Shown here: piece by piece, positions 1 to 64,000 of the stretch
How positions within the stretch are numbered: position 1 is the first letter of the stretch
Layout: each line of letters begins with the position of its first letter
IMG/VR virus record: IMGVR_UViG_3300034198_015569
Span: 1 to 64,000 of that record
Source of the DNA: a virus
Strand: one strand, 5' to 3'
Length of the DNA: 64,000 bases
The notes under the pieces: model-generated
Database searches by the model: none
Told to the model about the DNA's origin: nothing
What the model saw: only the letters and a program-made list of their open reading frames with translations
Program-made: the position numbers and the translations under genes

Positions 1-16
1 GCTCCTGACCAATCAA

Positions 17-48
17 GCACCAGAGGCGGAAATCTCTGGTGCTTTTTT
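17..48 (+). terminator. Rho-independent terminator
   Basis: AGCACCAGAG/CTCTGGTGCT stem followed by a T-tract. Confidence 0.75.
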
Positions 49-63
49 ATTATGAGGTGTTGA

Positions 64-840
64 ATGCATTGGGTTCTTCAAAATAATTTATACAATGAAG
101 CCAGTTACGTTTCTCTAATTGAAACATTAGATCGAGCCGAGCTTCCATATTCAATTCATAAAATCATTCCCTTTATTGGGGAAATTGAACCGGATATTGA
201 TATTAATAATGTTCCTGTGATTTGCATGGGCGCTTACTCAATGCGTCATGTAGCCAAAAGAAAAGGCTGGTATCCTGGCGTTTTCGATTTAGAACCTTTC
301 TCTTTTGATATTCAGCTTGCCCATTGGGAAGATAATATGCTGAACGCTGATTCCAAAGTAACAAAATTCAAAGACGTTGATTTCTATGCCGATGAAATGT
401 TTATGCGACCAATTCACGATTCTAAAGTCTTTGCTGGTAAGGTCTTTACCCAAGATGAATTTGACTTGTGGCGAAGAAATGTTGTTGTACTTGGCGACGA
501 TTATGGAGATAGTTTGAATGCTGATACTCTTGTTCAAACATGCTCTATTAAAGAGATTTATAAGGAATTCCGTTGTTTTGTAGTGAAAGGTAAGATTGTT
601 ACTGCCTCTCTATATAAAGAAGGGGATCGAGTTAGATATAGTTCTGTGGTTGACGAAGCTGCACTTTCTTATGCTCAAGAAATGGTTGATATGTGGCAAC
701 CTCATGAGGCTTTCGTAATTGATGTATGTGCTACATCAGATGGCTATAAAATTGTTGAAATTAATACTTTAAATTCATCTGGCATGTATGCCATTGATGT
801 TCCCAAGCTTGTCTTTGCATTGGAAGATGCATTTAATTGA
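64..840 (+). CDS. ATP-grasp domain protein (R2K/DUF4343-like)
   Basis: FMRP..DSKVFAGKV, EFRCFVVKGKIVTASLY and FVIDV...YKIVEINTLNSSGMY motifs are typical of phage ATP-grasp ligase-like proteins. Confidence 0.75.
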   Translation: MHWVLQNNLYNEASYVSLIETLDRAELPYSIHKIIPFIGEIEPDIDINNVPVICMGAYSMRHVAKRKGWYPGVFDLEPFSFDIQLAHWEDNMLNADSKVTKFKDVDFYADEMFMRPIHDSKVFAGKVFTQDEFDLWRRNVVVLGDDYGDSLNADTLVQTCSIKEIYKEFRCFVVKGKIVTASLYKEGDRVRYSSVVDEAALSYAQEMVDMWQPHEAFVIDVCATSDGYKIVEINTLNSSGMYAIDVPKLVFALEDAFN

Positions 841-1088
841 AAGAAAAAATTATGAATAAAGTGAAGACAGTTTCAGTTTATATGAAGCATAATGATATGA
901 CCGGAATGCAGCTTTATGATGCAGATGGAAATACTATTGAAGAAATGGATTCTGATTATTTCCCGCATGTCGGTGTGTTTGGTGGAGATGATACGGAACT
1001 AACTATCGATAATGAAACAGGAAAAATTATTGGTTGGGTTCCTATCACCACGTTGTCAAAAGATGATTAAAATAAATTAAAATAAGTG

Positions 1089-1117
1089 TTGACTCCTCTT
1101 TGAAATGGTTTATATTA
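1089..1117 (+). promoter_or_regulatory. sigma70-like early promoter
   Basis: TTGACT...TATATT with an AT-rich UP element upstream of ORF 1131. Confidence 0.6.
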
Positions 1118-1130
1118 AAACCATCAACTG

Positions 1131-1565
1131 ATGGAGAACACACCAATGGCTTACATGTCTCAGGAAAAGAAGAAGTCCCTTGAACCCGCCATCAAGGCCA
1201 TTCTGAAGAAGTATGGCATCAAGGGTCGTGTGGGTGTGAAGCATCATTCCACGCTCGTTCTGAACATCACTGAAGGTGGCATCAATTTCATTGAAAACAC
1301 CAATCGTGTTAATAAGAAGCGCTGCGAATGGAATGGTGAACACTTCATCGAAGAGAAGAACTACATTCAGGTTAATCACTTCTACGTCGATAAGTTCTTC
1401 GACGGTAAGGCCGCTGATTTCCTGAATGAAATCGTGAAGGCCATGAATGTGGGTAATTACGACAATTCCGACATTCAAACCGATTATTTCGATGTCGGCT
1501 TCCATATTGATATCAACATTGGTACTTGGAATAAGCCTTATGTTCTCGTGAAGAAGGAGGGGTGA
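1131..1565 (+). CDS. conserved phage hypothetical protein
   Basis: MAYMSQEKKK...DNSDIQTDYFDVGFHIDINIGTWNKPY pattern is common in large phages; GGAGA SD. Confidence 0.7.
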   Translation: MENTPMAYMSQEKKKSLEPAIKAILKKYGIKGRVGVKHHSTLVLNITEGGINFIENTNRVNKKRCEWNGEHFIEEKNYIQVNHFYVDKFFDGKAADFLNEIVKAMNVGNYDNSDIQTDYFDVGFHIDINIGTWNKPYVLVKKEG

Positions 1566-2699
1566 TAATGACTACCTTTACTTTGAAAGTAAAATCTTTT
1601 CTTAAATGGCACGTTATTCTCAATTCGTGTGATGTGTTAGAGGCCGAAACTCCTTTTGGTTGTTATTATATCCTAGCACACAATAACCAGTATTTCTGGA
1701 AGTTCGGAGGTACGCCAACGGCGCCAGTGTACACAACGAAGGGAAATGATTCGCTTAATGAAGTTTATCGGGAGACACAAGAAGATTACCAAAAGCGTGT
1801 GGATGCGTTGATTTCACAAAGCGAAAGCATCTTTCTTAAGAAGGAAAATTAATATGTCAAACGATTATCAGTTGCCCGAAAATACTGAAACGACTCTCTA
1901 CGTATTGATGAATTATTTTCATTCATACACTATGAATGAACTTTTGATCATTGCCCAAAATAAATGGGGCGAAGATATTGACTTTGATAAGCTCAAGATC
2001 GGTTCTGAATATAAACAAATTGCAAACTTCGGTTATCGCGGATATGATCCTATGGACTACACAACTTTTATTACTTTGGAGTATGAAGGATGAATGAAAC
2101 TCGTTTGAAGCTTGAAGGTTTGGTCGCGATCTTTAATAAGGTTCGCGATGAACGTTTCACTCGTCCTGCGGCTGTTGTGCTTGGTCCAAAGGGATGGCAT
2201 ATCGAGTTTATTGCGGAACGTTCCTGCGATACGCGAAAACATGAATCCAATATCTATCCAAACAATGAACTTGCCATACTTAATTTTGTTGAAAGAATTG
2301 AAAAGCTGGAAAAGCTTCGTGATGAACAGAAGCGCATGGAAGTGTTTCGTGATTGGTGTACCAAGAATTTGTCTAGTAATGAATTGATTATTCTTGGTTT
2401 GAAGGATCGTGATGAACATCTTCCGACCTTCGCGGATACCATCAAAAAGATTCCAAAGGATATTTTACCAAAAGGTTTGGGAGGTATGGGATATGATTAA
2501 GTTCTATGCAGATGATTCAAATTTTGATATGATGCTTGGTCAGTTCTTGTTCTTTAAGGGAATGAAAAAAGTGGCTGACTTTCGGAGGCCGAAGCGATAT
2601 TGCTCCAAGAGTAAATATCAGCCTCATCAGAATCGAAAAGAAAAATATAGACGCCGGAAGCAATTCTATAAAAACAATGAACGACTTTTAAATTCATAA
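1562..2699 (+). other. run of short hypothetical phage genes (1562-1852, 1854-2093, 2090-2500, ~2493-2699)
   Basis: Co-oriented, abutting or overlapping start/stop codons, SD-like motifs. Confidence 0.6.
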
Positions 2700-2801
2700 A
2701 AATAAATTATGAGGTAAAAATGCAAGCAGCTATTTTACATCAAGATGATTGACTTTTGCCTCATATGTTATATTATTAAGTAAATATGAAGGAGAAACCT
2801 T

Positions 2802-3899
2802 ATGATCATCAATAATCACGCACAGCATATTATGAAAGTTATTGAAGACGCTGGCTATCAGGCTCGTGTCTGCGGTGGCGCTGTGCGTGATTATGTCATG
2901 GGAAATGAGCCTAAAGATTGGGACATTGCAACTACCGCTCTCCCTGAAAAGGTGATGAAGCTTTTTCCGCATACAATTCCAACTGGCCTTCAGCACGGTA
3001 CGGTTTCCGTGGTCATTGAAAATGAAGTATTTGAAGTGACCACGCTTCGAAAGGACGTGGAAACGGACGGGCGCCATGCTGTTGTGGAATTCACGGACAA
3101 TTGGAGGACCGATGCCCTTCGCCGGGATTTTACCATGAATGCCATGTACATGGATATTAATCGTAATCTTTATGATTACTTCGGCGGCGTGAATGACATT
3201 ACCAATGGAGTTATTCGCTTCGTTGGAAACGCTGCTGATCGAATCAAGGAAGACTATTTGCGCATCCTGCGGTACTTCCGTTTTATGTCTCGATATGACA
3301 TGGATAATGCAGATATCGAAACCCTAGTTGCCATCAGAGAAAATGTGATGGGATTGGAAAAGATTTCTGTTGAACGTATTTGGAGTGAGATTAAGAAGAT
3401 TTATTCTTATCATCAAAATATCCATAATATTACTCAACTAATGAACATGTGTGAAGTGTGGAAGGGTGTGGGTATGAAAAACCGCATGTTTTCTGCCGCA
3501 TCTTCTTCAAATGATTACAAGTATAATAGTCCTCTAATGAATGCCTTTTTGCCGATTATTTTTGAGCTTGATACGCTCAAGGAACAGTGGAAGCTTTCAA
3601 TTGATGAAAAGAATAAATATGAAATCATCATAGAGATTGCCAAGCAAAAGAGTGTTGAAGATATTATCTATCTTGCCTATCAGAAGGAAGAAAACGTCCG
3701 CTGGTATCTTGGGCATGATTCTGTCTTTGATCCTGGCAAGGTTGGTGAGGCTGCTAGGTGGCTTCGCAATAATCCTGTGCTGCCGTCTTTCCCCTTCAAT
3801 GGTGATACACTGAAGACCGAAGGATTTGCCGGGAAGAAGCTGGGCGATGAACTGAAGCGCCGCAAGCTGGAATATATAAAGACGATGGTTAATGGGTAA
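2802..3899 (+). CDS. cca: CCA tRNA nucleotidyltransferase (class II)
   Basis: GGAVRD, DWDIAT, EVTTLRKD..TDGRHA, DALRRDFTMNA, RIKEDYLRILRYFRF and ERIWSE motifs. Confidence 0.93.
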   Translation: MIINNHAQHIMKVIEDAGYQARVCGGAVRDYVMGNEPKDWDIATTALPEKVMKLFPHTIPTGLQHGTVSVVIENEVFEVTTLRKDVETDGRHAVVEFTDNWRTDALRRDFTMNAMYMDINRNLYDYFGGVNDITNGVIRFVGNAADRIKEDYLRILRYFRFMSRYDMDNADIETLVAIRENVMGLEKISVERIWSEIKKIYSYHQNIHNITQLMNMCEVWKGVGMKNRMFSAASSSNDYKYNSPLMNAFLPIIFELDTLKEQWKLSIDEKNKYEIIIEIAKQKSVEDIIYLAYQKEENVRWYLGHDSVFDPGKVGEAARWLRNNPVLPSFPFNGDTLKTEGFAGKKLGDELKRRKLEYIKTMVNG

Positions 3900-4239
3900 G
3901 TTATTCTATATAAGTATCGTCTTTATTGCTCTTATTTTAACGATTTGTTTAATTAAACCATTAATCTATCTTACGTTTTTACCTCTATTCATTATACTTT
4001 GGGTATTGACAGGACAAATACATATTTTATGAAAATAATACACATTAACCGTAATATAATACAAAGAAATGCAAAGAACGGGACTCGCCTTCCTGTGTGT
4101 CGAGTGCAGGAAGGTAATTCCGTTCGTTATGCGATGGAAGTAGAAATCAAAGGGCCATCACGTATGGTATATAGTCCTGATAAACCGTTAAAGTGCGGCG
4201 CCAAGCTCTGGATTGAGACTGAAGCCGAAATTGAATTGA

Positions 4240-5010
4240 TTGGAGAAACGAGTGAGTAGCGATAAAACAAGCCTTGGTGATTATTGCAAATCTATTGAAG
4301 CCGAACAGTTAGACAAGCTTTATGGTGATGAAAAGTGGATTTATGCTCGCATTGATGGTAGACATTTTCATACTCTCACCAAAGGTATGCCACGTCCTTT
4401 CTGCGAATTATTTACTGAATGCATGAACCTTTTGGCATCTAATTTGATGAAAGAATTTGGTGCATCTTTTGGTTATGTGCAGTCAGATGAAATTTCCCTT
4501 GCTTGGAAGCCTGTAGCTCCTCCTACTGAACGTATGTTTAATGGAAAGGCTTATAAGTGGAATTCTGTTATTCCTGCACATGCTTCCTCATTCTTTTCTG
4601 AATTTGGTTATAAGGGTGCGCATTTTGACGCACGAATTCTTGAACTAAATGAAATTCAGACTATGAAAATGTTCTATTGGCGTCATATGGATGCTCGCAA
4701 AAATGCAGTTGCAATGATTGCGCAGAAGTTCTTTTCGACCAAGGAACTTTTGAAGAAGCATACTGATCAACAGATTGAAATGCTTAGAGAATTCAAGTCT
4801 GTTGAGATTACGGAGTATCCTGAAAGAAATCTATATGGAACGTTCATGCACTTTCATAGTGTGACACGTCCCATGACAGAAGAAGAGAAAATTCGTATTC
4901 CAGCACAGTATCATTTTGATTTAGTAACAAGAAATGATTTGAAAAAGTTCTCTAAGGAATATAATTCCCTTGATTCTTTCGCTGATAAATGGGAAGATAT
5001 TTTTCCATAA
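4240..5010 (+). CDS. thg1: tRNA(His) guanylyltransferase Thg1-like protein
   Basis: ARIDGRHFH, YVQSDEISL, FDAR and WRHMDARKN motifs. Confidence 0.9.
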   Translation: MEKRVSSDKTSLGDYCKSIEAEQLDKLYGDEKWIYARIDGRHFHTLTKGMPRPFCELFTECMNLLASNLMKEFGASFGYVQSDEISLAWKPVAPPTERMFNGKAYKWNSVIPAHASSFFSEFGYKGAHFDARILELNEIQTMKMFYWRHMDARKNAVAMIAQKFFSTKELLKKHTDQQIEMLREFKSVEITEYPERNLYGTFMHFHSVTRPMTEEEKIRIPAQYHFDLVTRNDLKKFSKEYNSLDSFADKWEDIFP

Positions 5011-5015
5011 ACTGC

Positions 5016-5046
5016 TTGACAAAAAGTTCAAGTTGAATTATAAATA
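5016..5046 (+). promoter_or_regulatory. composite sigma70 / T4-type late promoter for tRNA cluster
   Basis: TTGACA-17bp-TATAAATA; same architecture at 36923-36953, 46422-46452 and 63387-63416. Confidence 0.75.
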
Positions 5047-5058
5047 GTAGTTCAATTC

Positions 5059-5133
5059 GCTCTTGAAGCATTAGTGGTGATGCACTATATTGGTAATGTA
5101 GTGAAGAAAGTTCAACTCTTTCCTAGAGCACCA
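5059..5133 (+). tRNA. tRNA-Thr(GGT)
   Basis: Cloverleaf; anticodon arm CTATA-TTGGTAA-TGTAG; encoded CCA. Confidence 0.88.
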
Positions 5134-5429
5134 AAATAAATGAAAGAAAATGCCATTTTTACATAAATTATCATCTCCGGGATGGTCGAAAGAATTCAAT
5201 ACTGAATATGAAGCTGTTCTTGAATTAAGAAAATATATTTGTGAAACTTGTTTGCTTCACAATCCTTTAATTGTAAATGAAAACGGCGAATTAGAGGAAT
5301 TCGAATTAGATGATCCTATAGTAGATGTTATCTATGAAGGAAAACGATTTGAATGTCTTGACAAGAACACCTTATTAAGTACATCATGTGGATGCGAATT
5401 TATGATTGATGATGAAAAAATTTAAATAA

Positions 5430-5512
5430 GCTAGGGTGGCTCAGTGGCGACAGCACTGCCTTTGTAACGCAGTATTCAAACATCGGGGGTTCGAGTCCCC
5501 CTCCTAGCACCA
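5430..5512 (+). tRNA. tRNA-Thr(TGT), extended variable region
   Basis: GCTAGGG/TCCTAGC acceptor, loop TTTGTAA, GGGGG-TTCGAGT-CCCCC T-arm, CCA; C31-C39 mismatch. Confidence 0.78.
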
Positions 5513-5515
5513 ATT

Positions 5516-5590
5516 GCCGCAATAGCCGAGTGGTAAGGCGCCTCTTTCGTAAAGAGTAGATCGGGGGTTCAATTCCCTCTTGCGGCTCCA
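5516..5590 (+). tRNA. tRNA-Thr(CGT)
   Basis: Anticodon arm CTCT-TTCGTAA-AGAG; canonical D and T arms; CCA. Confidence 0.88.
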
Positions 5591-6293
5591 TTACAAGGAC
5601 ATACGATGAATATCGATAATTTTTCATTAAAAGAATTAAATGATATTGTAACTGCTTCTTGGTGTATTAAATCGTTTAAAAAACTAAAACGAACAAAACC
5701 GCATCTTTGTAAATACACAATAGATCAAGAGTTTATTCGTTTAGCTATTGAAAAACTTGATAACAATAGTTGACTTTATCCTGAAATATAGTAGAATTAA
5801 TAACTAAATTCAGGAGATTTGAAATGATAAAGATTTTAAAGTTTGTGTTTGGAACGGCTGTAGCTGTAATCGTGGCGTTCATTTCATCTTTGGCAATTAT
5901 TTATTATGGATTTCCCGGCCCATCTTATCAATTGCAAGTTGCCGGGCTATGGATCGTGCTTATTACATTTTTTGTAATTGGCGAAATTTTAACTTTTATT
6001 TGGATTTTTAGGAAGAAATAAAAAGTATGAAAACAAAAGAGTTTACTGTTCTATGTGAAGCTACTGATTTTTTTGAAAAGGCATCTGCACAAGGCATGCG
6101 TCCTGTTCTTAAAATTAATGGAAATAAATATATTGTTGAATATACAGAGCCTATGAATCCAATTCTATTGGAAGGCTGATGAATTCCCATACGGGAATAT
6201 TTTATATTATGTATTGAAGTGATGTTTTAACGAGGCAGTTAGGAACACGTAGGTTCCACTTAGATAAGTCCTCAAAGTTTAGGAAAAATTAAT

Positions 6294-6989
6294 ATGACTT
6301 TACCAAACCCCTTTCCAGGGAAAGTAAACCCGCATGCATCCGCAAGAGCGGGAAGTAATGGCACCCTTATTGTTATGCTATTGGATAATTCCGGCTCAAT
6401 GAGAAGTGTGCTTTCTGATACAATTGGAGGGTTCAACTCATACGTTGCAACTACCAAAGACGAAACAACAAACATGTCTCTATATACTTTCTGTAGCCAG
6501 AGACAAACTAAGTTTACTAACCGTCCATCCAAGCTTGTATATGATCTAAAAGATTATGGATACAAGGCAGACGGTCCATCAACTGCCCTAGTTGATGCGT
6601 TTGTTGAAACAATTAAAGATACCGATACATATTTAAATTCAATTAATCCAGACGAAAGACCAACCGTTATTTTTGTTGTCTTTACTGATGGACAAGAGAA
6701 TTCTTCATACAAATATACCAAAGAAACCCTTCAAGCAATGGTGCAAGAACGCACTGAACTAGGATGGGATTTCACGTACCTTGGCGCAAATGTGGATGCA
6801 TTTGACGAAGCACGAAAGCTGGGCATCTCTGTCACAAAGGCTGCTGCTTACAACCAAGCACAGAATATGTGTGATGCGTTCGTGGCTGCTGCTAATTATA
6901 CTTCTCGTGTTCGTTCCGCTCGTGATGCTGGACTTGATTCAACTCAAGTAGCATACACCACCGAAGAACGTACTAAAATGGGAGGATGA
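6294..6989 (+). CDS. von Willebrand factor A (vWA) domain protein
   Basis: MIDAS DNSGSM, TALVDA, FTDGQENSS, WDFTYLGAN. Confidence 0.85.
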   Translation: MTLPNPFPGKVNPHASARAGSNGTLIVMLLDNSGSMRSVLSDTIGGFNSYVATTKDETTNMSLYTFCSQRQTKFTNRPSKLVYDLKDYGYKADGPSTALVDAFVETIKDTDTYLNSINPDERPTVIFVVFTDGQENSSYKYTKETLQAMVQERTELGWDFTYLGANVDAFDEARKLGISVTKAAAYNQAQNMCDAFVAAANYTSRVRSARDAGLDSTQVAYTTEERTKMGG

Positions 6990-6992
6990 TTT

Positions 6993-7709
6993 ATGTCAAT
7001 TGCATTAGACATTATTGTAAATGGTCGTCCTATCGATAAATATTATGATAAGTTACAGAACATCTTTGTTGAAGGCCGTAAAGGTACAGAGTATAGTATT
7101 CGCCTAAGTAACCGTTCATATTACTCATATAAAACAGTCGTTTCAGTAGATGGGAAAAACATTCTTACTGGCGATGATGTATGGGAAAAAGGATATGTTG
7201 TTAAAGGAAATTCTTCTATAGATATTCCCGGTTGGAGAATTAATAAAGATAAGGTTGCTAAGTTTATCTTTGCTGATTTGAAGGATGGTTATGGGACCGG
7301 CGATAGTAATAGTGGTGTAATTGGACTTATGTCCTTTAAAGAAATCATAGAACCAAAATATTCTATTTCTAGAAGAATTAATTATGACCATTATATATCT
7401 AAAGGTATTATGCCATCATCTGGCGGGTGGGTAGGTACAACACCCACTCATTGGGATAAGATGGACATGGCAGAAACATTATGTTCAGTCCAAAATGAAC
7501 TATCTACCGGATGGGGTGAAGAAAAGACTTTTAAGACTTCTGAAGTCAACATGAAGTTTGAAACTGAACCAGAATTGTTTCAGGCAATCTATTATGATTC
7601 GACTAAGGGATTGGAAGCAAGAGGAATTATTGTAAAATATAAGACTCCCACACCAAATCCTTTTCCTACTTATAAAAGAGATTTTGGTTGCAGACCACCT
7701 AGAAAATGA
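6993..7709 (+). CDS. hypothetical protein (vWA-neighbouring, beta-sandwich-like)
   Basis: FVEGRKGTEYSIRL...VVSVDGKN...GYVV...IPGWR...GVIG pattern; coupled to the vWA gene. Confidence 0.65.
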   Translation: MSIALDIIVNGRPIDKYYDKLQNIFVEGRKGTEYSIRLSNRSYYSYKTVVSVDGKNILTGDDVWEKGYVVKGNSSIDIPGWRINKDKVAKFIFADLKDGYGTGDSNSGVIGLMSFKEIIEPKYSISRRINYDHYISKGIMPSSGGWVGTTPTHWDKMDMAETLCSVQNELSTGWGEEKTFKTSEVNMKFETEPELFQAIYYDSTKGLEARGIIVKYKTPTPNPFPTYKRDFGCRPPRK

Positions 7710-8464
7710 TAGAATGGTGGGAGTTAAAATGACTCCCGCCATTTTTATTTGGAGAAATGTAATGACGTTTTCAACACAAGATATTGTTAATCATGCCGTT
7801 TCTATCATCACTGAATATTGTGATGAGGGGGAATGGAATAGTTATGTTATGAATTTCTATAATGTAACCTATCGCTGGAAACAGCTAAACAATCCCGAAT
7901 TTTTTCTTCTTCAGCCTTACTTTGTTGTCCCTTCTGTGGATGATTTTGTTACACAAGTTAGTAATGCGGTGTGGCTTTCGGTGTTTTATGAAGGCCAGAA
8001 GCGGTATAACGAATTTCAGAAGCCATTTGGCGGTAAGCGTGATAATAAAGCTTCGAATGATGCTGATAAAGCAGCAAAGGAGTTTCTTACCAAGTGGATG
8101 CCGCTAGTTAATGAATGGCGAGAAAAAGAACATAAATATAATGAACAAATGGGCCTCGCTCCCAAAAAGGGAAGTAAAAATAAATGAATGAAACAAAACT
8201 TGAACCAATTGATGATGAATTGGTTCAAACATACAAAAAAGCATGTGCAATATTCAAAAATGACATGCGAAAAACTTTTCTAGGTTTTAAATGGAAATAT
8301 TACAAGAAAACCTTTACCGCAGAAGATATTACCATTGAAGAAGTTGCTAGGGTAATGAGCGCTCTGAATGGTTATGAATTTGTGGTAAAGGATGGTAAGA
8401 TTTTGGGAGAACCTTTTGTTATGGAAGAAGAATTTGATTTGGATCACGAAATAAGTTTAATAAA

Positions 8465-9007
8465 ATGATATTCTATGCTGGAATCGGCGCAAGAGACACT
8501 CCTCCAGAGATATGTTCCTTTATGCAAAGGATATCCCATACACTTTCTAAAAGAGGCTATATTTTGCGTTCTGGAGGAGCTACAGGGGCCGATACGGCTT
8601 TTGAAGAGGGTGCAAAAAGCGCAAACGGCAGAATGGAAATTTTCCTACCATGGGACGGATTTAATGGTAGGAAAATTGACGATATAGAATATTTTCTTGG
8701 AGATTTTAGTGATATTTCTTTAGAGATCGCTCGAAAATTTCATCCTGCATATCATAAACTCGGATACAAAGGCAGAAAGTTTATGATGCGAAATAATAAT
8801 CAGATGTTTGGAAAGAAAATTGGAAAAAGTCGAATTTCTTCGTTTATTATTTGTTGGACTAAGGATGGAAAAGCATCTGGAGGAACCGGACAAGCTATTC
8901 GTATAGCAGAGTATTCAAAAATCAAAGTCTTCAATTTACAAAGAAAAGAAGACTTTGAGTTTTGGTATAATTTTTGTTGTAGTATTGAGAAAAAAGGGGG
9001 CATTTAG
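8465..9007 (+). CDS. SLOG/DprA-like Rossmann-fold protein
   Basis: YAGIGARDTP, LRSGGATGADTAFE, ICWTKDG..SGGTGQAIRIA. Confidence 0.8.
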   Translation: MIFYAGIGARDTPPEICSFMQRISHTLSKRGYILRSGGATGADTAFEEGAKSANGRMEIFLPWDGFNGRKIDDIEYFLGDFSDISLEIARKFHPAYHKLGYKGRKFMMRNNNQMFGKKIGKSRISSFIICWTKDGKASGGTGQAIRIAEYSKIKVFNLQRKEDFEFWYNFCCSIEKKGGI

Positions 9008-9016
9008 CCCCCTTTC
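8993..9016. terminator. bidirectional terminator between convergent genes
   Basis: AAAGGGGGC-ATTTA-GCCCCCTTT inverted repeat between the stops at 9007(+) and 9017(-). Confidence 0.7.
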
Positions 9017-12000
9017 TTAGCTTATAAGATTTCCTGAAACAACCCAAACAGCATTGTTTCCTGCTGCATTGCTAACAACAAATGCCTCTACGACTGCATC
9101 CGTTCCTGCACTTTTAGTATAGCTATTCAAACTCTTAAGAATTGCCCCGCCAGAAGCCACAAATACAGCAGAACCTGTATTTTGTTGATACAATTTGAAA
9201 CGAGACCCAACTGAACTAGTTCCTGGCAACGTCACATTAGTATTTGCCGCTACATTGAATGGAACAATTCTATCTAAATGCAATCCGCTGCTATATGAAA
9301 ATGTTGCAGTATGAGTATTTGCAATTGTAGCAGATTTTAGAGCATAAACAGCCACACCATTATTATCAGCAATACCTGAATATTGGGCAGTTAATGTTCC
9401 ACCATTTGCAATAAATCTAGAAGGTCCAATATAAGTATCTGTCATGGTATAGCTACTTGCAGTCACACAAACTGTTCTAGTGATATTTGTTCCTGCAACG
9501 TGTAGGTTATTACCAATTATAGAAGATTGTAAAGAGCATGATGCAATAACTATATCAGCATCAACTGTTCCTGCACTTGATGAACTGCTGGTAAATCCAA
9601 ATTGGTTCTTTTCAATTATAGCTTGAATTGTTCTTGAATTTGAGTTTCCGTTTAATTTAATGTTATATGCAACGGACATTCCAGCCACATCACCGAAGAA
9701 ATTGCCAGCAATTTCAATTAACATAGTTGCAGCAGATTGAGTGTTATAAACCTCAATCATTTCATATTTCTTAGTTGTGAAACCGGTATAAGCAGGATAA
9801 AATTCATTGTTTATAATTTTAGTACCGAACGTCTCTTGTAGATACATTCCTTTATGAGTAACATCTGTTACTGCATCTGGTCTTATCCAGTTGCTATCAT
9901 AGACGCTTCCTCTTGAATTAAACGCTCTAATTAACGCACTGCCAGCATAATTTGACTTAATTTTATTATTTCTGAAAATAAAAGAATCATTTCCATAATC
10001 TAATAGAATTGCTGAACCCCAGCTAAATGAGGTTGATGGATATCCTGTATCTGCCGTTCCATCAGCACTATTTACCAAATCACAATTTTCAACAATTAGA
10101 TTTTCGTTATTGTAAGCCACAAGTGCAAACTTGGTTGCTCCAGCAACAGCACAATTGTCTATTCTACAATTTTGTGCTCTTTCCATGTAAAAACCATGAC
10201 CACATTCAGAAATGTAAATATCTCTAAAAACATTCTGAAGAGTATTATAGCATATAATACCAGCAGACATAATAGTGGTAGCTACATCGGTCTGGCGTAT
10301 ATCTTGCCCTTTAAATCCTGTAATACGAAGTCTTTCTATTACAGCCTGTTGGGGCGAAAATGTTCCTCCAGATGATACCGGATCAACAAAGTTAATAGCA
10401 TGTCCATTTCCACTAACTCCTGTTAGTGAATTTCCTAATAAAGTCATATCAGAAATACAAATAAATGTTGTATCAACTTGCGTTTTAAACAAACTGTTTC
10501 CAACAACACCAGACGTAATAAATGTTACGTCTACACCAGAACCTTTAACTTTGGTCTTTGAAGGCAAAGTAATAGAACTGTTAACCAAAAAGTTACCAGC
10601 AGGAATTTTAAATGATTTAAAAAATGTTGCAGCTTGAAATGCGGCCGAACAGTCAGTTGAATTATTTCCAATTGCTCCAAGTTGTGTAACACATGGTTCT
10701 TCAACAAATAATACCCAATATCCGCCATTAGTGCTATCTGTTGAACCGTCTGGCATAAATCTATCGGTTGATCTAAAATATGATAGAGCAGGATATCCGC
10801 CAGAATCTATCACTGATTTAGACATTCGAACATATTTACCTCCACCGACTAAAGTGGTTGCTGTAGTAAATACAGGAGCATAATATTGAGTTTCAATAGT
10901 CTTTACAGTTGCTGCAATCGTTGCAGCCTGTGCTGTTGCTACTGATACATAAGTAGGAATTTTTCCAGAAACAATTTCACTCTGCACAAATGCAGTTGTT
11001 GCTAACTGAGTTGTATTTGTTCCTGTTGTGGCTGTTGGTGCGGTAGGAGTTCCAGTGAATGCCGGATCAACTAGTGGCGCCAATCCTACCCATGAGGTAT
11101 TTGTTAAGCCTATAGACTTATACCATACATTATTAGAAGTGTTTAGACAATATTCTCCAATATAAGCTGGAGTCAATGAGCCAGCAGGACTTCCTGCATT
11201 AGTTCTATATTGATTTCTTCTAATACCATTTTGCTTTCTGACAGCATTTCCAGATATAGTTGCAGTTTGTGCATGAACGGATTGATCGAATATTGTAGTT
11301 CCGCCACCAGCTTCAAAATCCCACCATCCAATGCAACCATCAGTTCCTCCTCCAAAAACAGTTCCCCAATTTTCAGCAATTGATAGTCCTGTTGTTGTTA
11401 GGGCATTTGCAGCACTTTGTGATAGCGCATAGTTAAATAGACCTGCTGCAAAGTAATGTGTTGCTAGAGTGCTAGTTGTCGCAAATCCTTGGAAACCAAT
11501 CATAACAATGTTACCAGCAATTGTATCTGTCCACAATCTTCCGCCAGCCGTAAATGATTGCTCAATCTTAACCTGATAACCATTGATATAAACAATAGGT
11601 GTAGAACCAGTACGAACAATTAATAGCTTAACACGCTTATTTGCAAATTTAGCAACAAATCCACTATCAGAGCATCTAAAGGTATTTTCACCTGCCGAAG
11701 TTGGTCCTAGTGATCTAATATAAAGATTTCCATTAGATACGTAAACAGAGAAAGTATTTGTTCCGCCAAGATTGGTTGTCGCTCCACCTAACCCACAAAC
11801 CATTCTAATATTAGAATCTGTAGTATTTGGGCAAATAAAATCGACATACATGCTGAAATCATTTGTTCCAGGCACGTTTCCTGACAATAGAGTTGCTGTC
11901 ACACCACTATAATTTGAAGTAGTATTTGTTAGAATACCACCTTGATTATATGCAGAAGCCAAAGCCATCTTATCATTTTCAACTAATCTAAATGCATTCA

Positions 12001-13642
12001 ATGAAGGATATGGGGCTTCAATATTCGCAAGTCCAGTTCCAGAAATTTCGTTATTGTAACCTTCCTGTCTAATTCTAATCTTCTGGTTAGTGTTTAGAGT
12101 TACGTTTCCAAGAAGATTTGAAATTTCAATTCGGCTATCATAAAGCTTACCAATGTCGATATGATAAGTTGTATCGATATTTCCACGGAATACCGTAGAC
12201 ATTACTTGCATGTTTGAGACTCTGACGTTATCAGAACCGTAAATTCTAAGCATTCTGCTGCTAATTACTGTAATGTCTCTGTAATCGATATAATCAGTAG
12301 CATCTCCTGAATCATCAGGAGCAAAGTATACAGTATAAGGATCAAACGAACCTTGTGTTTCAGAAAAGATATTTTCCATTGTTCCTGAAGCCGATTTTCT
12401 TAAGAAAATCTGTGCATTCATATGAGATGATACAAAATAACAGCTTGTTAGACGGAAATTCTGTGCATACTCTAGAGCCAATAGAACATCTGTTGCTGAA
12501 GAAGTTGATGCTGACAAGAACAAACAGTTATCAAACTGATTTGCACCATTTCCACCAAGACCCGAACCAAAAGTTCCATATTTAGGAGTTAACGCCCAAT
12601 CGGAATTGTTCATCGCCATAACACAACCGTGTCCGGTTAGTGGGAACATTAAGCAATCAGAGAAATTGTTTACTTCACTTGATAAGAAGAATGCGCCAGC
12701 TTTAGTAAATCTACCTAGAACAAATACATCTCTAAAGATATGATTTCCTGATGAATTATTTCCTGTAGTTCTTCCTCCCATGAAACCATATTGAGGAAGA
12801 GAAGATGTTCTTGTGGAAACAACTGAAAATCCTTTGAAGTACATATAGTTTGAATCAATTAATTCAAAGAATCCATAGCTAATTTCGCCGCCGATAAAGC
12901 GAGTAGAACCAGAACCATCACCAATAATTTTCATTCTTTTACTATATAGAGATGGTAAATTAGCGCCAATACCAGAATTGAATCCATTCATGTTAATTGT
13001 AGTACCAATGACATAATCGCCAGCAGGCACATATAGAGTATCACCATTCAAGAATGCTACGTTTATAGCAATTTGAATAGCAGTACTGTCATCAGTCGTT
13101 CCGTCACCAGTTGCGCCGAACCATCTAGCATTCATGTCTCCTGTGAATACTCTAACCCATGCTCCAGAAGATGACGCAGTAGAATCCGCTTTAATATAAA
13201 TGCCTTCTTGAGTATCGGCTGTTACTTGAGAAGAATAATTTCCAGCTTTCCAAGCAAAAAAGCCTTCTCTTCCAGCTTCGCTCAAATAAACTCTACCGAC
13301 AGAAGTTGCAGCAGCTTTTAATGCAGTTCTTGTTGTATATACTTGTCCTGGAATTGCAGCTTGAACAAATGCAGTTGTTGCTAATTGAGTTGTATTAGCT
13401 CCAACAGAAGCAGTTGGACCTGTTGGAGTTCCAGTAAAATCAGGAGAAGAAAGGTTTGCTTTTAGTAAAAGTGCATCTTCTAATCCTACCACATTGGACA
13501 TTTCTACCGGCCCTGTAAGACCAAAAGAACCATTTGCTGTAACTATACTACCATTTGCTGTAACTGCAATAAGTTTTGCAATACTGTCTAAATCAACAAT
13601 ATTTAAATTATTAATATAAGTATCGAATCTTTGTGTTGCCAT
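9017..13642 (-). CDS. tail fibre/tailspike with two pectate-lyase-like beta-helix modules
   Basis: Two FTGTPT.PTA..G.NTTQLATTAFVQ fibre repeats, each followed by GA.G.(G/N)..D.(T/S).A(I/F)Q.A beta-helix starts; central LamG-like segment. Confidence 0.85.
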   Translation of the reverse strand: MATQRFDTYINNLNIVDLDSIAKLIAVTANGSIVTANGSFGLTGPVEMSNVVGLEDALLLKANLSSPDFTGTPTGPTASVGANTTQLATTAFVQAAIPGQVYTTRTALKAAATSVGRVYLSEAGREGFFAWKAGNYSSQVTADTQEGIYIKADSTASSSGAWVRVFTGDMNARWFGATGDGTTDDSTAIQIAINVAFLNGDTLYVPAGDYVIGTTINMNGFNSGIGANLPSLYSKRMKIIGDGSGSTRFIGGEISYGFFELIDSNYMYFKGFSVVSTRTSSLPQYGFMGGRTTGNNSSGNHIFRDVFVLGRFTKAGAFFLSSEVNNFSDCLMFPLTGHGCVMAMNNSDWALTPKYGTFGSGLGGNGANQFDNCLFLSASTSSATDVLLALEYAQNFRLTSCYFVSSHMNAQIFLRKSASGTMENIFSETQGSFDPYTVYFAPDDSGDATDYIDYRDITVISSRMLRIYGSDNVRVSNMQVMSTVFRGNIDTTYHIDIGKLYDSRIEISNLLGNVTLNTNQKIRIRQEGYNNEISGTGLANIEAPYPSLNAFRLVENDKMALASAYNQGGILTNTTSNYSGVTATLLSGNVPGTNDFSMYVDFICPNTTDSNIRMVCGLGGATTNLGGTNTFSVYVSNGNLYIRSLGPTSAGENTFRCSDSGFVAKFANKRVKLLIVRTGSTPIVYINGYQVKIEQSFTAGGRLWTDTIAGNIVMIGFQGFATTSTLATHYFAAGLFNYALSQSAANALTTTGLSIAENWGTVFGGGTDGCIGWWDFEAGGGTTIFDQSVHAQTATISGNAVRKQNGIRRNQYRTNAGSPAGSLTPAYIGEYCLNTSNNVWYKSIGLTNTSWVGLAPLVDPAFTGTPTAPTATTGTNTTQLATTAFVQSEIVSGKIPTYVSVATAQAATIAATVKTIETQYYAPVFTTATTLVGGGKYVRMSKSVIDSGGYPALSYFRSTDRFMPDGSTDSTNGGYWVLFVEEPCVTQLGAIGNNSTDCSAAFQAATFFKSFKIPAGNFLVNSSITLPSKTKVKGSGVDVTFITSGVVGNSLFKTQVDTTFICISDMTLLGNSLTGVSGNGHAINFVDPVSSGGTFSPQQAVIERLRITGFKGQDIRQTDVATTIMSAGIICYNTLQNVFRDIYISECGHGFYMERAQNCRIDNCAVAGATKFALVAYNNENLIVENCDLVNSADGTADTGYPSTSFSWGSAILLDYGNDSFIFRNNKIKSNYAGSALIRAFNSRGSVYDSNWIRPDAVTDVTHKGMYLQETFGTKIINNEFYPAYTGFTTKKYEMIEVYNTQSAATMLIEIAGNFFGDVAGMSVAYNIKLNGNSNSRTIQAIIEKNQFGFTSSSSSAGTVDADIVIASCSLQSSIIGNNLHVAGTNITRTVCVTASSYTMTDTYIGPSRFIANGGTLTAQYSGIADNNGVAVYALKSATIANTHTATFSYSSGLHLDRIVPFNVAANTNVTLPGTSSVGSRFKLYQQNTGSAVFVASGGAILKSLNSYTKSAGTDAVVEAFVVSNAAGNNAVWVVSGNLIS
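10982..13444 (-). repeat. 84-bp intragenic direct repeat pair (13361-13444 and 10982-11065)
   Basis: Encode PDFTGTPTGPTASVGANTTQLATTAFVQ and PAFTGTPTAPTATTGTNTTQLATTAFVQ. Confidence 0.85.
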
Positions 13643-13645
13643 ATA

Positions 13646-13879
13646 TTATACAATTCCTATTATATTTGATGCTGATGTAGCAGGTAAAATTTTCTTAGCT
13701 CTAATCATTAAATAAAATCCAGATGGGACAGTAAAAGTCAATTCTGTCCCATCTAATGTTTCGAGTACAACATCACCAGAGCCACCGATAAAGAAAAATT
13801 TAGGAATGACTGTTAAAGGTGTATTGCTTGGTGTAATATTAAATCCGTCACGACCGGCGGCTCCAATTGCTGAAAGCAT
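13646..13879 (-). CDS. small virion/tail-associated protein
   Basis: ITPS.T.L..IP..FIGGSGDV...TFTVPSG..L.IRAKKI..TSASNIIGIV, a small beta-rich protein type seen next to phage spikes; GGAGA SD. Confidence 0.6.
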   Translation of the reverse strand: MLSAIGAAGRDGFNITPSNTPLTVIPKFFFIGGSGDVVLETLDGTELTFTVPSGFYLMIRAKKILPATSASNIIGIV

Positions 13880-13894
13880 TATTATTCTCCTTAA

Positions 13895-16800
13895 TTATGT
13901 AATATTATTTATTTGTTTTGCAAAATCTGTAATTTGCTTTCGCATGGCGTCCATAGTCTCATATGGAATATCTCCATTTGCAGCACTATATGGCGAAAAC
14001 TCTAAATCAATTTGTGACAAAATATTTTCTTTTAGAGTACTTGCACCATTTACACCGTTTTGAACTTGTTGATCTAACCACAAACACCATTTGTGATCAG
14101 CGACGCCCATTGCATATTCAGCAAATCGACCTGTGATATCATCAGGGTCATTCTGAAGAGTTCCATCACTAGAAACACGGACGGGCCATGTCATAAAATC
14201 AGCAATACCAGAATATGGATTAAATGGTAATGATGCATATCCGTTGGAAGAAAACATAGTAAAGTTTTCAAATTCAGACGCCCATAGATAAAACCCAACC
14301 AACCATCTCGTAGGTCCAGAGTTATAAATCCATGGAGTTATATCATTTTCTTTAAAGCTATTTATCGTTTCGCTATTGATCCATCCACCAGCACCAAAGT
14401 TACCATTATTTACTTGACCAATATCAATATATCCTCCGAATGCTGCTATAAAGTTCTCCAAACCGCCCATATCACCACCACACGCAGAAACTGTTTTCAT
14501 TTCTGGTATAACATCATGAATGGCATCACATTGAACACGTACAAGGTCTACCGCAGGAGTAGGAATGTAATTAATATTTACGTCTACTTTAACAGGCATT
14601 TCATCAACTAATGCAACATACGGAACCATAGGATATATTGATGTATTAGATTTAATAACATCAATAATATCGGTCTTAATACGCAGCATTGAAGACTTAG
14701 CCTCTTCGGTCATACGATTTAGAAGCCATTTTCTTTGTTGATCAAAATCAATATATGTGGTAGCTCCGGGAGTGCCATCTCCATTACGTATCCAATCATA
14801 ATCATCCATTCGATAAAATAACCAAATTTCATCGCCCGGATTAAATACAGCAGATGGATCAAGATTCATAAGATCATTTTTTTCATTATTCCCCGTTGGA
14901 CCTTCATTACCTATAGTATATGGAATATCTACATATGTAGTTCCGTTAACAGAAGCCCAAAGCATATAATTTCTAAACCAAAGAACAGAATCATCGGTTT
15001 CAGGATCAATAAATTTTAAAGTATCCGTAGGATCAGTAATATTTAATTGTGATCTATAATATTCGTGGACAGCTTCTCTCGAAAAAGTATTTCCAGCACC
15101 AAGCATTGTTGCAGGAAATTTTGCAACAAGAGTACTCATTGAGGGACTAAAAGTATTTCCCATAGCATTAATAAATGACGGTGCACTTGTAAACGCTTGA
15201 GAAGTTATAAATGATGAAAATTGTTGATATAGAAAATATGGTGTATTGCCCATACCAGCAGTTTTATATTCTCTTAATTCAGCCAAGAATTTATCAATAT
15301 AAGTTGCATATGTTGTTTCACCAGATGGCGCTGACGGATATGCCGTATCAAAGAAAGGAGGAACCGTTGGCACTGCTAGCATATTCATTCCTTGTTTAAC
15401 ATGATTTTCTATTTCACGTTGGCGAACCCTAGTGTAGGTACCATATCCTTGTGTTTGTCCAGGCGCACTGATCCACAATGAATATGGATTATCAAATAAG
15501 TATGAACCTACGCCTTTTGTTACAGTAGGTAAGGAAATAGGAATAACTCTAACTTTAAATTCTTTAGTTACTTCTGCACCATTTATATTCACTGTAATTA
15601 TGCCAGTATACAAACCTCCAGGGGCATTTGCAGGAACATCGATTTGTAAAAAGATGCCTCTAGGAACATTTTTCTTTATATTGAATTTATCAATTTCCCC
15701 TCTCCAATAGGAAAGGGTTCTGGTGCCTGCAACACTCTGTTTTATATTCCATTGTCCCCAACGAACAATAGGTGTTATGGAATTTGAACCGGAAGTTAAA
15801 TTGGAGACAGAAAGAGTTGATTCTGGCGCATCTTCGCCCGATAAACAAATAAACTCAATATGTTCAGTTACTCCTCTAGCAACAACATGTTCAATAGGAG
15901 TTATATCGTTATAATGATTTTCAAATGCTTTAGAATCTTTAACTTCACTCTGGAAACTAATTTCTATGATTTTATATTCACCAGTTGTTAACGTTCTCCA
16001 AGGATAATCACCCCAATCAATAATAGTATGGGTAGTATTAAATTGGCTCTTTCTAGAACCAAAGTATTTCACTTTATCTGTCAAATCTTCGATAGGATTG
16101 ATCATTAATCCTACCATTTCAGTGGCCCATTGAGTATCAGCATTATTTACTGTTACTTGTAATAGATTTGTATTTGAAACTACAATATTATTAGCGGTAA
16201 TAGGATTTCCTAAAGTATGACCATATGTATCCCATGGGTTATCATTATCAGAGAAATATTCAACTTCTCTTGATTGCATTTTTCTTTCGTTCATCCAATC
16301 ATGCAGACGATTTTGATAATTCATATCTTCAATCGTTACTCCATTAACAACGGTAGTTCTTCTTAATGTGCGAGACCAATTTCCGTATTCATTAATCCAT
16401 TCATTCCATAATACAATATCATATGTTCCGGGATCGATATTTTTAGCAGTAAATCTTTTAACATATCGCAATGCAATATTATTAAAAGCGTCAGCGGCGA
16501 GCAATTGAGTTGCACCAGATTGTAATGGCACTATCTGAGAACCATTAATGGGAGACGTAGAATATGTATTAAGATACCAAGAATTATTTGCAGAATTCGT
16601 ATCAGAACTCACAACAGTATTGAAACCGGATGCGGCAGGCGCATCTCCAAAATGCCAACCTTGAGCTTTAGCAACTTTAAATTGAAACCCTTGTAATATA
16701 TTAAAATATTTGTATAGTATATTTCCTCCCGAATTAGCAATTATACGAGATATTTTGGTTATATCCATAAATCGGCCTGGATTATAAGCATTTTTATTGC

Positions 16801-19639
16801 TATGTAATCCATCTAACTGAATTTGTTTAACAAATGGACCTGGGGGAACATTTGGGTCTTCAAGATCGTAACGATTATAATACCCATTTCCAGCAGAATA
16901 AGCATCATCTATACGAAGATACCAATTTGTTGTTTTACCAGATAGATTTTCTGCAACTACGTTTACATAAAATCCTTTATTTGCAGGAACATTCAAATAA
17001 TTGAAATTAAATTCCAAACTTTCAGTAGAAGTAACTAAAGTTGGTTGACTTATTAAAGTAAATCTTGCAATTCGAAAATCTAATCTCTCTAAATTTATAG
17101 AAGAGCCAGATAATTGCTCAATTGTGACACTATTAATATTTGCAGAATCAAAAACTTCGCCATTTGATTTAATTAAATCTTTAACATTTATTTCATCTGA
17201 AACAGTGTTATTATTTGCTTGCAAAGTAAATATATCACTGTCAAACACCGCAGACGTGGCAGAACCATCAAAAAACGTAAATCTAAGTTGACCAGTAGTA
17301 GTATTAGCTCCCTCTGGTAAAGACACTCTCCAATAAAGATTAGTTACATCTGGCAATTCAAATGATGGTGCTAATGAATATGTTTGTTCCGTATTTAGGG
17401 ATACAGGTTGATATACTAATACTTTATTTTCTTGTTTAAAATATAGTTGTTTAAGTTTTATAGTGTTTTCAATAGCTCCCTGTGGTTGAATTAATACTTG
17501 ATTTAATTCAATCGGATTTAGGTATCTACCAGCATATGTTCTATCATTATCTAATGTAAACTTAATCTTAAAATCAGTTGACAGCGTTAATGGTTTTTGA
17601 AATGTAAGCTTTCCTCCACCAACTGTGGAAAGAGTATCCCATAATTCAGAATAGATTTTAGGAGTTGCTATGCCTAATCGCATAACATCTCTGTGGTCTC
17701 CATCAACAGCCTGATATATTGCATTTGGTTTGCGTGGGTCTGCTATTTGTTTCCAAGAATATTCAGCTTCAGGAAGAAACCATGCTTGAGCAAGTTTTGC
17801 GGATGCAGTATCTGTTTTAGGATTTCCTGCAACTATTCCTGTAATTTCTTCTTCCGTTAAAGCATCAGAATATAGTCTGAATTCTGGTAATGAAGCATGA
17901 GCTATACGACTAATCGCACCGTAAAACCCATCTGCTCCAAGAATAACCTGGGAAGCGGCTCCAGTGTGAGCCAACCACAACGAATCGTCTCTTTCTCCCA
18001 TATATGGTTGTGTTTGATTTTGCCACTGCGACCACCCTACAAGATATGGACCACCCTCATCTAATATATAAAGTTTAATATCAGCACGCTTAATACCATT
18101 TTCGTCAACGGTTGCTTCAGACGAACTAAAGTTTATTAAGAATTGATATTCTGTATTTGCTTTTAATCTCCAATTTTCACCATATTTTCCATTATCAGGA
18201 GGCGTATCCATAATGGCAATATCTGTAGAATCTACTACTATATTTCCTGTATTGGATACATATACATGTGGAGAATTCCAAGTTTCGAAGTTTGGCTGTT
18301 TAATAGCAATAGAAGGATACCCTCCATTGATTTCTAAAGCGCCATCCCAAGGATATGGATAACCAACAAAAGGACCAGATAAACTTGCTAAAGTAAGATT
18401 TGGAACTTCCGAATAAAAAGCACCATCTAAGAAATGCGGATCATAAATCTTAGCTCTTATATACATAGCAAAAGGATAGTTTAATTTGGAGTTCCATCTA
18501 TTATCAGCATACAAATATTTTAAAGCACTTTCAGTATATACTGTAGCATTTAAAGAATAACCTTCACCAAATTTATCAGTAATAGTTGTAAACTGCCCAT
18601 CTGAACTAATTACACTTCCAACAGGATCATTATAATACCATTTATCTTCAAGATAATATATATCCTTTAAATTTTCATTTTTTACAAATCTAACTGTTTT
18701 TATAGACATTTTGATTTTAGCAGTTGGCTTTTCAGAATTATCAGTAGGAGAGGCAGCTAAAGTAATATTAACTATTTCCCCTGGCTTAAATTCTCCTACT
18801 CTAGTCAAACCACTTTCCGTGTCAAAATTAGGCCATTCGAATGTTGTTAAATCTTCGGGGGGCGTAAATGATGGCGCTTCGGATGGATTAGTAAATTCAT
18901 CCGAATTTGTAGCATCTACATATACATTTTTGCTACGTCTAGTCATAGAACTAAGAGGAATTTTAAAAGAAAATCCTCCTGGCTTCATGTTAGATAATGA
19001 AGTAGTAAAAGCAGTATAGTATTTTCCTGTTAAATTCCAATTTGGAGAAACCCAAATATATCCTTTTTTAGAATGTGTATCCGATACCGTCAAATCAATA
19101 ACACATGTTTGATCAGGTTCGTAAAACCATGAAGTTTCACTTTCTATGTCATCATGTTCAATAGTTCCTTCAATATACAATTCTCCAATTTCATAATCAG
19201 GGAAAAATGTTGAAAAATGCTGAACTACATTATTTCCTGATAATGAAGGAACGGCGGATGTTCTATCTGTAACTATCTTAGTATTAGCATTAACGCTTGA
19301 ATAATTCAAAGCTTCATTATAAGTTTCCCAACGAAGACTTTGTGTCATTTTCATAGTTTCTACATTAGAAAAATATACAGATGTTTGAGTAGGAGTAGTA
19401 TTTTGAGAAGCCCACGGCCATGCCCACATATAATAATTAGTGTCTCTATATTCATCATCAGATTTTATATAAGACATAATAGGAGTCGCATCACGACCTT
19501 GCCATGAGCGAGTATTTTCATAAAAATAACTTCTCAATGGAGGAAATGCCATTTGATAATAGTCTTTAACTAAATAAAGGCCATCATCTTCTTCTTGTAG
19601 TGGACGAAGATTAATAGATTTGGAATAAAATTTTGTCAT
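13895..19639 (-). CDS. large virion protein, 1914 aa, with lectin-like and putative glycoside-hydrolase-like C-terminal region
   Basis: In late structural operon; IDVPANAPGGLYTGIITV..VRVIPISLP Ig-like segment followed by a putative TIM-barrel (DEMP, PWIYN, GFYLW). Confidence 0.55.
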   Translation of the reverse strand: MTKFYSKSINLRPLQEEDDGLYLVKDYYQMAFPPLRSYFYENTRSWQGRDATPIMSYIKSDDEYRDTNYYMWAWPWASQNTTPTQTSVYFSNVETMKMTQSLRWETYNEALNYSSVNANTKIVTDRTSAVPSLSGNNVVQHFSTFFPDYEIGELYIEGTIEHDDIESETSWFYEPDQTCVIDLTVSDTHSKKGYIWVSPNWNLTGKYYTAFTTSLSNMKPGGFSFKIPLSSMTRRSKNVYVDATNSDEFTNPSEAPSFTPPEDLTTFEWPNFDTESGLTRVGEFKPGEIVNITLAASPTDNSEKPTAKIKMSIKTVRFVKNENLKDIYYLEDKWYYNDPVGSVISSDGQFTTITDKFGEGYSLNATVYTESALKYLYADNRWNSKLNYPFAMYIRAKIYDPHFLDGAFYSEVPNLTLASLSGPFVGYPYPWDGALEINGGYPSIAIKQPNFETWNSPHVYVSNTGNIVVDSTDIAIMDTPPDNGKYGENWRLKANTEYQFLINFSSSEATVDENGIKRADIKLYILDEGGPYLVGWSQWQNQTQPYMGERDDSLWLAHTGAASQVILGADGFYGAISRIAHASLPEFRLYSDALTEEEITGIVAGNPKTDTASAKLAQAWFLPEAEYSWKQIADPRKPNAIYQAVDGDHRDVMRLGIATPKIYSELWDTLSTVGGGKLTFQKPLTLSTDFKIKFTLDNDRTYAGRYLNPIELNQVLIQPQGAIENTIKLKQLYFKQENKVLVYQPVSLNTEQTYSLAPSFELPDVTNLYWRVSLPEGANTTTGQLRFTFFDGSATSAVFDSDIFTLQANNNTVSDEINVKDLIKSNGEVFDSANINSVTIEQLSGSSINLERLDFRIARFTLISQPTLVTSTESLEFNFNYLNVPANKGFYVNVVAENLSGKTTNWYLRIDDAYSAGNGYYNRYDLEDPNVPPGPFVKQIQLDGLHSNKNAYNPGRFMDITKISRIIANSGGNILYKYFNILQGFQFKVAKAQGWHFGDAPAASGFNTVVSSDTNSANNSWYLNTYSTSPINGSQIVPLQSGATQLLAADAFNNIALRYVKRFTAKNIDPGTYDIVLWNEWINEYGNWSRTLRRTTVVNGVTIEDMNYQNRLHDWMNERKMQSREVEYFSDNDNPWDTYGHTLGNPITANNIVVSNTNLLQVTVNNADTQWATEMVGLMINPIEDLTDKVKYFGSRKSQFNTTHTIIDWGDYPWRTLTTGEYKIIEISFQSEVKDSKAFENHYNDITPIEHVVARGVTEHIEFICLSGEDAPESTLSVSNLTSGSNSITPIVRWGQWNIKQSVAGTRTLSYWRGEIDKFNIKKNVPRGIFLQIDVPANAPGGLYTGIITVNINGAEVTKEFKVRVIPISLPTVTKGVGSYLFDNPYSLWISAPGQTQGYGTYTRVRQREIENHVKQGMNMLAVPTVPPFFDTAYPSAPSGETTYATYIDKFLAELREYKTAGMGNTPYFLYQQFSSFITSQAFTSAPSFINAMGNTFSPSMSTLVAKFPATMLGAGNTFSREAVHEYYRSQLNITDPTDTLKFIDPETDDSVLWFRNYMLWASVNGTTYVDIPYTIGNEGPTGNNEKNDLMNLDPSAVFNPGDEIWLFYRMDDYDWIRNGDGTPGATTYIDFDQQRKWLLNRMTEEAKSSMLRIKTDIIDVIKSNTSIYPMVPYVALVDEMPVKVDVNINYIPTPAVDLVRVQCDAIHDVIPEMKTVSACGGDMGGLENFIAAFGGYIDIGQVNNGNFGAGGWINSETINSFKENDITPWIYNSGPTRWLVGFYLWASEFENFTMFSSNGYASLPFNPYSGIADFMTWPVRVSSDGTLQNDPDDITGRFAEYAMGVADHKWCLWLDQQVQNGVNGASTLKENILSQIDLEFSPYSAANGDIPYETMDAMRKQITDFAKQINNIT

Positions 19640-20940
19640 TTAATAATCTTAAAGTTAACCGTTGCTGATGTAATAGTAGAAGAAGATACAACTTGAATTC
19701 GTAATATATCATTTTCAGTAAAAGTTGTATTCCATCCTGAAAAATTTGAAATAATTCTAGAATTAGTATTTGCCAATACAACATTTGAAGGAGTAATAGA
19801 TACAGTTGGAGGATATCCACTTTCTGTTGCTTTATAGAATTGAAGAGTTACAGAACCAACCGTATCACAAAAAATTGAAACTCGTTCTAACGTTCCCGAA
19901 GCTGGAATTTGATAATCTCCCCAAAATCCTGTAGCCATAGGTTTAATTAAGGCAGATATTACATATTTATCTGAATCTAGAGGAGAAGGTTCTTCTTTAA
20001 ATCTTAATGCTCCAAAAACATTAGACCCATCATCACACCAAAAATCAATAACATCCGTGCCGTTTACAGATAAAGTAGGAGTAATTCCATTTTCAAATAC
20101 TACATCTCCCCAAGCAAAAGTTGCCTGTCCACCATTAGTTACTTTAAGTGTCCAGTGCGCATCATAACCTTCTTGTTGTCCTACAAAAATAGGAGTAATA
20201 ACAGCACCAGTTCCTGCAATACCTTGTAAAGTAGTAAACTCTCGACAATCAAGAGTTATAGACCCTATCATTGGTCCTACTAAGTTATATACCTTTTCTT
20301 TAAATTGTGCAGCTTTAGGAGAAGTTTTATCAACAAAAAAGATTTCTTTATCGCCAGTACCAGTATTATACTTATATGAAATTTTTCCATCTGTTCCATC
20401 ACCATATCTCCAAAAAATTTCGCCGGGAGTAACAAACGATGGGAGGGTAGAATTTGCACTTGTAATTTCAATTAATTCTCCCCCCAAATATTTAGTTGTG
20501 GAGTTCAGCATAACTGTGCTATGGTCGGCGGATGGGATATTTGTAATATCAGACCAAACAACAACGCTATTAGCATTAAGAGAAAGATATTTGCCCTGAT
20601 TGTTAGAAGCTGAAGGTAACGTGCTATCGATTTGGTCAAAGGTGCGAAGCGGCACTCTTCTGATTTGAGTGTTTGATACTTTTATGTAAATAAAATTGGT
20701 GTCATAGAAAAATTTACCCTTAGTCACTCCAGTTGGATTAGAGTTAGCGGGCGTATACGAATTTGTAATGACTAATCCATTAGAATCAATCCTTAAATTG
20801 TTCACATTTGCAAAAAGATTATTTTTGGTTGTGACAAATAATGTATTAGAAGATACCACAAGAATTTGATCTGTTCCGACCAAACCAGATTTAAGGGGCA
20901 CTTCCGATCTGTCATTTAAATTGATAAAATTGTTAGCCAT
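19636..20940 (-). CDS. virion structural/tail-associated protein
   Basis: First gene after a late promoter; TPANSNPTGVTKGKFFYDTNFIYI and TPTLS..GTDVIDF motifs of phage fibre proteins. Confidence 0.65.
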   Translation of the reverse strand: MANNFINLNDRSEVPLKSGLVGTDQILVVSSNTLFVTTKNNLFANVNNLRIDSNGLVITNSYTPANSNPTGVTKGKFFYDTNFIYIKVSNTQIRRVPLRTFDQIDSTLPSASNNQGKYLSLNANSVVVWSDITNIPSADHSTVMLNSTTKYLGGELIEITSANSTLPSFVTPGEIFWRYGDGTDGKISYKYNTGTGDKEIFFVDKTSPKAAQFKEKVYNLVGPMIGSITLDCREFTTLQGIAGTGAVITPIFVGQQEGYDAHWTLKVTNGGQATFAWGDVVFENGITPTLSVNGTDVIDFWCDDGSNVFGALRFKEEPSPLDSDKYVISALIKPMATGFWGDYQIPASGTLERVSIFCDTVGSVTLQFYKATESGYPPTVSITPSNVVLANTNSRIISNFSGWNTTFTENDILRIQVVSSSTITSATVNFKIIK

Positions 20941-20973
20941 TAGTCTCTCTTATTATTTTTGGAATTCCTCTTT

Positions 20974-21012
20974 TATTTATATGCTTGACAAATGAGTTTC
21001 ATTCCGTATAAT
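20974..21012. promoter_or_regulatory. divergent promoters: late TATAAATA (- strand, 20974-20981) and sigma70-like (+ strand, TTGACA 20985...TATAAT 21007)
   Basis: Sequence motifs at the strand switch. Confidence 0.7.
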
Positions 21013-21052
21013 TGACCAGAGGGAACAAACAAAAAATGAATATAGGCGAAAG

Positions 21053-23498
21053 ATGAAAAAATATCATTATACAGAGATTGAATTAGAAAAGTCTGTGCGT
21101 CATATTATAGATGACAAACTTTATAATTCACTAATGACAACTGGTTCTAGTGGATTATATGCCGCTACAAGGGAAGCTGTAATTCATATTTTTATATTAG
21201 GTTCTGATGCTCATTTGAGATATGATCCTCATTGTATAACTATCATTCGATGGGCAATGAGTGATGTTTTACAAGATGGATATTTTAAATTTACCGAGAA
21301 ACCATGATACACGGATATATTAAAAAAGATAAAGAAGTAATAATCGAATTTGATTGTACCAAATCAAATAATAATATACATCAATTAGTTAATGATTTTA
21401 TTAATTTTCAACAGTTTGTTACAATTATTTTATATAATAAACATTCTTCACAATCCAAAAGAAAGACTTTGACTGAAAGCCTTCCTTACGAAATAGCATA
21501 TAAGGCGTCAAGAATTATTCTTATTAAAGAAAATAACACATATGAATGTTTAAAAGATCGATGGGGAGATTTTAAAGATTGTATTGATTCTACATCCACA
21601 CTCACTCAAAATGTGAATGGAACTGTGTATATCGATGAATACGCCGTTGAACTTAGAGAAGGAGATTTCTTTGTTCTAAAGTTTCTTGGATGGAATGGCA
21701 GACAAACCCTCCTATGGGAAACTCAGGAAGGTAATACCGTCACATGGTTTGAGCCATATTTGGCTCCCGGAACATACAATTTGAAGAAAAACTTCTGTTA
21801 TATCTCAACAATTCGTGACACAAAATATCTCATTGTTGAGAACATCGGCGAAGATGTAAGTAAATTAAAATACTCTGGATACACTAATTATAATGGAGAA
21901 GTTAAATGACAATTTATACACTTATTGCTCATAAGCCTGACGGTGTTGATACCTGTCGTGGTTGCGTCATGGATCGGTGGAGTGGTCAATTTGATCGCGG
22001 GTTCACTGACGATATCGAGGATATTAAGAAGGAAATTCTTCGTTATTACAAAATGAATAAAGATGATCTTGATAGATTTGAACCTTCGTGGGATGTGTAT
22101 ATTTACATTGATGGTATTCCTGTCGCTGAATTAAATGATGGTGATTTTAATAAAGCTTGGGATGCTTGGGATACCATTGAAGAGAAACAAGAATTCTTTA
22201 TGGAATTTATTCGTAAGGCTATTCATCAATTTGATGAAGACCGTACAATAGCTCGTCTAAAAGCAGAAGAAGCTAAAGCTTTTCAGGATGCTATAAAAAA
22301 GAAAGAATTGGAAGCTGCTAATCTTCAGAAGAAGAAAGAACTTTACGAATCTCTAAAGAAGGAATTTGAAAATTGAGAATTTACAATAGAAAACAATTCA
22401 TGGAGCTTCCTGAAGGAACTTTATATTGTAAAGGCTCTTCACATTATTTTACTGAATTATGTGTAAAAGGCTGTACTTTTAAAGATGGTGAAGGGAATGA
22501 TATTGATTGGATTTCACGAGACTTAATGTCTTGTGATAGTATGTCAGATTCATTTGAAGAAATGGGTTTGTTTGGAACTAAAGGGCATCTAAATGATGCA
22601 TATTGTAGAGATGGCTGTTTTGATGATAGTGATGTTTTTCTAGTATATGAACATGAAGATTTGAAACAATTACAGAATGTTATTATTGAAGCAATGGAGA
22701 TTTGATGAAAGTTCGTGGTCATATTTTTACTTCATGGGGTTCTGAAGAGATGCTTTGTCGTGCTTGTGGCTTTGTCACCGGCAATCCGATCACGCCAGAA
22801 TGTGTGGTTGTGATGCTTGAAGATTATTTAGGCGAAAAAAGTTATTGCGGTAAGGCTCATCATGTGTTTATATCCAAAGAGGATTACGAACGCAGATTTG
22901 GAGCTATCGATGAAACTGAGCGAGATGGATTGGCGTGATCTAAAGATTGGAGATAAGGTAATATCTCCTTCTGGTATTCGTGGTCGTATCTTTGGTCTCA
23001 TTGAGGCTCGTAATCGATGCACGGCTTCCATGGATAACTACGGAAAGCCGTGCAATAAGATTTTCATTGAATTTGCAAATGAGATGGCTTCTTCCTTAGC
23101 TCATGAGGATCACGGAATGTTTGAATGGATAGAACATGACAACATCAGATTTTGAAATTATTAAAGACGCTTTGGAAACTGCCGAGCGTTATATTTCACA
23201 TATCGGCGCCAATTATACAGAAGCCGGTAAGCCTCATCCTCAACAGCTTCTTTTGGATAAGCTCAATGAAGCTCTTCGAATTTTGAAAGATTAATATAAA
23301 ATGAATGTATATATTATTGGATGTATATTTCTTGTGTATTTTATTGGATTTGGTGGGTATCTTGGATTTATATCTAAAGATATTTACAGTCCAGAGGATT
23401 CAGCAAGTGCAATCATGATGGCCTTAGTTTGGCCTATATCTATAATTATTCATACATCGTTTATACTTGGCGAAAAGTTAAATCGTAAGAAAGATTAA
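21053..23498 (+). other. run of short hypothetical phage genes
   Basis: Abutting ORFs 21053-21307, 21304-21909, 21906-22376, 22373-22705, 22702-22938 and others. Confidence 0.6.
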
Positions 23499-23669
23499 AA
23501 TGGCACACTATAGAAAAATTACTGTTGACAACATTATATATGATTGTGTAATTAACAATAGCGTTGTAACGATTGTTAATGTAGGGCAGTATTACCACAA
23601 AAAACAAATTAAATTTACTGTAAAAAATATGGATATTGTGAATTTTATTAGAAATAGAAATGAATCTTA

Positions 23670-24155
23670 ATGAATATTTTTTGGCTTGACAATGATCCTG
23701 TGAAGTGTGCCCAATATCATAATAATAAGCACGTTGTTAAAATGATATTGGAACTGGCGCAGCTTATGTCCACGGCTCATAGAATGCTGGATGGAAATGA
23801 TTTTGCCGATACAAATCATTTGTATAAGAAAACTCATTATAATCATCCTTGCGCGATTTGGGTAAGAGAAAATTCAGCTAATTATCAATTGACGTTTAAT
23901 CTTTTTGTTGAACTATGTAATGAATATTCGTATAGATATAATAAAGTGCATAAGACAGCTAGTCTTACAAAAGCTTTATCTATATTGCCTATGAATATTA
24001 CTCAGTCGGAAACCGCAACTCAAATTCCCTGTGTAATGCCTGATAACTGTAAGGTTGATAAAGATCATATCAAATCTTATAGAAATTGTTATATGGTCGA
24101 TAAAAGAGATATTGCCGAATGGAAAAATAGACCAATTCCAGATTGGTGGATTTAA
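23670..24155 (+). CDS. pyrimidine dimer DNA glycosylase-like (DenV-related family)
   Basis: MNIFWLD.DP..CAQYH..KHVVKMILE.AQL, YKKTH.NHPCAIWVREN..NY, SYR..Y..DK...AEWKNR.IPDW. Confidence 0.8.
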   Translation: MNIFWLDNDPVKCAQYHNNKHVVKMILELAQLMSTAHRMLDGNDFADTNHLYKKTHYNHPCAIWVRENSANYQLTFNLFVELCNEYSYRYNKVHKTASLTKALSILPMNITQSETATQIPCVMPDNCKVDKDHIKSYRNCYMVDKRDIAEWKNRPIPDWWI

Positions 24156-25440
24156 GGAGAATAAAATATGTCAAATTATTGGGTCTATAATCAATATAAA
24201 GGAATTTTTGATTCTGAAAGACTTGGTTGGATTGATGGAATTCGTTTTGTAATAAACGATATCGATGCATCTCATGATCGGGGATACAATGACGATTCTC
24301 CTTACGCTCATGGCTTTGATAGAGCTATTGAAGCATTCGACGGAAAGATTAATTCTTTGTGGTTGTTCGGTCATTATCACAAATCTTTTAAGATGAACAT
24401 TTATGGTACTGAATTCATCTGTCTCGCCGAATTGGAGTATCTAGATATTGAATTGTGAGGAATAATGAAGGTTTATCGAGTTGAATTGCCATGTGGAGGC
24501 GGGCCTTTTCGATCCGCCACCTGCGCATTTGTTGGTGTTGGAAAAAATAATCATCCATATCCTGATGATGAAGGAATAGATTTTGAATATAAACATGTTT
24601 TTGGATGCCAGTCATTAAGGGATATTTATGGATGGTTCGGTCATCGAATACCACACCTTATGGATAATGGATTTGCTATTTCTGTTTATGATGTAAAGAA
24701 AGCACGAGTGGGAGGAACACAAGTTGCTTTTGATCGTAAACATGCCAAATTGAAGAAAAGAATTTCTCTCTCTAAAATGGCTAAAGTAAAATATATTAGA
24801 GAATATCTAGATAGAGGAATTGTGAAAAATGTCGCCTGATGAAAAATATAAAAAAGAATATGCAAAGGATGACTACAAACGTCTAGTTGAATTGTTTAGA
24901 AGAATTCATTCCGAAACGATGGTTTGGGAACTTTCAAATCAAAAGCAAGTGGATTCTTTTAAGGCTATTCAGAAGTGGTCAACAGAAGCCATTTCTCTTC
25001 TTCGCCCGCATGACAATCCTTCAGATGAAGAAAAGAAGATTGCATACGATCTTCTTAAGATTGCTTTGTTAGATATTGAAGAAACAAAACATAACGGTTT
25101 TAGAACTGAATATTGGACCTCTGAAGCAAAGAGATTGTATAATGTCAAAGAAAAATAAACACCATAAGTTGGAAATATGCAATTATAATGGAGAAATTAG
25201 TTCATTATATTTGAATGATTATAGAATTTCTGGCCCGAAGCCTTACGGTGGTGGAATTATTGTTAAGAATTTCAAAGTTACAAATAAAGATTTACTTAGT
25301 TCAATTCCTGAATACCAAAAAGTTTTAGATGTTTTAAAAATGGCCTTGAAGGAACACGATTATAAGTGTACAATGCAAGTCACTTTTACAGAACCTCAAT
25401 GGGTTCATGAAGCACGGGCCATTATTAAAGAAATCGAGGA

Positions 25441-26541
25441 TTGAATATGGGCAAAGAAAAGATTAAGTCCTACGAAGATGCAGTAATGGCTTATGTGATC
25501 AAGAATCATGGTGAAGCTCTGGCTAGCTGCATCCAAGACCCTGTGTATCATGCTGAAGGTAGCGTGTGGACGCATACGGTTCGTGTTTTGGAAGAAGTAA
25601 AGAAAATCTCTTCTCCTTCTGAAATGGAAACAATGGCTGTTGCTGCAATTCTTCATGATATTGCTAAGCCCGGCACTCGTGAAGAATACTTTGACGAATC
25701 TATGGGTAGGGTTCGTGTGAGCCACAAGCATCATGCCAAGCTTGGTGCCATCGATGCATGGAACATCATGTGGAAGCTCGGCCTGCCTCTCCAGATGCGT
25801 CTTGACGTGTACGCAATTATCCTCTGGCATCAAAAGGTTTTCCATACTTTCTATAAGAAGAAAGAAAAGATGGAAGAGGAGTTTGTTCGCTTCTCCATCA
25901 TTGGTAATTGGGATCAACTGATTCGCTTTGCGCTGGCTGACACTCGTGGTCGAGACAATGTGAATAATGATGATACTGAAGATACCCTTGCGGCTTTGAC
26001 TGAAGCTGTGAAGGAATTTGGTGTGTTTGATTATTCATATCCTTTCGAAACGCCAAATCATCGAATCACGGCTCTTGAAAGCAAGAATCGCTTTTATGTG
26101 CCCATCGATCCTCCTGGCGGTGTGATGCATATCATGAGCGGTCCTCCCGGTTCTGGTAAGGATACTTTTATCGAAAAGAATCTTCCTTATCCTGTTGTGT
26201 CTTTGGATTCTGTTCGTGGCGAGCTTGGTATTAAGCCTGATGGAAATCAGGGAAGGGTTATTCAGGAAGCACAAAAGCGTGTGAAGGAATATCTCGCCGC
26301 AAAGGAAACCTTTGTTCTTAATATCACTGGCCTGCGTAAGGAGACCCGTGACAAGTGGACAACCCTTGCTCGTGATTATCATGCGTTCATTTCTTTTCAT
26401 TGTATGAATACACCTTATGACAAGGCTGTAATTCAGAATACAAATCGAAAAGATTCTGTACCGCAGAATGCATGGGATAAGATGGTTTCTAAGTGGGAGC
26501 CTGTCACTCTGGAGGAAGGACATTTTGTTGAGTGGGTGTAA
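25441..26541 (+). CDS. HD-domain phosphohydrolase fused to a P-loop polynucleotide-kinase-like domain
   Basis: YHAEGSVWTHT, LHDIAK, ADTRGR, then GPPGSGKDT Walker A and SLDSVR. Confidence 0.85.
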   Translation: MNMGKEKIKSYEDAVMAYVIKNHGEALASCIQDPVYHAEGSVWTHTVRVLEEVKKISSPSEMETMAVAAILHDIAKPGTREEYFDESMGRVRVSHKHHAKLGAIDAWNIMWKLGLPLQMRLDVYAIILWHQKVFHTFYKKKEKMEEEFVRFSIIGNWDQLIRFALADTRGRDNVNNDDTEDTLAALTEAVKEFGVFDYSYPFETPNHRITALESKNRFYVPIDPPGGVMHIMSGPPGSGKDTFIEKNLPYPVVSLDSVRGELGIKPDGNQGRVIQEAQKRVKEYLAAKETFVLNITGLRKETRDKWTTLARDYHAFISFHCMNTPYDKAVIQNTNRKDSVPQNAWDKMVSKWEPVTLEEGHFVEWV

Positions 26542-27157
26542 AAACCCACTTGACAGTTTAATTTAAAATATATAATCTCTAATCATCGAAGTTCAATCCA
26601 AATAGGAGAATTTAAAAATGGCTGGTGAGAACGTTATCGAAGTCCTGAACGGTCCTCGTATGTCGGTGCGGATTATCAAGAACATCGTGGGAAAGTTCAT
26701 CGTTCAGTATGAATATCGCAAGGCCAAGCCGGGAATTCCGGCGCAGTGGAAGGCTCATTGGCGTGATCGTGAACATTGCTATACGTACGACGACATGAAG
26801 CCTGCCAAGGCTATGATGAAGGCCATTCACAAGCGAAATAACTGATAATGAAAATCAGTTCAAGAATTCCTATTCAGTTTCTTCATGGTGAGAAACTGAT
26901 TTCCACCAATCTCAATCATTCTTTCGCCATCTCGTGTAAGATGATTGAGATTGAGGAGGAAGTAATTACGGATGGAAAGAAGAAGAAATCTAAGGTTTCG
27001 CAACCTGCATTTACTTTGTATTTCTATTCACACGTTCCCGGTAACTTTGAAATTGTAACGTCAACCAAGACCCATCAAATCGAAGTTCTCGCTTGACTTT
27101 AGGGCAGCAATGCCCTATTGTCGGTTTTTGTTTTTGTAGTTTTAATGAAAGTGAGTT

Positions 27158-28177
27158 ATGAGTACATCACAAATCGAAAAAATAATTAATCTAGATTATG
27201 ATGAAAGCTTCTTTATTGAAGCATTTAATGATTATAACGGTGACGTATATATTATTAAATTCAATGAAACTATTGACTTCCCTCCATATCTAATTACTGA
27301 TTTCATCAAATCAAAATATCCAAGTACCAAAGTAAAATTCTTTTCAGATAGTCAAGCAAATATCATCATATCTGATGATCTAAAGGCTTATATGTCTATT
27401 TCCAGCGGCGAATCTTATTTTGAAGAAAGTGATAATGCTACCACCGTTTATATTTCCGCTGGTGGCTCGCTCGAAAAAACTAAAGAATTTAATTCTTTAA
27501 TTAAAAACTTTTTTGATAATATTGAAAATAAGGCTCATTACGGTGAGTGGTGGTTTCTTTCAAAGAAAGGCGGAATCACAAATATCAGCCTTAAAGTAAA
27601 GCCTATGAAAAAGTTCAATCAGCTTTGCTATCCTTATATTGAAAATATTGAAGAGTTCATCAACGGTTTCTATGCGTCAGATGCTCCGGTTATGATTTTC
27701 CTTGGTCCTCCTGGCCTTGGTAAAACTTCAATTCTAAAATATATGATCAATCGTGATAATCTAAAAGTTGTCACTACTTATGACGAAAAAGTCATGGAAG
27801 ATGATTCTTTTTACATGTCTTTTATTCGTTCAAAAAATGATCTTTTGATCCTTGAAGATGCTGATCGTATCCTTCGTGAACGCAAGCTTGAAAATTCTGT
27901 AATGTCTAAGCTTCTTAATGTGTCTGATGGTATCTTCAGTCTCGATAAGAAAAAGATTATCTTTACAACTAATGCTGAAAAGCGTGAAATTGATGAGGCA
28001 ATCCTTCGCCCTGGACGTTGCTACAAATTGGTTGAATTCAGACCTTTGACACGATTGGAAGCCGAAGCATTGGCAGAATCTCTTGGTAAAGAGCTTACTG
28101 TTAACAAATCTGAATACACTCTGGCCGAAATTTTTAGCGGTCAAAACCAATCAAAAAATAAATTTGGATTTCGCTAA
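27158..28177 (+). CDS. AAA+ ATPase
   Basis: GPPGLGKT, LILEDAD, IIFTTN, DEAILRPGR. Confidence 0.88.
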   Translation: MSTSQIEKIINLDYDESFFIEAFNDYNGDVYIIKFNETIDFPPYLITDFIKSKYPSTKVKFFSDSQANIIISDDLKAYMSISSGESYFEESDNATTVYISAGGSLEKTKEFNSLIKNFFDNIENKAHYGEWWFLSKKGGITNISLKVKPMKKFNQLCYPYIENIEEFINGFYASDAPVMIFLGPPGLGKTSILKYMINRDNLKVVTTYDEKVMEDDSFYMSFIRSKNDLLILEDADRILRERKLENSVMSKLLNVSDGIFSLDKKKIIFTTNAEKREIDEAILRPGRCYKLVEFRPLTRLEAEALAESLGKELTVNKSEYTLAEIFSGQNQSKNKFGFR

Positions 28178-28347
28178 AAAAGCTATTGACGGCATGTAGG
28201 GAATATCATAGTCTGTATGTGTTGAAGATGCTTAGAGAAAAGAGAAATGAGACATAGGAGGCACCAATGCTCTGATAATTAAAAAAATATCTTGATTATA
28301 GATTTGTGATTTGATATAGATTGGATAGAAACCTTAAGGAGATTAAA

Positions 28348-28377
28348 ATGAATAGCTCCCGAGATTCCCCGATTTAA
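28348..28377 (+). CDS. 9-aa minigene MNSSRDSPI
   Basis: AAGGAG SD 7 nt upstream; part of a tandem unit with the next minigene. Confidence 0.5.
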   Translation: MNSSRDSPI

Positions 28378-28436
28378 TACAAAATTGATAGTTAGATATA
28401 GATTGTGATTATTAGAGAAACTTTAGGAGATTAACT

Positions 28437-28466
28437 ATGGTAAGCAGCACTGGTCCCCCGAGGTAA
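28437..28466 (+). CDS. 9-aa minigene MVSSTGPPR (GPP arrest-like motif)
   Basis: AGGAG SD 7 nt upstream; same length and unit architecture as 28348-28377. Confidence 0.5.
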   Translation: MVSSTGPPR

Positions 28467-28539
28467 AACTTAAAATGCGCCCCAAAACGGCGCTTATTAG
28501 ATTGATAGATATAGATAAATTGTAGGTTGTAAGTGGTGT

Positions 28540-28572
28540 GGTCCTGGGCATGACCTTAACAAAAACTGCCCA
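28540..28572 (+). promoter_or_regulatory. predicted H-type RNA pseudoknot
   Basis: S1 GGTC/GACC; loop TGGGCA pairs with TGCCCA (28567-28572) across an A-rich linker. Confidence 0.5.
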
Positions 28573-29090
28573 TTAGTTTTGTTGGGAGGTTGAATGATTT
28601 TTGTATATACATTACAAAACATTATAGGATTATTGATTTTTACAATTTTCTTTATTGGTATAATATTTTATGGTATTGTAAAGGGAGTCAAATCTCTTAA
28701 TCGATGGCGCAAATCTGGATTTTGCCGACACGATTGGAAATTTAATAAATCAAATTCTTTTAGTCAAAAGCACTGGTATAAGTGTAATAAATGCAATGAA
28801 GAAAGGCTCATGTAATGCCTTTTGTATATTCTGTTTCCGACGATAACCCAAATAGCAGTTATGGAAAAACTTACTTTTCTTCATTAAAATCTGCTAAGAT
28901 ACATGCACAAGAATGTGCAGATTTTGACGGATTGACAAAAGAAGTCATAAAGAATAAACTTAATAAAATTAAAGCAAGTGAGCTTTATGTATCACTTCTT
29001 AATGGACATACATGGTGTTCCGAAACAGAAATTGTCTTTGTAGCCAAGCCTTCGCCTGATACGTCTCCCGAATGGAAGGAATAATATAAA

Positions 29091-29447
29091 ATGAATTATG
29101 TAATTTTTTTGGACGATGAGCGCCTTCCTCCTGTAAATTTCGGGGCCAACATTTCAAGCCCATGGATTCTTGTTTGTCGCAGCGCAGAAATGGCTATTGT
29201 GGCAATCCAGAATATGCCAAAGAACGCCAATCTAGCTTATATTTCTTTTGACCATGATCTTGGCGAAGACCGGAAGACCGGCATGGATTTCGCCAAGTGG
29301 CTTGTTGATGCTGATGCGGGATATATTGAGGGACAGAGAGCAAACTTTATTCCTGATTATTTCCAATTTTATGTTCATTCTCAGAATCCGGTTGGTGCAC
29401 AGAATATCCAGAGTTATATGGATAATTATCTTAAAACCAAAAAGTGA
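29091..29447 (+). CDS. cyclic-phosphate-processing receiver-like domain protein
   Basis: IFLDDER.P, ISFDHDLGE..TG.DFAKWL, VHSQNPVGA.NI. Confidence 0.75.
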   Translation: MNYVIFLDDERLPPVNFGANISSPWILVCRSAEMAIVAIQNMPKNANLAYISFDHDLGEDRKTGMDFAKWLVDADAGYIEGQRANFIPDYFQFYVHSQNPVGAQNIQSYMDNYLKTKK

Positions 29448-29502
29448 AAAATTTTCAAAAAGGTAGTTGACGAAAAAATAAAATCTGCTACATTACGAAT
29501 AT

Positions 29503-29901
29503 AGAGTGGTTGCCGGGAAGACCGGATTAAATGAAGGAAACTTCGGCCACGGCTATCAAAAACATCCTGTGGTCGTCTAATTGCGCAAGGACACCTCTGC
29601 GGAGTCGGAGGAAATGGCGGTTCGCGACCGTCACACAGGTAGCTGTTTGATAAATGAATATAACAAAATCTAAAGTTTAGTCGAGTGCTTCTTGCGCCTA
29701 AAGCAGAAATGCCATGGGGAAGCCAAAAGAAATCCGGCTTGGGATTCGACTAATTCAATTGGTGAAATGAAGGTGAGCGGAACCTATAAGTCTCATAAAT
29801 CTGGCCAGATGCCTTCATGTAGCCAAGTAAAGGGAAGCGCCTCTCCCTTGAAAATCATAAAGCGATAGAGTCCAGAATCGTAAGAAACTGGCAACTACTT
29901 T
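29503..29901 (+). ncRNA. large (~400 nt) structured ncRNA with embedded tRNA-like domain
   Basis: ORF-free and GC-richer; TTGACG promoter at 29467; 14-bp terminal helix AGAGTGGTTGCCGG/CTGGCAACTACTTT; tRNA-like fold at 29566-29639. Confidence 0.6.
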
Positions 29902-30074
29902 GCCACCGTTTAGACGGTTGGGGGAAGATTAAAAAATGCCCTTAAAAATGGTGGAGCTATTTTACAATGATACGAAATTGGCCGGGCCTGAAGTGCTTCA
30001 TTCTAGATTAAGGTTTGAATAGTTCTAGACTGGTTATTAACAGGTTCGATTCCTGTTACAGGGATTAATTCTTG

Positions 30075-30216
30075 AAACTATTTAAGTGGGCGGTTTGTTT
30101 ATTATAGGAAAAATAAGCTCATATACAGCGGTAACTGTCATACATGAGCAAATATTTCGCCTTTACCGAGGAAACAGGGATAATACCCTGGAATGAACCG
30201 CCCACTTAAATAGTTT
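30075..30216 (+). ncRNA. structured ncRNA closed by a 22-bp helix
   Basis: AAACTATTTAAGTGGGCGGTTT/GAACCGCCCACTTAAATAGTTT enclosing inner hairpins. Confidence 0.55.
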
Positions 30217-30221
30217 ATATG

Positions 30222-30398
30222 AATTGGGTAGTGATAAACGAAGAACAAGTAAAGGGATAGGCCATTTCTTGAACGAGGCTTCGGGCAGTAATTTAAGTAA
30301 AATTATGAAACCATGGATAACATAATTTGAAAGAATTATTGGGTTAACACGACTGGTCTGCCGACCGGAGAAATGTAGGTATAAGTCCTACCCCAATA
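30222..30398 (+). ncRNA. tRNA-like RNA (Gly GCC-like loop) with ~110-nt insertion in the D-loop
   Basis: ATTGGG/CCCAAT acceptor, GTG/CAC D-stem, CTGGT-CTGCCG-ACCGG arm, GTAGG-TATAAGT-CCTAC T-arm; no CCA. Confidence 0.45.
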
Positions 30399-30444
30399 CG
30401 ATTTTTATAAAGTTCGATACATCTCAATTAATAAAGGAAAATAT

Positions 30445-30699
30445 ATGTCGCTTAAACCATTAAATGATCGTGTAATTGTTGAACGAATTGATACGGTTAC
30501 AAGAACTCCTGGCGGGCTTTTAATTCCAGAGACTGCACAAGAAAAGCCTGTATTGGGAAATGTTGTTGCAACTTCAAATTCTTCTGTTAACATCAATGAT
30601 ATTGTTTTATTTGGTCGCCATGCAGGTATTGAAGTTAAAGATGATGGAAAGACTTTGTTAATTCTTAAAGTTGAAGAACTCTTAGCAATTAAGAATTAA
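30445..30699 (+). CDS. groES: co-chaperonin GroES (Cpn10)
   Basis: LKPLNDRVIVER...TPGGLLIPETAQEKP..G.VVA...VLFG..AG.EVK.DG..LLILK.EELLAI. Confidence 0.93.
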   Translation: MSLKPLNDRVIVERIDTVTRTPGGLLIPETAQEKPVLGNVVATSNSSVNINDIVLFGRHAGIEVKDDGKTLLILKVEELLAIKN

Positions 30700-31230
30700 T
30701 TTAAATGGTTAATATTTTATCTCGGAGAAAATAAAAATTTTGAGCTTATTTCAATATCAGACTGAAGAAAGTTGGTAAGGGCGCACCCTGTCTTTATGAT
30801 ATGTTAGACTCCCTATATTATTTTTATTATGAAAGGAAATATTATGCCTTGTTCTGATGCCGGTTTTGAACACTATGATAATATGGTTTTAAATGAAAAG
30901 ATTAATACTTTGACTGAATTGCTTTGTGAAGCATCACACATTCTTTCAGAGAATGAACTTATGAATATTGCCAGCAATGATCTGAATAATTGGTGGAAAC
31001 ACCATGAAGCGGAAGATCGCAAGAGACGGCAGAAGGAATCTGAACAGCGAGAACTTCGTCGCATCGCTGAAGAAGCCATGCGAAATCTGTCCCCTGCACA
31101 GAAGGAAGCGCTTGGTCAATTTTATGGCTTGAAGGCCAAGCTAATTCGTTAAATAAAGCTTAGGAGGGGGTTTAATCGGCAGTCTATTATCTTTGGATAA
31201 TCAGCAACGGATTCCCCTCCTTTCGATAAT

Positions 31231-31403
31231 GTCTCTATGGCGGAATGGTAGACGCACCTTCTATACAAGGAGGCGGTGGGTAATAGAACAAGGATACTTG
31301 TTTGAACCAAGAGTAATGGATATATTGGTTAGTGGCGCCACTAGTCCAATTGAAGACGACTCAAGACCCATCATCCGTGGTTCAAAACCCGGTAGAGACA
31401 CCA
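31231..31403 (+). ncRNA. tRNA-like RNA with ~100-nt expanded variable arm
   Basis: GTCTCTA/TAGAGAC-A-CCA acceptor, Leu-type D-arm GGCGGAATGGTAGACGC, CCTTC-TATACAA-GGAGG arm, TTCAAAA T-loop. Confidence 0.65.
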
Positions 31404-32231
31404 CCAAAAATTAAATAGGAAATATCATGGATTATATGTTAGCTCATGAATTTGAGAAACTGTCTAAAAATAAACTATCTAATGAAAAGTCTAAAGAATT
31501 AATTTGGAATAACAAAGATATTGATATTGATTATCTTTATCCTAAGATAGTTTGTTGTGTCAATCGTCTTATTTCCAAAAAAACTCTAAACACTGAAGAT
31601 TTGCGTTATTGGCACAGATTACTTTTGGATATCGCTGCTTATAAGAAAGATACGCCGTATTCTGAAAGATTTTTAGGTATAGCAGATTTGATCAGAACCC
31701 AAGTGTATTTTCGTGAAATTAAATACGAAAATAAAATGGATAATTTTTCAAAATAATAAGATTTATGTATGAATGATTTTAATCTTCAAGTCTTACGCAC
31801 TATAGATAAGTACGATAAGATTGGGGCTGATGGAGTGTTTAGACTTCTTACGGATGGAATGAAAGATAAAGAATCCGGTGCTTATATTCCTGGGGTTGGA
31901 TTAGATAAAGTAAATGCTACTTTACTTGTTGAGTTTATACAAACCACTGGTAATTCTAATGAAGAAACATTAGAAAACATGGAAAAGTGGTTTTCAAAAG
32001 CCGCTAAGATAAAAAATCGAATTGATTTAATGATCCTTATGGAAGAAACTGTAATAGACTCTAAGGGAACCACTTTGTGGGATATTTTAATTCATATGTC
32101 TCAAAATGAAAATGAAACTTGGGAAAACGGTGGTAGACCTAAAAATATTGCTTGGGCATTAGATGACATTTTAGAATCTGACATGAACTATATACAGTTT
32201 TTAAATAAACCCCCATCCATAGGCATAGAAA

Positions 32232-32786
32232 ATGATTGATTATAAACTCCTTCACGAATCTATTCTTCACTATGAAGAAGCCGGGTTTCGACGTATTGAA
32301 GCTCCCTGGCTTGTATCAGAAGCTATCAATGATATTACTTGTCCTGCATGGGCAGGAAAATATCATGTCATTAAAGGCGACAAGAAAAAGACCTTTGTGG
32401 CGAGTGGAGAACAGTCATTTCTTTATTTAATTAATAAGGGATTTCTACCAACTTCCGGTAAATACCAGACGATTACTCCTTGTATGCGTAATGATGATTT
32501 TGATACAACGCATACTAAATATTTTATTAAAAATGAATTGATTTCATATGGACCATATGTATCCGAAAAGCATGTTGAGCCTATCATGACAGATGCTCTT
32601 GAATTCTTTTCAAAATATGTGATTAAGAATTTTATTAAGATAGTAAAGACAGCCGAAGGGTTCGATCTTGAATACCGAGGGGTGGAGATTGGTTCCTATG
32701 GATATAGAGAATGCTTATTCACCAAATGGATTTACGCAACCGGCTTGGCAGAACCAAGATTTTCTCGTATGATATATGGAAATTGA
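32232..32786 (+). CDS. truncated class II aminoacyl-tRNA-synthetase-like catalytic domain
   Basis: GFRRIEAPW (motif 1-like), ASGEQSF, TPCMRND..YFIKNEL (motif 2-like), EIGSYG..TGLAEPRF (motif 3-like). Confidence 0.65.
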   Translation: MIDYKLLHESILHYEEAGFRRIEAPWLVSEAINDITCPAWAGKYHVIKGDKKKTFVASGEQSFLYLINKGFLPTSGKYQTITPCMRNDDFDTTHTKYFIKNELISYGPYVSEKHVEPIMTDALEFFSKYVIKNFIKIVKTAEGFDLEYRGVEIGSYGYRECLFTKWIYATGLAEPRFSRMIYGN

Positions 32787-33029
32787 ATGAGTTATCATTT
32801 AACTAAAATACCAAAAGGAATATATGGAAAAGCGTCCAAAATAAAAGAGGAATATCTTGAATTTGAAGATGCCATTTATCAAGATAATCCTTTGATGGCT
32901 CTTCAAGAACTATCTGATATACTTGGTGCTATTGAGGCTTATTCCGCCGCCTATAATATGTCATTGAATGATCTTATTAAAATGAAGGAAGCAACTAAGC
33001 GAGCCTTCGAATCAGGACACCGAACATGA
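32787..33029 (+). CDS. MazG-like all-alpha NTP pyrophosphohydrolase domain
   Basis: KIKEEYLEFEDA...ELSDILGAI motif. Confidence 0.55.
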   Translation: MSYHLTKIPKGIYGKASKIKEEYLEFEDAIYQDNPLMALQELSDILGAIEAYSAAYNMSLNDLIKMKEATKRAFESGHRT

Positions 33030-33398
33030 AAATTTGGTTTGTTATATTTCTTGTTATGATACTTTTAGCGATAGCAGTATTTTACACTACTGTCATTTTT
33101 AATATAGAAAAAACAAATTGGTGTAGTGAAAACAATTTCAACTCAATCTATATTGATAAAAGAGCATTTTGTGTTAATGAGCAAGGATTTGTATTTGTGC
33201 CAAACATTAAGGGATAATAGTGCAGTTAAAAATATTTATTTTCTTATTTCGAGATGATAAATCACTTCAATATCAAATTGCTGAAATTACAGCATATTCT
33301 AGACAAGAAGCGATTCGATATTTTGTCGAAACCCATCCTTTAACAGAGTATGAAATCATAACTTGAATAAATAGAGTCGAACAACTAGGAGGAAAGAT

Positions 33399-33746
33399 AT
33401 GTTCGACTTTGGATTAGGTAAGGTATGGTCTACACTAATAGTAATAGCATTAGCAATTGCTCTCTCTGGTGCCGCATTTTGGTATGTGTATAGTTGGGGA
33501 TATAATGACGCACAGGCAAAATGTCAGGTTGCAGCATTAGAAGAAATAATTAAATCTAAAGAACGTGATTTGGCAGTTATTCAAAAGAAAGCTAACGAAG
33601 AGACGGTGACGAAAATTGAGCTTGACAAGAAGCTTAAAGCAAGAGAAGATGAACTAGAAGAATATAAGAGCAAACTTTCCGAAAACAATTCATGTATTGC
33701 AACTGATGCTGATGTGGAATACTTTAACGGAAAGAAAAAGAAATGA
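33399..33746 (+). CDS. putative inner-membrane spanin (Rz-like)
   Basis: N-terminal TM helix, coiled coil, C-terminal Cys; overlaps a lipoprotein gene. Confidence 0.7.
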   Translation: MFDFGLGKVWSTLIVIALAIALSGAAFWYVYSWGYNDAQAKCQVAALEEIIKSKERDLAVIQKKANEETVTKIELDKKLKAREDELEEYKSKLSENNSCIATDADVEYFNGKKKK

Positions 33747-33997
33747 AGAAAGTATTAATTGTATTTTTATTGGGTATTGTATTAGCCGGATGTGAACAAA
33801 CAGTTCCAAAACCCGAGCTTAAAATTACACTCCCTCCACCACCTTCCTTTTGTGATAAGGTGGACCTTCCAAAATTAAAGAAAGGTGAAGATATTCGTGT
33901 ATTTGCTGGACGATTAAAAGTGTTTGCAGAATCACGAAATGATGATCTATCATCATGTCGTAAATGGATTGAAGACTTAGCTAAAGAATATCAGTAA
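33743..33997 (+). CDS. putative outer-membrane spanin (Rz1-like lipoprotein)
   Basis: LAGC lipobox, Pro-rich LPPPPS, short Cys-containing tail. Confidence 0.72.
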   Translation: MKKVLIVFLLGIVLAGCEQTVPKPELKITLPPPPSFCDKVDLPKLKKGEDIRVFAGRLKVFAESRNDDLSSCRKWIEDLAKEYQ

Positions 33998-34638
33998 AGG
34001 AAATTTTTATTATGGATAAAGTGGTTATTACTCTTACCGTTTCAGATATTGATCCTAAAATCCCTTCAATTTCAATTCCAATCCTATTGGTTGAAAGTGA
34101 GGAAATCGCACAAGATTTGGTTAATCGTATTCGAACTACTTTTAATGATATTAATGCCAAATCCCGCCAAAGATATGAACCCCTTCTTATTAAAGCTATG
34201 GAAGACCAAGATAAAGATACACAGAGACTCCTTGTAAGTCAGATTTGTAAAGAATATGATGATGCTTTAAAGCAATATAATGTTCCTACTAATTATTTCT
34301 CTTGGATACATACTGTTGATATTAAATTCATGGCATTTTATGTGAAGAATTGGGAAAATTGAATTGAAAATTTATAATATTGTAAGACGATTGATTGGCT
34401 GGAAGGATAGTTATTCTGAAACAATTATTCTAAGAGCCTTTACCAATAAGGAGTCTGCCGAAACATGGCAGACTCGTAGAATCGAGCTTTACGATGCTGG
34501 AACTGTTGCGCTTAGCACTAATGATGATGAAAAAATTCAATTGGCCTTTCTTGACATTGAAGCCCATGGTATTCCCCCGGTAAGTCTCGATATTTACATG
34601 GCTGAACGTTTTTATATTTGCGAAACGGAATTATATAA

Positions 34639-35088
34639 ATGAAATTATATTTTGCTGGACCTTCAGTTTTCCTTAAAAACGGACAATCAGAAATTACAGG
34701 TAATTTTTTAAAGAATCTTGCGTTGCGTTATGGAGCCACTGGTTTTTATCCCGGTGATTTCTCTTCAACTGATCCTGGAAAAATTTACGATAACTGTGTT
34801 TCAAACCTATTTGATTCTAATGCTATTATTGCCGATATTGGTAGTTGGCGTGGTGCCGAGATGGATGTTGGAACAGCCGTCGAAATCGGAATTGCAATTG
34901 GAAAAAATATCCCAATTTATGGATATGCAGAAGATTGGGATATTCCGCTTGTTGACAAACTTCCTCCTTCAGTTGATTATGATACAGAAAATTTTGGATT
35001 TCCACAAAATCTAATGGTTATTTTTTCTTGTGTTGAAATCTTTGAAACAGCAGAAGAAGCCGTAAAAGCTGCCACTAAAAGAAGATAA
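34639..35088 (+). CDS. nucleoside 2-deoxyribosyltransferase family protein
   Basis: LYFAGPSVF, MDVGTAVEIG.A, NLMV. Confidence 0.85.
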   Translation: MKLYFAGPSVFLKNGQSEITGNFLKNLALRYGATGFYPGDFSSTDPGKIYDNCVSNLFDSNAIIADIGSWRGAEMDVGTAVEIGIAIGKNIPIYGYAEDWDIPLVDKLPPSVDYDTENFGFPQNLMVIFSCVEIFETAEEAVKAATKRR

Positions 35089-35089
35089 T

Positions 35090-35422
35090 ATGAGCAAACG
35101 TCATAGTTTACTTTCAAGAATTAAAAAAAGAAAATGGGGAAATGAATTAATAGAAACGAATAAAAACTGTTTCTATTGTGATACTCCATTTAACGATTTT
35201 AATGAATATGATCGAATGACGGGAGACCATATTATTCCAAAGTGTCGTGGAGGAAAAATTGTAGAACATAATATTGTTCTTGCGTGTAATATGTGTAATG
35301 CGGTAAAAGACAACACAGATTTTATTAAATTCTATATGTTTGCACAATTATATATCAAGCATAATAGAATGAATAGTATTTCAAAATTAAATCATGAATA
35401 TAGGAGAATACGAAATGGATAA
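35090..35422 (+). CDS. HNH endonuclease (McrA-like)
   Basis: CFYC...TGDHIIPKCRGG....NIVLAC..CN..K. Confidence 0.85.
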   Translation: MSKRHSLLSRIKKRKWGNELIETNKNCFYCDTPFNDFNEYDRMTGDHIIPKCRGGKIVEHNIVLACNMCNAVKDNTDFIKFYMFAQLYIKHNRMNSISKLNHEYRRIRNG

Positions 35423-36124
35423 GTTGGTTACTGTACTTGGTGGAATTCTATTGGTTGGTCTGATTCTTACTCTAGGTGCTTTAGTTGGACCTTTGGTAGG
35501 AGCTTTCGTAGGTTGGGTTCTTTCATGGGCCATGCCAACGTGGATTTCCGGTGGATTTGCTGCTTTTGGATTAAATGTCAATCCTGATCAGTTTGTGGCA
35601 GTTGGCGCCATGCTTGGATTTGTTGGTGCATTTCTCAGAAGTACCGGACAATCAAATAAGTCTTGACCCTAAAATAAATTAGTATATTATGTAATAACAA
35701 TTTGGGGGGAGAATCGTATGGACATTATTCTTAATGTTGAATATATTTCTGCTTCCAAATTGTGGCATGGTTATACACAAGAAACTGATGGGATTGAATT
35801 TATTTTTGCAGTGGCAGGTTGCCAAACTCTGGATGAACTGATAGAATGTATGAACTATTTGGCTAATGAAAAAGGTAAAATTGTTTCGTTTATTATAAAT
35901 AGGATTAAGTAATGATTACGGAACGTGATGTATATAAAGTAATTAAAGAACTTATAGAATTTCCTTTTCCACAAGTTTGTGTACATCATGCCGCAGGAAA
36001 GCTCATTACAATGCTTGAAAATTGTGGATATGAGATTGACAATGATTTGGTACACTCTATAGTGTTTGCTGAAGATGAAAAATCATTAGCAATGTTGGAA
36101 GATAAAATTAAATGAAATTTTGAT

Positions 36125-36217
36125 GGCTGCGGGTGTAGGACACGGGAGGTGCTTATAACACCTTATAGTCCGCAGATAACGGATTCCAACTAGGATCGAT
36201 ACCTAGCGCAGTCACCA
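36125..36217 (+). tRNA. tRNA-Ile(TAT), non-canonical (short D-arm, long variable arm)
   Basis: GGCTGCG/CGCAGTC acceptor, AGGTG-CTTATAA-CACCT, CTAGG-ATCGATA-CCTAG, CCA. Confidence 0.7.
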
Positions 36218-36222
36218 TGATT

Positions 36223-36906
36223 TCATTTTATTGAAAGTTTCCAGCCATATTTTGAATATTGAGGAAATTGATTTTGTTTAATTTCTTTTATAATATCATT
36301 TTTTTCTATTCGAATTAATTTATAGTTTCGTTTCTTTTTTATTTTAATAGGCGGATTAGGATTGTTTTTATACTTATAAATTCTATCTGATGTATGTGCT
36401 GATTTTCCGTTATTTTTAGCAATTTGCTTCCATTCATCACTTTGAAAGTATGATTTATCTCTATTTTGATTGACAATCTTCATTGTATTTGAAATTTTTT
36501 GGCGTCTATCAATATCAGCCTCTCTATCATATGTGGCTTTACGATATGTAGATATATCCTTACGAATAGTTTCATATAAACGAGAACATATTACTCTTTG
36601 AGATTGATGTTTATTATTTCGTCGGAATGCTGTAACTGCCCAAGCTAACTTAAACCAAATATCAGTATTCTTCTCTACCATCTTGGTTAAAAGAATATGA
36701 CAAATAAAGTGTTCTTTAGCGGAGAGTAAAACTAAATTGTTTTTGGTATTGTTTCCACCCAAACATTTAGGTATGATATGATGCTTTTCAAAATAATCGA
36801 TAGAATTTTTAACTCTATTTTGTGATATTGCATTAGAGATAATTTTATAATACCAAATGTAATATTTGTTGTTTAAAAACATATTTATCCTTTGTATCTG
36901 TTGCAA
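36223..36906 (-). CDS. HNH homing endonuclease
   Basis: EKHHIIPKCLGG.N...NLVLLSAKEHFICHILL; antisense inside the tRNA cluster with its own TATAAATA (36910-36917, - strand); likely start ~36882. Confidence 0.85.
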   Translation of the reverse strand: MQQIQRINMFLNNKYYIWYYKIISNAISQNRVKNSIDYFEKHHIIPKCLGGNNTKNNLVLLSAKEHFICHILLTKMVEKNTDIWFKLAWAVTAFRRNNKHQSQRVICSRLYETIRKDISTYRKATYDREADIDRRQKISNTMKIVNQNRDKSYFQSDEWKQIAKNNGKSAHTSDRIYKYKNNPNPPIKIKKKRNYKLIRIEKNDIIKEIKQNQFPQYSKYGWKLSIK

Positions 36907-36960
36907 AATTATTTATAAGCAGTTGACAGAAAATCGATAGTGATCTATAAATAAATTCAA

Positions 36961-37038
36961 GCCTCTGTAGTCCAATTGGCAGGAGACAGCACCCTCAAAA
37001 CGTGTACAGTATCGGTTCGAATCCGATTGGAGGCACCA
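36961..37038 (+). tRNA. tRNA-Leu(CAA), short variable loop
   Basis: Loop CTCAAAA, ATCGG-TTCGAAT-CCGAT, CCA. Confidence 0.82.
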
Positions 37039-37043
37039 AATTA

Positions 37044-37120
37044 GCGCATATAGTCCAACGGCAGGAGACAAGGCACTTAAAATGCCTACAGTGTTGGTTC
37101 GAATCCAACTATGCGCACCA
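37044..37120 (+). tRNA. tRNA-Leu(TAA), short variable loop
   Basis: AGGCA-CTTAAAA-TGCCT; canonical T-arm; CCA. Confidence 0.88.
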
Positions 37121-37145
37121 TTAAATTAATGATCCTGTGAATAAT

Positions 37146-37232
37146 GAGATTGTGGGTTCATGCGAATTCAGGCACAGCACGAATACTTAAAATATTCGAC
37201 CTTTGTGGGTTCGATTCCCACCAATCTCACCA
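37146..37232 (+). tRNA. tRNA-Leu(TAA), atypical D-arm
   Basis: GAGATTG/CAATCTC acceptor, CGAATA-CTTAAAA-TATTCG, GTGGG-TTCGATT-CCCAC, CCA. Confidence 0.7.
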
Positions 37233-37243
37233 ATTTCCCTTTT

Positions 37244-37318
37244 GCGGTTGTAGCTCAATGGTAGAGCAGGGCCTTCTAAACGCCATGGTAGTGGGTTCGA
37301 ATCCCACCTACCGCACCA
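37244..37318 (+). tRNA. tRNA with CTA anticodon (putative amber suppressor)
   Basis: Canonical D and T arms; best register GGGCC-TTCTAAA-CGCCA (3 central pairs); an Arg(TCT) register pairs worse. Confidence 0.6.
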
Positions 37319-37536
37319 TTCTTACAAAGGATACTTATATTATGAATTCTTTTCTAAAAGGTTTTTTCAATGGCATTCTTGACTCCTGTGTTATTTTTTG
37401 CCCTCTAATTTGTAGTATAAATCTAGTTTTCGTTCCATCGCTATCTATTGTATGGATGCCTGCTGCTATTTTAGGTGGACTAATTCTAGCCAATGAAATT
37501 CGCAAAGGTTCGTTTGATTATATTGTAAATAAATAA

Positions 37537-37613
37537 GTCCCTGTAGCTCAATTGGTTAGAGCCATCCGCTCATAACGGATCGGTTGTAGGTTCAAGTCCT
37601 ACCGGGGACACCA
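37537..37613 (+). tRNA. tRNA-Met/Ile2(CAT)
   Basis: ATCCG-CTCATAA-CGGAT; canonical cloverleaf; CCA. Confidence 0.88.
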
Positions 37614-37900
37614 ATTCCTTTTCCTTAATATTCATCTCTTCTTCAACCAAGATATCCATCGTTTAAATCTTCGGTTTGATGTTTGCCAATATAAATTTTT
37701 CCATTTGCACGACAGGTGGTTTTGTATATGGTATAAAACACAGACGCTTCCTAATTGTTGTTTGTCTGTGTATTTAGCACAGAGTGCTAATTTAAGCCGA
37801 TAAGCTGGCCCTAGGGTCGCAAGACTTAGCTTATCGAAATTCACATAGGGCACAATTTAAAACAAAAAGCCCGTGCCCTAAAAGACACGGAAACTTAAAA

Positions 37901-38254
37901 ATGAAAAAGTATCTAATCATCTTCACCGCCGTTTTTCTTGGCGGTTGCCAGACAACGGAATCTGGAGTTCTTAAAAAGTATACCGCAACATCTTCTTATT
38001 ATTGGCAGGGAAGCAAAACAGCAAGCGGCGAAAGATTTAATCCTCATGGATTGACGGCGGCGCATAAAAGGTATAGTTTTGGAACTAGATTGAGATTGAC
38101 AAATCCAAAGAATAATCAATCGGTTGTCGTCAGAGTGAATGACCGTGGTCCTTTTATTAAGGGTCGTGATTTAGATGTTTCACTTGGTGCAGCTAATGCG
38201 CTTGGATTTCGTCAAGCTGGCGTAACTAATTTACATGTAGAGGTTTTAAAATAA
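37901..38254 (+). CDS. rlpA: RlpA-like lytic transglycosylase (DPBB) lipoprotein
   Basis: LGGC lipobox; TASGERFNPHGLTAAH, VVVRVNDRGPF..GRDLDVS..AA..LG. Confidence 0.9.
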   Translation: MKKYLIIFTAVFLGGCQTTESGVLKKYTATSSYYWQGSKTASGERFNPHGLTAAHKRYSFGTRLRLTNPKNNQSVVVRVNDRGPFIKGRDLDVSLGAANALGFRQAGVTNLHVEVLK

Positions 38255-38260
38255 GAATTC

Positions 38261-38716
38261 ATGGGCGTCCGTAATTATCCAGAAACACCAAGAGTATACT
38301 TTGATATGGATGGAGTTCTAGCCGATTTCGAGAAAGCGGCAGGACATGAGGGAATCCATCCAAAACAATTTAAAGGTATACATGGAGCATATGCTATGTT
38401 GCCGGTTATTACGGGCGCCCAAGAGGCAGTAGAACGGGTTATTAAAATGGGATACGAAAGTTTCGTTTGCACGAAAATTCCTGATGAAAACCCTTCTGCT
38501 GCAACAGATAAAATTTGGTGGATTAAGAAAAAATTTCCCATGCTACATGGTAGGGTGTTCATCGTTCCCGATAAAGGAGCCATAGGAAGACCATGTGATT
38601 TTCTTATTGATGATCATTTAGAATGGGCTAATGCTCATAATTTTCCTGGCACTAAAATTCCATTTAATGGAGATTGGGATACAATCTTCAACGTCCTTCC
38701 AAATTATAAAGGATAA
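38261..38716 (+). CDS. 5'(3')-deoxyribonucleotidase-like HAD hydrolase
   Basis: YFDMDGVLADF, K..W, LIDD. Confidence 0.8.
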   Translation: MGVRNYPETPRVYFDMDGVLADFEKAAGHEGIHPKQFKGIHGAYAMLPVITGAQEAVERVIKMGYESFVCTKIPDENPSAATDKIWWIKKKFPMLHGRVFIVPDKGAIGRPCDFLIDDHLEWANAHNFPGTKIPFNGDWDTIFNVLPNYKG

Positions 38717-39184
38717 TATTATGAATGAACTTTCTTTTCTTCTTTATCTAGCTCACGTTTCCGATAATATCGGAGGTGTTCTTGGGGTTCTTGGTGTTCT
38801 AACTTGCATCGGGGCAATAGTAATGGCGTTGTATTACACCATTACAAAATTTTTTGTTATACCAAGTATTGAAGTTGCTGGTGAATCTTGGAAGTCTTGG
38901 AGCACTGATGAATTTGACCGTTTGCTTGCCAGCGTAAAAGTTGCTGGTAAAGCTTTTGTTATTCTTTGTACCATTTCAATAACGGCAGGATTGATTAAAA
39001 GTTTTGTTCCCGACCGTAAGACTGTCACATTGATTGCAGCTTCTCAGATTGGTGAAAAGATTATCAAGAGTCCGCAGGTTCAGTCTATTGTTGATCCGTC
39101 TATCACGCTTCTAAAGTCATGGATGGAACAGCAAACACAGAGCATTGAAAAGGAAATGCTTAAGTCTAAACTGGATAACATGAA

Positions 39185-39655
39185 GTGAACATAGGTAGTG
39201 GAAATCCATATCCTTCTAACGCATTGAGCAACTTTGCGCCCCATCCCTTTGTTTTCAGAGGGGTGGAGTGCAATTCCATGGAAGGCTTGGTACAGAGCTT
39301 CAAATTCGACAAACCGCATATTCAGGTTGAAGTGTGTAAGCTTGTCGGATTGGCAGCAAAGAAGCGTGGTTCCGCTCGCAATAAGCAGTGGAAATCAAAG
39401 CAAATTCTTTGGTGGAATGGCAGTCCATATCCTCGTGACAGCCAAGCATATCAAGACTTGCTGGACGAAGCTTATATCTGTCTTTCTTTTAATTCATCCT
39501 TTAAGAAAGCTCTTTTAGCGACTGGTGATGCGGTATTGACACACTCCATTGGACGTAATAAGATCAATGAGACCGTGTTGACGGAAAAAGAATTTGTTTC
39601 CCGTCTAATGCTCATTCGTCAGATATTAAAAGGAAAAGAAAAGGATAATAAATGA
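39185..39655 (+). CDS. NADAR/YbiA-like protein (T4 30.3-like)
   Basis: LSNFAPHPFVFRGVECNSMEGLVQSFK, ALLATGDAVLTHSIG. Confidence 0.72.
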   Translation: MNIGSGNPYPSNALSNFAPHPFVFRGVECNSMEGLVQSFKFDKPHIQVEVCKLVGLAAKKRGSARNKQWKSKQILWWNGSPYPRDSQAYQDLLDEAYICLSFNSSFKKALLATGDAVLTHSIGRNKINETVLTEKEFVSRLMLIRQILKGKEKDNK

Positions 39656-39844
39656 CGTGGACACTTATTCTTTACATATTTGTAATTTCTTCGCCGTCCC
39701 GGTCTATGATGGATATGCAGACAGGATACACTTCATATGATACTTGTATGAAGGCTGGTGAACAAGCGAGTCCCGGTACAGTTAAATCTTCTAATTATGC
39801 GGTGCAAACACATTTCGTATATCGCTGCATTGAGGTAAAATAAT

Positions 39845-40243
39845 ATGCTTTCCCTTTACACAATTCTTATTCTTATTTTTGCTCATTGGTATGCCGATTT
39901 TGTTGAACAGACACAAGAAATGGCAACCAATAAAAGCAAGAGTTGGGAGCATCTTAGCTGGCATGTAGTGAGCTATACCGTGAGCCTGTCTCTATTCGGG
40001 TTGGTTCTTGCCGCCGATATGATTGATCGTGGACAGGCAACCCTGTGGGTTCTTGTTCCGTTGCTCGGTTGGCTTTTGCTCAACGGCGCATTGCATTTCA
40101 TTACCGATGCTTGCACCAGTCGTTTGACTGGATATTTTTACAAAAAGGGCGATTACCATAATTTCTTTGTGGTGATTGGATTTGAACAATTTATTCATTA
40201 TACCTGTCTCTTTGTGACATGGTATTATATGATTGGAGTATAA
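39845..40243 (+). CDS. DUF3307-like membrane protein
   Basis: AHWYADF..QT..MATNK, HFITD, IGFEQFIH with hydrophobic helices. Confidence 0.7.
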   Translation: MLSLYTILILIFAHWYADFVEQTQEMATNKSKSWEHLSWHVVSYTVSLSLFGLVLAADMIDRGQATLWVLVPLLGWLLLNGALHFITDACTSRLTGYFYKKGDYHNFFVVIGFEQFIHYTCLFVTWYYMIGV

Positions 40244-40396
40244 TGTGCTTACTGAAGAAGAAATCGAAGATATAATCATTGCCGGCATCGAATATCATGG
40301 TTATTATGAACAAATTGACAATACGATTTCTTGGTTTGAACAAGAGTATACTGGTAAATATGATCCTGAAGTTCTATTGAGAATTGCAGAAAAACA

Positions 40397-40867
40397 TTGT
40401 TATTATTAATTGGAGTGGACATGACTATTATTCAAAAACTAAACACTGATCTTCTTACCGCCCGCAAAGCTCGTAATTCTGAAAACATTACCATCCTTTC
40501 AACTGTTATTGGTGAGCTTAATGCAAACGCAAAGCTCGTGGATGGTGTAAAGACGGTAACTGATGAGGAGGCAACTGCCCTTCTAAAGAAGCATATCAAG
40601 GGCATTGATGAGGTGTTGAAGTATCAGCCTGATAATACCAAGTCACAACATGAAAAGACAATTCTTTCAATTTATCTTCCTCAAATGATGAGCGAAGATG
40701 ATTTGCGAAATACAATTCATAACTTTATTAAATTTTATGCTGGCGCTGGCGAGCGGGCAGATTCGCTGCCAACTATGGGAATTGTCATGAAGTGGCTCAA
40801 GGACAATCATGCTGGACAATATGATGGCGCCCTTGCATCCAAGATCGTCAAGGAAACCCTGGCGTGA
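40397..40867 (+). CDS. GatB/YqeY domain protein
   Basis: E..IL..YLPQMMSEDDL...MGIVMKWLK...GQYDG..ASKIVK; likely start 40421. Confidence 0.82.
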   Translation: MLLLIGVDMTIIQKLNTDLLTARKARNSENITILSTVIGELNANAKLVDGVKTVTDEEATALLKKHIKGIDEVLKYQPDNTKSQHEKTILSIYLPQMMSEDDLRNTIHNFIKFYAGAGERADSLPTMGIVMKWLKDNHAGQYDGALASKIVKETLA

Positions 40868-41467
40868 GTAAATATTTAGGGGAGACGCCTGTAACTGATT
40901 TTACAGGCACTCCATACGAAGGATTTACTCCTACCGATTGGGCTATGTTGTTTATTACAAAATATGGTCAAATTAGTGGTGAACATCATAAAGCATGGGT
41001 ATTAGATCAAGTATCCAGAATCCTCAAAGGAACGCCCGTTGAAGTAACTCTTGCAACTTGGGATACTGGAGAGAAAGAATATCGAATTAATACTGGAACA
41101 CCATCTCAATCTTATTTGGGCTGGGTTTCCTATATGCTTGGTGAATATAATGAAGAAAACGAAGAATATGAATATGAATACGATGAAGGCAATGCTCCAT
41201 GATTAATATTAATTTATATATTGGAAACCCATTTTCCAAACAAGTATATAATGAAATTTTAGAAGAACTTTATTATAAGAACTGGCGTCTGTGCTCACAT
41301 AAAGTGTTTGAAGTACAAATATTTAAATTTAATAAAAAAGATATTTTTGACTTCTCTTTTGAAATTCGCCCAAAGACGGTTGATCATGCTGGTTGGAGTT
41401 TTGAATTAAGACTCTTCGGGTTTGGTCCGTCATTTGCATTCTATGACACCCGACATTCTGATCAGCG

Positions 41468-42346
41468 ATGAAAAAAACTATAAATTACGAATATTTGGAA
41501 GAAAAAGTTCATTATAATATTCCCGCACTTGATACCAAATTGTATAAAGGAATAATTATTGATACTGAAACCGTCGATAAAAACGAAGATTCTGATATAA
41601 TTGAATTGGCAGCACTTTTATTTACATTTGATCTTAATGGTACGGTATATGAAGTAATCGACCAATATCATTCATACAACGATACAGATCAGGAAATATC
41701 TTCTGGTGCGTTTGCTAAACATGGTCTTACAAAAGACGATATTAAGGGACATTCTATAGATATAGAATTACTAAAAGATTGGCGAAAGCAATCTGTAATA
41801 GTAATTGCCCATAATGCTGTATTTGATCGCGGAAAGCTTTTGAGAAAAATACCAGAATTTAGAAAAAGTTATTGGGCATGCACATGTTATGACATTGATT
41901 GGGAAGCGCAAGGCTATACCCATAAAACCTTAGAATATCTTACTCTCAAAAATAGAATTCATTATGAAAATGGACACAGAGCCACAACGGATTGTCATTA
42001 TCTTTTAGAGTTAGTTTCAAGAGAACTTCCTTCGACCGGAATTCCCATACTTCGTCATCTCATGGATGCCGCAAGTAAAGAGGTTTATATTATTGGGATT
42101 AAACTCGATCCATATTCAGAAGACTTAAAGAATTATCTTAAAGATTGGCGATATGATTATCATAAAGAAAATAAAGCTTGGACGAATAGTAAATTGAGCC
42201 AAAAAGAATTTATCGATCAATGTAAAATTATTTCTGAATATGGAAATAAAGATAATATTAGATGGAGTAAAATTTCTAGACGTGATCCCGAATATTTTGA
42301 CTTGACAAAGGAATATACATACAATATGTTGTTCTCTCCAAAATAG
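41468..42346 (+). CDS. DEDDh 3'-5' exonuclease (DnaQ/epsilon-like)
   Basis: IIDTET, IAHNAVFDR, HRATTD. Confidence 0.85.
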   Translation: MKKTINYEYLEEKVHYNIPALDTKLYKGIIIDTETVDKNEDSDIIELAALLFTFDLNGTVYEVIDQYHSYNDTDQEISSGAFAKHGLTKDDIKGHSIDIELLKDWRKQSVIVIAHNAVFDRGKLLRKIPEFRKSYWACTCYDIDWEAQGYTHKTLEYLTLKNRIHYENGHRATTDCHYLLELVSRELPSTGIPILRHLMDAASKEVYIIGIKLDPYSEDLKNYLKDWRYDYHKENKAWTNSKLSQKEFIDQCKIISEYGNKDNIRWSKISRRDPEYFDLTKEYTYNMLFSPK

Positions 42347-42355
42347 GAGGAAACT

Positions 42356-42748
42356 GTGTTTCTTTTAGATTATATTATGTACATTTATATAGGTAATGAA
42401 TTTCATTTTGTTGAATATGATTCCGATATTGAAAAAGAATATGACCAGAAGACACTACGTTTTCTTGGTTGTATGGAAGACCTATTCTCAGAATTAACTC
42501 TTCTAGATGCTTATGGCGCAGCAAATGAAGAAAACATTAAGTGGCTCATTTATGATGTTGGAAAGCGTCACATGGGCTCTAATAAGAAGCAACTATTAAA
42601 TGATTACTTTCGAGTAATGTATATGATTTGGGGCGGACGAGAAGAAGGTCCGCGTTGGGATACTTTCATCTGTATGTTTGGTGTTCAGAGATTTATTGAT
42701 GTTATGAAAGCCAGAATCGATGATCCATGGAGAATTGGATATGAGTGA
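42356..42748 (+). CDS. protein resembling the class I LysRS C-terminal anticodon-binding domain
   Basis: YDVGK...LNDYFRVMY....GREEGPRW..FI..FG resembles the FKALY..L.G..QGPR.G.F pattern of LysRS-I; AGGAGG SD with GTG start. Confidence 0.55.
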   Translation: MFLLDYIMYIYIGNEFHFVEYDSDIEKEYDQKTLRFLGCMEDLFSELTLLDAYGAANEENIKWLIYDVGKRHMGSNKKQLLNDYFRVMYMIWGGREEGPRWDTFICMFGVQRFIDVMKARIDDPWRIGYE

Positions 42749-42957
42749 ATGGTATAAAGTTGATGAAGAATTAGACCCATTATTTCAGGCGAAACGTAAA
42801 GCTATTTGTAACGCAACAGAGAATCTTTTAAGGTTTTATAAATGTGACTTTATTTCGTTTGAAGAATTTACATTCTTAACTAAAGAAAGATTAAAATTCA
42901 TACGAGAACATGATTTCTGCTATAGTGCAGAAAGAGGATATTATTGGAGAGTGAAAA

Positions 42958-43437
42958 ATGAAAATTAACTATATCAAGGGAAACCTTCTAGAAGCTCCTG
43001 ATTTTCTCATTGGACATGGTTGTAATGCACAGGGCGTTATGGGCTCTGGTGTTGCTAAGTATGTGCGTGAAAAGTGGCCCAATGCCTATGAAATCTATCA
43101 TAATGTATGTATAGAAGAGCCGAATAATTTGGGAGGAAGAGTCATTCCAGTTAACGTTGGTAATGATAAGTATGTTCTAAATATGATTACTCAGAATTTG
43201 TATGGTACAGATAGCCGTAAGGCTAATTATGAATATATCTATTCTGCATTCGAATCTATTAAAGAAGAAGTAAAAGCAGAAGGTTCTCTTGCTATTCCAT
43301 TCATTGGTTGCGGCCTCGCTGGTGGCTCTTGGCATATTATCAAGGCTATCATTGAGAAGGTCTTTGACGATACAGACATTTCTATCAACGTCTATTATGT
43401 GGACGATGTAGAATTTAAAAGAATTATGGAGAGTTGA
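42958..43437 (+). CDS. macro domain protein (ADP-ribose processing)
   Basis: GNLL...HGCNAQGVMGSGVA, IPFIGCGLAGGSW. Confidence 0.88.
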   Translation: MKINYIKGNLLEAPDFLIGHGCNAQGVMGSGVAKYVREKWPNAYEIYHNVCIEEPNNLGGRVIPVNVGNDKYVLNMITQNLYGTDSRKANYEYIYSAFESIKEEVKAEGSLAIPFIGCGLAGGSWHIIKAIIEKVFDDTDISINVYYVDDVEFKRIMES

Positions 43438-44513
43438 TTCGTGGAAAAGTTTCTTGATTATTTCACAACCATAGGAGTAGCTGGTTTCTTTATCGTTATG
43501 GGCGGGGTTGTCGGAACCCTAATTGGTGCAATTTTAACCTTCTATCCTATTACCTCTGCAATAGTAGTTGGTATTTTTGTTGTTTTTTCATTTATTTGGA
43601 GATTAAAAAAATATGGCAAACTTTTCTAATCAGATTTTTGTGAGTTCTGTAGATCAAAATAAACCTAAAACTTTATTTTTTGTACAAGTAAAGAATTCTG
43701 AAGATTTTCGCAAAACCCAAAGCCAACATCCTCATGGTGTAATTTTCGATAATATTCCTACAAAGGGGTTCAAGATTAACGGGGTTGAATCAACTTATTC
43801 TAATAAAAATAAATGGTTTCAAGTTATTGATCCTCGTGGTTTCATTGAACAAGTATCTGCTGATAATCTCGTGGATATCATGAAACATACGGGCGTTGAT
43901 AAAGGCGAGCTTACTGGTGAATATGTATGGGGAAAACAAGGCGGTTGGGCATTTCTTGCACGTCTTGACCATCCTGAACTTGTAAAGTATCTCAATCCTG
44001 TAGCAGACCCTATTGTAAATCCTGGCGATTATGTCAAATCTAATTATGTAGATGGCGTATATTGCGGAACGTTTTATGTCATGGAATATACTGAGAGATT
44101 GCAATATCCTCCCGGTTACTCTTATTGGAACAGTCGCAATAATGGTGTGCAACCAAAACAAATTCCATCTGTAAAAATGAGTAAAGATCGAAGTAAACTT
44201 GTATATAGAGATACAAATAAACATAAGTATTATGACTTCGTAAAATCATTTGGTAAAGATCATGTTGTTGCTTCAACTAATAATAATTTTCCTAAATTTG
44301 AAAATGGTTATGTGATTTACGAATATAGCAATATGAAGTTGTTGTTTGTTACAAAACAGGCTATGCTTAATTTTGATCAAACAAAACTTGCTGATTTGTA
44401 TAAACAACGTCCTAAGTGATAATTTTACAACAGTAAAAAAATATTTTCAAAATTGATCTTTTTTCTTGACCCCAAGCATAAATAAAATTATACTTGAGGA
44501 ATGAACAAAAGAT

Positions 44514-44589
44514 GGCTGTAGGGGGGTAGTGGAATCCCACCGTCCTCATAAGACGGACCAAGCTGGATCGAAGCCAGCTACAGCCACCA
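44514..44589 (+). tRNA. tRNA-Met(CAT)
   Basis: GGCTGTA/TACAGCC acceptor, CCGTC-CTCATAA-GACGG, T-loop ATCGAAG, CCA. Confidence 0.8.
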
Positions 44590-44602
44590 AATTCCTTAAT
44601 AT

Positions 44603-44678
44603 TCGCCTTTAGTTTAAATGGTAAAACACTTGATTCTGATTCAGGCAGATGTAGGTTCGAATCCTACAGGGCGATCCA
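44603..44678 (+). tRNA. tRNA-Gln(CTG)
   Basis: CTTGA-TTCTGAT-TCAGG; canonical T-arm; CCA. Confidence 0.85.
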
Positions 44679-45129
44679 ATATTATGAACCTGTGAAAATT
44701 ATATTCTAATACTTTTCCAATAAAAATTATTTACATAAAATCTCATTTTAGGGATTGACAATTTTATGATTTACGGTAAAATCATCAGTGCACACGATGC
44801 AATAACCTTTGAATACATTGGAGCAAACGGAAAGAACACTCCAATTCTATATGAAGATATTGATGGCAACCTATTCTATGTATTGAAATACAAATATCTT
44901 ATTAGTGAAGATTCTCCTATAGAAAATACATTAGCACATTTTGAAGTATTCTATGATAGAGCCCTTAATGTCATATTAATAGATAGTAGAGATTTATTAC
45001 ATTCGTTCAAATATGATGAGATATACGTAGTATATGTTGCAGATAATTCACGTATAAAAGATGGCACTATGAGATTTAAAATTTCTCCCATTACAATATT
45101 AGATATACATTCTTTAAAAGATTTATGAG

Positions 45130-45915
45130 GTGACAGTGAGTATTTTTGAAGCAAAACGTTTTCTTACACCAAGATTTAAAACTATTGTGGATGCATTAGC
45201 AGATTATAATAAAGAACATGATGCTACTTATTATTTCTCTGGTACATGTCTTACAAATGCTTATCATGGTTTTAAACAAACAGATATAGATTTTTTTATT
45301 AATCCTAAAGATACATCTAAGTATGCAGATGATATGGGAGCTTATTTAGAAAAATTATTTCAAGATGGGCAAATCGAAAACTATAGTATTTCAGAAGATT
45401 TCTTATATTCTTTGACTTACATTGATATTAATGACGTAAAGTTTAATCTTGTGGTTTCAGGTAATAATCCTTTAGAACAGATTGATTCTCACGATTTACA
45501 ACATACTCAATGGTTTACAAAGAATATTGAAGAAAACTTCTGGTTTGGTGAAGAGGAGAAGCAAGACTTCTTTTTCTACAGCTATCCAACAACTCGAATG
45601 GCAATTGAGAATAAATGGCTCTTGCCTACATTTGAATTTAGAAATTTGATCAATAAGGTAATGGCAAATATTGCTGAAGAAGATGAAATACATAGAGTGT
45701 GCAAAATGCTCCTACGTATTAAGAAATTCAAAGCAAGAGGAATGATTATTCCTGAACAGTCGGATTTTAAAAAGACAGTACGTTCTCTAACAACCAAGCT
45801 TAAAGATAGATATGAATTTGAAAAAGATACTAATATGTCATTTGATGTCGAATCGATGGGATTAGGTATTGCCCCTAAAGATGGTATTTTTGACGAAGAG
45901 GATATTTTAATATGA
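45130..45915 (+). CDS. putative nucleotidyltransferase-fold protein
   Basis: YFSGTCL...TDIDFF (G-x-DxD pattern) and R..KFKARG tail. Confidence 0.45.
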   Translation: MTVSIFEAKRFLTPRFKTIVDALADYNKEHDATYYFSGTCLTNAYHGFKQTDIDFFINPKDTSKYADDMGAYLEKLFQDGQIENYSISEDFLYSLTYIDINDVKFNLVVSGNNPLEQIDSHDLQHTQWFTKNIEENFWFGEEEKQDFFFYSYPTTRMAIENKWLLPTFEFRNLINKVMANIAEEDEIHRVCKMLLRIKKFKARGMIIPEQSDFKKTVRSLTTKLKDRYEFEKDTNMSFDVESMGLGIAPKDGIFDEEDILI

Positions 45916-46406
45916 CTGCATACAAAGCTCCTCAAGATTATCCTATGGGAAATAATGAAGAATACGTATTTCTTGCAGGTTCAATTGAAATGGGTAAAGC
46001 TGTAGAGTGGCAAACTCTTATTGAAAAAGAATTTGAAGGTTCGGGTATTAATACTCTAAACCCAAGACGTGATGATTGGGATAGTTCTTGGGTTCAAGAC
46101 CCAACTCCCGGAACTAAATTTCACGAACAGGTTACTTGGGAGTTGACGGGATTAGAAAATTCAGATATGATTGTTTTCTATTTTGATCCAAAGACACAAA
46201 GTCCGGTCACTCTTTTGGAATTGGGTAAGTGTTTAGAAAATAATGAAGATAAATTAATTTTTGTATGTTGCTCACCCGAATATTTTCGATACGGCAATGT
46301 AAAAATTATGTGTGATCGAGAGTTTGAGCGAAAAAGTTTAATTTTATTTTCTGAAAACTTTGATGATCTGGTTTCAGATATTCGACTGGCATTAGCATTT
46401 ATGTAA
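45912..46406 (+). CDS. nucleoside 2-deoxyribosyltransferase-like protein (second family)
   Basis: VFLAGSIEMGKA.EWQ, NPRRDDWDSSW, QVTWEL..LE, SPVTLLELG, YFRYGNV. Confidence 0.85.
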   Translation: MTAYKAPQDYPMGNNEEYVFLAGSIEMGKAVEWQTLIEKEFEGSGINTLNPRRDDWDSSWVQDPTPGTKFHEQVTWELTGLENSDMIVFYFDPKTQSPVTLLELGKCLENNEDKLIFVCCSPEYFRYGNVKIMCDREFERKSLILFSENFDDLVSDIRLALAFM

Positions 46407-46463
46407 AAAATAAATTAGTAGTTGACACAAAAATCAACTTAGTGTATAAATAGATAATCAAAG

Positions 46464-46556
46464 AAGCGCTTTGCTCTGGTGTACTCAACTGGTAAGAGAG
46501 CAAGCTGTTAACTTGTCATATGTTCGTTCGAATCGAACCATCAGAGCAAAGCGCTT
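46464..46556 (+). tRNA. tRNA-Asn(GTT)-like, no CCA, acceptor helix extended to 18 bp
   Basis: GCAAG-CTGTTAA-CTTGT; AAGCGCTTTGCTCTGGTG/CATCAGAGCAAAGCGCTT. Confidence 0.65.
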
Positions 46557-46561
46557 TTTAT

Positions 46562-46640
46562 TCCCGATAACCCGAGCTTGGCGCATGGGCTGTGCTGTTA
46601 ACACATGATTAGGCTGGTTCGATCCCAGCATCGGGAGCCA
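46562..46640 (+). tRNA. tRNA-Asn(GTT)
   Basis: TCCCGAT/ATCGGGA acceptor, TGTG-CTGTTAA-CACA, GCCA end. Confidence 0.82.
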
Positions 46641-46810
46641 ATTTTTGGAGATTGACAAATGGATGAAGAAAATCTTATTGTCGGTTTCCTTTTCGGACTA
46701 CTTATAATAACTATTATATTTAGTGCTGAATTAATAACATTATCTAATGAAAAACAACCTTCTATTGTAGATTATATTCGTCAAATAGAAAGTAAACGAA
46801 TTAAATAAAT

Positions 46811-46884
46811 GCGGGTATGGTATATAGATTGTGCCTTAGCCTTCCAAGCTAATGAAAAGGGTTTGAGTCCCTTTATCCGCTCCA
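46811..46884 (+). tRNA. tRNA-Gly(TCC)
   Basis: TTAGC-CTTCCAA-GCTAA; GCGGGT start; TCCA end. Confidence 0.88.
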
Positions 46885-46928
46885 ATACTAGTTTGTAGGT
46901 ATTCTGTGTTTACTTGAAACCTTCGAAT

Positions 46929-47006
46929 GCTCCTGGCGAATGGCTGGTGCCTGTTCGCTAGACTGAAAATCTAGAGGTAGTAGTTCGATTCTACTCGGGA
47001 GCACCA
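46929..47006 (+). tRNA. tRNA-Phe(GAA)
   Basis: CTAGA-CTGAAAA-TCTAG; T-arm; CCA. Confidence 0.85.
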
Positions 47007-47151
47007 TTTAAGTTGAGGAATCTGGACGCTCCCTTATCCTACTTTAAAATGGATAAAAAACCAGAAAGAATTTAGTTTGGGGGTTACATGTAGTGAGAGA
47101 GAAAGGTATCTTTCTTTTGTAGGTGAAAGCCCTACCCCTTAAGCCTTCAAT

Positions 47152-47226
47152 GCTCCTGTCGTCTACTGGCTAAGGCATTCAGTTGATACCTGAAAAAAGG
47201 ATGATCGAAACATCCCTGGAGCACCA
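47152..47226 (+). tRNA. tRNA-Ile(GAT)
   Basis: TTCAG-TTGATAC-CTGAA; T-loop ATCGAAA; CCA. Confidence 0.75.
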
Positions 47227-48386
47227 TATTTTATACAATAGATGAGGTTTGATGTACAATCTTTCAATTCCTGTTCCTGCGCCAGATTGTTCAAGTTTTA
47301 CTCCAATTTCATATGAATTTTTACATCCTTACAAAGCTATTTTGACTGACAAGGATGGAAATAAAGTTTTGACTGGTTATGGTATTGGTGAACTTATCCA
47401 TATTATGGAACCAAGCGTTCAACTTCTCGTTTGCGCATACGATTACTATAAAGAACTTCCTTTAGAAGGTGGTTATAAGTTGGAAGTGAATGATGATCTT
47501 CATCTTAAGAAAGTGTGGGTGCGATGATCGATGACAAAGGAGTTTTGGGTTTCAATTGCCATTTAAGTAAAAAGACTTGGAATGGAGTTGATTATTTTGT
47601 TCGTATCTATGCATGTCGTGGAATTGGAACAAAATATGACGAATTTTATAAGTGGTTAAACACTGTAAAGCATGTGACAACTTCATGTGATTGGCCCTGG
47701 CATTATTTTTATTTTGAAGATATGCGTGAAGAACAAATATTCTTGAGTAAATATGCTTCTAAATTTATTTATTTTGATGCACGGGAAGATGAATAATGGC
47801 TAAACTATCTGATTCTGATATTAGTGTATTAAAATTAATCCTTCGTTCTCCTAATCATGGGGCAGGATGGCGCCATGTGTCTGAACAGCTTTGGTTTATT
47901 ATTGAAGAATTTGAACGAAAAGAATTGCTTGAAATTAAGCCTTTAATGGTTCGATTTAGTGAACGTGGATTGGTCGTGATAGATTACATATGAAGACATG
48001 GTATTTTGCTAAGTGTAATAAATGTATGGAAGTTAAATATTTCTTTATAAATGATCCAATTTATACTCACGTTATGTTTGGTGATCAAGACAAATCTACT
48101 GAAATTAAACAATGGTTTATTAAACATTATGGTTGTGAATTAACTCTTGGATGGCGAGATGATCATTTAGATGAGCTTTGGGATGAAGGTTACGAGAATA
48201 AAGATTTATATTAATTAAAGTTTTGGGTTCGTGTTCCCATCACAATTTGATGCGGGCTATTCGCAAGATAGCTGCTAGTCTGGTTCGATTCCAGCCTTCT
48301 TTAAGCAACGCATCAATCTATTTTAAGAAAATGTAATTACAATGTAAATAGAAATGCTCGTAAGGCGAGTGATATTTGAAATAAAT

Positions 48387-48462
48387 GCGTGTGTAGTATA
48401 AAGGATAATTATTCCTGATTGCCAATCAGAAGACGAGGGTTCGAATCCCTCCACCCGCACCA
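48387..48462 (+). tRNA. tRNA-Gly(GCC)
   Basis: CTGA-TTGCCAA-TCAG; GAGGG-TTCGAAT-CCCTC; CCA. Confidence 0.82.
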
Positions 48463-48807
48463 GTTAAGGAACTTTGATATGAGTTTACTTGATGAAGTTT
48501 GGAAAGAATTCTTTGATCATGGTTTTGATAATGAAACCTATAATCGAATTCAAACCAACTGCCTAAAAATAGCTCAAGAGATTGATCCACGAACAACACA
48601 TGTTCATGTTGATATCGTCCCTGGTGCCAAAGAAGAAGATATTTACAAGGCTTATAAAGAGGCGATGAAACAGATTGCTTCCGGTGATTATGAAATAGTT
48701 GAAAGTTTTCATGAGGACTTTGACAATCCTCCTTTCACTGGTTCGAAAAAAATGACTGTCGAGGAATTTATAAAATCTCTTGACAAAGATAAAGAATCAG
48801 AGTAAGA

Positions 48808-49467
48808 TTATCTAGTGTGTGCGAAATACAATATATGTTGAATTATATTTTTAGATTTTAGTTCTTCGCTCATAATTAGAAGTAAATTTGGACAGGATGC
48901 TTGTCTGATATTATCATTATTTCTAATGTATCTTTTACCTTTAATTTCTATCCAAATTTGATAATCTGGTAAATAAAAATCGGGTACATAATACTTATTT
49001 ACATTGTTAATATCGTAATGAAATCTTATATTTGTATTTTTAAACCATCTAATATTAAATTTATCTAATAATTGACAAAAATATAATTCGGCACCGGAAT
49101 CTAATTGAAATCCTTTATAAATAGTTCGATGTACTCGTGTTGAATTTGGATGATAAGAATGTTTGTTCGAACAAGTTCTAGAACAATATTTTCTAGTTCT
49201 TGTGGCACAACTGTCATCAATAAATTGTTCATTGCACTCTTGACAAGTTAGAAGCGGTCTATTACAAATACGTTCAGATGGTTTCCAACGATTTTTTCCA
49301 CCTTTGCTCATATCGGCTTTGGATGGAAGAACATAATTCTCTTTAACTTTAGTTCTAATCTTTTCTCTTGTTTCTAGAGAATGATTACGTGAACTAGAAC
49401 AACTTCTGGAACAAAAAATTCCAGGTTTTTCATGAGATGAATTACATTTTGGGCAAGTTTTAGTCAT
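48808..49467 (-). CDS. Zn-ribbon + PD-(D/E)XK endonuclease (putative homing endonuclease)
   Basis: Two CxxC...FCSRSC/YCSRTC repeats; YVPDFYLPD..IWIEIKG; late promoter on the - strand at 49550-49557. Confidence 0.78.
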   Translation of the reverse strand: MTKTCPKCNSSHEKPGIFCSRSCSSSRNHSLETREKIRTKVKENYVLPSKADMSKGGKNRWKPSERICNRPLLTCQECNEQFIDDSCATRTRKYCSRTCSNKHSYHPNSTRVHRTIYKGFQLDSGAELYFCQLLDKFNIRWFKNTNIRFHYDINNVNKYYVPDFYLPDYQIWIEIKGKRYIRNNDNIRQASCPNLLLIMSEELKSKNIIQHILYFAHTR

Positions 49468-49470
49468 AAT

Positions 49471-49545
49471 GGTCCTATAGTATATGGTTTAACATTCTTA
49501 TCTGTCTAATAAGAGAATCGGGTTAGAGTCCCGATAGGATCGCCA
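49471..49545 (+). tRNA. tRNA-Asp(GTC)
   Basis: CTTAT-CTGTCTA-ATAAG; GCCA end. Confidence 0.8.
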
Positions 49546-49587
49546 TAATTATTTATAACAATGAGATTAAGTGAGTTTGATTATAAT

Positions 49588-49661
49588 GGGGTATGGGCTA
49601 GGACCCGGAAAATCCTTGCAAGATTTTAGCCTGATCGGGGCGGAACCGATATACTCCACCA
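49588..49661 (+). tRNA. tRNA-Ala(TGC), non-canonical D/T loops
   Basis: G3:U70 in GGGGTAT/ATACTCC; AAATC-CTTGCAA-GATTT; CCA. Confidence 0.75.
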
Positions 49662-49678
49662 TTTATTTTACCATTAAT

Positions 49679-49753
49679 GGGCTTTTAGTGCTAATGGGAA
49701 CACACTGCTTTTGCAAAGCAGAATCGACGGATCGTAACCGTCAAGGTCCACCA
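49679..49753 (+). tRNA. tRNA-Ala(TGC)
   Basis: G3:U70; CTGCT-TTTGCAA-AGCAG; CCA. Confidence 0.82.
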
Positions 49754-49805
49754 ATTTTCTTATTGTGCGGCAATTGCCGAAAGTAGAGTCGTTCTCTACA
49801 ATCCT

Positions 49806-49974
49806 AGAACGGATACTGCAATCTATCCCTAATAAGGAGGATTTCTTGAGCTTCGGCAAGACAGATATCTAGGGTGAGTTTTTGATATTTGAGCAATAAA
49901 GACTTGTTCTTGCGCTGCAAAAATCAATTGTTTCTCTCCTCATTGAATGAATAAAAAACAAGAAAGCCGTTCTG
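49806..49974 (+). ncRNA. distal member of the stem-RNA family found at 61-63 kb, with ~140-nt insert
   Basis: AGAACGG-ATACTGCAA...AAAG-CCGTTCT-GTTAAA matches the family 5' and 3' arms. Confidence 0.6.
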
Positions 49975-50525
49975 TTAAATTAAATTATGAACTTGTGAGG
50001 AAAAATGATTCTTAAAGATTTCCTAGAAGCGATTGAATTTCAAGTAAGAGAATGTGTACCTTATCATTGGTCATGTTATGGTGAACGTTGTATGATCATG
50101 GATGGATATAATGAATATGGTGAAGCATCTTGCGTTTATTCGCTAGAAACTTCACAAGTATTTGAAGTTTCTATCTCTGATAAGCTTGCTGATCGATATC
50201 AATACACATGGGTTGATCCTGATTATAAGGATGAATACGAAGCTGAAGCTAAGTCTCGTCATATTGAACCATATATGTGGCTTGATGGAGAAAAGTATTC
50301 TGTCACGGATTCTGAAGAAGATATTCTTGACAAGGTGACTGCAATTCTTAATAATAGAAGTTTCGATGAGACGGTAGTTATTACTTTAATAATGACACCA
50401 GAAGAAAAAATTCTTATTGAAACTGCGGCTGCAAATCTTGGTATCACGATTGATAAGTTTGTCGAGCGTGCTATTATGGAAGTTGCATACGAATTGGTAA
50501 ATTAATTTTATAAATAAAAATATAT

Positions 50526-50605
50526 TCCGGTTGGGGCTGCTAGGCGTGGCCGCATGGCTTTGAACCATGACAAACAGCCTCGTTCGAATCGAGGAACCGG
50601 AACCA
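50526..50605 (+). tRNA. tRNA-Gln(TTG)
   Basis: CATGG-CTTTGAA-CCATG; CCA; TATAAATA at 50509. Confidence 0.8.
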
Positions 50606-50609
50606 AAAT

Positions 50610-50686
50610 GCTCTACGACCCAGCTAGTGAAGGGGCTGTCCTGATAAGACAGTAGCCGCAAGGGGCGGAACCTTGGTGGAGCACCA
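50610..50686 (+). tRNA. tRNA-Ile(GAT), non-canonical T-loop
   Basis: CTGTC-CTGATAA-GACAG; T-loop GGCGGAA; CCA. Confidence 0.75.
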
Positions 50687-50749
50687 TATATCATGATCCT
50701 GTGAATTATAATTTCTTAGATACAATCCTTAAATTGTGAGGTTTATATA

Positions 50750-51316
50750 ATGGAATTTTTTGTATTGGCTGGAATCACACTTTTTAATGTGTGGGGAGCC
50801 TTGATTTTACTTGCAGCTATTACAATCGCTTGTATACTTAGTTCCAATGAATATACATTGGCATCACTAGGAGTACTTTTAGTGGCCGCGACGGTTACGG
50901 CATTTTTCGGTCTAGCTCCTGTTTTTTCTTTTATCGTAAACAACCCATTGACTTTTGCGATTTGGGCTGTAATATATTTGGTAGTTGGAATCGTTTGGTC
51001 CATCTATAACTGGTGGGTTTTTGTAAAGAAAGTAAGAAATTACTATAATGAACAAAAAGCATCCTTAAGTAACAATCCTACGGAAAAAGATATTAAATTT
51101 GCTAGGGACCGAGTTGTAAATTATTTTGATTTGCTTTCTTTGCCTCCTAAGGCAATGGACCATAAATCACATATCATTTCCAGCATGGTATACTGGCCGA
51201 TGTCGATGATTTGGTATTTACTTGCTGATTTCCTAAAAGAAATTTTCACCAAGATTTTCAACTACTTCCGTAACCTTTATCAGAGTATTTCTGATAGTGT
51301 TTTTAAAGATATGTGA
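50750..51316 (+). CDS. multi-pass membrane protein
   Basis: Three to four hydrophobic helices. Confidence 0.7.
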   Translation: MEFFVLAGITLFNVWGALILLAAITIACILSSNEYTLASLGVLLVAATVTAFFGLAPVFSFIVNNPLTFAIWAVIYLVVGIVWSIYNWWVFVKKVRNYYNEQKASLSNNPTEKDIKFARDRVVNYFDLLSLPPKAMDHKSHIISSMVYWPMSMIWYLLADFLKEIFTKIFNYFRNLYQSISDSVFKDM

Positions 51317-51334
51317 TAGGAGAATTTTAATATT

Positions 51335-53011
51335 ATGACTAACACTGGCGCCGCCAAGCTTCGTGAAACCCGAGCCGTTGACACGGTTCTGACTGAAGCT
51401 GTTCGCAATCGTACCCGCACTGCTACTCGTGAAACTGCAAATGAGGCTGATAGTCGATTTGCTAGTATTCAGACGAATACATTTCATCAAATTATGTTTG
51501 CTCGCGATCTGTCTCCCGAGGCAAAGAAGGATGCCATGACACAGGCAATTTCCTTCATTGGAACCAAAGAAGAAACCCGCACCCGAATCGCTGAATATGA
51601 ACTGTTTAAGGAATTTCTACAGTCCAAGCGTGAGGAGATGGAAGTTCAAATTATGAAGCTTACGGACACTGAAGCTTATAGCGAGCTTAAGTCCGTGATC
51701 GAAGGTCTCAATGGTGGAATGCTCGATTTCGAAGAGCGTATGACTCCTTTGATTGAAATTATTGACGCCATTTATGTTCTTCGTACCAATGGTCTTACTT
51801 ATGACGCATTTAAGGAAATTCGTGACGAACGAAATCTTGAAGATGAGTATAATGAAAAGCGTTCTGATATTACTACTCGTTTCAATACTTTGAATAATGA
51901 TATTACAAATCTTCAGAATGAAATTGCTACTCTTGGCGAACAAAAGAGTTTCTTCGGATTTGGTGGGGTGACACAGGAAGCTCGTGAGGCAATTTCACGC
52001 AAGAATCTAGAGCTTACTACGGCGCAGAATAACCTCGCCACACTTCAGTCTGAATTGATTGCTCTTAATGTTGAACGTGCGGAACGTCAGTCTAAGAATG
52101 GCGAATTCGCTGCGGAAAAAGCAAAGCTTCGTGAACTTCTGGATATTTCTTCGGATGACCATAAGGAACGTCAGAAGGGACTTGTAAGCTCCGCTCTTAA
52201 CTTCGTGACTGTGTCCAAGGAACGAATTGGTTCCATTCGTGACCATTTCGGTAAGATGGATAGCCAGATTGAAAATCTTGTGGATGCAAATTCCACCATG
52301 CTTAAGATTTACGCAATTATGGGCGAGGCTACCAAGGAAGCCGAACAGAAGAATCAGGAAATCCGTGCTTCTCTTGAAGCTCCCGAAGGCGATGAAAACA
52401 TGATCGCTAAGATTACTCGTGAAGAAAAGAAGATGGCTGTTGAGGAGCATATTGAGCTTCTTAATACCTCTACTGCTGATACCACGATGACCTTTGCGGA
52501 CCTGTCTTCCAAGGCCATTCGTATCAAGGGTATGAAGGATGCAAATTCTTCGCAGATGGCGAAGGTTCGCACCATGCATTCACAAGGTGTAGCTGGTATT
52601 GCTGATCGGCTGAACGTGGTGCTCCAGGCGGTTTCTGCCGCTGCGCTTGGCGAATCTTCTTCCATCGCCAAGGATACGCTCACTCGTATGACTGATAGCA
52701 CAAATAAGATTTCTCAAAAGGAATCTATCCGTCAGGCTATGTCTGGTGCAGAAATCAATGCCGACCTTGAGAAGGCTCTTGATGACCTTGACGCCTATGG
52801 TGAAGTCGTCCGTGCCGCCACTGACATTACCCGTGAAAATGTCACGGAAATGCGCAGCAAGCTTGATGAGCTTCAGAATCTTGCAAAGTCTGTGCAGGGT
52901 GATGTCAAGGAAGCCTATGCGGTGCACGCCGATGTTGGTATGGGCGAACAGAAGAAGGAAAAGGCTTCAACCAATTCTTCTTCCAATGATCCTTTCAACT
53001 TCGCGGCGTGA
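51335..53011 (+). CDS. long coiled-coil protein, unknown function
   Basis: 558 aa, helical heptad-rich, AGGAGA SD. Confidence 0.7.
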   Translation: MTNTGAAKLRETRAVDTVLTEAVRNRTRTATRETANEADSRFASIQTNTFHQIMFARDLSPEAKKDAMTQAISFIGTKEETRTRIAEYELFKEFLQSKREEMEVQIMKLTDTEAYSELKSVIEGLNGGMLDFEERMTPLIEIIDAIYVLRTNGLTYDAFKEIRDERNLEDEYNEKRSDITTRFNTLNNDITNLQNEIATLGEQKSFFGFGGVTQEAREAISRKNLELTTAQNNLATLQSELIALNVERAERQSKNGEFAAEKAKLRELLDISSDDHKERQKGLVSSALNFVTVSKERIGSIRDHFGKMDSQIENLVDANSTMLKIYAIMGEATKEAEQKNQEIRASLEAPEGDENMIAKITREEKKMAVEEHIELLNTSTADTTMTFADLSSKAIRIKGMKDANSSQMAKVRTMHSQGVAGIADRLNVVLQAVSAAALGESSSIAKDTLTRMTDSTNKISQKESIRQAMSGAEINADLEKALDDLDAYGEVVRAATDITRENVTEMRSKLDELQNLAKSVQGDVKEAYAVHADVGMGEQKKEKASTNSSSNDPFNFAA

Positions 53012-53275
53012 TTAAATGAAAACTATTATTAAAGCAAGTGAGGCGCCTTTGGCGCCTTACTATGCAATCTGTTTCGAAGAACAATATGTAGAAAAAAATG
53101 ATTACTATTATGACAATAGTATTAATCATAAGATCAAATTCAATTATCAAGCCTATTTTGATAAAAAGGAATGGGAACATGATATTGAAATTTACACTAT
53201 TAAAAATATGAAATTCTTCGCATTCCAAGCAAATCCTGCAAAAGTAACAACTACTGTTAATGTGGAGATTACACT

Positions 53276-55423
53276 ATGAAATATATGACAACTGGAACAG
53301 AATATCTTGCCGAAAAGCCAGATTTTAAATTGGTTGGTCGTGATGCGGAGCTTCAAGAACTTGCTTCAATTCTCATGCGAAATCGTGCTAATTCTGTTCT
53401 ATTGGTTGGTGCCGGTGGAGTTGGTTGCACGGCTCTTTGCCTTGGTCTCCAGGCTCTTAAGAATCAGCCAAATGTACCGTTCGATATCGTGTCTAAGCGT
53501 TTGTTTTGGCTGAACGTGGATGATCTTTTCTCTTCTGAAAATGCTGCGGCGGAATTCCAGAAGGTTTTGAACACACTTCGCAAGACTCCTGATTCTGTTC
53601 TTATTATCGAGGATACGAAGGATTTCATTGAAGCCGCTCGTAACAATGGTTCAACCAACTTTATCAACCCGCTTAATGCAGCGGTAAAGGATGGTTATAT
53701 ACAGGTTATCCTTGAAACCCGAGATGAGGATTTGGACCTGATTCTTAAATCACATTCCGATATGCGAGAATGCTACACGATGATGGACCTTGGGGAACCT
53801 ACTGGTGCTGCCCTTGAGGAAATCGTAAAGGTTTCTGCCGAATCGCTTTCTCGTTTCCATGGTATTAAGCTTGATCCGGCTGTTATTAAGGCTTCAATTG
53901 ATTTAACAAATAAGTATCGTACACAGGATTTGGGCCTTAATCGTGCTCAACCTGAACGCACTGTTACTTTGATTGATCGTGCTTTTGCTACTTATCGTTT
54001 GAATGCGCACAAGGCACCTCCTGGATTTAAGGAGCTTGAAGCAAAGTATAATGCAACAAATGATTCTTCCATTTATGAAGAATTGAGGTCTCGGTTTATG
54101 GTTTGGGAAGCGTCTCAGACAAAACTAAAGAATCTATTCCGTCTTCAGAGGCAGGCTGAAACTGCTATTGTGGAATTCGAAGAACAGATTGAAACTATTA
54201 AGAAGGAAGAGGAAGATCGCCGAAAGCGTGGTGATAATGTCACTGAAGGAAAGTTTAATGCGCTGAACCAACTTTCTTCAAATAATGGATTTGAAAGTGC
54301 TGCGGTAACAGAAATTCGCCAAAAGATTGAAGAATTGAATAAGGCTGCGGCTGCAAACAAGGCTGAATTTGAATCTGAAACGGCGAAGATCAATGAGCAT
54401 TTGATTTTGACGAATGATTTGATTGTTGCTGAATTTAGCAGCATTTCTGGAATTGATGTTTCCAAGCTGAACGAAGATGATCGTATTAAGCTGAAGAATT
54501 TGGCCGAAACTCTTAATCAAAGAATCTTTGGTCAACATGAAGCTGTGCGTCGTCTGTCTGACGCTGTGAAGGTGGCCCGCACGGGTAAGAAGATGAACAA
54601 TCGCCCGCAAGCTTCATTCATGTTCCTTGGCCCGTCTGGTGTGGGTAAGACTGAAATCGCCAAGGCTCTTGCTGTATCCTTGTTCGGAGATGAAGGCGCA
54701 TTGATGCGTTTTGATATGTCTGAATATATGGAAAAGCATGCTGTTGCTAAGATGATTGGTGCACCTCCTGGCTATGAAGGCTTTGAAGCTGGAGGTATTC
54801 TTACCAATGCAGCACGTAAGTTTCCTAATCGAATTTATCTATTTGATGAAATCGAGAAGGCACACCCTGACGTGTTCAATATCTTTCTTCAAATCCTTTC
54901 GGATGGTCGTTTGACTGATAACGTTGGCCGTACCGTGTCTTTTGCAGATGCGATTATTATTATGACTACCAATATTGGACAGCCGATTGCACTTGATCCC
55001 GATTTGACTTGGGAAGAGATTGAAGCGGGAATGAAGGAAGAACTTGATAAAACCTATCGTTCTGAATTCTTGAATCGTTTTGCTGGGCGACAGAATATTG
55101 TTTGTTTCAAGAAATTGGAACTTGAACATATTGAAAATATCGTTCGTAGGGAAATTAAGAATCTTAATATTACCTATGGTGAAATGGGTGTAGAGATTGA
55201 GATTTCTGATAAGAGCCTTAAAGCTTTTTGTCGTGATCATTATGACCCAAAAATTGGTGCCCGTGGTCTACCCGGTTACATCCAAGCTAATTTGGAGCCA
55301 ACCATTGTAAATACAATCCTTGACACGCCTGATGCTTCAGGTACAATGATTGTTGAATATAATGAAGCGACAAAAGCTTTTGATATTTCAATGAATATAA
55401 AAGAAAGTTTGGCTGCGGCCTGA
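53276..55423 (+). CDS. clpB: ClpB/Hsp100-like AAA+ protein lacking the N-domain, with degenerate NBD1
   Basis: LVGRD.EL; NBD1 GAGGVGCT; coiled-coil M-domain; NBD2 GPSGVGKT, RFDMSEYMEKH, FDEIEKAHPDVFN, GARGL. Confidence 0.85.
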   Translation: MKYMTTGTEYLAEKPDFKLVGRDAELQELASILMRNRANSVLLVGAGGVGCTALCLGLQALKNQPNVPFDIVSKRLFWLNVDDLFSSENAAAEFQKVLNTLRKTPDSVLIIEDTKDFIEAARNNGSTNFINPLNAAVKDGYIQVILETRDEDLDLILKSHSDMRECYTMMDLGEPTGAALEEIVKVSAESLSRFHGIKLDPAVIKASIDLTNKYRTQDLGLNRAQPERTVTLIDRAFATYRLNAHKAPPGFKELEAKYNATNDSSIYEELRSRFMVWEASQTKLKNLFRLQRQAETAIVEFEEQIETIKKEEEDRRKRGDNVTEGKFNALNQLSSNNGFESAAVTEIRQKIEELNKAAAANKAEFESETAKINEHLILTNDLIVAEFSSISGIDVSKLNEDDRIKLKNLAETLNQRIFGQHEAVRRLSDAVKVARTGKKMNNRPQASFMFLGPSGVGKTEIAKALAVSLFGDEGALMRFDMSEYMEKHAVAKMIGAPPGYEGFEAGGILTNAARKFPNRIYLFDEIEKAHPDVFNIFLQILSDGRLTDNVGRTVSFADAIIIMTTNIGQPIALDPDLTWEEIEAGMKEELDKTYRSEFLNRFAGRQNIVCFKKLELEHIENIVRREIKNLNITYGEMGVEIEISDKSLKAFCRDHYDPKIGARGLPGYIQANLEPTIVNTILDTPDASGTMIVEYNEATKAFDISMNIKESLAAA

Positions 55424-55433
55424 AAGGCAATGA

Positions 55434-56171
55434 ATGTCTGATTCTTTACTTGATAAGATGAAGCGATTGAATGATTCGGTTAATTCCAATTCATTCAATC
55501 GCCAGAAAACACACGATCAATCACGTATTGGTCGAATGCAAGATGATGTAACCAAGCTTCATCGCTTTTGGCTACAATTTACTTTTGCATGTTGGTGGGT
55601 TTGGACACGAATTCTTTTTCCTATTTTCAGATTTATGTCTAAACCAATGAGATGGGCATTTTATGCCTATCGTCATCTCTGGAGTATTGTAGTTTATACA
55701 CAGGATAAATATGGAGCACTTGTTTTTTCGAAGATGCGTGCTGGTATGTTTCTGACAGCAACTGTCATTATTCTTTATATGATGCCAGTTATTGCAAACC
55801 TGACATATGACACTACAATGTTTGCAGCCACGGTTGATTATGACGAAGAGGTTTATCTAACCAATTCTCAGGAAATCATTCCAGAATCAGACATTCATTC
55901 TGTCCAAGGTTGTAATAAACTTCCTTGCACTGATGATAATAGTATTTACTATCGTGTGAACCCGTCTTTGTTCAATCATATCTGGAGTTTTATTACCAAT
56001 AAGAATTGGTTTTTTCCAGATTATGTTGCGGCGGCTGTTCCTCCTGGCGTGAGTAAGTGTAAGATCACGTCATATGGAATTCGTATTAAGCTTCTGATTC
56101 GAAATGCGGATATATATCCCGACCTTCTGCAAGCGAGTTGTCAACCTATAAATACTGAAATTGGAAAATGA
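55434..56171 (+). CDS. membrane-anchored hypothetical protein
   Basis: Hydrophobic segments and a Cys-containing C-terminal domain. Confidence 0.65.
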   Translation: MSDSLLDKMKRLNDSVNSNSFNRQKTHDQSRIGRMQDDVTKLHRFWLQFTFACWWVWTRILFPIFRFMSKPMRWAFYAYRHLWSIVVYTQDKYGALVFSKMRAGMFLTATVIILYMMPVIANLTYDTTMFAATVDYDEEVYLTNSQEIIPESDIHSVQGCNKLPCTDDNSIYYRVNPSLFNHIWSFITNKNWFFPDYVAAAVPPGVSKCKITSYGIRIKLLIRNADIYPDLLQASCQPINTEIGK

Positions 56172-56550
56172 AATGAAATATGCTATAATTACAACGTTCT
56201 GTTTACTTTTTCTTGCTGCATGTGATTCGGATGCTAATGTTGCTTCCTATAATTTATCTAAAGCAGCGGACCAATTTGAAATCAATCGCAGAATTGTTTT
56301 CTATAATGGTATTACTGATAGTTATATGTTAACTATCGAGGGACTATGCTCATTGGGTAATGATGACAAGCCGGGACAACGCACAGTAACTTGTAAAGTT
56401 GGCCCCAATGCTTATAAAAAACATTATTTGGGTCTTTCCGATAATGTGACGTATTTTGCAGAACAACTTGAATCGGCACAGGTAAGTAAATACCATTATA
56501 AGGTTATTTTCAAACCTTCTGTCATTCTTCCCGATGTAGATTTAAAATGA
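56161..56550 (+). CDS. conserved phage lipoprotein
   Basis: LAAC lipobox; ASYNLSKAADQFEINRRIVFYNGITD...KHYLGLSDNVTYF; likely start 56173. Confidence 0.75.
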   Translation: MENEMKYAIITTFCLLFLAACDSDANVASYNLSKAADQFEINRRIVFYNGITDSYMLTIEGLCSLGNDDKPGQRTVTCKVGPNAYKKHYLGLSDNVTYFAEQLESAQVSKYHYKVIFKPSVILPDVDLK

Positions 56551-56615
56551 TCCTAGAAAATAATTTTCATTGACACCACAAAAAAGTTGATATAAAATTA
56601 TAAATCATTAAGTAT

Positions 56616-56691
56616 GATCCATTAGTTTAAGGGTAAAACACCGGGCTCTAATCCCGGAGATGACAGATACCAGCACTGTCATGGGTTGCCA
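56616..56691 (+). tRNA. amber-suppressor-type tRNA (CTA anticodon), atypical T-loop
   Basis: Perfect arm CCGGG-CTCTAAT-CCCGG; GATCCAT/ATGGGTT acceptor; GCCA end; TTGACA promoter at 56570. Confidence 0.75.
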
Positions 56692-56712
56692 ATGAAAATA
56701 AAAGGAAAGAAA

Positions 56713-56763
56713 ATGACCCTCTAGATTAAAAAGTATTAGATTCGTGGTCCCCCGTGTACCTAA
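56713..56763 (+). CDS. leader minigene with two in-frame TAG codons: MTL*IKKY*IRGPPCT
   Basis: ATG ACC CTC TAG ATT AAA AAG TAT TAG ATT CGT GGT CCC CCG TGT ACC TAA; AAAGGA SD. Confidence 0.55.
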
Positions 56764-56797
56764 TTGAACCAAATAAACAAAATTTAATTCAATTAGG
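56759..56797 (+). promoter_or_regulatory. SD-sequestering hairpin
   Basis: CCTAATTGAA (covers the leader stop) is the exact reverse complement of TTCAATTAGG (covers AGG of the AGGAGA SD of ORF 56809). Confidence 0.65.
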
Positions 56798-56808
56798 AGA
56801 ATACACAA

Positions 56809-57180
56809 ATGATTAACAACATCGAAAAGTACATTAATTCTAACCATCTTTACACTCAATATAACCTTGTGAGAAAGCAAGGCCAGCGTCTTATAGATGC
56901 AGCTACGGTAAATTCTAAAGAGGAATACCTAGCTTGGGTAAAGGATTGGAAAGAATCTATTAAGAACCTCGAATCTCATATTCGTTATTGTAAGTTTATG
57001 CGCAGTCCAGTACGTCAAGAAAATGATCCAAATAAGCCAGAAGGCTTCATAATTGATGCTGATCAATATTGTCGGTTTGCAAACGCATATGGACTTCTCG
57101 CTCATGAACTTTACAATAAGCGTGTTGAAATGAAAGAGGCTTCAATTGAAGCAAAGAAAAAGCTTCTAGAAGTAGCATAA
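56809..57180 (+). CDS. helical hypothetical protein (YL.WV..WK family), paralog A
   Basis: EEYLAWVKDWK...LYNKRVEMK. Confidence 0.75.
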   Translation: MINNIEKYINSNHLYTQYNLVRKQGQRLIDAATVNSKEEYLAWVKDWKESIKNLESHIRYCKFMRSPVRQENDPNKPEGFIIDADQYCRFANAYGLLAHELYNKRVEMKEASIEAKKKLLEVA

Positions 57181-57189
57181 GTAAAATTA

Positions 57190-57215
57190 GGAGGCTGGAA
57201 ATTAATCCAGCCTCC
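57190..57215 (+). terminator. hairpin / probable terminator
   Basis: GGAGGCTGGA/TCCAGCCTCC. Confidence 0.55.
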
Positions 57216-57261
57216 CTATTGAAATCTCATTTAGAATCATATATTGTGAAGGAGAAATTAA

Positions 57262-57609
57262 ATGCAGAAGTTTAATACGCAGCGTCAGCTTTCCAATTAT
57301 AAGAATAAGCATACTCATGAAGTAAATATCAATGAGTTGCGGAATAATATTCTTTATACAATTGCTCTAGCTGATGTTGATACTCGTGAGAAGTATCTAG
57401 AATGGGTTGAGGCATGGAAGAAGACGAACGTTGATCTTGTGAAGCTGATCAAGGCTTATAAGAAGAAGCGTCAGAATCTTTCGAATGATTCGGCTTCTAC
57501 CGAAGGAATTCTTGCTGAAGCTCGCTATCTCGCACAGTCTTTTTATGCGCAGCGTTATCGTATGAAGATTATGTCAATTCTTAATCAGGCTGATGATTTG
57601 GAAGTTTGA
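57262..57609 (+). CDS. helical hypothetical protein (YL.WV..WK family), paralog B
   Basis: EKYLEWVEAWK...FYAQRYRMK; AAGGAG SD. Confidence 0.75.
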   Translation: MQKFNTQRQLSNYKNKHTHEVNINELRNNILYTIALADVDTREKYLEWVEAWKKTNVDLVKLIKAYKKKRQNLSNDSASTEGILAEARYLAQSFYAQRYRMKIMSILNQADDLEV

Positions 57610-58016
57610 ATATAAATAAATTAGGATATTTGTTGAGTTTATTAAATTTATCGTCGGTTTCACAGGGAACAGTAGGTCTTGGATTTGCAATTGCTCATTA
57701 TGTAGCAGAAGGCAAAATAGTTTCCATTCCATTAAACGACAATCAAGATTATGATTTAGTTGTTGAAGAAAATGGGAAACTTAAAAAAGTTCAAGTCAAA
57801 ACATCTCGTGTGAAAGAGAACGGTAATTTTAGAGTCGAAATACGAAAAATTCGATCAAATAAAACAATAAATAAAGTAATAGAATTTAATAATACAACTT
57901 GTGATATTGTATTTGTATATTGTGATGATGGAACAAAATATTCAATACCATCTGATAAAATACATACAAAAACTACAATTGTATTAAATCAAAAGTTTAA
58001 TGAATTTAAACTTTAA
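57606..58016 (+). CDS. PD-(D/E)XK endonuclease (group I intron-associated-like family)
   Basis: VSIPLND.QDYDLVVE...KKVQVKT. Confidence 0.78.
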   Translation: MNINKLGYLLSLLNLSSVSQGTVGLGFAIAHYVAEGKIVSIPLNDNQDYDLVVEENGKLKKVQVKTSRVKENGNFRVEIRKIRSNKTINKVIEFNNTTCDIVFVYCDDGTKYSIPSDKIHTKTTIVLNQKFNEFKL

Positions 58017-58017
58017 T

Positions 58018-58110
58018 GGATACTGAACTTCACCAGCGTGGAGCCCGATCTTGAAAATCGGTGGAACCCCTAGTAAGGGTTTGGAGGGCAGCACTACCCG
58101 GTATCCGCCA
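58018..58110 (+). tRNA. tRNA-Ser(TGA), non-canonical D/T loops
   Basis: CCGAT-CTTGAAA-ATCGG; long variable arm; GCCA end. Confidence 0.72.
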
Positions 58111-58116
58111 ATTCTT

Positions 58117-58207
58117 GGAAAGTAAACCATACGGGGTATGGCACTGTTTGGAAAACAGTTGGAACCTTGAAAAAGTGTTTGCGGATCGAGACCGCTGCTT
58201 TCCTCCA
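58117..58207 (+). tRNA. tRNA-Ser(GGA)
   Basis: ACTGT-TTGGAAA-ACAGT; long variable arm; CCA. Confidence 0.75.
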
Positions 58208-58685
58208 TTTTTAAAATAATGAATAGGTGAAAATATGACTCTTACTGAACTTCACATTGAATGGGATAATCTATCTAAGTCTCGTCGTGAGACTGCTATT
58301 CGCTCATTGTTTGATGAGCTTCAGCGTGATCCAGAGCAATATGAAGATTTTATTTATGATATCCTGTCTCAAGCTGTTGATCTTGAGACCGATGATTATT
58401 TTGGAACTGAAGGCTTGAAAGTTTAATTTTTCTCTGTATAATTAACTCCTCATTAACTTAAAGGAGTTAAGAAAATGAATAATTTTTGGTTGGCATTTTT
58501 TCTCGCTGCGGGAATGACCTTTTGGTCAATCATCACATATATAGTTGTATATTTTCTAGTTGGATTGCTTGGAGTTGTACTCGCAATTATCATAATTTTT
58601 GGTATGTTTTTGCTGGTGTTGTGGCTATTGGCACATCTCATTATGGAGAGACCGATTCCCACTGAACCGTAAAAGTGGTCTAAAT

Positions 58686-58760
58686 GCTCCCTTAGCTCAG
58701 TGGTAGAGCGCTTCTATGACACGGAAGAAGTCGTATGTTCGATTCATACAGGGAGCACCA
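58686..58760 (+). tRNA. tRNA-Val(GAC)
   Basis: CTTCT-ATGACAC-GGAAG; canonical D and T arms; CCA. Confidence 0.85.
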
Positions 58761-59100
58761 TTAAGTTTTCTTTAACCATATACTATCGCACTGCAATAAC
58801 ATCATTGACAGCGAAGATAGCCATTGATACCTTCTCCTTACATTCAATCAAGGGGAGGCTTTAATGACCCATCTCTTTAAGAAGCTGTTTCGTAATGTGA
58901 TCAAGGGTTCGGTTGTGTTCGTTGGCTCTGGTATAATCGGAGCGGTTCTAATGTACACAATGTGGCTGATGCCCCTGGCGTATGCTGCTTTTTGGGGTTT
59001 CGTGGCTGTTCTCTATATCGGGTATCTCGTCTATGAAGTGAGAGAATGGCGGCATGGATGCTGCACACGGTACTGGAGTTAAAAAAATAATTGGAGGGTA

Positions 59101-59490
59101 ATGAACGTTAATCAAAAAGGAGTTAAGGGTTTAATCAAAATTATAGACCATTTAACAGATAAAAGCTGGTATTGTTTTCCAGCTTTTGATGATCATTCTC
59201 CAGTTGACTTGATAATTATGAATGAAGCTGGTAAGCTTATGAAACTCCAGATAAAATATAGGAGTCGCATACAAAGGTTCGTATCAGAAAGATATGAACT
59301 ACAAGCATCTTCCGTTGTCAACGGAAAACGAGTAGATATCAACAGGATTTTAATAGATGGTTGGGGTGTGTATCTTGAGGAAGCACAAAAAGTAGTTTTC
59401 ATCCATAAAAATTATTTAATTAATAAAAAAAGTTTTATTATTAATCCTAATATAAATTACTTATCTTTGGAAGAATGGCCGAGTGGTTGA
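59101..59490 (+). CDS. PD-(D/E)XK endonuclease-like protein
   Basis: KG..G...F...DDHSPVDLI.....KLQIKY; 3' end runs into tRNA-Ser. Confidence 0.65.
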   Translation: MNVNQKGVKGLIKIIDHLTDKSWYCFPAFDDHSPVDLIIMNEAGKLMKLQIKYRSRIQRFVSERYELQASSVVNGKRVDINRILIDGWGVYLEEAQKVVFIHKNYLINKKSFIINPNINYLSLEEWPSG

Positions 59491-59556
59491 TGGCGCTCCT
59501 TTGCTAAAGGAGTGTACGTAACAGTACCATGGGTTCGAATCCCATTTCTTCCGCCA
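59469..59556 (+). tRNA. tRNA-Ser(GCT)
   Basis: CTCCT-TTGCTAA-AGGAG; long variable arm; canonical T-arm; GCCA end. Confidence 0.9.
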
Positions 59557-59630
59557 AAATTCAAGTATAAAACCTGTTGACAACTCACTTCTTCGTGATA
59601 TACTTAGATAATGAACAATAAGAGAGATTA

Positions 59631-60167
59631 ATGACAGTATTTGTAACATCCGATACGCATTTTGGACATAAACGCATAATTGAACTTTGTAATCGTCCAT
59701 TTCCTTTAGAAGATAAAACTTTCGAAATGGATGAAGTTCTAATCAAAAACTGGAATGCTAAAGTCCGACCCAATGACACAATTTATCATTTGGGCGATTA
59801 TACCTATCATTATGATTCTGATTATCTCAGAGAACAGTTTGATAGGTTGAACGGACACAAATTCCTAATTGAAGGCAACCATGATCCCGCATACGTGAAG
59901 AATCTTCCGTGGGATGGTGTCTTTAAATACCAAGAAATTAAATACAATAAGAAAGTTTTTGTTCTTTTCCACTATCCGATTCTGGAATGGAATGGGTTTC
60001 ACAGAAACAAAGATGAATTGGTCTATATTCATTTACATGGACACATTCATTCGACTCCTTTAGACTCTAAATACCCGAAAATTCGGGGACGAATGGATGT
60101 AGGTGTTGATGCCAATGGTTTCACACCACTATCATTGGATGAAGTTATTCGATCCGTCGAATACTAA
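59631..60167 (+). CDS. calcineurin-like metallophosphoesterase
   Basis: SDTHFGH, HLGD, GNHD, HYP, HGHIH, DVGVD. Confidence 0.9.
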   Translation: MTVFVTSDTHFGHKRIIELCNRPFPLEDKTFEMDEVLIKNWNAKVRPNDTIYHLGDYTYHYDSDYLREQFDRLNGHKFLIEGNHDPAYVKNLPWDGVFKYQEIKYNKKVFVLFHYPILEWNGFHRNKDELVYIHLHGHIHSTPLDSKYPKIRGRMDVGVDANGFTPLSLDEVIRSVEY

Positions 60168-60285
60168 TTTGATGAAAGTAAAAAAGTTCAAATTAGTAGT
60201 TGACTTAAGGAGTTAACTCGAATAGACTACAGAACATAGGGGGAGTCAATACCGGAGGGGAATAACCTAACCGAAGGAGACTCAA

Positions 60286-60522
60286 ATGAACCGTGGTAAT
60301 ATCAGTGTGCAGGAAACGATGAAGGCTCTTCCGATGGGTGGTCGTATGACCGTCACGGGCGTGCCTCGCCAGCAGGCAGCACGAAATGATTTGATTAAAA
60401 AGATCGATCGTATCGGCAAGCTTGCGGCGGCCAACCATCAGGGAAAGGTTCCGGTGAAGTTCATTCAGCGGAATTCCCGAGGTGGTGGTATCGAAGTTTT
60501 CAAGGTCCGTGCTGGGGAATGA
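60286..60522 (+). CDS. small basic protein in a stand-alone early cassette
   Basis: TTGACT promoter at ~60200, AAGGAG SD, terminator downstream. Confidence 0.65.
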   Translation: MNRGNISVQETMKALPMGGRMTVTGVPRQQAARNDLIKKIDRIGKLAAANHQGKVPVKFIQRNSRGGGIEVFKVRAGE

Positions 60523-60562
60523 GCACAAATCGATTGATTTGATCGATTTGCAGGACACCTGA

Positions 60563-60593
60563 TAAGCCCGGCGAATAAAATCGCCGGGCTTTT
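60563..60593 (+). terminator. Rho-independent terminator
   Basis: AAGCCCGGCGA/TCGCCGGGCTT followed by Ts. Confidence 0.8.
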
Positions 60594-61052
60594 CTAACCA
60601 CAAAAAAAGGAAAAAATTCCTATACATTAAATATATGTTGGGGGAAAAATGTGTATTACGGAAATACCCACCAAATCAGAAAAGTTTGTAAAGGCACAAA
60701 TCATAAAGGCTGAAGAACTGGAAGATAGTTTGGACTCGGATGTTCCGGTGTATTTTGTAAATCCTCGATATAACAACACTGGCTTGTATATTTGTATCGG
60801 GGATAATGGAGAGTATGAAGTTTGGCGAGCAATTTTCTCGGAAGCAACCGAAGAAACTATAGAAGCAAATCTTATAGCTTCATTTCAAACCTTTACAGGA
60901 ATTCTCGAATCAGTCAATATGGAAATCAATCGTGGGTGGTTGTATTTCCATTAAATAATTAAAAGAGAAGATATAATAATCTTCTCTTTTAATGAAAAAT
61001 TGGATTTTGTATATAAATACACGTCCATGATTATAATTAAGTTAATTGAATT

Positions 61053-61100
61053 AGAACGATTTCAGCACTTAAACGCTTGGTATGCAAAAAAGTCGTTCTG
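61053..61100 (+). ncRNA. stem-RNA unit 1 (cargo: GC-TTGGTAT-GC mini-loop)
   Basis: AGAACGATTTCAGCA...AAGTCGTTCTG; late promoter TATAAATA at 61012. Confidence 0.65.
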
Positions 61101-61121
61101 TTAAACAAAAGGAATATTTAA

Positions 61122-62537
61122 ATGAATACTTTCGCACGTAATGTAGCATCAAACGTTGGTGCCTCTTCTCCTAAGATTGCTAAGACCCGCACTGAAAATG
61201 GTGCAGTTGCTTACACTTCATCCGGCAAGGCCAATCTTGATTTGTTTGCTGCAATTGGCGCAGCCCGCTCCCGTGATCTAACCAATGATTTCAAGGCGGC
61301 TCTTAATGAGAATCCTGAATTGGCAACACGTATCCTTCTATGGGCTCGTGATTGTCGTGGTGGTGCTGGTGAACGTTCAACCCCTCGCAAGCTTCTAGCT
61401 GTGCTTGAGACTGTAGACGTTGAACTAGCAGAGAAGGTGCTTCGTAAGCTACCAGAACTTGGCCGTTGGGATGACCTTCTAGATAGCGTTAAGACCCCTC
61501 GCCTTCGTGAGATTGGTTTCGGCCTAATCCGTGACGCTTTGGCGGCTGGTAACGGTCTGTGCGCAAAGTGGATGCCACGTAAGGGTGATGAGGCTATCCA
61601 GCTTCGTTCATTCCTTGGTTGGTCTCCTAAGCGTTACCGTAAGACCCTGGTTTCACTAACCAAGGTTGTAGAACAGCAAATGTCTGCTAAGCAGTGGAGT
61701 GAGATTAAGTATCAATCCGTTCCTTCTGTTGCCATGGCACGCTCGATGAAGGCTTTCAGCCGTAACGATACTGTTCGTTTTGGCGAATACTTAAATAGAG
61801 TAAAAAAGGGCGAAACAAAGATTAATGCCTCTGTGGTATTCCCACATGACATTATTCGCTCTCTAAAGAGCGGACAAACTGCCGGTGCGGATGCTCAATG
61901 GAATGCATTGCCTGATTTTGTTGCATCGGACGAAAACTTTCTTCCAATTTGTGACGTATCAGGATCAATGAGTGTAGCTGTATCGGGTACGGTTTCTGCA
62001 CTAGACGTTTGTCTTGGTCTTGGTCTGTATCTTTCAGAACGTGGTAAAGGTGCCTTTAAGGATATCTTTATGACTTTCTCTGCCCGCCCAACTCTTCAGA
62101 AGGTAAGTGGTTCACTAAGTGAACGTATGAACCAAATGAATCGTGGTGCTTGGGATATGAACACGGACATGGAAGCTGCATTTAATGCTGTACTAGATCA
62201 CGGTATTAAGTACAAAGTTCCGCAGGCAGATATGCCAACCACACTTATTGTCTTCTCCGATATGGAGTTTGATCAGTGTATTCGTAATGGAAATGATACC
62301 ATCTATCGCAATATGCGTAAGCGTTTTGCTGATGCTGGTTACAATGTTCCTAAGGTTGTGTTTTGGAATCTTAATTCCAGAAATAAGCAGTTCCCTGTAA
62401 CTGCAAAAGACCCAAACACTGCACTAGTGTCAGGCTTCAACCCAATTCTTGTTAAGAATCTTCTTGGCAAGGCGAATATCACTCCAGAACAAGTAATGCT
62501 TGACACTGTCATGGTAGAGCGTTATAATCTAGATTGA
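61122..62537 (+). CDS. Ro60/TROVE-like protein with C-terminal vWA (DUF2828-like)
   Basis: TENGAVAY..SG..LDLF, WARDCRGGAGER, GRWDDL, AKWMPR, Y.SVPSVAM, MIDAS DVSGSM, FSDMEFD, VVFWNL, LVSGF. Confidence 0.85.
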   Translation: MNTFARNVASNVGASSPKIAKTRTENGAVAYTSSGKANLDLFAAIGAARSRDLTNDFKAALNENPELATRILLWARDCRGGAGERSTPRKLLAVLETVDVELAEKVLRKLPELGRWDDLLDSVKTPRLREIGFGLIRDALAAGNGLCAKWMPRKGDEAIQLRSFLGWSPKRYRKTLVSLTKVVEQQMSAKQWSEIKYQSVPSVAMARSMKAFSRNDTVRFGEYLNRVKKGETKINASVVFPHDIIRSLKSGQTAGADAQWNALPDFVASDENFLPICDVSGSMSVAVSGTVSALDVCLGLGLYLSERGKGAFKDIFMTFSARPTLQKVSGSLSERMNQMNRGAWDMNTDMEAAFNAVLDHGIKYKVPQADMPTTLIVFSDMEFDQCIRNGNDTIYRNMRKRFADAGYNVPKVVFWNLNSRNKQFPVTAKDPNTALVSGFNPILVKNLLGKANITPEQVMLDTVMVERYNLD

Positions 62538-62538
62538 G

Positions 62539-62563
62539 AGTAGGGGATTCGTTCCCTACTTTC
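62539..62563 (+). terminator. hairpin after the Ro60-like gene
   Basis: AGTAGGGGA-TTCG-TTCCCTACT followed by TT. Confidence 0.65.
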
Positions 62564-62572
62564 CTTAAGTTT

Positions 62573-62632
62573 AGGGCAATTTCAGCAAACATTTTAAATT
62601 TTTCTTTGTACGAAAAACTAAAAGTTGCCCTG
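62573..62632 (+). ncRNA. stem-RNA unit 2 (cargo: anticodon-like stem-loop, TGT)
   Basis: AGGGCAATTTCAGCAA...TTTTTC-TTTGTAC-GAAAAA...AAGTTGCCCTG. Confidence 0.7.
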
Positions 62633-62638
62633 TAATTA

Positions 62639-62702
62639 AGAACAATTTCAGCAAGTATTTAATACTTTTCCGCCAACAATTGGAAAATAAAACGTTGTTC
62701 TG
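62639..62702 (+). ncRNA. stem-RNA unit 3 (cargo: permuted acceptor minihelix with GCCA)
   Basis: AGAACAATTTCAGCAA...TTTTCC-GCCA-ACAATT-GGAAAA...GTTGTTCTG. Confidence 0.65.
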
Positions 62703-62720
62703 TTAAAATAAAGGATTATT

Positions 62721-62975
62721 ATGAATTTAGATGATGTTACTGCTGGTAATATGCGAACACTTTCCGAAAGATCGCTTCTTACTTTAAAAGAGGATGAATT
62801 TAGGAAAATTCGAAATCTTATTCATAATGCGGCAAATTCTGGTGCATATTATATTCAATGTGATATAAAGTATCCAGAAACAGAGAATATGTTAAAAGAT
62901 TTAGGTTTTAAGTTTAAAATTATGACCTTTAATAAAGATGTTACCACGTATAAAATTACATGGTGGATTGATTAA
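62721..62975 (+). CDS. small hypothetical protein embedded in the RNA array
   Basis: 84 aa with AAGGA SD. Confidence 0.7.
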   Translation: MNLDDVTAGNMRTLSERSLLTLKEDEFRKIRNLIHNAANSGAYYIQCDIKYPETENMLKDLGFKFKIMTFNKDVTTYKITWWID

Positions 62976-62981
62976 GAATTG

Positions 62982-63105
62982 AGAACCATTTCAGCAAATT
63001 TACTTTTATTTGCCTACGAAGCAAAAGGTGTCGGTTCGAGCCCGGCCCACCACACCAACTATGTGGTGGTAGTTTAATTGGATAGAACTTTATAAGGTGG
63101 TTCTG
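62982..63105 (+). ncRNA. stem-RNA unit 4 carrying a circularly permuted tRNA-Arg(ACG)
   Basis: AGAACCATTTCAGCAA...anticodon arm, T-arm, 3' acceptor + ACCA, linker, 5' acceptor, D-arm...GTGGTTCTG. Confidence 0.8.
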
Positions 63106-63122
63106 ATAAAAGATTAGAATTA

Positions 63123-63178
63123 AGAACGATTTCAGCAACTTAAAAATTTCACTGTTAATGAAAACCAAAGTCGTTCTG
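63123..63178 (+). ncRNA. stem-RNA unit 5 (cargo: anticodon stem-loop, GTT)
   Basis: AGAACGATTTCAGCAA...TTTCA-CTGTTAA-TGAAA...AAGTCGTTCTG. Confidence 0.75.
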
Positions 63179-63187
63179 ATAAAATTT

Positions 63188-63297
63188 AGGATATTTTCAG
63201 CAATCTAAATTTCAAACAATGTAACATGGGTTCGAATCCCATACATTCGAAAGAATGTTAGCCAAGTGGTAAGGCAATTGTCAAAAAAGTTATCCTG
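63188..63297 (+). ncRNA. stem-RNA unit 6, YrlA-like tRNA mimic
   Basis: T-arm ATGGG-TTCGAAT-CCCAT, closed acceptor ACATTC-GAAA-GAATGT, D-arm GCC-AAGTGGTAA-GGC, all inside the AGGATA/TATCCT stem. Confidence 0.8.
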
Positions 63298-63425
63298 TTA
63301 AAATTATGGGCAAGACCCGAAATTCTTATGCGTCGGGAGATATTACAAGCGTGTTAATGGGGGCTATGTAATAATTAAATTTCCGGTTGACAAAAAATTA
63401 ACTTGGTGTATAAATAATAGAATAT

Positions 63426-63500
63426 TGCTGGCGGGAGGTTTAGAATCTCATTGGTCTCATAAACCAAAGAACTGGTGCAAATCCATGGCTTCAGCAACCA
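63426..63500 (+). tRNA. tRNA-Met(CAT), atypical
   Basis: TTGGT-CTCATAA-ACCAA; ends CAGCAACCA; T-arm irregular. Confidence 0.62.
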
Positions 63501-63506
63501 ATTTAA

Positions 63507-63592
63507 TGCGGGGACAAGCCGGAGTGGCTAACTAGCCTCATAAGCTAGAGATTAATTTCTAATGGAATGTGCAACTCATTCCCCCGCAACCA
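63507..63592 (+). tRNA. tRNA-Met(CAT), fMet-like acceptor, long variable arm
   Basis: TGCGGG.../CCCGCAACCA; CTAGC-CTCATAA-GCTAG; T-loop TGCAACT. Confidence 0.65.
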
Positions 63593-63763
63593 ACACGGTA
63601 AGGTTTACTATTCTTATCCCATATAATGGTGTGATATTAATGGGTAAATCATATTGACGGCGAGGGCAAAGATCAAAGCGGGAAACCGGCACATTCGTTG
63701 TTCTATTTGAGGATAGACTTTGTGGGGGCCAGTCAATAATTATTTTAAAAGGTTAAACATTGA

Positions 63764-64000
63764 GTGTTTTGTTTAAATTGTAATAAAGAAACAAAGAATC
63801 CAAAATATTGTTGTAGATCATGTTCTGTATCTAAAAATAATTTAGGCGTACAAAGAAATAAACCAGTTGACAAAATATGTTTAAACTGTAGTAATAAAGT
63901 AAAACGAAATAAATCGAAATTTTGTTCTATGGAATGTTCCTTAAATTATAAGGCTATAGAAAAGAGAAGAGAAGTTTTAAGTAATCTTGAAAATGGAAAA
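63764..64000 (+). CDS. partial Zn-ribbon protein, probable tRNA-adjacent endonuclease (runs off the window)
   Basis: GTG start; CLNC...YCCRSCS and CLNC...FCSMECS repeats like the N-terminus of 48808-49467. Confidence 0.55.
   Translation, partial: MFCLNCNKETKNPKYCCRSCSVSKNNLGVQRNKPVDKICLNCSNKVKRNKSKFCSMECSLNYKAIEKRREVLSNLENGK

What the first reader, a model, noticed from the sequence alone, without database searches (positions are those of the whole stretch)
62982..63105. Complete circularly permuted tRNA-Arg(ACG) nested in a carrier stem
Seen, in order: anticodon arm TTTGC-CTACGAA-GCAAA (63009-25), variable AGGT, T-arm GTCGG-TTCGAGC-CCGGC, 3' acceptor CCACCAC + A + CCA (63047-57), linker ACTAT, 5' acceptor GTGGTGG, TA, D-arm GTTT-AATTGGATA-GAAC. 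All tRNA parts are present, with the break between the D-arm and anticodon stem. Known: permuted tRNA genes occur in some algae and archaea, whereas YrlA lacks an anticodon arm and a free CCA. Inference: cutting the linker would give a two-piece, chargeable tRNA tethered to the carrier stem; alternatively it is an uncharged mimic.
Basis: partly seen in the sequence, partly recalled or inferred. Interest (0 to 1): 0.85.

Follow-up and report, generated by a model that had tools for sequence, protein, structure and literature searches.

The report
Permuted tRNA-Arg replica on phage Y-like RNA
This 124-base phage RNA gene holds every part of an arginine tRNA in rearranged order, mounted on a conserved "handle" shared by its neighbour RNAs next to a Ro60-like protein gene, so it is most likely a tRNA look-alike partner RNA of that protein and not a working tRNA gene.

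Summary
Window 62982-63105 (+) holds an anticodon arm, variable loop, T arm, 3' acceptor + ACCA, a 5-nt linker, 5' acceptor and D arm, all inside a 7-bp closing stem. Put back in canonical order, ARAGORN calls tRNA-Arg(ACG) in 4 of 4 variants and in 0 of 1000 shuffles.

It is not a lone oddity. It is one of seven tandem or nearby small RNAs in this phage with the same handle: a 7-bp stem, UUUCAGCAA, cargo, the returning stem, then G. They flank a DUF2828/vWA (Ro60-like) gene and follow a perfect sigma-70 promoter. The handle recurs beside this gene in many phages, including Felix O1-like coliphages. I collected 18 elements with this full-tRNA design; 6 carry NCCA, and the other 12 have no NCCA after the acceptor stem.

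Best reading: a Y-RNA-like tRNA mimic of YrlA type with a different handle and protein family. RNase P may nick it, as happens to M. smegmatis YrlA. Charging is possible but untested; decoding is unlikely.

I found the family neither in Rfam 15 nor in the papers searched. This scan has already noted it many times on other DNA.

The parts
62982..63105 (+). Whole element E3: handle plus circularly permuted tRNA-Arg(ACG)-like cargo (124 nt)
62982..62988 (+). 5' strand of the 7-bp closing stem (AGAACCA)
   Evidence: Pairs with 63098-63104. The stem covaries among the sibling units: AGAACGA, AGGGCAA, AGAACAA, AGGATAT, AGGACTA (61053 unit read)
62989..62997 (+). Handle motif UUUCAGCAA, the inferred protein-contact strand
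   Evidence: 8 exact copies in the window against 1.48 expected; 5 of them cluster at 62580-63203. NNNCAGCAA follows the stem in 134 same-strand frames of 80 related loci, against 10 on the opposite strand
63009..63025 (+). Anticodon arm: 5-bp stem with 7-nt loop CUACGAA (U33, anticodon ACG, A37)
   Evidence: The same loop on covarying stems occurs in L086, L119 and L104. It competes with an alternative pairing to the motif
63026..63029 (+). Variable loop AGGT (4 nt)
63030..63046 (+). T arm GTCGG-TTCGAGC-CCGGC
   Evidence: formed in the minimum-energy fold
63047..63057 (+). 3' acceptor strand CCACCAC, discriminator A, CCA
   Evidence: 19 of the phage's 20 ARAGORN tRNAs also encode CCA
63058..63062 (+). 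Linker ACUAU closing the acceptor helix. Predicted RNase P site between U63062 and G63063 (inferred)
   Evidence: precedent in M. smegmatis YrlA (PMC4201824)
63063..63071 (+). 5' acceptor strand GTGGTGG plus U8 A9
   Evidence: 7-bp helix in the minimum-energy fold
63072..63088 (+). D arm GTTT-AATTGGATA-GAAC (A14, G18 G19, A20, A21)
63098..63105 (+). 3' strand of the closing stem (TGGTTCT) plus conserved G
62500..62528 (+). Sigma-70-type promoter TTGACA-17-TATAAT (12 of 12) in front of the RNA array
61122..62537 (+). 471-aa DUF2828 + DUF7788 (vWA) protein, Ro60-like; inferred protein partner
   Evidence: Pfam; PHROG 850 'RNA-binding protein'; weak VWA_2 in 12 of 30 and vWA_Ro60 in 5 of 30 homologues; TROVE clusters are the nearest named neighbours in the ESM Atlas
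61053..61100 (+). Sibling handle RNA E0 (motif TTTCAGCAC; small hairpin cargo)
62573..62632 (+). Sibling handle RNA E1 (hairpin cargo)
62639..62702 (+). Sibling handle RNA E2 (hairpin cargo)
63123..63178 (+). Sibling handle RNA E4 (cargo TTTCA-CTGTTAA-TGAAA, an Asn-type anticodon hairpin)
63188..63297 (+). Sibling handle RNA E5: YrlA-type permuted tRNA body, acceptor sealed by GAAA, no anticodon loop
   Evidence: YrlA 25.2 bits

Best explanation
E3 is a small non-coding RNA of the phage's 'CAGCAA-handle' family, a Y-RNA analogue.

The 7-bp closing stem and the adjoining UUUCAGCAA strand are a common handle. It most likely docks the RNA onto the neighbouring Ro60-like DUF2828/vWA protein (inferred by analogy with Ro60 and Y RNA). 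The cargo folds into a complete L-shaped replica of tRNA-Arg(ACG), which the RNP displays to some tRNA-recognising factor.

The array is transcribed from the strong promoter at 62500-62528 and cut into units (inferred). The acceptor helix is 7 bp, with G+1, U-1 and ACCA. Host RNase P is therefore likely to nick between U63062 and G63063. That would leave a two-piece mimic held together by the acceptor and closing stems. Its 3' end could be trimmed to ACCA or rebuilt by the phage's CCA-adding enzyme (inferred; precedent is M. smegmatis YrlA).

I think the purpose is bait or tether in the conflict over tRNAs: a decoy for tRNA-targeting nucleases or modifiers, or a platform for tRNA repair. I do not think it decodes.

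My odds:
- handle-family partner RNA: 0.75
- nicked by RNase P: 0.4
- arginylated: 0.15
- used on the ribosome: 0.05
For: Shown:
- All cloverleaf parts are present, and the rearranged form is called tRNA-Arg(ACG).
- Seven units in the 88-kb record share the handle with covarying stems (the 61053 unit read). Five exact motif copies cluster directly downstream of the DUF2828 gene.
- A 12-of-12 promoter lies just upstream.
- In 80 loci fetched through the protein alone, 144 stem+NNNCAGCAA+stem+G frames were found: 134 on the gene's strand and 10 opposite.
- The handle carries quite different cargos: bare hairpins, tRNA bodies without an acceptor stem, YrlA-type bodies, and full permuted tRNAs.
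- 18 elements have E3's design, with 18 different acceptor helices and 18 different anticodon stems. One is conserved in 239 Felix O1-like phage records and has no annotated feature in 11 of the 12 rows listed.
- E3 scores weakly on Rfam YrlA: 28.7 bits, E 0.0012.
- The phage encodes a CCA-adding-type nucleotidyltransferase and an Rnl2-type RNA ligase, and a phosphoesterase 1 kb upstream.
- A review passage links phage TROVE proteins to an RNA-repair platform with a tRNA-like partner (PMC7824862).
Against: - No RNA data exist, so expression, ends, nicking and protein binding are all inferred.
- The Ro60 likeness of the protein rests on weak vWA hits, language-model neighbours and other people's annotations.
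- The minimum-energy fold does not form the anticodon hairpin.
- Features that a mere mimic would not need are all kept (tRNA rules recalled): ACCA, discriminator A, A20, C35, G36, and the full set of tertiary-pair nucleotides.
- CGU, CGC and CGA make up 59% of the phage's Arg codons, and no ordinary tRNA-Arg lies in the 88 kb held. A decoding role is therefore not excluded.
Confidence: 0.65

Rival explanations
1. Two-piece working tRNA. RNase P cuts the linker, the 3' end is trimmed to CCA, ArgRS charges it, and the split tRNA decodes CGU/CGC/CGA while still carrying the handle as an extra arm at position 26/27.
For: - The cloverleaf is complete, with ACCA.
- A20, C35, G36 and A73 are present (identity rules recalled).
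- 59% of the phage's Arg codons would be read by this anticodon, and no tRNA-Arg is among the 20 tRNAs of the 88-kb record.
- 19 of 20 phage tRNAs encode CCA, as E3 does.
- M. smegmatis YrlA is cut by RNase P and receives CCA.
Against: - The same handle carries cargos that can never be tRNAs.
- 12 of the 18 elements of this design lack NCCA after the acceptor stem.
- The three other Arg(ACG)-loop elements have a 7-nt D loop, AATGGTA or a close variant. By my numbering it has no A at position 20.
- A roughly 45-nt helix-plus-motif emerging at 26/27 would probably clash on the ribosome (inference).
- The record is only 36% complete, so a normal tRNA-Arg may lie elsewhere.
Confidence: 0.07
2. True circularly permuted tRNA gene of the Cyanidioschyzon type. 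The ends are joined into a circle, and RNase P plus a 3' nuclease then release an ordinary 76-nt tRNA-Arg.
For: The gene order is 3' half, short linker, 5' half, with an encoded CCA. The phage encodes an RNA ligase.
Against: - The termini form a plain 7-bp stem followed by a conserved single-stranded motif, not a bulge-helix-bulge.
- Joining at the frame would leave about 45 extra nucleotides between positions 26 and 27.
- The handle is shared with non-tRNA cargos.
- No RtcB was found in the record.
- Bacteria and phages are not known to have the splicing endonuclease (recalled).
Confidence: 0.03
3. Evolutionary debris: a decaying remnant of a tandem tRNA-Arg duplication that happens to lie in the RNA array, with no function of its own.
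For: - The layout of CCA plus a short A/T-rich linker looks like the junction of two adjacent tRNA genes in this phage, where CCA is followed by 3-5-nt spacers.
- The element has no close relative in cultured phages.
Against: - Every helix is intact, and the conserved tertiary nucleotides are all kept.
- It is framed by a perfect 7-bp handle stem and exact motif.
- The design recurs in 18 independent elements.
- It is no closer to real tRNA-Arg(ACG) genes (0.50-0.64 identity, 23 genes) than to the median of the tRNAs compared (0.566). That argues against a recent copy.
Confidence: 0.05

Closest known systems
YrlA-type bacterial and phage Y RNAs bound by Ro60/Rsr (Rfam RF02553; Chen et al. 2014, PMC4201824)
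   Same: - A small RNA whose 5' and 3' ends form a stem carrying a protein-binding motif on the 5' strand.
- A cargo that is a permuted tRNA-like domain: T arm, closed acceptor helix, D arm.
- Encoded on the same strand next to a ring-protein gene, several RNAs per locus.
- M. smegmatis YrlA has a 7-bp acceptor, is nicked by RNase P and gains CCA.
   Different: - The handle motif is UUUCAGCAA, not GNCGAAN0-1G.
- The neighbouring protein is DUF2828/DUF7788, which the TROVE HMM does not detect.
- The Rfam score is 28.7 bits against a gathering score of 69.
- E3 keeps a separate, complete anticodon arm, so the permutation point is 26/27 and not the anticodon loop.
- ACCA is encoded and does not need to be added.
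Circularly permuted tRNA genes of red and green algae and some archaea (recalled: Soma et al. 2007)
   Same: The 3' half lies upstream of the 5' half, joined by a short linker after the CCA region. The rearranged sequence is a complete cloverleaf.
   Different: - There is no bulge-helix-bulge at the termini.
- The termini carry a handle shared with non-tRNA RNAs.
- Ligation at the termini would not restore a normal tRNA.
- The host is a bacteriophage.
- In the listing of the 'permuted tRNA' + 'phage' search (9 papers, 8 listed, titles and abstract starts only), none concerns a phage-encoded permuted tRNA.
Phage Ro60 with Yrl RNAs (Thermus phage phiLo; PMC12135203)
   Same: A phage-encoded ring protein (HEAT repeats plus vWA) binds small RNAs encoded beside its gene and can recruit host PNPase (passages).
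   Different: Those RNAs carry the CGAA motif and, in the passages I saw, are described as stem-bulge-stem with no tRNA-like cargo. The protein is a recognisable Ro60.
Dictyostelium Class I RNAs (Rfam RF01414; Kjellin et al. 2021, PMC7919456)
   Same: The handle architecture is the same: a short terminal stem, a conserved motif ending in CAGCAA right after the 5' strand, a variable middle, and a 3' end of ...CUG(U) (passages). The siblings E4 and E1 give weak RF01414 hits of 24.3 and 19.7 bits.
   Different: All hits are below the gathering score of 41.5. E3 itself gives no hit. Class I RNAs are eukaryotic, about 60 nt long, and are not described with tRNA-like cargo. Common descent is untested here.

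Membership tests
Canonical tRNA gene (Rfam RF00005 / ARAGORN) | Contiguous 5'-acceptor, D, anticodon, T, 3'-acceptor order, detected by tRNA finders | tested here: not met
   ARAGORN makes no call at E3. There is no Rfam hit at gathering score. The only hit is 25.2 bits against a gathering score of 29, and it uses a false upstream acceptor strand. The native rotation is not called.
Canonical tRNA gene (Rfam RF00005 / ARAGORN) | All four arms and the conserved loop nucleotides | tested here: met
   After rearrangement, 4 of 4 variants are called tRNA-Arg(ACG). U8, A14, G18 G19, A21, U33, T54 T55 C56 and A58 are present (numbering recalled).
Circularly permuted tRNA gene (algal/archaeal type) | 3' half upstream of the 5' half, joined by a linker | tested here: met
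   Only rotations cut at the ACCA/linker zone (16 of 80) are called.
Circularly permuted tRNA gene (algal/archaeal type) | Termini form a bulge-helix-bulge splice motif, so that joining them gives a normal-length tRNA | tested here: not met
   The termini form a 7-bp stem followed by the unpaired UUUCAGCAA and 9-11-nt spacers. Joining them would insert about 45 nt at 26/27.
Circularly permuted tRNA gene (algal/archaeal type) | Circular intermediate and a mature 76-nt tRNA | not testable with these tools
   No RNA run was listed.
YrlA (RF02553) | Covariance-model score at or above the gathering score of 69 bits | tested here: not met
   28.7 bits, E 0.0012.
YrlA (RF02553) | GNCGAAN0-1G Ro-binding motif near the 5' end | tested here: not met
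   UUUCAGCAA stands there instead. The motif definition comes from PMC4201824.
YrlA (RF02553) | T arm, closed acceptor-like helix and D arm inside a terminal stem | tested here: met
YrlA (RF02553) | Within about 4 kb of, and on the same strand as, a TROVE-domain Ro60 gene | tested here: inconclusive
   E3 lies 445 nt downstream of a DUF2828/vWA gene on the same strand. The TROVE HMM has no match in the record. Ro60 likeness rests on weak vWA_Ro60 hits (5 of 30) and Atlas neighbours.
CAGCAA-handle RNAs beside DUF2828 genes (not in Rfam 15 or the papers searched) | 7-bp terminal stem, then NNNCAGCAA on the 5' strand, with the 3' strand followed by G | tested here: met
   The same frame occurs 134 times on the gene strand and 10 times opposite in 80 loci.
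CAGCAA-handle RNAs beside DUF2828 genes (not in Rfam 15 or the papers searched) | Same-strand neighbourhood of a DUF2828 gene, in arrays | tested here: met
   (phage garuso, mycobacteriophage Aegeus); 7 of 22 loci found by an RNA pattern alone hold the gene.
Dictyostelium Class I RNA (RF01414) | Covariance-model score at or above 41.5 bits | tested here: not met
   No hit for E3. E4 scores 24.3 bits and E1 19.7 bits. No RF01414 hit appears at gathering score in 17 related loci.

The most novel reading that the evidence does not exclude
E3 is nicked by RNase P, keeps or regains its ACCA end and is arginylated. This would make it a naturally split, circularly permuted, chargeable tRNA riding on a Ro60-like ribonucleoprotein. 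It would be the first permuted or split tRNA outside algae and archaea, and the first aminoacylated Y-type RNA. A charged Arg end could serve as bait for toxins that attack charged tRNA or CCA ends, or it could even decode.
Probability: 0.12. Interest if true: 0.85.

Novelty: new variant of a known kind. Interest (0 to 1): 0.62.

Why it matters
Ro60 with Y RNA is a conserved but poorly understood RNA-surveillance system. What the tRNA-like domain of bacterial Y RNAs is for remains unknown.

This element shows a second, widespread phage version with a different protein family and a different handle. In it the mimic can be a whole tRNA, with anticodon loop, arginine identity nucleotides and an encoded CCA end. 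That points to tRNA-recognising enzymes as the targets and gives precise, testable predictions: RNase P nicking, CCA status, charging.

Related elements sit, with no annotated feature in 11 of the 12 rows listed, in 239 Felix O1-like phage records that infect laboratory E. coli and Salmonella strains. The question can therefore be taken to the bench directly.

Tried and rejected
- **RNA evidence:** no RNA holder listed. Laying the two DNA holders gave identical sequence across 62450-63450, with no variants and no joints, so there is no population covariation. X3 laid nothing.
- **Protein fold:** The PDB sequence search gave only a chance hit at E 0.36. The TROVE HMM has no match in the record.
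- **Origin of E3:** blastn of E3 against cultured phages gave 9 partial hits at E 0.3, all to tRNA-Ala genes. The best identity of the rearranged form, among the ARAGORN tRNAs of 60-100 nt (716 called in all held loci), was 0.727, to a tRNA-Arg(CCT). The 23 tRNA-Arg(ACG) genes scored 0.50-0.64, the same as the overall median of 0.566. No donor tRNA was found.
- **Formal covariation count:** MAFFT alignments A2 and A3 align the T arm, 3' acceptor strand and D arm but break the 5' acceptor strand and the anticodon stem. I built no covariance model and ran no pair count. The arm table stands in for them, and its pairing percentages are circular because pairing was a selection criterion.
- **The 18 elements** were hand-picked. 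They are not an exhaustive census.
- **The 84-aa ORF** between E2 and E3 (62721-62975) has no Pfam or PHROG hit and no tblastn hit in any held locus.
- **The minus-strand 70-aa ORF** over E3 was not pursued, because the strand bias and structure point to an RNA on the + strand.
- **L114:** I considered that this ordinary-order tRNA-Arg(ACG) with a roughly 52-nt insert at 26/27 shows the handle can be an internal arm of a working tRNA. I could not recognise a handle stem in the insert and leave it as a side note.
- **Supplements are closed.** Supplemental Tables S1/S2 of Chen et al. 2014, which list the 22 phages with YrlA, could not be seen. They may bear on whether any DUF2828 phage RNA was already listed.
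- **Searches behind 'not in print':** DUF2828 (5 papers, none on RNA); YrlA/tRNA-like/Y RNA; TROVE/bacteriophage/Y RNA/tRNA; Ro-like/mycobacteriophage; Felixounavirus/tRNA-like (0 papers); permuted tRNA/phage. In addition, Rfam 15 was scanned on the window and on 17 loci.
Full report
**Observation.** I read window 62700-63400 and indexed each segment by script.
- closing stem AGAACCA (62982-88) / TGGTTCT (63098-104), followed by G63105
- UUUCAGCAA (62989-97)
- an 11-nt spacer
- anticodon arm TTTGC-CTACGAA-GCAAA (63009-25)
- variable AGGT
- T arm GTCGG-TTCGAGC-CCGGC (63030-46)
- 3' acceptor CCACCAC, A, CCA (63047-57)
- linker ACTAT (63058-62)
- 5' acceptor GTGGTGG (63063-69), TA
- D arm GTTT-AATTGGATA-GAAC (63072-88)
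- a 9-nt spacer

In native order no tool calls a tRNA. ARAGORN lists 20 tRNAs in the window and none here. Rfam at gathering scores lists 15 tRNA hits and none here. Rearranged in a script (5' acceptor to D arm, then anticodon arm to CCA), ARAGORN calls tRNA-Arg(ACG) in 4 of 4 junction variants. Controls:
- 0 of 1000 dinucleotide shuffles of the rearranged sequence are called.
- 16 of 80 rotations of the 80-nt cargo are called, all as tRNA-Arg(ACG).
- All 16 have the cut between cargo positions 42 and 57, the ACCA/linker/first-acceptor zone.

By tRNA numbering and rules that I recall (no tool gave them), the replica also keeps U8-A14, A15-U48, G18/G19 with T55/C56, T54-A58, A9 with U12-A23, G45, G46, U33 and A37. 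It also keeps the arginine identity set A20, C35, G36 and A73. The loop CUACGAA is the loop I recall for E. coli tRNA-Arg(ICG).

**A caveat on folding.** The minimum-energy fold of 62979-63112 forms the closing stem and the T, acceptor and D arms. It pairs UUUGC (63009-13) with the GCAAAU of the handle motif instead of with GCAAA (63021-25). For 62982-63105 the minimum is -34.4 kcal/mol. The cloverleaf-in-frame is -27.4, and the best fold with the motif held unpaired is -30.3. The anticodon hairpin therefore needs the motif to be occupied, for example by protein. In the relative L086 the hairpin is in the minimum-energy fold.

**Surroundings.** E3 is one of a family.
- The exact word TTTCAGCAA occurs 8 times in the window against 1.48 expected. 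Five copies lie at 62580-63203 on the + strand.
- Each follows a 7-nt strand whose complement, followed by G, lies 32-100 nt downstream: E1 62573-62632, E2 62639-62702, E3, E4 63123-63178, E5 63188-63297.
- A unit with TTTCAGCAC lies at 61053-61100. A further unit lies outside the window at 65671-65794 of the 88,427-nt virus record.
- The stems differ but stay complementary: AGGGCAA, AGAACAA, AGAACCA, AGAACGA, AGGATAT, AGGACTA.
- The cargos differ. E1, E2 and E4 hold small hairpins; E4's loop CUGUUAA is an Asn-type anticodon loop. E5 and the 65671 unit are YrlA-type bodies (T arm, closed acceptor, D arm) without an anticodon loop. E3 is a whole tRNA.
- A 471-aa gene ends at 62537. It matches Pfam DUF2828 plus DUF7788 and PHROG 850 'RNA-binding protein'.
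- A 12-of-12 sigma-70 consensus promoter (TTGACA-17-TATAAT, 62500-62528) lies in the gene's last codons and points into the array.
- The record also encodes a PolyA_pol/CCA-adding-type enzyme (2865-3218), an Rnl2-type RNA ligase (70124-70711) and a phosphoesterase (59631-60167). It has no RtcB.

**Is the protein Ro60-like?** The evidence is indirect.
- Records of cultured phages call homologues 'putative Ro sixty-related protein', 'Ro-like RNA binding protein', 'vWFA protein' or 'DUF2828'.
- Across 30 aligned homologues the C-terminal domain gives weak VWA_2 hits in 12 and vWA_Ro60 hits in 5.
- In the ESM Atlas, once DUF2828 clusters are left out, 24 of the 30 nearest clusters by language-model features share the TROVE/vWA_Ro60 family set. 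The score of 0.93 with 165 shared features makes this a lead, not proof.
- Against: the TROVE HMM finds nothing in the record, while its controls ring.
- Against: no solved structure matches by sequence.

Earlier agents of this scan report a predicted Ro60-like fold for homologues. I did not verify that.

**Relatives.**
- The protein has 261 confirmed relatives in IMG/VR, of which 80 were kept. It has tblastn matches in 711 cultured-phage records: Felix O1-like, Listeria, Staphylococcus, Enterococcus, Campylobacter, Vibrio and mycobacteriophages.
- In the 80 loci, a mechanical scan for '7 nt + NNNCAGCAA + 20-259 nt + perfect complement + G' found 144 frames. Of these, 134 are on the gene's strand and 10 opposite. 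Some same-strand hits lie inside coding sequence and are false.
- In E. coli phage garuso, four frames lie among the tRNA genes just downstream of its 'vWFA protein'. Mycobacteriophage Aegeus has one right after its 'Ro-like RNA binding protein'.
- At gathering scores, Rfam 15 finds only tRNA in 17 such loci: 70 hits, all RF00005. The handle family is therefore not catalogued there.

**E3's own design recurs.** A search of IMG/VR for CAGCAA, then CTACGAA, then GGTTCRA gave 42 stretches.
- Most are chance matches in coding DNA or ordinary tRNAs.
- L086, L119 and L104 (the same as L123) are handle RNAs with an Arg(ACG)-loop hairpin on a different stem (CTTT/AAAG, TTCT/AGAA, TCT/AGA), followed by a T arm, closed acceptor and D arm.
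- L092 carries the same loop in an ordinary-order tRNA body whose acceptor stem is replaced by the handle.

Of 133 unique matches, 25 parsed completely as T arm + acceptor hairpin + D arm + closed frame. One of those, L176, is just two adjacent tRNAs.

From these and the gene-anchored loci I collected 18 elements with a separate 7-nt-loop hairpin in the anticodon position.
- They have 18 different acceptor helices (124 of 126 positions paired), 12 different T stems (89 of 90 paired) and 18 different anticodon stems.
- The loops match Arg ACG (4 elements), Asn, Ile and other anticodon types (my reading of the loops).
- Pairing was a selection criterion, so the percentages are circular. The diversity of sequences that still pair is the evidence.
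- One of the 18 is the garuso element. It is present in 239 phage records, 237 with at least 80% coverage, and has no annotated feature in 11 of the 12 rows listed.
- In several elements (L071, L084, L029, L082) a 3-bp helix (ACG/CGT or similar) precedes the hairpin. There the handle leaves from within the 5' strand of the anticodon stem. In E3 it leaves at 26/27.

**The CCA question.** Directly after the 7-nt 3' acceptor strand, N-CCA is present in 6 of the 18 elements: E3, L104, L082, L029, L244 and L195. Two more have CCA without a discriminator. It is present in 6 of the 25 parsed elements, including the false L176, and as C-CCA-AT in the 65671 unit. Chance would give about 1 in 64 per element (my arithmetic).

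Two readings fit. The first is descent: 19 of this phage's 20 tRNA genes encode CCA followed by short A/T-rich spacers. A 3' part + spacer + 5' part of two tandem tRNA copies would look exactly like E3. The second is use. The other 12 of the 18 have no NCCA, and most are closed by short loops (AGAT, TACG, GGTAAC, TTGGTC(A)...). That shows the design works without an encoded CCA end. The three other Arg(ACG)-loop elements have a 7-nt D loop, AATGGTA or a close variant, which by my numbering has no A at position 20. I take this as weight for 'mimic' over 'working tRNA'. E3 may be a younger or more faithful copy. No donor tRNA was found.

**Mechanism.**
- Shown: the sequence architecture, the shared handle with covarying stems, the strand-specific association with the DUF2828 gene, the promoter consensus, and the recurrence of the design.
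- Inferred: transcription as an array and cutting into units; docking of stem plus CAGCAA onto the protein, by analogy with Ro60, which mainly contacts the 5' strand motif beside the terminal stem (PMC4201824 passage); and L-shaped folding.
- Predicted: RNase P cleavage between U63062 and G63063. The basis is the 7-bp acceptor stacked on a 5-bp T stem, G+1-C72, U-1 and RCCA (determinants recalled).

There is a direct precedent for that cleavage. M. smegmatis YrlA is cut at the corresponding site in vivo and by M1 RNA in vitro. Its 5' half ends in CCA after CA addition, and both halves co-precipitate with Rsr. The authors attribute this to its 7-bp acceptor stem (passages).

For function I commit to bait or tether. 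The RNP presents a faithful tRNA-Arg replica to a tRNA-recognising factor. Candidates are host anticodon nucleases or CCA-end-modifying toxins (decoy), or repair enzymes. The phage's own CCA-adding enzyme, RNA ligase and phosphoesterase fit a tRNA damage-and-repair setting. A review passage describes phage TROVE proteins as part of an RNA-repair platform with a tRNA-like partner (PMC7824862).

Decoding is not excluded. CGU, CGC and CGA make up 59% of Arg codons in 60 long ORFs, and there is no tRNA-Arg in the 88 kb held. But the record is 36% complete, and the handle would protrude from the hinge of the L.

**Comparison with what is known.** E3 works like a YrlA-type Y RNA but fails YrlA membership on three tested features: score (28.7 against 69 bits), motif, and a recognisable TROVE neighbour. 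It shares gene order with algal permuted tRNA genes but lacks their splice-type termini. Its handle has the same layout as Dictyostelium Class I RNAs: a 6-bp terminal stem, an 11-nt motif ending in CAGCAA, and ends AAG...CUGU (PMC7919456 passages). The only computational link is weak RF01414 hits to the siblings E4 and E1.

Known phage Y-like RNAs carry the CGAA motif: those of mycobacteriophages in Chen et al., and Yrl1/2 of Thermus phage phiLo.

**Novelty and standing.**
- I found no description of the handle family or of a phage-encoded complete permuted tRNA. The searches were made, plus Rfam 15.
- This scan has noted the family before on other DNA. 152 notes in at least 128 genomes hold the search words. 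They include a permuted tRNA that retains its anticodon arm, and the Dictyostelium resemblance. On this genome there are notes on the array, the cargo hairpins and E5.
- This report adds several points for E3: the ARAGORN and rotation controls, the competing fold, the promoter, and the NCCA statistics with open and sealed variants.

**Not done.** No RNA data; no protein model; no formal covariation statistics; supplements of the cited papers not seen.

Noticed in passing
window 63508-63592 (+), and 63434-63493: A tRNA-shaped sequence that ARAGORN does not call. It has a 7-bp acceptor TGCGGGG/CCCCGCA followed by A-CCA, an anticodon arm CTAGC-CTCATAA-GCTAG (CAU), a 16-nt variable region, and a T arm GAATG-TGCAACT-CATTC with a non-standard loop. 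Just upstream lies a weaker tRNA-like stretch (Rfam tRNA 18.4 bits) ending in CTTCAGCAACCA. A TTGACA...TATAAA promoter-like site precedes them at about 63385.
   Followed up: no
G000 65671-65794 (outside the window): A seventh handle RNA (AGGACTA-TTTCAGCAA...TAGTCCT-G). It has a YrlA-type permuted tRNA body, and its acceptor helix TCTCCCG/CGGGAGA is closed by C-CCA-AT, so CCA is encoded here too.
   Followed up: partly
L114 reverse strand 5299-5426 (IMGVR_UViG_3300031420_000495, 257 kb): Inside a long array of ordinary tRNAs sits an ordinary-order tRNA-Arg(ACG) with a roughly 52-nt insert between the D arm and the anticodon stem. This is the same place where E3's handle leaves, and the insert contains CAGCAA. 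ARAGORN does not call it.
   Followed up: partly
L127 4716-5551 (Escherichia phage garuso, MN850566 60016-60851): Four CAGCAA-handle RNAs lie between the annotated tRNA genes of a Felix O1-like coliphage, just downstream of its 'vWFA protein'. The last one (5425-5551) has E3's full-tRNA design with a sealed AGAT acceptor loop. It is conserved in 239 phage records and has no annotated feature in 11 of the 12 rows listed.
   Followed up: partly
window 63124-63178 and 62574-62632: The short sibling RNAs give weak hits to the Rfam model of Dictyostelium Class I RNAs (24.3 and 19.7 bits; gathering score 41.5). The layout is the same: terminal stem...CAGCAA motif, variable middle...CUG end.
   Followed up: partly
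L086 2415-2420, L119 and L212 acceptor loops: Three sealed elements of E3's design close the acceptor helix with UUGGUC(A). Its UGGU is complementary to a tRNA ACCA end. The open elements have ACCA(A) at the same place. This may be coincidence.
   Followed up: no
window 62536-62563: A 12-bp hairpin GAGAGTAGGGG-ATTC-GTTCCCTACTTTC lies directly after the predicted start of the array transcript and across the stop codon of the DUF2828 gene. It may be a leaky terminator for the gene or a 5' stabiliser for the array RNA.
   Followed up: no
window 62721-62975 (+): An 84-aa ORF with a plausible ribosome-binding site sits between handle RNAs E2 and E3. It has no Pfam or PHROG match and no tblastn match in any of the roughly 250 held loci.
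   Followed up: partly

What the first reader, a model, noticed from the sequence alone, without database searches (positions are those of the whole stretch)
63188..63297. YrlA-type tRNA mimic opened at the anticodon loop
Seen: ACAAT - variable - T-arm - GAAA-capped acceptor hairpin - TA - D-arm - A - ATTGT, so the anticodon stem (ATTGT/ACAAT) continues into the carrier stem. This is the established YrlA topology, which supports reading the whole family as Y-RNA analogues. Its permutation point differs from unit 4, implying independent captures of tRNA sequence.
Basis: partly seen in the sequence, partly recalled or inferred. Interest (0 to 1): 0.7.

Follow-up and report, generated by a model that had tools for sequence, protein, structure and literature searches.

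The report
Phage Y-like RNA with tRNA mimic
This stretch encodes a small RNA that copies the upper half of a tRNA and hangs on a conserved "handle", one of seven such RNAs around a phage gene for a Ro60-shaped protein; together they form a widespread, apparently undescribed cousin of the known Ro60/Y-RNA particles.

Summary
Window 63188-63297 reads, in order: closing stem, UUUCAGCAA motif, 5-nt strand, variable loop, T-arm, 6-bp acceptor hairpin capped GAAA, UA, D-arm, A, complementary 5-nt strand, A-rich strand, closing stem. This is the YrlA order (T-acceptor-D).

A model built only from such modules in other phages finds it end to end (50.9 bits). The same model finds genuine YrlA RNAs beside TROVE/Ro60 genes.

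It is not a member of Rfam YrlA: it scores 25.2 bits against a cut-off of 69, and the GNCGAA motif is absent.

It is unit 6 of seven RNAs sharing a different handle: a 7-bp covarying stem, U(U/A)CAGCAA, an A-rich strand and a G.
- The handle gave 174 matches in 160 loci holding the neighbouring gene, all on the gene's strand.
- It gave none in 35 TROVE-type loci.

The neighbouring gene (DUF2828+DUF7788) is predicted to fold like Ro60 over its whole length; its 13 best PDB matches are all Ro60.

The cargo on the handle varies between units: anticodon-arm look-alikes, tRNA top halves, or whole tRNA bodies. The system occurs in cultured phages (Felix O1-like, mycobacteriophage Lolly9, Listeria LP-048).

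Expression and protein binding are untested. Verdict: a real, new variant of the Y-RNA kind.

The parts
61052..61106 (+). Unit 1: short handle RNA in the leader of the Ro60-like gene. It ends 16 nt before the ATG.
   Evidence: R1 46.8 bits (this unit was in the training set). Sequence read. The same position, directly upstream of the gene, is occupied in complete genomes G001, G004 and G009.
61122..62537 (+). Gene for the DUF2828+DUF7788 protein (471 aa), a Ro60-fold protein with a vWA domain (DVSGSM MIDAS motif). It is the proposed partner of the handle RNAs.
   Evidence: Pfam E 2.3e-50 and 9.6e-33, PHROG 850 'RNA-binding protein'. AlphaFold model pLDDT 76.9. Foldseek ranks 1-13 are all Ro60/TROVE, TM 0.50-0.66. 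HHalign 95.8% against TROVE-type proteins.
62500..62528 (+). Promoter-like site matching the consensus 12 of 12, at the 3' end of the gene. It could drive units 2-6. A hairpin follows at 62536-62563.
   Evidence: consensus scan only; not evidence of function.
62572..62638 (+). Unit 2: handle RNA whose cargo is a hairpin with a 7-nt anticodon-like loop.
   Evidence: R1 49.1 bits (in the training set). Read. Rfam Dicty_Class_I 19.7 bits.
62638..62708 (+). Unit 3: handle RNA with a short hairpin cargo. It ends 13 nt before the 84-aa ORF at 62721-62975.
   Evidence: R1 53.3 bits (in the training set). ORF.
62981..63112 (+). Unit 4: the handle carrying a nearly whole permuted tRNA. Order: anticodon-arm-like hairpin, T-arm, 8-bp acceptor with a CCA-containing loop, D-arm.
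   Evidence: Rfam YrlA 28.7 bits. R2 41.8 bits at 63020-63095. Parser result. R1 gives only a partial match.
63122..63184 (+). Unit 5: handle RNA whose cargo is a 5-bp stem with the 7-nt loop CUGUUAA (an Asn-type anticodon-loop look-alike).
   Evidence: R1 51.4 bits (in the training set). Rfam Dicty_Class_I 24.3 bits.
63187..63303 (+). Unit 6, the finding: the handle carrying a tRNA top-half/elbow mimic with a closed acceptor.
   Evidence: R1 35.8 bits, not in the training set. R2 50.9 bits. Rfam YrlA 25.2 bits. Fold.
63188..63203 (+). Unit 6 handle, 5' half: P1 strand 63188-63193, one spacer base, and the conserved UUUCAGCAA at 63195-63203.
63216..63281 (+). Unit 6 tRNA-like module. ACAAT, variable loop, T-arm 63226-63242, acceptor hairpin 63243-63258 (GAAA loop), UA, D-arm 63261-63275, A, ATTGT.
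   Evidence: Parser. R2 full-length alignment. The T-arm 17-mer is identical to that of tRNA-Ser at 59529.
63282..63297 (+). Unit 6 handle, 3' half: A-rich strand, P1 strand 63291-63296, conserved G at 63297.
   Evidence: P1 pair probabilities 0.80-0.99.
59469..59556 (+). Phage tRNA-Ser(GCU). It is the likely donor of, or a gene-conversion partner for, the T-arm of unit 6.
   Evidence: ARAGORN. Alignment 26 of 28 with a 2-nt gap. The 17-mer is unique to these two places.

Best explanation
Window 63187-63303 is a gene for a non-coding RNA of about 110 nt. It is one of seven 'handle RNAs' of this tRNA-rich phage fragment: six lie in the window and a seventh at genome 65670-65800.

All seven share a handle. 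It consists of a 7-bp terminal stem, the single-stranded motif U(U/A)CAGCAA next to the 5' strand, an A-rich strand next to the 3' strand, and a G after the stem.

Inferred step: the handle is the binding site of the phage's Ro60-fold protein (DUF2828+DUF7788, 61122-62537), as the Y-RNA stem is for Ro60.

The part inside the handle is exchangeable cargo. In unit 6 the cargo is a tRNA 'top half': T-arm and D-arm (the elbow) plus a 6-bp acceptor helix sealed by GAAA. It has no anticodon loop and no free CCA end, so it cannot decode or accept an amino acid. Its T-arm was probably copied from the phage's own tRNA-Ser.

Inferred function: the particle uses the cargo to dock onto, or to divert, factors that recognise tRNA shape. 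These could be tRNA processing and modifying enzymes, or host nucleases that attack tRNAs. Sister units present other tRNA surfaces (anticodon arms, or whole bodies with CCA).

Shown here: the sequence anatomy, the conservation and covariation of the handle, the genomic coupling to the gene, and the predicted Ro60 fold.
Inferred: transcription, RNA-protein binding, and what the cargo engages.
For: Anatomy and significance of unit 6.

The handle is real RNA structure.
- In an RNA-first pattern scan, the two unconstrained stem positions pair in 121 of 122 distinct matches, using 13 different dinucleotide combinations.
- P1 in alignment A2 is 100% paired with 6 of 7 pairs covarying. Those rows were chosen for a perfect stem.

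Coupling to the gene.
- R1 gave 91 hits in 80 viral loci (60 of the 80 loci) and 83 hits in 80 metagenome loci (59 of 80). Some loci in the two sets are the same contig.
- All 174 hits are on the gene strand, most of them directly flanking the gene.
- 19 of 25 handle-bearing contigs of 30 kb or more encode the protein, including 3 of 3 complete genomes.
- 0 of 23 TROVE-type contigs encode it.
- In complete genomes of 172, 235 and 364 kb, all 4, 6 and 4 hits lie within 16 kb upstream of the gene on its strand. One sits in the gene's leader.

Conservation across host phyla.
- Salmonella phage SP116 has 3 handles in the tRNA cluster headed by the gene.
- Mycobacterium phage Lolly9 has 3 tandem units after the gene, one with a closed-acceptor module like unit 6.
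- Listeria phage LP-048 has 2 handles before the gene.

Protein.
- Foldseek ranks 1-13 are all Ro60/TROVE, with E 1.8e-9 to 5e-6, TM 0.50-0.66 and about 500-570 aligned columns. The next matches are bare vWA domains at TM 0.27 or less.
- HHalign gives 95.8%.
- All 30 nearest named ESM clusters outside DUF2828 are TROVE.

Same cargo as YrlA: R2 finds 46 modules beside TROVE genes.

Context: all 20 tRNA genes are on the same strand. A phosphoesterase, NAD-salvage genes and an RNA ligase lie nearby.
Against: - No expression data. No RNA run holds the stretch, so the transcript, its ends and its stability are unknown.
- Binding of the protein to the handle is inferred only from co-occurrence and analogy.
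- Of 160 gene loci, 41 have no handle at E 0.01 or better within 2.5 kb.
- No handle was found within 3-6 kb of the gene in Stenotrophomonas phage DLP_6, Campylobacter phage CP30A or Vibrio phage 6E35-1b.
- Only 8 of 80 RNA-first loci have the gene within 2 kb.
- The TROVE HMM does not hit the protein. HHalign does not align its first 230 or so residues. The model is of moderate confidence (pLDDT 76.9, pTM 0.69).
- The energy model prefers an alternative closing helix that uses the conserved motif.
- R2 scores one tRNA-tRNA junction at 47 bits.
- The module alignment used for covariation was assembled with a parser that demanded the helices, so it is partly circular.
- Nothing tested here says what the cargo binds.
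Confidence: 0.7

Rival explanations
1. It is simply an unannotated member of the known YrlA family, serving a divergent but orthodox Ro60 (Rsr). It would work exactly as in Salmonella, Mycobacterium or Deinococcus, by tethering or gating Ro60 with PNPase.
For: The module order is the same, and Rfam YrlA is the best family hit. The partner has a Ro60 fold. Several Y RNAs per locus is also normal for Ro60 systems, as in Chen 2014 (passages read; Table S2).
Against: - Unit 6 scores 25.2 bits against the cut-off of 69. No unit of this type exceeds 41.2 bits.
- The GNCGAAN0-1G motif is absent from units 4, 6 and 7 and from 0 of 13 other units of this type.
- The handle model finds nothing in 35 TROVE-type loci, nor near the Ro genes of Bxz1, CcrColossus or phage G.
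- The TROVE HMM does not match the protein.
- None of the 22 phages in Chen's Table S2 is of the DUF2828 type.
Confidence: 0.1
2. The units are processing punctuation of the long tRNA-cluster transcript. On this reading they are tRNA-like cut marks for RNase P, RNase Z or other nucleases, with no dedicated protein partner and no life as free RNAs.
For: - Handles lie inside dense tRNA arrays on the tRNA strand: 17 RNA-first loci hold more than 150 tRNA matches.
- They sit in gaps of the Felix O1-type tRNA cluster.
- Units 4 and 7 and many relatives carry CCA in a 7-8-bp acceptor loop.
- The Rfam tRNA model can read a short unit as a tRNA lacking arms, with P1 as the acceptor stem.
Against: - Unit 6 and its like (Lolly9; three units in L055) have sealed acceptors without CCA, which offer no RNase P or RNase Z site.
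- A cut mark needs no invariant 8-nt single-stranded motif conserved from Proteobacteria phages to Actinobacteria and Firmicutes phages.
- The tight genome-level coupling to one protein gene is unexplained on this reading.
Confidence: 0.1
3. The handle is a cis-acting operator or leader element that controls translation or stability of the downstream gene. The tRNA-like inserts would be incidental.
For: Units 1, 3 and 7 end 13-25 nt before a start codon. One unit sits in the leader of the Ro60-like gene in every complete genome examined.
Against: - Unit 6 has no ORF behind it. The next feature is a separate promoter-like site followed by tRNA-like genes.
- Units stand in tandem 2-9 nt apart and between tRNA genes.
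- The leader copy is equally well explained as autoregulation by the same protein.
Confidence: 0.05
4. It is a decayed remnant: a tRNA pseudogene, or the junction of two tRNA genes that happens to look like a permuted tRNA.
For: Junctions of neighbouring tRNAs do score with the module model, at 47.0 bits at 37199-37272 and up to 38 bits elsewhere. Chen 2014 warns of this.
Against: - The six acceptor pairs are perfect and capped by a GNRA loop, with no CCA and no spacer.
- No 5' half precedes the T-arm and no anticodon or T-arm follows the D-arm.
- The module is enclosed by a handle that is itself significant.
- The same design recurs in unrelated phages.
Confidence: 0.03

Closest known systems
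YrlA (Y RNA-like A; Rfam RF02553; Chen et al. 2014, PMC4201824)
   Same: - A tRNA-like domain in permuted order: T-arm, closed 'acceptor' stem-loop, D-arm, with the ends leaving through the anticodon-stem position.
- Encoded next to, and on the strand of, a ring-protein gene of the Ro60 fold.
- Several different RNAs per locus.
- Some relatives have a 7-8-bp acceptor with CCA, like M. smegmatis YrlA, which RNase P cuts.
- The module model from this family finds YrlA modules beside TROVE genes.
   Different: - The protein-side module differs: a 7-bp stem with U(U/A)CAGCAA and an A-rich strand, instead of the helix carrying GNCGAAN0-1G.
- The partner is DUF2828+DUF7788, which the TROVE HMM does not see.
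- The Rfam cut-off is missed by a wide margin.
- The cargo is far more varied: anticodon-arm-only units, and tRNA bodies in normal order.
Phage Ro60 with Y-like RNAs: Thermus phage phiLo phiRo60 with Yrl1/Yrl2 (PMC12135203). Also cluster C mycobacteriophages, CcrColossus and Bacillus phage G (Chen 2014, Table S2).
   Same: A phage-encoded Ro60-fold protein with small RNAs encoded beside it. phiRo60 (PDB 9kop, 9l5y) is the best structural match of the protein here.
   Different: Those RNAs are defined by a CGAA motif in a bulged stem (passages read). Their proteins carry a recognisable TROVE domain. The handle model finds nothing beside them.
Class I RNAs of Dictyostelia (Rfam RF01414; Kjellin et al. 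2021, PMC7919456)
   Same: - The same plan as the short units: about 50-65 nt, a short covarying stem joining the 5' and 3' ends, a conserved motif directly after the 5' strand, a variable remainder, an A-rich 3' side and a 3' ...CUG.
- The Rfam consensus of the Class I motif contains UUACAGCAA, the exact variant found in Felix O1-type, Lolly9 and Listeria phage handles.
- It is the best non-tRNA Rfam match for 4 short units, each over the full model and in register.
   Different: - Scores are 15.9-24.3 bits against a cut-off of 41.5.
- They are eukaryotic, with their own upstream promoter element, and are reported as unique to Dictyostelia.
- Their only named binder is the RRM protein Rnp1A (passages read).
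- No tRNA-like cargo is known. Common descent is not shown.
Metazoan and Deinococcus Y RNAs with Ro60 (recalled, plus the introduction of Chen 2014)
   Same: A modular small RNA: a terminal stem binds the ring protein, and the other module recruits or excludes further factors (PNPase in Deinococcus). A non-canonical position next to the stem is conserved here too: position 8 is mostly G/A, U/C or A/C.
   Different: The sequence motifs are different, and there is no evidence here for PNPase recruitment.
Circularly permuted tRNA genes of red algae, and two-piece (permuted) tmRNA (recalled from general knowledge; no call)
   Same: The 3' half of a tRNA is encoded before the 5' half. The acceptor ends are joined by a short linker, which in units 4 and 7 contains CCA.
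   Different: Those yield working tRNA or tmRNA after processing. Unit 6 has no anticodon loop and a sealed acceptor, so it cannot.

Membership tests
YrlA (Rfam RF02553) | Score at or above the curated gathering threshold of the family model (69 bits) | tested here: not met
   25.2 bits, E 0.012 in a 1.6-kb search. No match in the whole-window gathering scan. Sister and related units score 28.7-41.2 bits.
YrlA (Rfam RF02553) | tRNA-like domain in the order T-arm, acceptor-like stem-loop, D-arm, closed by a stem at the anticodon-stem position | tested here: met
   Direct reading, parser, R2 full-length alignment at 50.9 bits. The same model finds YrlA modules beside TROVE genes.
YrlA (Rfam RF02553) | Conserved tRNA tertiary nucleotides (T-loop TTCRA, D-loop GG, U8, A14, 15:48 pair) | tested here: met
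   All are present by position in 63216-63281. The position numbering is recalled tRNA convention.
YrlA (Rfam RF02553) | GNCGAAN0-1G motif in the 5' strand of the Ro60-binding helix (Chen 2014) | tested here: not met
   Absent from the 60 nt upstream of the module in units 4, 6 and 7 and in 0 of 13 related units. CAGCA is present instead in 12 of 13 and in all three units here. The strict motif was also found in only 5 of 30 CcrColossus-type modules.
YrlA (Rfam RF02553) | Encoded within about 4 kb of, and on the strand of, a TROVE-domain Ro60 orthologue | tested here: inconclusive
   Unit 6 lies 650 nt downstream of, and on the strand of, a Ro60-fold gene. That gene is not matched by the TROVE HMM and belongs to Pfam DUF2828/DUF7788.
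YrlA (Rfam RF02553) | tRNA-type modifications (dihydrouridine, pseudouridine 55) and binding by Ro60 in vivo | not testable with these tools
   Needs infected cells. No RNA run holds the stretch.
DUF2828-associated handle RNAs (family proposed here) | 7-bp terminal stem with covariation, followed by a G | tested here: met
   Unit 6 has 6 Watson-Crick pairs plus a U/U at position 7, then G 63297. Family covariation: 121 of 122.
DUF2828-associated handle RNAs (family proposed here) | U(U/A/G)CAGCAA 1-2 nt after the 5' strand, and an A-rich run before the 3' strand | tested here: met
   UUUCAGCAA at 63195-63203 and CAAAAAAG at 63282-63289. R1 35.8 bits, with unit 6 outside the training set.
DUF2828-associated handle RNAs (family proposed here) | Same strand as, and near, a DUF2828+DUF7788 gene, usually amid tRNA genes | tested here: met
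   Family-wide evidence.
Dictyostelium Class I RNA (Rfam RF01414) | Gathering threshold 41.5 bits. Stem joining the ends plus an 11-nt motif. | tested here: not met
   No match to unit 6 itself. Short sister units score 24.3 and 19.7 bits, and units of another phage 21.4 and 15.9 bits. The architecture matches but the score does not.
Ro60/TROVE protein family (for the partner protein) | Helical-repeat ring plus a C-terminal vWA domain with MIDAS | tested here: met
   Predicted model. Foldseek ranks 1-13 are all Ro60, with TM 0.50-0.66 over about 500-570 columns. DVSGSM is read. The model is a prediction, and the ring closure was not inspected.
Ro60/TROVE protein family (for the partner protein) | Match to Pfam TROVE (PF05731) at its cut-off | tested here: not met
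   No match in the six-frame search of the genome at E up to 10. Among 20 family members, vWA_Ro60 was hit by 1 of 20 and VWA_2 by 6 of 20.

The most novel reading that the evidence does not exclude
The phage handle (a short covarying stem joining the ends, U-U/A-CAGCAA after the 5' strand, an A-rich 3' side, then ...CUG) is the same RNA class as the Class I RNAs of Dictyostelium. Those RNAs are abundant and developmentally important, but their mechanism is unknown.

On this reading, DUF2828-type Ro60-fold proteins, a family also listed from eukaryotes, would be the missing protein partner. Handle RNAs would then be a second, cross-kingdom branch of the Ro60/Y-RNA world.

In phages, the exchangeable cargo would display tRNA parts, with anticodon loops of Lys, Thr, Arg, Ser and Asn type most frequent. 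These would bait or blunt host enzymes that cut or modify tRNAs.
Probability: 0.12. Interest if true: 0.9.

Novelty: new variant of a known kind. Interest (0 to 1): 0.72.

Why it matters
Y RNAs with tRNA-like domains are known only as partners of TROVE-type Ro60, and what the tRNA mimic is for remains open.

This locus shows a parallel system with three features:
- a different, sharply conserved handle
- a partner protein that standard profiles file under 'domain of unknown function'
- a natural series of cargoes, running from anticodon arm to tRNA top half to whole tRNA body, on one constant handle

That series works like a ready-made structure-function experiment on what such particles present to the cell.

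The protein occurs in 695 cultured phage records. These include Felix O1-type coliphages that grow on E. coli K-12, mycobacteriophages of M. smegmatis, and Listeria P100-type phages, so the idea is directly testable.

It would also give a function to a large DUF family, and it would explain unannotated gaps in phage tRNA clusters.

The scan's earlier 'orphan YrlA-like mimics in phages without Ro60' may belong here too.

Tried and rejected
- **Expression.** No RNA holder is listed for 61000-63400. Only 4 DNA-type metagenome runs from 2 studies hold all or part of it.
- **Close relatives for unit-by-unit covariation.** None exist. The best protein identity is 49% in viral contigs and 51% in metagenome contigs. 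blastn against phages gave only short gene fragments.
- **Whole-window Rfam gathering scan.** It returned tRNAs only.
- **An Rfam E-value scan of 17 RNA-first loci.** It was meant to count Class I-like matches, but tRNA hits filled the output and the weak rows were not shown.
- **MAFFT alignment A4 of 14 modules.** It misaligned the acceptor strands and was not used. A5 (10 rows) replaced it. The 4 rows dropped were L055_1341, L004_4960, L019_4537 and L055_1465.
- **A stricter parser for closed versus CCA-type acceptors.** It lost units 4, 6 and 7 through its own closure rule, and its counts were discarded.
- **The regex catalogue of 451 units** is crude and contains false positives. I use it only for rough proportions.
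- **PDB sequence-profile search.** The only weak hits were TROVE entries, at the MIDAS motif (E 0.047).
- **HHalign against 3 TROVE proteins.** It gave only 58.7%, superseded by the 23-row profile.
- **PADLOC.** No hit for the protein.
- **Earlier-findings look-ups** by place and by sequence returned nothing.
- **Papers not held.** Avesson 2011, which names the Class I binding proteins, and the Sim et al. 2020 review. The supplementary-figures PDF of Chen 2014 cannot be read here.
- **Permuted tRNA gene matured into a working tRNA.** Considered and rejected for unit 6, because it has no anticodon loop. It stays open for unit 4.
- **Literature.** I found no description of this handle or of DUF2828-linked RNAs in these searches: 'DUF2828' (5 unrelated papers); YrlA + tRNA-like + phage; TROVE / Y RNA / bacteriophage / vWA; Ro60 + phage + tRNA-like + Y RNA; anticodon stem-loop / decoy / anticodon nuclease; Ro-like + RNA binding protein + phage + tRNA (genome announcements only); Dictyostelium / Ro60 / Y RNA / TROVE.
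Full report
**1. What is there**

The window is the first 64 kb of a single 88,427-base IMG/VR virus record, judged 36% complete. It is AT-rich and carries 20 tRNA genes, all on the + strand.

- a stem strand
- UUUCAGCAA
- a spacer
- ACAAT
- a 5-nt variable loop
- a T-arm (5 bp, loop TTCGAAT)
- a 6-bp hairpin capped by GAAA
- UA
- a D-arm (3 bp, 9-nt loop with GG)
- A
- ATTGT
- an A-rich strand
- the complementary stem strand
- G

By position, the bases that tRNAs keep for their tertiary fold are all present.

**2. Is it more than chance?**

- A strict grammar for the whole arrangement gave 8 hits in 1.13 Mb of real DNA and none in three shuffles. The 8 include this unit and a sister; about three look false.
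- Rfam's YrlA model is the best family match, but at only 25.2 bits (E 0.012 in a 1.6-kb search; cut-off 69).
- I built a covariance model (R2) from ten such modules of eight other phage contigs, none from this genome. It matches 63216-63281 end to end at 50.9 bits.
- That model also gives 47.0 bits to a junction of two tRNA genes at 37199-37272, so the score alone is not proof.
- What separates unit 6 from a junction is direct reading. The acceptor hairpin is perfect and GNRA-capped, with no CCA. No other halves of tRNAs flank it. It is enclosed by a second, independent element, the handle.
- In the folding ensemble the T-arm, the acceptor hairpin, the D-arm and the outer stem all have high pair probabilities (0.6-0.99).
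Computation cannot settle this.

**3. A family of seven units**

Units with the same ends lie at these places:

| Unit | Position | Note |
|---|---|---|
| 1 | 61052-61106 | leader of the neighbouring gene |
| 2 | 62572-62638 | |
| 3 | 62638-62708 | |
| 4 | 62981-63112 | |
| 5 | 63122-63184 | |
| 6 | 63187-63303 | the finding |
| 7 | 65670-65800 of the genome | outside the window |

Each unit has its own 7-bp stem sequence. The shared parts are the motif U-U-U-CAGCA-A/C after the 5' strand, an A-rich run before the 3' strand, and a G after the stem.

A model of this handle (R1) was built from 23 short units of many phages. It finds unit 6, which was not in its training set, at 35.8 bits (E 5.9e-7). 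It finds nothing else convincing in the window.

**4. The handle elsewhere**

- In 80 viral-contig loci and 80 metagenome loci fetched with the neighbouring protein, R1 gave 91 and 83 matches at E 0.01 or better. These fall in 60 and 59 of the loci. Some loci of the two sets are the same contig.
- All 174 matches are on the strand of the gene, and most directly flank it.
- An RNA-first scan of viral contigs, with a pattern fixing five stem pairs and the motif, returned at least 140 stretches.
- In that scan the two stem positions left free pair in 121 of 122 distinct matches, with 13 different dinucleotide combinations. This is covariation not built in by selection.
- The eighth position is mostly non-canonical (G/A, U/C, A/C).
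- Only 8 of 80 of these RNA-first loci have the gene within 2 kb.
- However, 19 of 25 contigs of 30 kb or more encode it, including 3 of 3 complete genomes. The six without it are 9-32% complete.
- In complete genomes of 172, 235 and 364 kb, all 4, 6 and 4 handle matches lie on the gene's strand within 16 kb upstream of it. One is in its leader.
- The handles sit inside dense tRNA arrays.

**5. Cultured phages**

The protein is found in 695 phage records.
- In Salmonella phage SP116 (Felix O1 type) the gene heads the 22-tRNA cluster. Three handles lie in gaps between the tRNAs.
- In Mycobacterium phage Lolly9 three tandem units follow the gene and end at a terminator-like hairpin. The middle one is a sealed-acceptor tRNA mimic like unit 6 (Rfam YrlA 37.7 bits).
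- In Listeria phage LP-048 two handles precede the gene, and RtcB ligase and an HD phosphohydrolase follow it.
- No handle was found within 3-6 kb of the gene in DLP_6, CP30A or a Vibrio phage.

**6. Cargo**

Inside the constant handle the insert varies.
- Many short units hold a 4-6-bp stem with a 7-nt loop of anticodon-loop form. In a crude catalogue of 353 distinct units, 101 are of this kind. Their middle triplets are TTT 29, TGT 17, TCT 8, TGA 8, GGA 7 and GTT 7. AT-richness may inflate TTT.
- About 33 units hold T-arm, acceptor, D-arm modules. The acceptor is either sealed by a short loop (unit 6, Lolly9, three units in L055) or is 7-8 bp long with CCA in the loop (units 4 and 7 and many others).
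- About 13 units hold a tRNA body in normal order, with the handle in place of the acceptor stem. Rfam's tRNA model matches these without their ends, at 46-57 bits.
- In one array (L028), adjacent units share the same stem. The chain can therefore equally be read as tRNAs whose anticodon loop is replaced by a closed handle.
- In this genome neighbouring stems differ, so the within-unit reading holds.
- An alignment of 17 modules shows the T-arm 100% paired, the acceptor 80% and the D-arm 78%, with changes on both sides in 15 of these 16 pairs. The rows were picked by a parser that required these helices, so this test is partly circular.

**7. The protein**

ORF 61122-62537 matches Pfam DUF2828 and DUF7788 and PHROG 850, 'RNA-binding protein'.
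- The TROVE HMM does not see it.
- A 20-row profile aligns with a 23-row profile of CcrColossus-type TROVE proteins at 95.8% probability (E 7.8e-9). The aligned region is residues 233-448: the end of the TROVE region, the whole vWA domain and a C-terminal motif. The first 230 or so residues stay unaligned.
- An AlphaFold model (pLDDT 76.9, pTM 0.69) was searched against the PDB. Ranks 1-13 are all Ro60: phage phiLo, Xenopus, human and Deinococcus. They have E 1.8e-9 to 5e-6, TM 0.50-0.66 and about 500-570 aligned columns.
- Everything below rank 13 is a bare vWA domain at TM 0.27 or less.
- With DUF2828 clusters skipped, all 30 nearest named ESM clusters are TROVE.

The protein is therefore a Ro60-fold protein that sequence profiles file apart.

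**8. Controls against orthodox Ro60 systems**

- Chen 2014 list 22 phages with YrlA. All have TROVE proteins and none is of the present type (Table S2).
- Around the Ro genes of Bxz1, CcrColossus and phage G, and in 35 CcrColossus-type loci (148 kb), the handle model finds nothing.
- In those same 35 loci the module model R2 finds 46 modules, all on the gene strand. Thirty score 45-67 bits, directly upstream of the gene.
- None of 23 such contigs (14 of them at least 90% complete) encodes the DUF2828 protein.
- In the 60 nt before the module, CAGCA occurs in 12 of 13 DUF2828-type units and in units 4, 6 and 7, against 2 of 30 TROVE-type units. GNCGAAN0-1G occurs in 0 of 13 against 5 of 30.

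So the two systems share the cargo, and each has its own handle and its own protein.

**9. Origin**

The 17-nt T-arm of unit 6 occurs twice in the genome: here and in tRNA-Ser(GCU) at 59529. It matches none of 1,346 T-arm-like elements (572 distinct) in 2.5 Mb of other loci. The similarity runs on into the variable region. Its D-arm is 16 of 17 identical to that of tRNA-Thr(CGU), which may only reflect the consensus.

Units 4 and 7 have different arms. Unit 4 is opened between the D-arm and a complete anticodon-like hairpin. Two other phages show that subtype (L004, L019). Separate acquisitions are likely but not proven.

**10. How it probably works**

By analogy with Ro60 and Y RNA, the handle binds the Ro60-fold protein. 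The copy in the gene's own leader would allow feedback control. The cargo presents a defined tRNA surface.

Unit 6 shows the elbow and acceptor helix but cannot be charged or cut at a CCA end. It would suit docking to, or competing for, factors that read tRNA shape.

The setting fits a role in tRNA upkeep or in the contest over tRNAs during infection. That setting includes tRNA arrays, a phosphoesterase, an RNA ligase and NAD-salvage genes here, and RtcB in the Listeria phage.

All of this is inference. No RNA data exist for this virus.

**11. Novelty**

tRNA-like Y RNAs beside Ro60, including in phages, are known:
- Chen 2014: outline, passages, section 5 and Table S2 read.
- phiLo study, PMC12135203: passages read.
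- Jumbo-phage survey, PMC7824862: one passage read.

The handle, its pairing with DUF2828 proteins, and the cargo series are in no Rfam 15 family. They are also in none of the papers my seven searches returned.

**12. A bold lead**

The best non-tRNA Rfam match for four short units is the Class I RNA of Dictyostelium, over the full model and in register, at 15.9-24.3 bits. Class I RNAs are described as:
- 42-65 nt long
- a short covarying stem joining the ends
- a conserved 11-nt motif beside the 5' strand
- a variable rest
- unknown mechanism

These points come from PMC7919456 (passages read). The Rfam consensus of that motif contains UUACAGCAA, the very variant seen in several phage handles.

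Whether this is kinship or convergence is open. The paper naming their binding proteins is not held.

Noticed in passing
window 63509-63593 (and 63419-63494): Behind a promoter-like TTGACA...TATAAA at about 63380-63410 lie two tRNA-like sequences with CAU anticodon loops that ARAGORN does not call. The second folds as a cloverleaf with an extra arm, an odd T-loop (UGCAACU) and an encoded ...CCA end. The first folds poorly; Rfam tRNA gives it only 18.4 bits.
   Followed up: partly
window 37121-37243: An uncalled tRNA-like gene lies between tRNA-Leu(UAA) and the next tRNA. It has an acceptor, an anticodon-like arm, a T-arm and CCA. Its junction with the next tRNA is what scores 47 bits with the module model.
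   Followed up: partly
window 37244-37318: A tRNA with anticodon CUA, which ARAGORN labels 'Pyl'. This is a possible amber suppressor in a phage tRNA cluster.
   Followed up: no
window 62500-62563: A perfect sigma-70 consensus promoter (12 of 12) lies inside the 3' end of the Ro60-like gene. It is followed by a 12-bp hairpin, just ahead of units 2-6.
   Followed up: partly
L081 3134-7759 (genome 66134-70759, outside the window): An NMN adenylyltransferase-Nudix fusion, a nicotinamide phosphoribosyltransferase and an RNA ligase with an OB fold follow the RNA array. Stenotrophomonas phage DLP_6 has a similar set near its DUF2828 gene (L303).
   Followed up: partly
L305 1427-1978 (Listeria phage LP-048): A ROOL RNA match (90 bits, just under the cut-off of 99.1) lies between tRNA genes, 1 kb upstream of the DUF2828 gene and its two handle RNAs.
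   Followed up: no
L028 4345-4610: An array in which neighbouring units share one stem sequence. The same DNA can therefore be read either as handle RNAs carrying permuted tRNAs or as tRNAs (perfect acceptor, CCA) whose anticodon loop is replaced by a handle closed with a tetraloop.
   Followed up: partly
window 57606-58016 and 59101-59490: Two PD-(D/E)XK_5 ORFs, like homing endonucleases (PADLOC 'HEase' hit for the first), are interspersed with the last tRNA genes. An HNH endonuclease ORF starts at 63764.
   Followed up: no
window 62721-62975: An 84-aa ORF between units 3 and 4 has a weak match to the phage translational regulator family (RegA type; E 0.036, below the cut-off).
   Followed up: no
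L005 989-1051: Rfam's tRNA model aligns a short handle RNA as a tRNA without D- and T-arms: the 7-bp stem as acceptor, the inner hairpin as anticodon arm, and the trailing G as discriminator (18.8 bits). The handle itself may descend from a tRNA.
   Followed up: no
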